The notes under the pieces were generated by a model. That model was not told the origin of the DNA. It was given only the letters and a program-made list of their open reading frames with translations, and searched no databases. Positions 1-64,000 of a DNA stretch of 64,000 nt are shown here, in pieces. Within the stretch, counting starts at the first letter, position 1. Each line of letters starts with the position of its first letter. The stretch is from Magallana gigas. Lineage: Eukaryota. Location of the stretch: assembly GCF_963853765.1 (NCBI RefSeq), contig NC_088860.1, forward strand, positions 22,258,001 to 22,322,000. The letters run 5' to 3'. Position numbers and translations under genes: made by a program.

Positions 1-16600: not shown

Positions 16601-17395
16601 ATTTTTTCCGAAATTATTTTTCCACACATTTTTTTTCCCAAAGAAAAATTTATTGGGGCAGGCCATTTTCAGAGAGACGGGGATGAGAATCTAAAAATAA
16701 TTTTATGTGGCCTGAGAAGAGCATGCTTTGTGTCAAATTTTAGCTTCTAATATTTCCATTAATAATACAAAACATGACACAGACAGAATTTAGCATTTTT
16801 GAAACAATGACCTTGAACTTCCTCAATTGACCTTGGGTCAAGGTCATGACATACCCTTTGGTCATAAGCAATATTTGTGTGAAGTAAGAACATTCAATGC
16901 TTCTCAATAAGAAAGATGTGGACCGGACACGAATTTTGCACTTTTTCTGCCAGTGACCTTGACCTTGCCCGATTGACCTTGGGTCATGGTCAAGACACAC
17001 CCTTAGGTTATAAGCAATATTTGTGTGAAGTAAGAATTTCCCATGTTTATCCATAAGAAAGATATGGACTGGACACGATTGCACAGACAGACGGACAGAC
17101 AGACAAGGTGATTCCTATATACCCCCCCCAAACTTTGTTTGTGGGGGGTATAAATACAAATAGGGCCCAGTCCAAGATATTGCATTGTAGACTTCAGCAT
17201 GATTCTGATGTAAGACAAACACATCAGGCTCTAGATTTGTTAAAGGTTTTTGACTTTGACATTTTTCAAATGCCCTATCTTTTTATACTTTCAGTTGTAA
17301 GAGCCCAGTTCCTAGCCATAGAGGTTGCCAGAAACCGTGAAGGATACAACTCACCACTACGGTTTAAGAAGAAAGAAAACTCGGAGCAGACGTAG
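13617..17395 (+). CDS. PBDC1: Polysaccharide biosynthesis domain-containing protein 1 (CXorf26 family), 166 aa
   Basis: join 13617-13637, 13924-13989, 14806-14865, 15309-15449, 15689-15800, 17295-17395; 501 nt, phases consistent. Motifs ELQWAMKSYHHAETYFNLISSVDP, LKLTKMDDEIY, KWRP...EDFNFGTLLRIDC, QFLAIEVARNREGYN. The 7-codon first exon (MANLADF|gtaagg) is less certain. Confidence 0.94.
16249..17154 (+). mobile_element. HINE-like (Helentron-associated) element in PBDC1 intron 5
   Basis: 5' head GTGAGCGAGCTCAC..ATACCCC; two roughly 145-bp core repeats (16809 and 16954, rich in TGACCTTG); (ACAG/ACGG)n microsatellite 17083-17104; terminal hairpin TATACCCCCC..GGGGGGTATA 17116-17152. Confidence 0.8.
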
Positions 17396-18681
17396 CACCT
17401 ACAAGTTATTGTACACCATTAATCGATCAAGATAGGATTGACTGAATTACACCCTAGCATACTTGCAGTGGTTGTAACTTTACTAAAACCTCTTTACATG
17501 TACTGCTGAAAGACTGCTGTTGATGAATGAATTGCATTTCATGTGATATTTTTGCAATGTATAGTTCTACTTTATATTAATATAGTAGATTAATTTATAA
17601 GTACATGTACCAGTACCTGAAAACCTATCATGTTATACTTTGTTGAACATCCACTAATTTGAGTTACATGTAAAGATTCATATCCTGTACAAGTTTTACA
17701 CCAGAAATTTACATCTACTGCACAGGATTTTGTTTGTTGTTCTCCTGAAATTTGTTATTTCAGTGGAACCATTTTTGGAAACAATTCTGTTGAAACTTAT
17801 TGATTTATTTTTTTGGGATGTCATTGCCTATTTTTTGTAAAGGACACTGTGTGACCAAGTCTGAAGTCATTTTTCATTTTCTATGGCATATTCATGGTAA
17901 GAAGACTTTAAGTTTATTTGATATGGTCAAACATATGCTCCTGTTGTTTTAATTTTTTTTTACTCAATATAAAATCAGAATCAAGATTGTTTTATTGTTG
18001 CTGTTTACTTTTTATTTTATGATCGTTCAAGTTCTAGAAATGGCAAACTCTGGTACACTAGTACATTTATATCTGGTCAATTATTACCGGGTACATTGGC
18101 TAGGTAGCGAGACTTTCCCCAGAAGAATAGTTATCCATTAGAAATTTCCTTAGTAGACCGAGACTGGCTAAACAGTGAAAATTCCCCAGTAGACTGGCTA
18201 ACCAGTGAGGTACACCACAGTAGAATGGCTAAACAGGGAATGGTGCTTAGTGTGCCTAAAACTTAAAATGAGCTATTATTATCAATTATACATAACGGCA
18301 AATTTTGAGTCTAGTTGAAAACTTCCTAACTTGATCCTCGGTATGTCAATTTGCTTCATAATATTAATGAACTTTATTAAAATGTTTGAAATCTAAAACC
18401 ATTACCATTTCACATCAAAGTCATGAAAAATGTAATAAAGCACTAATTACAGTACCAATCATGACCAACTCCAAATGATTACCGTAATCTGTTTCCCATG
18501 GAGTAATGAACAGGCTAGTTATTTAATCTTTCATAAAGGATAATATAAACCTTTTCTCCTTCCATTTTTTAAAACATAAATAAACCCAAAAAATTTTTAG
18601 AATTGGATTTTAAAATACTTTATTGATAAATACAGATATCACAGGCAAGACAGAATGAAAAAAAAAATCATATTTGAATAA

Positions 18682-21600
18682 CTAAACCTCAAAATTTATA
18701 ACTCCAAACAATGTATTTACCATCTTTAAGTTGTCAATTTGACTATTTACATTGGTATTTATTTCTTTGTACTGTGAAAGCTCATCTTCTAGCTTGTTTT
18801 GGTAATGCTGCAAAAGAAAAGCCACTCAAATTACTATTTTTCTCTTCCTTTTAACAAGACTAGCTTTTCTCCAACCCCTCAATACAGAATTAACAAATTG
18901 TATTTCCCCATTTGATAATGTAGATGATTAATCAAGAATTTTGGCCACATAATTTTGAACAAAATTATGTGGCCAAAATTCAACCAAATGATGGATCAGC
19001 AGAACAAAAATGTTTTGGAAAGGTTATATTCCTGGTATATGTAACTACCGTAAACTTATTCAAAGCACAAGATGATAAATTTTCATACCTTTAATTCAGT
19101 AATCTGTTTGATTAGAAAGGTGTTTTCTTCTTGGATCAGTTTAAAATGTCTTCGTATTTGTTTAATTTCAAACTCTCTATCTGTGGGAAAAAAAATAAAA
19201 ACCACAATTACAAACTAGTTTTTCACCATCGAAGTATGTTGCATGCTTGAAGACTTTCATGAAAAACTATGCTGTACATGTATTCATACGCATACGTTGT
19301 TCAGCAAAGCGGGTGCTCATGAGCCATGCCAAAATTATTTATACCTGTACCTGAACACAAATTTTGGCAAGCGCTTGCTCTGCTGAACATGCCTCATGCA
19401 TTTGTTAGTTCTATGGGAATTTTTTAAGCTTAAAAAAGTACCTAAATTTTCTTGTAAAAACCCATGGATAAATCCTTGAACATCAACAGGTGAGGTTTTC
19501 TCTGTGATGTCATGCTGCGAGTCACAGATACCATCCCCTGATTGGCTGCTCTCGTTGCCAAGGTGACTTGAGACTAGTGACGACTCGACAAGATCCTGAG
19601 ATTCCTGCTCGGCTTGTAACTGCATGTCCTTCTGAATTTCCCCTGTGATGTTCTGTAAATGTTGTCTTCCAAACATGTGTTCCTTTTTGTTGTGAAGGGA
19701 ACTGAAGTATTGGTCACAAACACGGCAGTATAGTTCATTCATACTACCCTGCAATGAAACAGATTTTTTTATCCAAGGTATTTTTTGTGTTATGCAAATA
19801 TGAATTAAATATATAAAGATTTTTTGTTTGTGTAATTCTATAAAAAAAAAAAAAAAAAAAAGATCATCAAGAAAAATACTACACACATCGTATATACCCT
19901 GGCAAGTCTGAATTCATGTTACAATAGTGATGATTAAAGATTCTCACAAAAAATTCAGTTAAAAGTCTTTTATTTTTTTTATGTTCTATTGAAATTAGAG
20001 CATTTGACCATACCTCATCTTCATCCAGTGAGTAAGGAAAAGTTTCATCCACATGTATTTCTGTACCTGTCAAAAAAAAAGAAAGATGAATCATTAACAC
20101 TTTAAAGAGGAATTTTTCTCTATTTTTTTTAAGCGTAAATTGTCATCCACCTACCAGTAAGAAACCCCTTTCCTTTTTTTTTCTTCATCACGCTTTGGTA
20201 AGCCTCAGATTGTTGAAAAGTTTTTAATTGTTCCATGTAACGCTTCTTATCTTCTTCTGCTGCCAGCAGATATTTCTATTTATAACAAAAAATGTATTTG
20301 AAACTTCAAGATTGATGCATGAGACCCCTCATTCTTTCAGTTGAAAGACAAAGAAAATGCTGAATTTTGGTCTTATGTAGAATAAGCTGGAAATGCACTT
20401 TTTAAGTGACATCATGCAAACAAAATAAAGTGTTTAATTTTTAAGGTTTTAATCTGTTTTGAACAAGTTGTCTTTTAATCAACAATATAATATAAAATTC
20501 TAATTCTAATATGTAGTTTCAATTTTTAATTCCATTTCAATATAGCGCCAAATTAGATGCCAAGTAAACCTTGTTCTTTGAATGCGGGTGGGTGGGGGGA
20601 TGGGATTGATGTTTTGAAAGAAAAATAGACATATATTTGTATATATTTAATACCTGTTTCTTTTGACTGTCTAACGTAGACCACTCATTACCAAGAATTT
20701 TAGTGACTTCTGGAAATGACAGTTCAGGATTACTGGCTTTTATTTCCTGTCTTCTCTCTATGGCATACATTACATATCTACAATAAGAAATCAAAGTACT
20801 GAAGTACTGACGGGAGTTGATTTTATCGATTATCATTTATTTTAAAATCAATTTATCTTGCATGGCAATTAGTTTCTAGTTTGTATTTGAATCACGCACT
20901 TTTATATAATATGAATTTTTAGACTTTTCCGACAAGAATTTCGAGAAACCCCTTATGAATCATGTTGTGTAATATTTAAAGATAGATTTCAACTACTAGT
21001 ATGTATTAGTTATCAAAGCAATTCTAAAAATTGTATGGATCCAAGCACTATTGATATCGAACTCTAGTCTCGTTTAACTAGACGCTCGGCTGTCTCCGTT
21101 AATATCCGACAAGCAAGAGAGCCCCCTCTATGCTTGTCGCAGATTTACGGAGACAGTCGAGCGTCTGGTTGAACGAGACTATATTAACTCTGGTGTAGGA
21201 ATATATGAGACTACAAAAATATCTAGATTGTTTATAGTATATAAAATTTGACTATTTTCTAAGTGTTTATAGATAAGTTTCCTTGAAAAACAATGCTTCA
21301 GCATACATTACATCGAATTTTGTTCTATTATTTTCAAGAAATTAGTCTTGTCAGTGGTGATGATTTGTGCTTAGATCCAAACACTGTTTCACTTTCGGTT
21401 TGCCAGAGTAACTGCATAGGAGAGTTGATTAAAATCAACTCCTAAAAAATGAAATCTGATCTTATCACATTACATAATTACTGCGAATTATCTGCATGTA
21501 CAAATGTACCAATATACTGGTATTTAATCTGTAGCACTTAAAATTACATTAATGGATAATTTCAAATAAATCTATGAACAAAACACAAAATTATTTTATC

Positions 21601-24348
21601 ATATCAATGTACAGACCCAGTTAGTGGGGCTTTGGGTGCATTCACATTGGGGACATTTTTACGTCTTTTTCCTTTCGGCCATCCTCCTCTTTTCTTCTGC
21701 TCTGGAACCTGTGAAAGTGTTCAAAATATCAATAATTTTTCTTAACATTTATGAAACTATTGTCAATAATTCAATTCAAATGTGTTGTCTTCAGCATAAT
21801 TGTGTGCTAGTGTATTTTGGACAGTACATTAAGATCAACATCAATCATTCCCCAGTGCATATAATACCTACTTAAGGCATTATTTCTAGAACCATTTTAA
21901 CAAGAGCTCGGACTTTTGGTAGTTGTGTTAAACAGCAATGTGATGTAGGCTTGTCTATTTCATTGGTAGACACCCAGCCATAGCTCTTTGAAATCAACAA
22001 GATTTGTCTGGCTTTTGAGCCAAGACTAAGCAATTGGTACATATTTCGCTTGAAACCGTGTCATTTTTTAGTTGTTTAGATGCAAGAAATAGATAGCTAC
22101 GCCCTACTGAAAGTCCAAAGTCTTATTAATAATGGTTCTAATTCAATGCCAATGCTTCATGATAAAGACTCATAGTACTCATAGATAAATAACTTTATCT
22201 ACAATGTTGCAAATAAGCAGGAAATGGTAAAACAAGTCCAACCTTCTGTGACTCCTTTTCGGATGGAGACACCGAGATACATGTACTATCTGCATTATTC
22301 AGTAGTTGTTCTGTGGTGGTATCAGAGATGTCTTCAGTGTCCAGTGCCTCTCCCACATCGGTCTGTACCCCAAGTAACACACCCACTCCTTGTGGATCCA
22401 CCATCCCTTCCTGCTGCACCCCCGTCAACAAGGACCCTACTCAAAGATGTCACATGTAGGTCAATTTTCAAATTTGACAACACTACTTGCAAGTGAACAA
22501 TTTTCCTTAAACATTATATACTGTAAATTCCAAACTGATAGCAATGGATGAATTTAAAGTAAAATCACAAAAAGCAGTTCTTGTGGATTTCACTTTTGTC
22601 TTTCTGAAAGTTGATAATTTCATAAAATTTCAACAAAAGTTCATGATATTATACTCTCAATTTTTATTTATAAAACGGCAAAATTGCTTAATTAAATTGA
22701 AAATAAATGAATCTACAGCATGAAGTATTTTGATTTATCACCTTTTTTCAATTATCTAATAATCAATACTCAAAATTGATTCAAATTCACTAGATATACA
22801 GGTAACTCTCGATGGCTCGAACTTCGATCGCTCGAAGTTCTTGATCGCTCGAAGTGAGTCTAGGGTCCCAATTTTTTTTCCTATATAACTAAGCAAATTT
22901 ACTCTTGATTTCTCGAACTCTTGATCTCTCTAAACCCTTGATCTCTCGAAGTTAAACTGCAGTCCCGTTCTTCATATTATATAGTTGCTTACTCTCGATA
23001 CCTCGAAGTCGCTGTGTATCTCCAAGCGCTATACCTAATTAACACCTACTTGGCCATTTGAATGGTTCCAGGCGTTCGACGCGGGACCCGTGTCACGGGT
23101 TGTTTATTCAGGTGACACTTGTCCACCGTGGAGATGCAATGAAAATGAGAAATTAATTGAGACGAAACGATAATATTGAGCTATGATCGTCAAAATTTAG
23201 AATTATAAAACTGTAAAAATTAAGCTTATCAGCATCATTGTCATAAAATGATTATTGCTGAACATGTTCTTACAACTGGTGAAGGACCCGTACAATGGGA
23301 ACAATGGGTGATACTCAGTTATCACATTTATGACATGTCGATCGTCTTGCAGTCCAGTAGTACTGAGCTATATGGTCTTAATATGTTGCATGAAATACAT
23401 AATTATAATGAATTTATTCAATAGTTGTTTGTATTTAGTTTTAATAACATCCAGTACTGTTTATTTTACTGAAAAGAAAACGTTGTTTAATCACGGGCGA
23501 AAGATTAGAACTAAATAAATGGCTTCATCATAACATCTGGTAAGACTAATTTTAAAACCCGTCGGTCAACCCGGAAAATTCCGAACTCTTGAAAACTCGA
23601 ACTCTTGAAACCTCGAAGTTTTTTCTTGGTCCCATGGACTTCGAGCTATCGAGAGTTACCTGTAGCTGTAACATCAACATTTTGTCATTGTGCATTCTTT
23701 GTATTAGAGGTTCTTGAATTACATTTGACATACCTGCAGCTGTTGTAGTAAGCAGTTGTCTTCCCTGTAACTCGGGGCTTGTTGATATCCCAGTATAGTT
23801 CAAATTGTTCATTTCATTTGAAACAGATAGGAACATATTGCTGAAAATGAAAAAATTATATTCAATAATTATATTAATTGAATCTGAAACACAAGATTTG
23901 CATTCTAATAGAAACATTTTTGCTTGTTTTACCTTTAGCTATTTGAACTTTGTTTAAAGGTACAAGAAGACTTTATGCTAATAGATGCCACACAAAAATC
24001 TACTCTGAGCATAATGGTCTCTTGGAGTCTTTTCTATTTGTTATCATCACTATATAACATCATCTTTGAGATTATCGTAACCAGTTAGTTGAGTAAATAT
24101 ATGTCATATTCCTATTTCAAACCCATATTTTAATTTTTTTTTTAATGATACTATTACCCTCTCTGTGTTTCCAGAAGAACAAGGCCATTGCTGTCGGTGA
24201 TGAGGTAAGCAGTCTGTGAAGTTTGCATCACGTCTCCTTTGTCTGTCTCTCCAAGAGGACTTAGTGTGTTAATAGGATCAGTAATGCATCCATCGCCTGC
24301 ATTTTCTACAGTACAAGCCATTGTCATCATGTCTTGTTCCATTGTCAT
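18682..24348 (-). CDS. HMG20A/B-like HMG-box protein with an additional U1/matrin-type C2H2 zinc finger and C-terminal coiled coil, about 468 aa
   Basis: complement join 24158-24348, 23734-23840, 22243-22436, 21617-21708, 20654-20777, 20155-20275, 20014-20066, 19442-19748, 19089-19180, 18682-18807; phases consistent. KKRGGWPKGKRRK..NAPKAPLTGYVMYAIERRQEIKASNPELSFPEVTKILGNEWS..KYLLAAEEDKKRYMEQLKTFQQSEAY is an HMG20-type box, and CRVC-x12-H-x5-H is the finger. The end is ambiguous: read-through to TAG at 18682 versus a possible donor at 18720. Confidence 0.88.
20790..21445. mobile_element. Interspersed repeat, copy 1 (copy 2 at 26840-27470), with GGGAGTTGATTTT / AAAATCAACTCC inverted motifs and a nested hairpin MITE
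   Basis: Collinear high-similarity match to 26840-27470, visible by eye along the whole length. Confidence 0.8.
21069..21180. mobile_element. Nested palindromic MITE (TAGTCTCG...CGAGACTA)
   Basis: Long inverted arms TAGTCTCGTTTAACTAGACGCTCGGCTGTCTCCGT / ACGGAGACAGTCGAGCGTCTGGTTGAACGAGACTA. A second copy at about 27120-27208 is flanked by tattgaactc / tattgaattc. Confidence 0.75.
21888..22140. mobile_element. About 260-bp MITE family, copy 1 of 3 (others 26529-26784 and 47326-47598)
   Basis: TIRs TAGAACCATTTTAACAAGAG..GACTTT / AAAGTCCAA..TTAAAATGGTTCTA with shared interior GCTCTTTGAAATCAACAAG. Confidence 0.8.
22797..23664. mobile_element. Tc1/mariner (pogo-like) non-autonomous element in HMG20-like intron
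   Basis: TA|CAGGTAACTCTCGATGGCTCGAA...TTCGAGCTATCGAGAGTTACCTG|TA TIRs, with subterminal CTCGAA tandem motifs. Confidence 0.85.
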
Positions 24349-25287
24349 TTAAATTACACTTTCTACCTGAAATAAATACTTAATTATTTCAATCTGTGTG
24401 GTTGGTTCTCAGAAATCTACTCTGATCTGCAACAGTATCATTCAAAAGATCTCCTAAAGTATTTTTGTGGGATTATCATAAGGATAAGGTGGATAGTGCA
24501 GATTTAACTCAAATAAAAGATAAGAGAAATGGTTGACTGCAAAAAATAAAATAGGCGCAAGACACATATCCATATCCCTATTTATTAAACATTTGTGGAC
24601 CCAATTTCCAGACATGAATTATGAAAGACTGTTCCAAGATTCAGTGAAGACGTCAATCCAAAAGGCAAAGTTGAATTACAAAGAATACTAAGAAAAAGCA
24701 AATCCTGAAAAGCTGTTAACAAAAATTAAGATAAATGTGATATATTAGAGTAAGACTGTAAGTTCGGGAACACATCAGGAATACTTACCAAAGTCAATAC
24801 AGGATGAAGATTACTATTCTCTAAACTTCAAATGTGAACGGAAGGCGTGCTGTTTTCCGGATTAAACAAAATACCAACATCAAAATGTTTTACAAAATGT
24901 ATCCGAATTTATATTTCTGTTTATCAGTATCGATAAAACATTATTGATATCATTTGAGCTGATTATAGCGGATCAACTTGTCAACTTTAATTTTTCTTGC
25001 AGGGAGTGCGTTTGAATGTGAATATTTATGATATGGAATGAATATGCAGTTAGTTTTTTAGCGTGTGAAATTCTTTGATAGGATATGCCAGATTAATTAT
25101 CATAAATTCATAACTTTTTTTAATCGGAGGAGATACGTGACAATCCCAACTACATCCATAAAGGGTGTGATAAAAGGTGAAATAACATGAATAAAGGGTG
25201 ATGATACGGGGGTGTGATAAAGGCGCGTGTCACTTGTTCATATCACAGTATCAGGGGTGCAAAACCCTGTTTTTTATACCAAGTATA

Positions 25288-25565
25288 TAAGGCCTAAAAA
25301 AAAGTTGTGTGTTTAGGGTAACCCGACCTAACCTACAAAAATGCCCCGATCCTGCCATTTTTAGATGTCTGTTTTTATCTGATTGTGAATTTTATATTAT
25401 TTCTATTAAAAAAATCCGTTTTTAAATACATGTATGACACAAACAAACATTCTTAGGATTCATGCAGAAAAAAATATGATAAGATAAAAAAAAATCCCTA
25501 CCTACCTAACCTAATTTTTTCATCAGTGTTACCCTAAACACACAAAAAAAAATTTATAGGCCTAA
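25288..25565. mobile_element. MITE with TAAGGCC/TAGGCCTA ends
   Basis: TIRs GGCCTAAAAAAAAGTTGTGTGTTTAGGGTAAC / GTTACCCTAAACACACAAAAAAAAATTTATAGGCC; internal CCTACCTACCT motifs. Confidence 0.8.
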
Positions 25566-26053
25566 TAAAGACACTTAATTCTTTAATACAAAATGTCTGA
25601 CATGGGTTCTGTCACGAAGCTGCACTGACTGATTCTACTGTTCTATTGGCACATGTAAATTCCACGCGCGTCGCGTAATTCTGATTTATCTTGGGCGTAA
25701 TGTTATTGATTTGTTAGGAAATATTTTAATAAAAAAGTAGATTTGGGCATGGTAAGGGGAAACTTACATGTAAATGCAAGTAAACCATGAATAGTCTAGA
25801 GGAATTTAAGGGATTCATAGACACTAAACGTACTAAATAAAAGGACCCCGGATCCACTTATAGAGACTTTTAGCTGAAATGTATATATTTACATTTTCCA
25901 GTGTCTTTGCCTGTGATAACACTATACGTTACGATTTTGTACTCTATAACCCATAACTACAAATGACGCCAAATTGAGGCGCCAGCGGGGTTTGCTTATT
26001 TATATTTAAATATTTAATCTTACGATGGCTTAAAATTATATAAATATAAGTAG

Positions 26054-26205
26054 TAAGGACTCATTTTTGTTAATATTATGAGGTGATAATTTCGGTCGGG
26101 GCGTGATCAAATCTATCAAAAAGCCTTCGAGCTTTATTGGATTTGATCACGCCCCGACCAAACTTATCACCTCATGATACTCAAAGAATTATTTCTTATT
26201 CCTTA
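26054..26205. repeat. Long palindrome (foldback element)
   Basis: Arms ATGAGGTGATAATTTCGGTCGGGGCGTGATCAAATC and GATTTGATCACGCCCCGACCAAACTTATCACCTCAT, extending to TAAGGA..TCCTTA. Confidence 0.8.
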
Positions 26206-26528
26206 ATTAATATCATTGCAATTGTTATATATATGCCTAATATTGCTCCTAATGTGCACGTGATCAATTTTCTGTAATTCTTTGCTTACTTTAAACGGAC
26301 ATTGAAACTTGTGAAGTTTTTCATTTTGATCAATTACTAGTAAGTGCCCACAATTTTAAAATATGACACCAATAACGAAGATACACCAAATACTGAACCT
26401 TTCCCCGTCCATTTCGCATCATTAACATAAAACTGCTTGTTTTCATGACTTTCCCCCAGAAAACATTGAGCGATTGCTTGAAGATACTGTACAAAACATT
26501 TCCATCAAAGATGTGTCTAACCAAGACT

Positions 26529-26784
26529 TAGAACCATTTTAACAAGAGCTTGGACTTTGGGTAGTTGTACGTGTCAATCGGCGATATGACGTAGACCTGT
26601 CTATTTCATTGCCGGCCACTCAGTCATGGCTCTTTGAAATCAACAAGATTTGTCTGGCTTTGGAGCGAAGACTACGTAATTGATGTATATTTCGCTTGAA
26701 ACCAGCGTCATTTGAAGTTGTTTTGACGCAAAAATAGATAGTTATATCCAACTGAAAGTCCAAGGCCTTGTTAAAATGGTTCTA
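26529..26784. mobile_element. About 260-bp MITE family, copy 2 of 3
   Basis: Same TIRs and interior as 21888-22140. Confidence 0.8.
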
Positions 26785-26839
26785 TAAGCGACAAAAAAGT
26801 TATTCTTGGTTTAGAGCGTCGCTATATAATTCCCATTCA

Positions 26840-27470
26840 AATCAAAGTACTGAAGAACTGACGGGAGTTGATTTTGTCGATGTTTATTTATTTTAAAATC
26901 AATAATATGTTATTTTGCATGACAAGTACATGTAGTTTCTAATTTGTATTACGCACATTTTTATAATATGAATTTTTGGACTTTTTCGACAAGAATGTCT
27001 AGAAATCCCATATGAATCATGTTAAATAATATTTAAAGATAAAATTAATTCAATCAAACTATGTATCAGTAATAGAAATATTTCTCGAAAATTGTATGGA
27101 TCCAAGCAATATTGAACTCTAGTCTCGTTCAACCAAACGCTCGGCTGACACCGTAAATCTCCGACAAGGATTTACGGAGACAGCCGAGCGTCGAGTTGAA
27201 CGAGACTATATTGAATTCTTGCGTAGGAATACATACGACTACAAAAAATATTTAAATTGTTCGTACCATTTAAAATCTGAATATTTTCAAGGTATTTATA
27301 AATAAGTTTCCTTGAAAAAAAATGCTTTAGCATACATTACATCGAATTTATCGATTATTTTCAAGAACTAAGTCTTGTCAGCAGCAATGATTTGTGCTGA
27401 GGTCCAAACACTGTTTCACTTTCGGTTTGTCTGAGTAACTGCATAGGAGAGTTGATTAAAATCAACTCCC
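26840..27470. mobile_element. Interspersed repeat, copy 2 (matches 20790-21445)
   Basis: Direct sequence match, including the nested hairpin MITE. Confidence 0.8.
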
Positions 27471-28984
27471 AAAAACGATATGAAAAATGTTAATTTAATT
27501 ATGACTGATTTTGATTGAATTACCAAAATATAGCTTCGCTTCTGACGTCATGTACTGATAGTGAGAGCAAATAAATCGATTAATTAGATGTAAACATATA
27601 CTATATATCATCTATTCATAAGAATAACATAGCAATTCAATTTTTATAGATGAGACTCTTTTTAAAAAATCGAATTATGGGGGCCATATTTGTCTCATAT
27701 GTCATGCATATTTGTGATCGTATATATGCATGTAATTAAAAACTTCAGCGTAAAATAGACTAAACAATAGGAAATTAATTTTGCTTAACTATTATTATTG
27801 CTCAGCATCGATAAATTCAGTTCAATTTAATATTTCGCCGGAACCATGAAATGGTCCATATGAAGTCATACAGAATAAAATCAACACGGGCGAGATGTAT
27901 ATAGATTTATATATCCAAATAAAATAATCAGTCGACCCAAGTGCCCGGCAATAAATATTAAAACAAAAATACAACACTATAATCCCAAAAACGTAAGCGC
28001 TTTCATTTCTTCCTCAGACGTTTTACAATACATTTTCCCATAACTTCAATTTTAGTGTGAATTTTCTTCCTTTCGCTTCAATTATTTACATGTTTCCAAA
28101 AAAGTGGGAGGGGGCAACTCCACGTTAATTCACTTTTTTAAATATGTAATTTTACGAACAATCTTTCCTGCGAGAAAAGGAGGGGCAGGCTCTAACCCCC
28201 CACCCCGAAGCTACGTGCCCGTTCTGATCATTGTTTTTTTTGTTTTTGTTTTTTTTTTCTCGTGATTTTTCTGTGTGGGTTTACCATTTCTTTTGATTAA
28301 TTGGAAGTGAAAAACCAAGTTATAAATTAATTTTTAATGGTCTTGGGGTTAAAACTAAGTATAATTAATATATATAGCACGGGTCAAACCACCCGAGACA
28401 ATATGTCTGTTGATTGAGCTATGGGTTTAAAAAATTGTCAGCTCTGGATAAAATGAAGTATACACTTTCTGCCGTGAGAATAAACATATTTGAATTTCGA
28501 ATCAATAAAACTTAATAAAAAATGACCGAAACAAAATAAATATTTTTATATTGTCACTGTTAATTCATTTATTACAATCTAAATTGAGAATGGAAAAGGG
28601 ATTATAAAGTTGACTTCTGTGTAATGGAGCACGTAGTACTATATTTGCGTTCGCAAAAAAAAAATTGAGCCAGCTCAGAGTAACACGCAGTACTATTAAG
28701 CTAGGTCAGCTGATTTTGTAAACACATTTCGCATTGGGTCATGTGGTCTAAATCGACCAATTCAAGATGAGATTGATATCACGTGATCTGCCATAACAAA
28801 ATTCAGGAAAACAATCGACGTTCGCGGGAGCATAAACTGTGGTGATTTGTTAGGTGTTACTTTCAGTAATTAATTGTTGTCTGCAACTTTGCTTTGTTGC
28901 ATTTTCAAAGCAGGCTTCTTGCAAACCTCCTTAGAGTTATATTCGCCACCGTTAGTGCTGTCACACGAAGAATTTGAAGTGAAA

Positions 28985-44800: not shown

Positions 44801-47800
44801 TCGATTAAATTCATGAAATCAACAATAAAGCAGACTTCGCTATAATCATAATATTCTGGGAGTGTCTGATACACATGTATTTAAAGTTAATAGCTAACTC
44901 ACTCAATCAGTTCCTTGTTGATTCGTACTTTGGGCCTGGTGATCTTGAGATGGGTACAGTTGTGAGGGAGGACTATGACCTTGTCACTCCCAGGGAGTTT
45001 GTGTGGACATATCACAGTCTGTTAATTAAAGAAATTACACACATGTATATTTACAAGGGTTAATTTCACCCATACATTATGTACCGGTATACACCAAATG
45101 ATCAAACAAATAAGAAATATTTGTACAACAATTGGTCTGAATTCTGCTATGAGGTATGATTACTACCATTAATTTGATTGAAACATGGCAATATAACATG
45201 TAGCATGTTATAAAAATCACAGTCCTTTGTACTTGAATTAATCCACTATGGCAGCTAGAATATTTGTGTACATACTAGGATAAAAATAACTGTATGATTC
45301 TTCCTTAGATGTTTCACACCATTCCTTCTTCATATTACCTTGTTCATATACGTTATACATGCATTGCTTATTATGTAAAAAAAGACTATATACCTTTTCT
45401 CCACAGCTGGGGCAAAATTTTGCATCCTTGAATTCTTCAAAAGAGCGCCCTTGATTGTTTGAGGAGTAGAGCATGGCGGCATATTTACTAAAGACCCTCT
45501 CCTGGGGAATAAACGGGTCAGCGTCCGGTCCCTCCTCATCATCATTATCATCGTTGAGACCCGCTGACAAAATGGAGTCTGCAGAAATATAAAATTCAGT
45601 GACTTAAATTACTACGCAACAACTGAATGCATATCCTATTGGGTGAAAAAAGCTATACTCTCATGGTCCAGTAATTCAACAAAGACTGATAATATATATA
45701 TGTATCATTACTGTGCAGTTGCAAATGGGTATTAAATATTTCTTTTATCATTTTACATATTTTGGTTGAATATCAGGATTTTATACCATTAATATTCTTG
45801 TTGAAGTGATGTTAAAAGCAATTTGTGCTGTATTTTAACCTTTGTTTCTGAATTCTATGCATTTACAGTTGTCTAAACCTTCATTTCTTTATATAATTTC
45901 AAAAATTTAACCATGCATGAAATGATATTCTTCTTAATATTTCAAATTCTCACTATGACTAATAGCTACACATTCAACACATTTAGTACTACTTGTACTA
46001 ATGAAGGCTCTATGCACTCTTGAATCTAATGATGAATTTCAAAATGAAATGCAAGTAAGTTAACATAATAAATATCTTTTGTAGAAAATGTACGAAATTT
46101 TAACAATTTGATTTCATCTGCACAATGCAAAAGAATAGCAATGCATTTATTGCTTTAATAAACAACTGAAATGTGCATACTTAATTCTACAACTTGAATT
46201 TAAATGAATTAACATCAATTGCAACAAAAATAGGATTTTATAGTACTGTACTGAAAACACAATATCATAAGTGGAAAACTGACAAAAAATAATCACAAAA
46301 ATGGAAGGTGTACGACAAGGTGAATGAATGTGACATTGGCTGTTATAGCATATATAAAATGTGTACTCTTTACCAGGATCTAAAACTATATCTGAAAAAA
46401 AATGTAAGTTTTTATATTAAAATGAGGTGAACATTTATTAGATAATATACAATTTAAAAAATATTCAATTTGGTTTTTGGTAAATCATTTTCTTAACAAT
46501 AAAATCTTTTTCTCAATAAGTTGAATATTCATTATGCTTCTATCAAGTTTCTTAACACTTTGGGTTGTATAATTACCTGATTTATTAAGTCCGGCAGGAT
46601 CTGGCATTTTTCCTGTTCCTTTTCGCTTCCTGTAAGTACACAAAGTTAATACATGTATTTATGGGATTATAATTTCTTAGAGATATTCTTGTTTACTAAT
46701 TGACATAACATGGTCACACTAGATGATGATGATTTAGTGATGGCCGGTACATTTTTTACTTACGTGACTGTGGGTTTATTTTGCTCTAGGATTTCCAGCT
46801 GTTTCATAAGCATTTTGCAATGCTCTTTTAGTAATGCCAACTCGTTGCTGATGTCTCCAACATTGAATTTAAAGCGCTCTTGTACGGCTTCAAGCTGTAA
46901 TTATAAATGTTTTGTATCATTTTCTCTTACCTTACCTAGGTAAAAAATTATACATTTTACTTTAAATCTGCTCTCTTCATTTAATTACAGTGTAAAAGTG
47001 GTTATTTATGCTAGGGGAAATTTACACTAGTTAGGCTGAAAACCGCGTTCATTACCGCATTAATTACCCACGCGCATATGGTAGAAAAATAAACAATTAG
47101 AGTGGTAAATTGCGCATCCGCACATTTAATACCCATGCATACTGTTTGACCATAGAAATTGCGTACGCAACCACCAGCGTAAATAACCATTTTTACAGTA
47201 ACATTGCCTCCACTCCCAATGAATGATATCCTCATTTCTTTAAAACTTGCACTGTTAAAATTCATTTAACAATGGCTTCTACCCTCATGACTGATCTCCC
47301 CTGTTTCATGTTGCAACTAAAGATTTAGAACCATTTGAACAAGAGCTTTGACTTTGGGTAGTTGTGTCAAACAGCAATGAGACAATATAGGCTTGTCTGT
47401 TTCATTGCTAGCCACTCAGCCATGGCTCTTTGAAATCAACAAGTTTTGGCTGGCTTTTAAGCTAAAACAATGCAAAGACTACCGTACACAATCGTTGTAT
47501 ATTTCCCTTGAAACCACTTCATTTTTAACTTGTTTTGATGCAAGGAATAGATAATTACACCCAACTGAAAGTCCAAGGTCTTCTTAAAATGATTCTAATA
47601 TGCACTCTTGTAATTAGCAATGAATATCCTACAGAGACTTCTACCCATATGTCTCCTTTTAGTTACGTTTCCTTAAATATTTTTAACCTCCTAGTCAGCT
47701 TGCTCTACATCAATCTCCTAACATTAATTAGTTTAAACCGACAATTACTTCTCCCTTTGTGGAGGATCATCCTTTATACTAACACAAAAGTTAGCCTCTA

Positions 47801-50800
47801 CAAAGACTTAATTCTCCCTTATAAATATTTTCTCCTCTCTTTATCTCTTGGTAAGCCTGCTCTTGTATATTAATCTCCTGATATTAATTTTTCCCTTTGT
47901 AAAAGACCCTTCCCCATATTAAAACATAGCTCCTACAAAGACTTAATTCTCTCCATACATATTTTATTTCCCCCTCCTTACCTTTTTGCCAGACTGCTCT
48001 AAAGCCATATACCGTATAATGACAAAGTTTTCCCTTTACCCCCTCATGAAGGATACTTTTCATATTATAAAACAGGAGTCCCTTCAATGCCCCCCCCCCC
48101 CCCTCTCCTCCCTTACACATATTTTGGCCTCCCTTACCTCCTGGTCGGCCTGCTCTATATCCATCTCCTGAACCTCATACTCAGCGTCCGTCAGGTCGTC
48201 TCTGTCGTCTATCTTCATCAGCTCCGATTTATGCTCCTCCAAAAATTTATCAAATTCTGTAAGAGTAGAAAATATGCTCGGAGTTGCACCTTAAATTTGT
48301 ACAATCCCCATAGCAATATTTGCAGAATTTTAATGAAATAATGTTGGTAATTTTGTTCAAACTCTTAAAAACCTAACAAAAACACACATATTAAATATAT
48401 CATTGAATCTAAATAGAAAAAAAAATCATTTGTACTAAAATTTATAATTCTATTGTGTACCGTACTTAATATTCTGAAAAGTATTCTACCATAGATAGAC
48501 ATTTGTAGGTCCTCCACATCCTCTGGAAAAGTTTGTAATACAAGTCTGACTTAATTTTTATATTCTTTAAAGATATCAAGTTCAATCATGCCTTTGACTT
48601 GAAAATGACAGTAAAAATGTTCAATTTTGCGGAAAAATGAACTTTTTACAAATATATTGCTTTCCATAAAAACAAAAGTTCCTCATGCTATATAAATCAA
48701 ACTCAGGACCTGCGGGCTAGCAGACCGAAGTTATACCCACTGCGCTACAGAAACAGACACCCAATTTTGGTGACATAAACAGTTTCAAACTGAGTTAAAA
48801 TAGCCATGTTGTGACGTACTGCCATAAAAAGTAAATGTCAGGGTGTCAAGGACCCTTTTAAAACTTGCTAATCTAGGATGAAAAGCCTGACTGAATTTTT
48901 GCTATTTCGCTATCCCTTCAATGAGTATTTTACCTTCCACTGCAGTATTCATGACACTCATGATCTGATCTTCCAATTTCTGGGCAGCCTCAATATTGTT
49001 CATCAAGTTAGCCTGGTAACAAATAGGAATGTTTTTTTGATTATGAATATCTTCATGATTAATTTCAATTGTATTTACAATGCTCTCTACCTTTCCATTA
49101 TGATGTTGTAATTATCAAAATTTAGGAAAAGGTATACATGTGTTATTTAATTATCTAATAGCAGGTTATTTTGGTGGGTGTACAATTTTGTGATATGATA
49201 AAAATAAGATGTACATGAGTGGCTCTTATTTAATTTTCTATTATACAAGTTTTAAGGGGCAATTTGATTTTAACTGCCAAATTTACCAGTATCACCCATC
49301 AAATTGCATGACCAAGGTACTTTATATTAATAGTAAAGTCACTTATAGTTAATAAAAACAACAAAACTTTTATTTTATATACCCTTTTCGTTGAGATGAC
49401 AGGCTTTATCTTTCGATCAAGACTTTCTGAGGATTCACCGGTCTCAAGAAATGCTGTTATAAGAAAAAAAAAATTAATTTACAGTTGAACCATTAAAAAT
49501 CCTGCCATTCTCTCTCTCTCTCTCTGATCTCTCTTCTCTCTCTCTCTCGCTTAAAAAAAAAAGAAGGTATGGTTCTTTAATACCATAGTAGAGGTCATCG
49601 TATCCCTTCTTGTATCGTGCCAAGTTCTCGATTTCCTGATGTGCCTCGTCCAATGAATCCTGAAGGTCATTGATGTCACCTTCTAACCTTTGTTCCATGT
49701 CCTCTGACCTCTCCCTCTCCTCTTTTAATTCTTCCTCGACCCTTTGATAGAGATACAAATGTCATGGAATGTCTTTATTGAGCAACAATGCATCTTACCT
49801 TTACAATACTTAAACTTCCATTAAAATGGTTAAATTTAATGTTATTCTTTATATGATTATCATAATATCAGAACAAAAACTTGAACTTTTTCTCTATTCA
49901 ATGTTTAAAATATTGTCTGATTTCTTGTCAAACAGACTGCGTTGCCCTTACACTTACACTCAAAAAAACTTCACTGGCCATGCAAGTACATGAATACAAG
50001 AATGACAGTAACAAAATATACTGGGGCACACTGCCTAAAAGTGTATTCAGGAATTTATCCAGTAATTTTAGGAAATTTGGTCTGTTCCCCCCAAAAAATG
50101 GATTCTTTTTTTTTTACCGGTATTCTTAATAAACACGTAGCGGTGAGTACCAATGCTTTATCTACAATTCAAGATTTACCTGGTGATGTCTGCCTCCTTC
50201 TGCCTTAGATCCTCCTCCTGGCCCTCAATTTTATGATTCAGCTCCTCAATGTTCTCCTCCAGCTGTGCTATCTTCTGTTGAGATTCCTCAAACTGCTTGT
50301 GTTTATCAAACAACCTTAAAAGAAGATCAAATTGTTGTATAAATATACCAAAATTGTAATTTATGTACAGTATATGAGAAAATTTATATAGAGAGCACTT
50401 AATTGTAATAAAATTCACATATAATCAACTTCTTAAACTGTCAAAAAAGGACATCATCCATCTATGGCATCTTTTTTTTTTAATTCTACCTGCGCTTGAC
50501 TTCCTCCAGCTGCTCTGACAGTAGATCTTGTTTATCATCCCTCTCATCAAATATCCTCTTCATTAGAGTAAAGTATGGAATTTTTGTCACTGTTCCGTCA
50601 GTGTGTGTGGTCAGATCCTCACTGTACACAGCATCTACATAAAAAAGTTGCATATAAAACTTGCCCACATTTACATACTGTTAACCAACTTTTGTTTGTG
50701 AGCGAAAATTTTTCATAATCTTCGCGGGAGCCTCGTTGTCAAGAATATTTCTTGAGGGAGCAAGTACTTAATTGATCAGAACAGATGTAAATAACAACAC

Positions 50801-51661
50801 AGGTGTGGTGAAGTCTTCAATGCAAAAATTAGTCATGGAAAAAAAAATCAACAATGCATCCACTGGCATCCTAGTCAAAATTCTTAAACATTAAGCTTTC
50901 ATAAAGTAATACTTTTTATGTGGAGTAAAGTTAACAGATAAACATACCAAATAAATCATCCTTGATTTTAGTGAATATCCTGGTATACACCCCAAGCTTA
51001 GGAACTAGATCGTCTAGAACCCTGAAGGCAATTCTGATGCGCTCTTCATTTGGAACACCTCCTACTGATGGGTTTTCCACACACATCAACTCATAGTTTT
51101 TCACTGTAAGCAGACAGATAAAAAATATTTCATTTGAACATAAATACTGACTTTAACTATTCAACACTAATAAAAGTTATATCCATGTTAATTTTTCCTC
51201 TCTCTCTCAAATTGACTGTAAAATCTCAAATGTATTTAAATTTAGTGCATGATTCAAATAAATCGTGGAAATAAAAACAGCAATTTAAAGTTCATATGGA
51301 TTTTTAAAGGAGGTTAGTTTATGAATAAAAATGCACTGCATGTCTTCTGATAATCAAGATCAAGATTTATGAACATGATCAGTTAATTAGCAAGGGTAAA
51401 AACTGAGCTTTGTAATAGATCCAAATTTTGTAGATACTTAGACTAAATATTCAAAATATTTTTTTTCGTAATCAAATATTTAAAGGGTTGATGAAAGAGC
51501 AGATATAATTTGGTATCTTAATAAACAACTGAGAATATTCGGGTGAAACGAGCACTTGCTGAAGTGTTCCAAACCCTATTTAGGATTAAAGAATTTCAAA
51601 GATTGTGTCTACCTTGAGCAAAACTACTATCTACAGCTTTAGAAGTCTTCCGTGACTCCAT
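35814..51661 (-). CDS. Uncharacterised protein, about 859 aa, 22 coding exons: N-terminal helical region, long coiled coil, CPSC-x6-CPH knuckle, helical C-terminal domain (possibly distantly TSNAXIP1-like)
   Basis: complement join 51613-51661, 50948-51103, 50490-50634, 50180-50314, 49584-49741, 49383-49453, 48934-49012, 48138-48256, 46764-46894, 46577-46629, 45394-45578, 44903-45018, 44460-44610, 44159-44242, 43802-43894, 43458-43565, 43020-43172, 42471-42596, 42019-42214, 41364-41468, 39538-39634, 35814-35883; 2580 nt, one open frame across all GT-AG junctions. First and last exons are less certain. Confidence 0.85.
37560..37980. repeat. Degenerate short-period (about 20-bp) ATTGATG/GATATC tandem array, probably part of a transposon
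   Basis: Repeated motifs TGATGATATC, AATTGATG, AATTTGTTG. Confidence 0.5.
38023..38539. mobile_element. Kolobok-type MITE, 517 bp
   Basis: TTAA|AGGGACTTTGACACGATT...AATCATGTTCAAGTCCCT|TTAA; TTAA TSD and AG..CT termini. Confidence 0.8.
40225..41121 (+). mobile_element. HINE-like element (3' end clear, 5' boundary uncertain)
   Basis: (GACG/GACA)n at 41045-41077, then hairpin TAGGGCACCCGCAAATCCTTGCGGGGCCCTA at 41089-41120. Two related blocks of about 130 bp at about 40240 and about 40670 lie upstream. Confidence 0.6.
47326..47598. mobile_element. About 260-bp MITE family, copy 3 of 3
   Basis: Same TIRs and interior as 21888-22140. Confidence 0.75.
47640..48175. repeat. Degenerate tandem repeat of about 150 bp whose unit includes the 3' end and donor of exon 48138-48256
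   Basis: Anchor TGCTCT at 47701, 47858, 47995 and 48151, with similar flanks (TTACCTCCTGGTCGGCCTGCTCTATATCCATCTCCTG-like) and CCTACAAAGACTTAATTCT repeated. Confidence 0.7.
48507..48856. mobile_element. Kolobok-type MITE with internal tRNA-like segment (minus strand), decayed
   Basis: AGGTCCTCCACA...GTGTCAAGGACCCT|ttta ends. The minus strand reads TAGCGCAGTGG...GAGTTTGATT at about 48700-48750. Confidence 0.45.
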
Positions 51662-52762
51662 GATTTTATGCAATCTCTTTTTACTCCAATTCAGGACAGT
51701 GTAACCAAGCAAGCCATATTTGGTGTCTAAACGAAAAACCCAAACAAGCACCACGCTTAAATCCGGTTTCGCTGAAAGCCAACGAGCGATTTCTCCCCCA
51801 CTGATGTACTTGTAAACTTACTTGTTTTTTGTGTTTGTTTATTTTATCATATCATATAATTGATATGCCAGTGGTCTTGTTTTGAGACAATAAAGATTCA
51901 AATTTAATTGAATTACTTAATCCCCTTCGTCACCAATCAGGGAATATATGAATCTATATATTTGAGCATATTAAAGATTCACTTTCATTGGTAGTAGTCG
52001 AGTTTAAAAGGCTTATCATACTAAAAAAAATTGGATCTAGCATTCAACGTCGCAACATACAGCATGTCTAACTTTAATATACATGCAATGATGTACTTTG
52101 CAGAACAAGGTTCCTCTGATAACGTTATGTGCTTTAGAAATCATTAATATTTTTTCCTTACTTTACTAACCTAGATAGAAACATGTAAAATATAAAACAA
52201 ACGGCATTATTGGTTCATGAATATGATTTTATTTAAAATAAAAACATCATGAATATTCATTACATGTACTTCATGCAACAAAATATAATGACATTTAAAT
52301 CACATGAAATCTGAACAACATATTTTAATTAAATTACATTGCACATTACAAAAATAAACTTATTATCATATTTGTCCATATTTTTAAGTTCAATGGTTGT
52401 ACCGTAAAATAAATAAACATGTGTTTTTAAATAGTATGATAGCCCAGCTATGCTCAATTATGTATATACATGTCATAATTTCTGTAACATGTTGAGATTT
52501 TATAATTAAGGACTACATGTACATGTATTATCAAACAAATAGACAAAATTCTCCAGTATGACCCAGAAGATTTGCATACTGCTGATTAATAGAGATTTGT
52601 ACAGTATAATAGATATATCTATAGAAACAGCATTTCTTTTTATACAAAAACAAAAACTTGCATCATCTAAAGATTTAACAAATATTTTTGCTATCTACCA
52701 TTTACATGTATGTATTGCCATCAATGCATATTATGTGCCTATTAAAATTATATTATAAAAAA

Positions 52763-55700
52763 TCACTTTAAGGAATAGTTAAACTGGTTTCCAAATCGAT
52801 CCCGGATTCTTTTGTAGGCAAGATTATCCATGACTTCATTCACTCTCTTCATGGCAGACCTGAAATAATTATAAAATGACCTTAGCTATATAAATCATTC
52901 CTTGCATGAAGGTCTATAAAAAGGTTCAAAAGTGTCATGGAAAATTTTATAAAGGAGGCTATGTCAGCTTTCTATTTCTAGCAATTAGGTATTATGGTAA
53001 ATAAAAAAGAACATTTCCTTTCATGTTTTAGCCTTGGAATTAAATTTAATTTGCATATTTTTTCTACTGTACATTTTTTATACAAGCACTGTTTTTTTTC
53101 TAAGGTTATAATATACTAAAATTGACCTCAATTATCAAGCTACATGCATGCTTAACAAATAATTTCATGTGCCCTTAAATAATGTGTATGATTTGTCCTA
53201 TTTCAAAGAATCATCTATTGCAAAACATGGTAACACCTCAATGAAATCCACTGCTGAACAAATGTATGCTGTAGGCCACACCAATATAATTTCTTGTTCG
53301 TTGGACCCCATGCGCTCGTATTTAAATAAAACTATACAAATAATATCATTATTGATTTCCTGCATCCAGGAAATTCTGCGCTGTTTTCTGTTCTATTTCT
53401 GCTCTATTTTTCGTATTTTAAATAGTTTTAAATCATAAATTAGAAACAAGTAGAAAAAATATAACTGTTTGCATCAATTCATTTATGTACCGCTGAAAAA
53501 TTTTGGCTACAAAAAATAATAGTTTTATTATTTACCAGTAATTGCTCGCCCGCGTGTACCTTTTTTCATTGGCTGTCCGACAAACAAGAAATTATATTGG
53601 TGTGGCCCTAGTTACATGTTATAACAGTCAACTATGCACACTGCACTCACTTATTGAGGACTTTTTTCTCCAGTCTTGTCCTGGCGGTGTTTTCTACTAC
53701 ATTAATGTCTGTCAGGTTGGGATATTTCGGTTCTTTACTTTTCTTCCCTTTTCCTTTTCCCTTGCCTTTCTTTTTCTTGGATCCTAGATCCACCCCTAAA
53801 GCACCTTCAATGTCAGCCTGTAATTCTGGGTCCTGCCAGTCATTTAATTCCTCTACAAAACCACGTTTTCACAGAGTTGATATATGTATTGATGTACATG
53901 TACGATACAGAGGAGAAACAACTTTTGCATCAATAAAAATTATCTTATATCCACTTATCAAGATGCAAAAAAAAACCCAAAAAAAACTTGATCGTACAAC
54001 TTGAATTTTAGTTCAAAATTGTCCCATCTTCAAATTTTATTTTTTTTTATTTTTCAAGAGATGAACTGACATATGGTGTTGTGTTACATGTATGAGTTAC
54101 CCTCTAACTGTCCCTGAGTACTTGTTGACGCCATATTTTGTTGACCTGGCTCAGACGGAATGCCATATTCATCTCTGCCAATGATTTTCCCATGGAAAGG
54201 ACACTGTAGATTAACAAGAGATTCTCATGTTACAAACAAACTCCTGCAAAATTTCACTAGGGCACTGGTCATGCATACCAGATAATGCAACCCATAATGC
54301 TAATGAAAACCAACTTTTAATGACATGCGTACATGTAAGTTCTGCAGAGTTTGCTTACCGGTAGCAGAGCATGCAACACTTGCCAAAAGTTGTGTTTTAG
54401 AGATACGGAATTTTGACAAGAGTTCCTTGGTGCTCACTCTGCTTATTGGGGCTGCATTCAAGATCGTAGCTGCTACGTAATTGAACGGTAATCTAGCCTA
54501 GTCGCTAGGTAGATAATTGTAGCCTAAATATTTTATGCTAAGCATCAAATTCAAGATGGCCACCTTAGTTACCACTTTGTTACAAACATGAAATCTATTC
54601 ACTTAGTGATATTTTGTTCATCCTTTAAGTTACCGAGTATAATGAATTTTAACATGCATATTACCGATTGAAATTAACAAATTATGTCGATGTAATTAGT
54701 CTTTAGTTGAATATTTCCAACTTCAAATCTGATACCTAGCGGTCCATTCACTAGACCTAGATATCTATGACCTAGCGGCTAGGCTAGCTGCTACAATCTT
54801 GAACGCAGCCCATGCAGGTCTTTAGATGTAATTGTCATTGCAAACAATGGTATGTAAACATGAGTGAGGAATACATGAGGAATAGTTTAATACAAACATT
54901 ACTGTGAACAACTTTAATGATGACAAAGATTAACAAAAAAATTCATTTTATACAAAAGTTGGTTTAAAGTAAAATTAAAAAAAAGAAAATTAACCAAAAT
55001 TTTTATGTTCATTTTATGCATGATATACCAGTACATATATTTAACATTCACACAGTCTATTTTACCTTGACACGATCCATTCTTTCACATAAACTGCCAT
55101 TAGGAAGTGGAGCACGGCACTTCCACTTCACAGGTTCAAATTTTCCCACAAAAGGAATGGTTCTCTTCGTCAGTTCTCCTATATTGTTCTGAAATTATGA
55201 TAAAATTATCATCACCAATTATTACAATTATTACTCTCGATCTGTTTCTGTGACTGAAGTCACTTTAAAAGCTGCTGAAAAAACCATGTAGCAATGAAAG
55301 AAAAAGTGAGCAAGCTCATAATATACCCCATGCTTTCCCATTTCTTGACAATGATACACATAATAAATAGCAAAGTTTGCATTAAATACACAAAATAATT
55401 TGATAAAATTCATAACTTGCAAAAAATCATCAGATCATAACTTCTTGCAAATATGCACATCTATTCATTTGTCTTTAACACCAAAAAAATTTAAATTCAA
55501 AAAAGGGCCAAAACTCCCTTAAAAATAAAGGAATTTAAATTTCCTGGTAATACGCACACCTACACATCGTGTCCTACATATAAATACCTAGTTTCACTAA
55601 ATTCTATGCTGCGGTTTAGGAGAGCTGCATTTACAAATTTCATTACTATACATGTGTTCATTATATGGCCAAAATTTTAAGTTCATAAGGACCAAAATTC

Positions 55701-58700
55701 CCAGAGAAATAATGGAATTGGTATTTCATGGTATTAAGCATATGCTTGTACACATTATGTCCTAAATACCAGGTACCTAAAAAATTTCATGAAAGTTGTG
55801 CTTACATAAAAACAGAACTGAAGGACTGACTGACAGACAGGTAAAAAAAACATTATACCTGGGGTATAATAAGCTCTTACAAGTCAATATGCATATCTAC
55901 ATGTAAATGCTACTCACATGATCAGTTTTGCAATGTTCGACATCATTGGAAGACCAGAATTGGTGAAGGGAATCATATCTAAAATAGAATAGAAGCAAAA
56001 TAAGATTTATGGTAATACATATTCAAAATGCCTTTAATAATTACTGGTATGGAACATCAATTCAGCCATATCAATCACTTGATACTGTGTACATGAAAAG
56101 ACTTATTTGGAAAGTGAGAATATTTAACAGTTAAAATGTATTTACCGTACTAGATAGATTGTACAGTGGTGGATTTGAAAGTTGTAACATACAAGCTGAA
56201 GCATCTTTTCTCTGTTGCACAAATATTACTGGTAAATTTTGTTTTACCCAGCAATATCAAATGCTGTAAAGCTAATAAAAAGGAGTGAGTGGGCTTACTT
56301 AATAATCTGTGGAGCCTCAATTTTATTAGGATTTTCCCAATGTTCCAAATCGACTCCAAAAGAAATAACAGGGGCACTACCGAGCAACTTTTCTTTCCGA
56401 ATTCCAGCACCAGCTTGGGTTTTATCAGCGGTAGTTGTACTTGTGGAAGGTGAAGACGAGTTCCTGCTAGATAAAGACACAGAAGGTAGAAATAAAAATT
56501 TATCGTTCCATCTTCTGTAAATCAAGTATACATGTACGTATAATATGCAAAATTAATATCTTCAAGATTTGCGAACAACCCCTGCTCATGGATAATTATC
56601 GTCGCAGACAACTGGTAACAGAAAATGTTCTGACGTTGATACATGTGTTAATATAGCGGTATTTTGGACTGGTTAGCAGAAACTGATAGGTAGTATTAAA
56701 CACATTACATAAATAATATTGCTTAAAAATGTACATTTCAAAGACATTTTATTGTATACAAAATATTAAGTCAGCTCAAAATGTACTCAATGTGGTATAC
56801 CTTTCACTCTCAGCCTCTGCTTTGATTCTCTTGAGATTTGCAACCATTGTGGTAGGATCTTTCTCATCATGTTCCAGAAGCTCATTCTGAATGCTCCATG
56901 AAGCCTTCACAAAGCTCCGCTTGGCCCCAGCACCTGACGTGCTAGGTTTGACTGCTGTGCTGCTAGCTGTGCTTGGTGGTTTCTTAGATATGGAGACAGC
57001 TGGTTGTTTCTTTAAGGAGGATGAACCTTGACCTAGAAAATCATCTAATTCATAAGCATCAAAATGCTGTAAATCACATTTTTTATTAGAAAAATATTTT
57101 ATTTTGTGATTTATCGATGATACAATATCTTGCAGCAACCTAAATTCACAATCCAGGTTTTTTTCATTGAAAATAGCATTCAATACAAGAGATGTTCAAT
57201 GACTGATTCACATTGAAATGTATTCGCCCTGACAAAGTTCTCGCAACAGCAATCATAAAATGGAAGACAAAGCATAATTACTGGTACATGTAATTTTTAA
57301 TAATCTTACATTGATGTATTAGAAACTAAGAGATAAAAATGTACATGTTCATAAACTTTTTAGGATTTTTTTTGTAATGGCATAGTCAATTACAGATACT
57401 TCAATTCCATACCTGATTCTTTTTTCAGCATTTCAGGTACCTCTTCCTCGTATCCCTCTTTTTCAGGTACATCTTCAAAGTCGTCATCACTTTCATCTAT
57501 AGAAAAACACAACATTCAACAACTTTGTCAACTGCTTTTATTGTCATCTGCATCATGTAAAAAAAAACTCCTCTTTGGAAAAAGAAAATCTTACCATCAC
57601 TATTTTTATTTTGCTCCTCAAGTGGCACCACTTTAAGATCATAGAATTTGTTCTTGATCTCTCGCAGCTGAGATTTAAGGTCAATAATTCTTTTGATGTC
57701 TTCCTCTTTTCCTCCATGTTTGGATAGAACCTTGATCATTACAAAGATAAGGAAAAAATATTCATTACGAGAAATTCAAGACTCTTCTGGCATAGTGATA
57801 CCCAATTTAAAATTTCACTAATGCATCAATATGAAGCATTTTCAGAATTTTAAATCCACACCTGAAAACTGCCAAAATTCATGTAATCTTCTCATATTTT
57901 TAAACTACTGATACATGCATTTCTCAGATAGATGAGGAAGGTGAAACTCTAAACAGATTGAAATTGATACATGTATAATTTTTCTTGCATAAAGTGGTAT
58001 TGAAACAGGTATATGTTTAATTTTTCTCACATGAAGTACTGAATGAATATTTTTTCCTTATCTTTGTAATGATCAAGGTTCTATCCAAACATGGAGGAAA
58101 AGAGGAAGACATCAAAAGAATTATTGACCTTAAATCTCATGAAGTATTGAAACAGGTACATGTATATTTTTTCTTCCATAAAGTGGTATTAAAACCAGTA
58201 CATATATACATGTTTGTATAAATAATCCATAAATACATTATTTGGATCATACTGAATTACCAACAAGCTTAAGGCACCTACTCATATGCATTGAGTGACA
58301 ATGGGCTGTTGTTTTTAATGATCAATGACTGAGACTGTCGGACACATACCTGTAACCAGTGAGTCACACTGGGCTGGTGTTTGGTACTGATCAGCCTATA
58401 GTGGTCCTTCAGAGTGGTCAGCACCGGGAGGTTGTCCTCGTTCTCCTCCAGCTGTACCGGCCCCTGGTGGAGGTCGATGGCGATGCTGTACTGGTGGTTC
58501 CTCAGTCCGTGCTCCTGTACAAAACCTCCCACCTCCTCCACCTCCTCAAAGTCATCCTCAGAAGACCCCTCCCTAACACTGGCCTCGTCCCCAAGTACTT
58601 CTGTATTTTTAAGTTCACTTTCTATCTTTTCTACAACTCCATGTTTTTCTCTGCATTCTGTCACATCTCTCATGGAATTGCCTGAACAAGTTGAATTTGA

Positions 58701-61687
58701 ACTGTTTTCTGGATCTTTATCTGTACACTTCAATTTCTTGGAATTACTTTGATTCTTTAAACACTTTTCACATTTATTATCTGAGGTAGAAGACTGGCTT
58801 TGCAATGAATTCAGTTTGGCACATTCTATACAATTTAAGGTATCTACTGTACATGTTTCCTGATTTTTTGCATTTCTTAGACAGTCTTTGACGTTAGGTT
58901 CACTAGATGATTCAACACCAAGAAAGAATTCATCTGGAGTTGGTAAAAGTATACTGAAACAGTTTTCTACTTCCGTAAGGCAGGTTTTGATATCTGGTAC
59001 AGTTTCTGCAATGATAACAAACTTTTAAAATAAGAGTACAAATACCTTGGTACATGGTTATGATGTATCAAACAAAAACTTGATTGAAACAAAATTTATT
59101 AGGTTCATAAATACCACTTTAAAAAAAATCTGGATTTTTTTTTTTATCCGTACCATAAATCTGCCTTTTTATATATAGACATATTTAAATAGTCTTGAGG
59201 TGTTAATGTTACATTAAGCCTTTCAACAAACTGCTTGGCTTAGTGGATCCACAGAGACATACTTAGGTTACTTTGAGGTAAAGGTGTTTGAGACACCGTT
59301 GCACCGGTACAACCTTTTTTTAATTTGATCTCAACTTGTATACGTTATTTATTCCATTATATATATCGTGGCCAAAATTGCAATAACTTCAAAAGATGCA
59401 TGGATACCATCAAAAAATTTCTTTTTATATATTTTATTTCATTTATAAAGTTTGAAGGATAGATGTCATTTTTAGGATGAAAAAAATACTTTGAGGCTGG
59501 GGATCAGAATACCTTAAGTACGATAGAAAAAAAACCACATCCTTAATTTACCTTCAATTTCTTTCAGGACTTTATTTATCCTCTCCTTGTTGATTCTTTG
59601 TCTTCTTTCTTCTCGTTCTCTCTCTCTTCTTTGTTCAGCTTCACTTCTGGCCCTTATACCATTGAAGTCAACCTGTGAATGCACACATGTAGTACAGTAC
59701 ATGTACATGATCAACTGATCTACAGAGATATTGTTAAGAATGCTAGTTCATGTACATGTACATGTCTCAAGTAAATGTATATATTTTTTAATATACATGT
59801 AATCGAATATCTTTTAATTAATATACTGACCACTTTTTTGTGTTGTAAATTTTTCATTTATTCTGTCCTGGATTATATTTCATGCATTATCTCTAAATCA
59901 TAATAGGAAAATGCATGTACTAATATGTTATCAATAAGCAAAATTTTGCAGCATTCTATTTGCTTTGTTAATAAAGCAAACAGATTAGTTTAAATACGGT
60001 AATGGAAAGTTAAAATCTAATGGTCTGTTTCTAAGCTGAGCTTTGTTGAACTCATATATTGGGTTATGAGGGTAACTGCAACTTTATGTGATTTGCTACC
60101 TCATGATATTATAAACTTTTGTCCTCATAAAAAGAAATTGGGGTACCTTTTTACATTTCTGGAGAAAATTAAACCCCAGGGACAGCTTCTTGTAGGCCTC
60201 TCCAAACTTGTCGTTCCACTGCTGAATCGCTCGGAGGCTAGAAGCCTTTAGAGTGTTGGCAGCCGCTTTAGGGGGAGGTAAGGGCTGATCGAAATCGACC
60301 TCTGTCGAAAAAAAAAAATACACATTTACAATATCCACTACCTCCCTTGGCTCTAAATTCCATGACATGCAAGATTAACAAGTTTTTGAGACATACCAAC
60401 AGTTAGTTCCAGAAATGTTTGTAAATCACAGAGAAGCAGCTCTCTAAAAACATGAGACCGATTAAAGAGTTCATCCATCATCTGGAATGCAGAGAGTCTG
60501 ATTTCTGAATGTTCCTTTTCCAGCTGAGTCATCAACATGTGGTATGCTTCATTCACGTACATATCTGATTTCCTGTGAAAAAGTATTTTTAAAGATTTTT
60601 CCATTTACTAGAAAAAATAGTGCCTATAAAATGCACTAAAATGGCAATATGTATAGAAAGACTACGAAAAATATTGTAGCAATTTAATTAAATCATTTTG
60701 GATTGATATTAACAATTGGTTCATAAGGCATTTATTTTATACATAACGTTGAAACAGTGACCTTAATATATGATAATGAATTTTACTTTGCTCAAAATCT
60801 TTCTATAAATGATATGAGAACACAAATATTTACACTATAAGCCTTTGTTTTCCCTCTGATTGAAATGTCACACTTTCATTCGTTTAAACATAATATGTGA
60901 TTGCCTCATATATCTCTATATTTGTTCGGTGAAAAATAATATTAGGCAATATGGTATTTGGAGTAGTTGCCCTTTGAAATTCTTTAAAATTAAAGTAGTT
61001 GCCGTTAGAATATTGACGTCACATTGTTTTGTTTGGAGCAGAACAAAATGGCAGCGTCGAAATTTGCTCAAATCTCTGCAGAGAAAGAGAGAAAACATCT
61101 AAAATTGAATAGCAACAAAACATTGTAAGTAAACATGGGTAAAGCAAAGATTTTTAAAGAGTAAATGAAAGGTGAGATTGAAAATTTTGAAGAGTTTAAA
61201 TGAGTTTAGTTGGACGAGATGTTAGGCATCTTGTACATGGCTTTGCGCAGATCATCGCTATTTGTGAATAAATATGTCGCTTGATCGTCCTCGGGAAAAA
61301 CAAAATACTTTTAAGGTGAGTTACTGACTCACTACGGAAATATATCGGACTGATCAATCTCATAGATGGCTCGGCTTCACCTTGCCATCTATGAGATTGA
61401 TCAGCCCAATATATTTCCGTAGTGAGTCAGTAACTAACCTAATATAAAGTAATAATATCATTCCCTTTTTTAAATACAGAAAAGGTGAACTGTATGATAA
61501 AAAATAGCACTTTGATAAACTTTTATTTTTATGCACACTAGACCTACTTGCAGATACTTTTGAATTTTTTCATTGTGTCTGCATTTAGCACAGGTTTTCC
61601 ACTGGTGGTCAGCTGCTCTACATATTTCTGCATTTCCTGCTGCAGTGTATGGTCCAGACATTCTGTGCCTGGCGTTTCTGTTGCCAT
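52763..61687 (-). CDS. UVSSA: UV-stimulated scaffold protein A (transcription-coupled NER factor), about 816 aa
   Basis: complement join 61548-61687, 60397-60572, 60147-60301, 59552-59672, 58350-59005, 57595-57730, 57413-57496, 56801-57032, 56299-56463, 55918-55978, 55066-55188, 54101-54203, 53651-53852, 52763-52859; 2451 nt. VHS-like N-terminus VEQLTTSG...[21 protein letters not shown]...[66 protein letters not shown]. Confidence 0.96.
53272..53610. mobile_element. MITE in UVSSA last intron
   Basis: TIRs TAGGCCACACCAATATAATTTCTTGTT / AACAAGAAATTATATTGGTGTGGCCCTA. Confidence 0.8.
54449..54811. mobile_element. MITE with GGGCTGC ends (PIF/Harbinger-like)
   Basis: TIRs GGGCTGCATTCAAGATCGTAGC / GCTACAATCTTGAACGCAGCCC. 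A related fragment lies at about 39783-39850. Superfamily call is tentative. Confidence 0.7.
55300..55872 (+). mobile_element. HINE-like element with satellite-like core repeats of about 170 bp
   Basis: Head GTGAGCAAGCTCATAATATACCCC (as at 16260); repeated cores with CACATCTA / CACATTATGTCCTAAATACC; (GACT/GACA)n; end CATTATACCTGGGGTATAAT. Confidence 0.7.
58042..58139. repeat. Perfect 98-bp inverted copy of 57669-57766 (UVSSA intron end plus exon 6 start)
   Basis: Base-by-base reverse-complement identity checked by eye. It sits inside a roughly 42-bp minisatellite (57969-58200). Confidence 0.92.
61048..61260 (+). pseudogene. Decayed ORF resembling the N-terminus of Crypton-type tyrosine-recombinase proteins, antisense in UVSSA intron 1
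   Basis: One frame with four in-frame stops: [64 protein letters not shown]. Family assignment rests on a recalled pattern only. Confidence 0.5.
61315..61439. repeat. Near-perfect 125-bp palindrome
   Basis: GGTGAGTTACTGACTCACTACGGAAATATAT..CTGATCAATCTCATAGATGGC / GCCATCTATGAGATTGATCAG..ATATATTTCCGTAGTGAGTCAGTAACTAACC. Confidence 0.85.
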
Positions 61688-61813
61688 CTTCTTCACCTAT
61701 TGTAAACATGCATTCACATATATCAAAAATGTAAAACTTCTTTAAAAAATGTATTTCCAGCATAGAAAAAAAAATCTTAGAAGACAAAACAGTAGAAATA
61801 TTAGATCATTAAA

Positions 61814-61920
61814 ATTTTCATTAAATTTAAATTACATTTATTTTCAGTGTCTTTGTTTTTGATAAAATTTCCTTAAATTTAAATTATATTTATTTTCAGT
61901 GTCTTTGTTTTTGATAAAAT
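61814..61920. repeat. Tandem duplication of about 53 bp
   Basis: TTAAATTTAAATTA(C/T)ATTTATTTTCAGTGTCTTTGTTTTTGATAAAAT occurs twice. Confidence 0.8.
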
Positions 61921-62479
61921 AAAGGTTCATCTTCATGTCCAGATATTCAACCAAGCAGAGTTAATTTCCCAAGAATAGAGTTAAAGCTTCATTTCTTGCA
62001 AAAATGTTTGCTTTTTGACCCGCAGCTGTCGTATTTCAGCTTTTTCATAGAATCCATTGTCCAAGCTAAGGATACCGAGCATTTTTAAAAACTGATATTC
62101 AGTCACAATATGAATATTATCAGATTATTCGCTACTGATCATCATGATCATGTGTAAACATCCCAAAGCTACATATGTGTAAGATTTGACTAAATTCACA
62201 ATTCGTAAAATCGCTCAAATTGTTTCTTTGCATTTAAAATGATTGATCTAATAGCAAAGGTACCTCACATACCCCTCAGTTTGATATCAATGAATATTTT
62301 TCTTTTTGTTGTGCAATTTTTAAGTCCCAAATCAAGCAGGAAGTAAGCCTGCACAGCAAAAAGAAAAAACCCAAACCGAGAGGGTTCCGAATTGACGACG
62401 AAATATAGGTCATAGGTAGAGAAAGGTCGATCTATTGCCATATTTGGGCGAGCACAGTCAATGTGAAAAATGAGTAGGA

Positions 62480-64000
62480 AGTGTGGACTATGAACGTTTT
62501 TAATTGTAGGCCTAATATTTATCGTTAAAAATGGTACCTATATGCCTCGAGCTCAAGGATGACTTCATTTAAATTACTTCCTGGTAATACTGGACGCGAT
62601 TTGAAATCAAAATTTTATTTTTATGCATTAAGTGGTTTACCTGTGCATTTTGAATATACTGACTTAAATTTAAATGTTAGAAATCAAGTTATAAGAGAAT
62701 TATTTTTTTAGAATGAGGATTTTTGAATTTTTTTTTTAAGATTGAAGAACAATTTAATTAAAAAGGGGAAAGGGATGGGAGAAGTACGGGGGTTGTGATT
62801 TTGGGGTTACTTAACCATTTATACCACTTCATGTGTCATCACTGTCGTGACAGGAAAATATACACTGTACAGTTTAATTAAAGTGTTGAGAATGTTGACC
62901 ATTTTATTTTCAGAGTTTAGACCCATTTCTTTTTTATACTCTGTCTCTCGCTATAATATGCCCAAGGATAAACAAAGAAAAATGATTTTTAAAAACCATA
63001 TAACGGCTTTTAACCGTACATGTACATGAAAAGTAAAGACCCGCCTAAACACCAAAGCCCCTGACAATGAGGTCAGAATTTAAAAAAAAAAGGTAGTGAC
63101 GTCGGTTCCCTTGCTCATCACAGATACGTCCGGATCCCCCCCCCCCCCCCCCCCCGTCTTTCTTGGAAAAATGTAACGAACAATTATTACCGGATACCGG
63201 CAATATGACTCACCCCCACCTCACCCCGGCAACACCCATCTTTGAAAAAATCTGGATCCACGCAAATGTTAAGTATGCCCCCCAAAATACAGGTTTTTGC
63301 AGAGCAATGCGTTTTCACTTTAATAAGCCCTTACGCCACCCTCCCCCGAGTTACGCTTTAAAATCATACTAATCGTATAGCGATTGAATTTATTTTGAGG
63401 GTTCGAGGAATAATCTTATCTATTACACGGGAGGGGCCTGATACCTCTTTTTTACAATGGGATTTTAATAAGTTTTTATATTTCAAGTATGTCCCGACCC
63501 CCTCCTCCGGTCCCAGCTTTACACGCCTTTAAATACACTTGTCTTTACGTCGCATTTCAAAACATACACGTATCTAGTCTGAACCATTCGTGAATATATG
63601 TGTGCGTGTGTGGGTGGGGTAATTTTATTAAGTTTATTCCCGGTTTAATGCCAATTTGTTTGCCATCTAGAAGAATATGTGTTACCATTTAAAAGACATA
63701 TCTATATCGATTTTTGTGTTTTGTGTATTGCTCGGTAAAGTGTTGAAATACTTGTCCTATTGAGTTCGTTGACTTATAGATTTCGCAAAAAACAATCTTA
63801 CAAAGGCTGAGTCGAGGCTATTTATCTATTTCAAACCAGTAATATATAATCGTAAGTATGCGCATATTTACAAAAAAAAAAAATGATTATTGCCAATATG
63901 TTTATTGAATTTAAAAGTTTATTGTTTGGGTGTTTAAAACCATTTGTTGTGTGATCATGTTTACTTTGACGTTATTGGAAACCAATATTTGGACCGAGAG
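62480..64000. repeat. Repeat-rich zone upstream of UVSSA (several partial TE-like fragments, poly-C at about 63137-63155)
   Basis: GGATCC-CCCCC and GGAGGGG-type motifs, no spliceable coding frame found. Individual elements are not resolved. Confidence 0.4.

What the first reader, a model, noticed from the sequence alone, without database searches (positions are those of the whole stretch)
57669..58139. Perfect 98-bp inverted duplication able to base-pair over a UVSSA 3' splice site
Seen: 58042-58139 is the exact reverse complement of 57669-57766, which is the last 36 nt of intron 5 (pyrimidine tract and AG) plus the first 62 nt of exon 6; the spacer is 275 bp. The copy interrupts a roughly 42-bp minisatellite and is flanked by a duplicated CATGAAGTA(C/T)TGAA, with short microhomology at the junctions. 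Inference: a very recent templated insertion (template switch or polymerase-theta-type repair). In the pre-mRNA it could form a 98-bp stem masking the acceptor; skipping this 136-nt exon shifts the frame and would remove the C-terminal conserved domain and zinc finger. It is also a likely ADAR or Dicer substrate. This could be a natural splice-modulating allele of a TC-NER gene in a UV-exposed animal.
Basis: partly seen in the sequence, partly recalled or inferred. Interest (0 to 1): 0.72.

Follow-up and report, generated by a model that had tools for sequence, protein, structure and literature searches.

The report
Inverted acceptor copy in oyster UVSSA intron
One version of an oyster DNA-repair gene (UVSSA) carries a freshly made, back-to-front copy of one of its own splice-acceptor regions about 300 bases away in the same intron; the insertion is real and varies between animals, but whether it disturbs splicing is still untested.

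Summary
58042-58139 is the exact reverse complement of 57669-57766: 98 nt, 275-nt spacer, and these are the only two copies in the 564-Mb genome. RNA contigs fix the gene structure on the minus strand. The source is the last 36 nt of intron 5 plus the first 62 nt of exon 6 of a single-copy UVSSA gene.

It is not an assembly artefact. One DNA run (X4) holds the left junction in a 218-nt contig with no differences, at about half the local depth. It is polymorphic. An "empty" allele (58037 + G + 58144) is seen in four runs and two further public contigs, and it restores the minisatellite unit. One empty haplotype differs from the reference at 5 of 935 nt, so the insertion is young.

The anatomy is a 94-98-nt inverted local copy with 2-nt microhomologies and a 14-nt flanking duplication. 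This fits a foldback or template-switch templated insertion, which is a known class of mutation.

Folding predicts that all 98 positions pair, and acceptor accessibility falls from 0.47 to below 0.01. Skipping exon 6 would give a stop in exon 7. No RNA from a known carrier could be examined, so the splicing and editing consequences remain inference. The only RNA run laid showed only the empty allele, and there exon 6 is included. Interest is moderate.

The parts
57669..57766 (-). Source segment: last 36 nt of UVSSA intron 5 (candidate branch sites, pyrimidine tract, AG) plus the first 62 nt of exon 6
   Evidence: Inverted-repeat arm. Exon/intron boundary at 57730/57731 from the RNA joint 57728>58348 cut +2.
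58042..58139 (+). Inverted copy of the source segment. It reads gene-sense on the + strand, so it is antisense within the minus-strand pre-mRNA. The outer 2 nt on each side (AA, CA) are microhomology, so 94 nt are unambiguously new synthesis.
   Evidence: Only two copies in the genome.
58038..58143 (.). The 106 nt that are absent from the empty allele, which has a single G in their place
   Evidence: Joint 58037>58144 'skips 106' with G between, in X4, X5, X9 and X15 (tables 5 and 5c). Same state in L007 and L011.
58030..58043 (.). Left copy of the 14-nt flanking direct repeat CATGAAGTACTGAA
   Evidence: (family D4)
58138..58151 (.). Right copy of the 14-nt flanking direct repeat CATGAAGTATTGAA (one C/T mismatch). 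Both copies lack the GGT present in empty alleles.
57767..58041 (.). 275-nt spacer, which would be the loop of the predicted RNA stem
57957..58229 (.). Degenerate ~42-bp minisatellite (3-4 units) interrupted by the insertion. It is a local hotspot of indels and transposon insertions.
   Evidence: family D1. Units printed. Indels at 57911 and 58007 and loose ends at 58046 and 58228.
57595..57730 (-). UVSSA exon 6, 136 nt
   Evidence: RNA joints; translation
57731..58349 (-). UVSSA intron 5: 619 nt in this allele, 514 nt in the empty allele; GT..AG
   Evidence: joint 57728>58348 cut +2, ends CT..AC on the + strand
58350..59024 (-). UVSSA exon 5. The 3' end is fixed by RNA. The 5' end was not fixed; RNA contigs reach 59012.
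57413..57496 (-). UVSSA exon 7. It encodes an acidic run followed by F-x-x-V, the pattern of the TFIIH p62-binding motif. It holds the premature stop if exon 6 is skipped.
   Evidence: Motif pattern from PMC5727438.
52766..61696 (-). Approximate extent of the coding part of the single-copy UVSSA gene
   Evidence: Open frames. Pfam UVSSA_N at 61547-61696, 60356-60604 and 60099-60374; DUF2043 at 55060-55194 and 54087-54224. No second locus in the genome.

Best explanation
This is a segregating insertion allele in intron 5 of the single-copy UVSSA gene of an oyster. It was made in one event of foldback or template-switch DNA synthesis.

Origin. A 3' end inside a small intronic minisatellite primed on its own strand about 300 nt away through 2 nt of homology. 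It copied 94-98 nt across the intron-5 acceptor and the start of exon 6 in reverse complement. It then rejoined through another 2 nt of homology, leaving a 14-nt duplication of the target.
- Shown: the structure, its uniqueness in the genome, read support for it, the existence of the ancestral empty allele, and the youth of the insertion.
- Inferred: the enzymology. A replication template switch and a foldback-primed repair of a staggered break both fit.

Consequence (inferred only). The gene is transcribed from high to low coordinates, so the antisense copy is made first. About 275 nt later, the candidate branch sites, pyrimidine tract, AG and 62 nt of exon 6 emerge and can zip into a perfect 98-bp, AU-rich duplex. 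That duplex should hinder U2AF/U2 binding and attract dsRNA-binding proteins such as ADAR. The expected result is less exon-6 inclusion, giving a frameshift and a stop in exon 7, with loss of the TFIIH-binding motif and DUF2043, and/or intron retention and hyper-editing from this allele.

I put about 0.35 on a measurable splicing effect. The alternative is that helicases, RNA-binding proteins or editing neutralise the duplex.
For: Structure and uniqueness.

Gene and exon map.

Read support for the insertion:
- X4 contig 57854-58071 (218 nt, 0 differences, depth 10) crosses the left junction by 34 nt. Beside it lies an empty-allele contig at depth 11.3 (tables 5 and 8).
- X4 is not the reference animal. 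It shows only non-reference letters at 58398, 58401 and eight other places (table 3).
- In X4 and X5 contigs break at 57698/57669, the outer edge of the arm. In X9, which has only the empty allele, one contig runs through (table 8).

The empty allele is ancestral. It reads ...CATGAAGTGGTATTGAAAC..., the same as the neighbouring unit boundary CATAAAGTGGTATTGAAAC. It is seen in X4, X5, X9, X15, L007 and L011. A contig about 80% identical, probably from a related species (L012), runs into the next minisatellite unit with no inverted copy there.

Youth: the two arms are identical. The empty haplotype L011 differs from the reference at 5 of 935 nt, and at only 1 within 57552-58526.

Junctions: AA and CA microhomology and a 14-nt flanking repeat. 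These match published foldback insertions of 2 to ~150 bp with a median microhomology of 2 bp (PMC11724301). They also match the four-point template-switch model, which makes perfect hairpins in one step (PMC5453318; PMC8794818).

RNA prediction:
- MFE -292.7 against -162.3 kcal/mol, with 98 of 98 positions paired.
- Mean P(unpaired) of the last 36 intron nt is 0.007 against 0.470.
- Stop after 23 codons of exon 7 if exon 6 is skipped.

Precedent:
- A dsRNA between an exon and its upstream pyrimidine tract, bound by ADAR, blocks U2AF65 and causes skipping of RELL2 exon 3 (review PMC7404189).
- Oysters have ADAR1 with hyper-editing activity (PMC9044936 and PMC6651903; titles and abstracts listed).
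Against: No RNA from a known carrier was examined. X15 includes exon 6 normally, but its intronic contig is the empty allele.

The right junction was not among the contigs printed for X4 or X5. Its presence there rests on my arithmetic on binned depths.

Two details are not explained by a single clean event. There is a C/T mismatch between the two 14-nt flanking repeats. Both repeats also lack the GGT present in every empty allele seen.

The loop is long (275 nt) and the duplex is only 30% G+C. From my own knowledge of the older splicing literature (Eperon et al. 1988, seen here only as a reference in PMC7404189), hairpins with long loops are often ineffective in vivo.

The allele persists in at least two animals, which argues against a strongly dominant harmful effect.
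Confidence: 0.8

Rival explanations
1. The insertion is real but functionally silent. In vivo the duplex is prevented or undone by co-transcriptional protein loading, RNA helicases, or ADAR editing that loosens it. Exon 6 is then spliced normally and the allele is a neutral intronic polymorphism.
For: The allele is found in more than one animal. The loop is long (275 nt) and the duplex is 70% A+U. This oyster's introns are full of indel and transposon polymorphism, including within 200 nt of this site (tables 4 and 7). No abnormal joint is seen in the RNA run laid.
Against: A 98-bp perfect duplex (about -162 kcal/mol for the arms alone) is far longer than structures known to alter splice-site use. 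It covers the candidate branch sites, pyrimidine tract, AG and 62 nt of exon at once. The RNA run laid showed no contig of the insertion allele, so it does not test this.
Confidence: 0.55
2. The copy was made from RNA, not DNA. A piece of the gene's own nascent, unspliced transcript was reverse-transcribed at a staggered break (LINE-type target-primed reverse transcription, or RNA-templated break repair) and inserted with a 14-nt target-site duplication.
For: A 14-nt flanking duplication is in the size range typical of target-primed insertions (own knowledge). The + strand of the insert has the sense of the pre-mRNA and includes intron sequence, as nascent RNA would. Retroelements and other transposons are active around this site.
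Against: The insert has no poly(A) or retroelement tail and no retroelement part, and the fragment is internal to the transcript. The inverted orientation, the ~300-nt distance and the identity to the arm on the same assembled haplotype all follow directly from DNA foldback, but would be coincidental for an RNA template.
Confidence: 0.08
3. The event is tied to a transposon. An element of the CGGCACGTC...(CCCCAAGGAA)n family first sat at this site, and the inverted copy is filler DNA laid down when the element was lost. On this reading the X5 allele is the precursor, not a derivative.
For: In X5 the non-empty allele shares the nine insertion-specific letters 58038-58046 and then continues into the end of a family with at least 64 genomic copies (table 7). 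A related loose end lies at 58228 in X4. Break repair after excision is a classic source of templated filler (own knowledge).
Against: The arm is perfectly collinear with its template across 58046/58047. That is expected if the element landed inside an existing arm, but not if it was replaced. Depth arithmetic leaves about 317 depth-positions in 58077-58143 of X5 that only a contig holding unique right-junction sequence can supply, and no loose end is listed before 58140. No terminal inverted repeat was found within 1.5 kb of the element's end, so an excising cut-and-paste element is not indicated.
Confidence: 0.1
4. Assembly or consensus artefact: a chimeric or foldback read was incorporated into the reference.
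For: Inverted duplications are a known artefact class. No run holds all sampled words of the stretch; the best share is 0.91.
Against: An independent set of contigs (X4) holds the left junction with 0 differences at allele-like depth 10, next to the empty allele at 11.3. X4 is not the reference animal. X5, from another study, shares the junction-specific letters.
Confidence: 0.03

Closest known systems
Template-switch mutations (four-point model; Loytynoja & Goldman 2017, PMC5453318; Monttinen & Loytynoja 2022, PMC8794818)
   Same: A nearby segment is copied in reverse complement in one step, creating a perfect hairpin-forming repeat. Returning upstream of the departure point duplicates the interval between the two points, which here is the 14-mer.
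   Different: Most described events are short; the largest pattern mentioned in PMC8794818 is 59 bp. This one is 94-98 nt, lies 275 nt from its template, and copies a functional splice acceptor plus coding sequence.
Foldback-primed templated inverted insertions at double-strand breaks, and snap-back synthesis in alternative end joining (PMC11724301; PMC4912351; PMC2943611)
   Same: A resected 3' tail folds back on its own strand at a tiny microhomology, is extended, unwinds, and is captured by the other end with about 2 bp of homology. Reported sizes are 2 to ~150 bp.
   Different: Those events were seen at induced breaks in yeast or in vitro, mostly under 14 bp and with loops of tens of nt. 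Here it is a germline allele in a wild or farmed animal, with a ~275-nt loop. The polymerase is unknown.
dsRNA between an exon and its upstream pyrimidine tract blocking U2AF65 (RELL2 exon 3 with ADAR; reviewed in PMC7404189)
   Same: Pairing of exon sequence with acceptor-region sequence, bound by a dsRNA-binding protein, hides the 3' splice site and causes exon skipping that leads to an NMD isoform.
   Different: In RELL2 the pairing is short and imperfect, between the exon and its own tract. Here a separate upstream intronic copy pairs perfectly with the tract, AG and exon over 98 bp, and no effect has been measured.
Intronic editing-complementary sequences and docking/selector elements (own knowledge; also the scan note s1-380956 on a conserved acceptor-complement in this oyster's IVD gene)
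   Same: An intronic sequence complementary to an exon or acceptor, able to guide editing or splice choice. This allele looks like the raw, day-one form of such an element.
   Different: Those elements are conserved, short (tens of nt) and imperfect. This one is polymorphic, unselected as far as is known, and perfect.
Inverted Alu pairs causing loop-out exon skipping (bioRxiv 10.1101/2025.03.07.642063)
   Same: Long intronic inverted repeats form RNA stems that change exon inclusion.
   Different: Alu pairs flank the exon and loop it out. Here one arm is the acceptor and exon itself, and neither arm is a transposon.

Membership tests
Templated inverted insertion (template switch / foldback synthesis) | The inserted segment is the exact reverse complement of nearby sequence on the same chromosome | tested here: met
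   98 of 98 complementary, 275 nt away
Templated inverted insertion (template switch / foldback synthesis) | An ancestral allele without the insert exists | tested here: met
   Joint 58037+G+58144 in X4, X5, X9 and X15. L007 and L011 are empty, and the ~80%-identical contig L012 (probably a related species) shows no inverted copy at the site.
Templated inverted insertion (template switch / foldback synthesis) | Microhomology at the switch points | tested here: met
   AA on the left and CA on the right, 2 nt each. This is weak as statistics but equals the published median.
Templated inverted insertion (template switch / foldback synthesis) | One event explains all differences from the ancestor | tested here: inconclusive
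   The 14-nt duplication fits. The C/T mismatch between the duplicates and the missing GGT in both are not explained.
Transposable element / MITE | Multiple dispersed copies with element termini | tested here: not met
   Only the two local copies in 564 Mb. By contrast, the hairpin at 61314-61440 has 745 first-look candidates.
Retrocopy by target-primed reverse transcription | Target-site duplication plus a poly(A) or element 3' tail; usually spliced | tested here: not met
   A 14-nt duplication is present, but there is no tail and intron sequence is included.
Assembly artefact | The junctions are absent from reads or contigs other than the assembly | tested here: not met
   The left junction is in an X4 contig, 0 differences, depth 10. 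Junction letters are also in X5.
Splice-site-masking RNA structure | The complement covers the splice signals and is thermodynamically favoured | tested here: met
   98 of 98 paired in the MFE structure. P(unpaired) is 0.007 against 0.47.
Splice-site-masking RNA structure | Altered splicing that depends on the structure | not testable with these tools
   The RNA run laid shows only the empty allele.
ADAR/Dicer substrate | A-to-G clusters or small RNAs mapping to the arms in carriers | not tested
   Only the precondition is met: a long perfect intramolecular dsRNA is predicted. ADAR1 hyper-editing is reported in oysters (PMC9044936).
UVSSA | UVSSA_N domain and C-terminal DUF2043 | tested here: met
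   PF20867 scores 26.4, 80.7 and 60.4 bits (cut-off 23.8). PF09740 scores 47.2 and 26.8 bits (cut-off 25). Single locus in the genome.
UVSSA | Acidic run followed by F-x-x-V (TFIIH p62-binding motif) | tested here: met
   Exon 7 encodes [10 protein letters not shown]. The pattern is as described for human residues 400-411 in PMC5727438. Binding itself was not tested.

The most novel reading that the evidence does not exclude
The insertion allele is a natural, segregating hypomorph of transcription-coupled repair. Its 98-bp exon-intron duplex suppresses exon-6 recognition and/or is hyper-edited in vivo. It would then catch the first day in the life of an intronic acceptor-complement, the kind of element that selection later trims into editing-complementary or docking sequences. 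It would also offer a ready-made in vivo test of how long-range perfect duplexes act on splicing in a lophotrochozoan.
Probability: 0.3. Interest if true: 0.6.

Novelty: new member of a known kind. Interest (0 to 1): 0.4.

Why it matters
This is a clean, dated example of a one-step mutation that creates a long perfect RNA hairpin out of functional gene sequence, and both the ancestral and derived alleles are still segregating.

If the duplex affects splicing, oysters carry a natural loss- or reduction-of-function allele of the only UVSSA gene. It could be genotyped with a simple PCR (a 105-bp size difference) and tested for UV sensitivity. The locus would also show how intronic elements complementary to acceptors are born.

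If the duplex has no effect, the allele is still a useful negative control. It would show how well cells tolerate a 98-bp intramolecular dsRNA across a splice site.

Tried and rejected
1. Looked for the insertion allele in other public data through gene calls.
   - Exact look-ups of the 50-aa and 32-aa ORFs that cross the right and left junctions found nothing.
   - Exact look-ups of the product expected from a contig cut at the arm edge also found nothing.
   - A word search with the junction ORF returned only the normal exon-6 context, P0011-P0015.
   - These blanks are not evidence of absence. k-mer assemblies break at the repeat, so carriers cannot yield such ORFs.

2. Scanned JGI metagenome contigs for the right junction and, as a control, for the empty allele. 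Neither is there, so that collection simply lacks the locus.

3. Exon-5 homologues P0001-P0010 are other species at about 50-74% identity. I did not follow them, because introns would not align.

4. Tested whether the minisatellite is part of a dispersed element. It is not; only local matches were found.

5. Looked for a terminal inverted repeat of the transposon seen in X5. None was found within 1.5 kb.

6. Rejected a MITE, a retrocopy and an assembly artefact (see the membership tests).

7. I did not build or search a joined, spliced UVSSA protein. For that reason full-length orthologues and other assemblies of this species could not be fetched through the protein route.

Full report
**What is there**

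The window holds a perfect inverted repeat. Its arms are 57669-57766 and 58042-58139, 98 nt each, with 275 nt between them (identity re-checked). A search of the whole 564-Mb assembly finds only these two copies, so neither arm belongs to a repeat family.

For comparison, the 64-kb window has only three other inverted repeats of 40 nt or more. All three are short-loop hairpins. The one I tested, 61314-61440, belongs to a family with hundreds of copies. A 98-nt perfect match cannot be chance.

**The gene**

Open frames on the minus strand between about 61700 and 52770 carry Pfam UVSSA_N on three exons and DUF2043 on two, all above the curated cut-offs. The family has no second locus in the genome.

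A 1393-nt spliced RNA contig from run X15 fixes the local structure:
- Exon 5 ends at 58350.
- Intron 5 is 57731-58349.
- Exon 6 is 57595-57730 (136 nt).
- Intron 6 is 57497-57594.
- Exon 7 is 57413-57496.

Exon 7 encodes [10 protein letters not shown], the acidic-F-x-x-V pattern of the TFIIH p62-binding motif described for human UVSSA (PMC5727438).

Exons were handled one by one.

**Is it real?**

Run labels show that the animal is an oyster. I laid four runs on 56700-59100.

- X4 holds a 218-nt contig (57854-58071) with no differences from the window. It crosses the left junction by 34 nt at depth 10. Beside it is a second contig, at depth 11.3, that joins 58037 to 58144 with a single G between. 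This is what a heterozygote looks like.
- X4 is not the animal the assembly came from. It shows only non-reference letters at 58398, 58401 and eight other places.
- In X4 and X5 the contigs break at 57698/57669, the outer edge of the arm. That is the graph branch expected when the second copy exists.
- In X9 a single 1217-nt contig runs through that point and across the empty joint.

An assembly artefact is therefore very unlikely.

**Is it polymorphic, and which state is ancestral?**

The empty joint (58037 + G + 58144) appears in all four runs. It also appears in two other public contigs that I reached through the exon-6 open frame: L007 and L011.

The empty allele reads ...CATGAAGTGGTATTGAAAC.... 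This is the same boundary as the neighbouring minisatellite unit, CATAAAGTGGTATTGAAAC. A contig about 80% identical, probably from a related species (L012), runs into the next unit with no inverted copy. The insertion is therefore the derived state.

It is also young. The arms are identical, and the empty haplotype L011 differs from the reference at only 5 of 935 nt, with one difference in the 970 nt nearest the site.

**A third form**

In X5, which comes from another study, the non-empty allele shares the nine insertion-specific letters 58038-58046. It then runs into the end of a dispersed element, CGGCACGTCTTTTAA followed by CCCCAAGGAA repeats, with at least 64 genomic copies (table 7).

My arithmetic on the binned depths leaves about 317 depth-positions in 58077-58143 of X5 that only a contig holding unique right-junction sequence could supply. 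X9 has exactly zero there. I therefore favour, at about 60%, a transposon nested inside the insertion allele. On that reading the allele has been around long enough to be hit again.

The printed tables do not show the right-junction contig itself, for either X4 or X5. This is an inference.

**Anatomy and origin**

The allele reads...CTCA [CATGAAGTACTGAA] [94 nt, TGAATATT...AAATCT] [CATGAAGTATTGAA] ACAGG....

The 98-nt match includes 2 nt on each side (AA, CA) that are shared with the flanks. These are the microhomologies at the two switches.

The geometry is that of a 3' end folding back on its own strand, or of a nascent strand switching to the complementary template. The AA at the end of the left 14-mer pairs with TT at 57765-57766. 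Synthesis then runs down to 57669, and the new end (CA) pairs with the start of the right 14-mer.

This matches two published models:
- Foldback-primed insertions at breaks: 2 to ~150 bp, median junction homology 2 bp (PMC11724301). Snap-back synthesis in alternative end joining is closely related (PMC4912351 and PMC2943611, listed).
- The four-point template-switch model, in which returning upstream of the departure point duplicates the interval (PMC5453318). That model has been shown to create perfect RNA hairpins in a single step (PMC8794818).

The sequence cannot tell these apart, nor name the polymerase.

Two details remain unexplained. The two 14-mers differ at one base (C/T), and both lack the GGT that every empty allele has.

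Two further routes are possible but less economical; they are scored as rivals:
- An RNA-templated route, with nascent pre-mRNA copied at a staggered break.
- A link to loss of the transposon seen in X5.

**What it should do**

The gene is transcribed from high to low coordinates, so the antisense copy is made first and the acceptor region follows about 275 nt later.

Folding 841 nt of pre-mRNA gives -292.7 kcal/mol with the insert and -162.3 without. All 98 positions pair with the copy. The mean probability of being unpaired falls from 0.47 to 0.007 for the last 36 intron nt, and from 0.46 to 0.004 for the first 62 exon nt.

By eye, the candidate branch sites, the pyrimidine tract and the AG all lie inside the duplex.

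Skipping the 136-nt exon shifts the frame, and exon 7 then stops after 23 codons. That is upstream of the TFIIH-binding motif and DUF2043, so the product would be non-functional and the mRNA a likely NMD target.

There is a precedent. dsRNA between RELL2 exon 3 and its upstream pyrimidine tract, bound by ADAR, blocks U2AF65 and causes skipping (review PMC7404189). Oysters have ADAR1 with hyper-editing activity (PMC9044936 and PMC6651903).

All of this is inference. The only RNA run I could lay showed only the empty allele and includes exon 6 normally. The long loop, the A+U-rich stem and the persistence of the allele in several animals all leave room for no effect at all. I put about 0.35 on a measurable effect.

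**Context from the scan**

Earlier notes on this genome report that tandem copies of exon ends plus splice sites are common in its introns (s1-382358, s1-380948, s1-375633). They also report that another gene has a conserved intronic complement of an acceptor (s1-380956). I did not test these. They suggest that copying of splice junctions into introns is frequent in this animal, and that this finding is the inverted, newly born variant.

**Verdict**

The functional part is plausible but untested.

The mutation class and the kind of RNA structure are both known. What is unusual is the length of the duplex, its perfection, and the fact that one arm is a working acceptor of a single-copy repair gene, with both alleles available for comparison. 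Interest is moderate.

Noticed in passing
window 58046 (run X5) and 58228 (run X4); genome copies e.g. L003:1501-2586: A dispersed element ends in CGGCACGTCTTTTAA followed by tandem CCCCAAGGAA units, with at least 64 copies in the genome. It is polymorphically inserted in this intron in X5 at 58046, inside the inverted copy. A related CCCCAAGGAA-repeat end is inserted at 58228 on the other haplotype of X4. No terminal inverted repeat was found within 1.5 kb, and its class was not determined.
   Followed up: partly
window 58268-58274: In run X5, loose contig ends on both sides overlap by 7 nt, with CTCGACAC-like inverted termini. This is the signature of another polymorphic transposon insertion with a 7-bp target duplication in the same intron.
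   Followed up: no
window 58529-58547: The 9-bp tandem repeat CCACCTCCT in UVSSA exon 5 has an in-frame 9-bp deletion allele in run X5 (table 4).
   Followed up: no
window 61314-61440: A hairpin element in UVSSA intron 1, with 57-nt arms (95% complementary) and a 13-nt loop. It belongs to a very abundant family: 745 first-look candidates, with copies about 94% identical on many chromosomes.
   Followed up: partly
window 26065-26188 and 27106-27222: Two further short-loop inverted repeats (54-56-nt arms, 80-82% complementary, loops of 9-12 nt), probably hairpin-type elements.
   Followed up: no
window 57413-57496: UVSSA exon 7 encodes [10 protein letters not shown], so the acidic-F-x-x-V TFIIH p62-binding pattern of human UVSSA appears conserved in a mollusc.
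   Followed up: partly
window 57900-58010: The minisatellite and its left flank carry 6-bp insertion alleles: TACATT after 57911 in X9 and GGTACC after 58007 in X4. Several public contigs end at 58007, consistent with frequent heterozygosity there.
   Followed up: no
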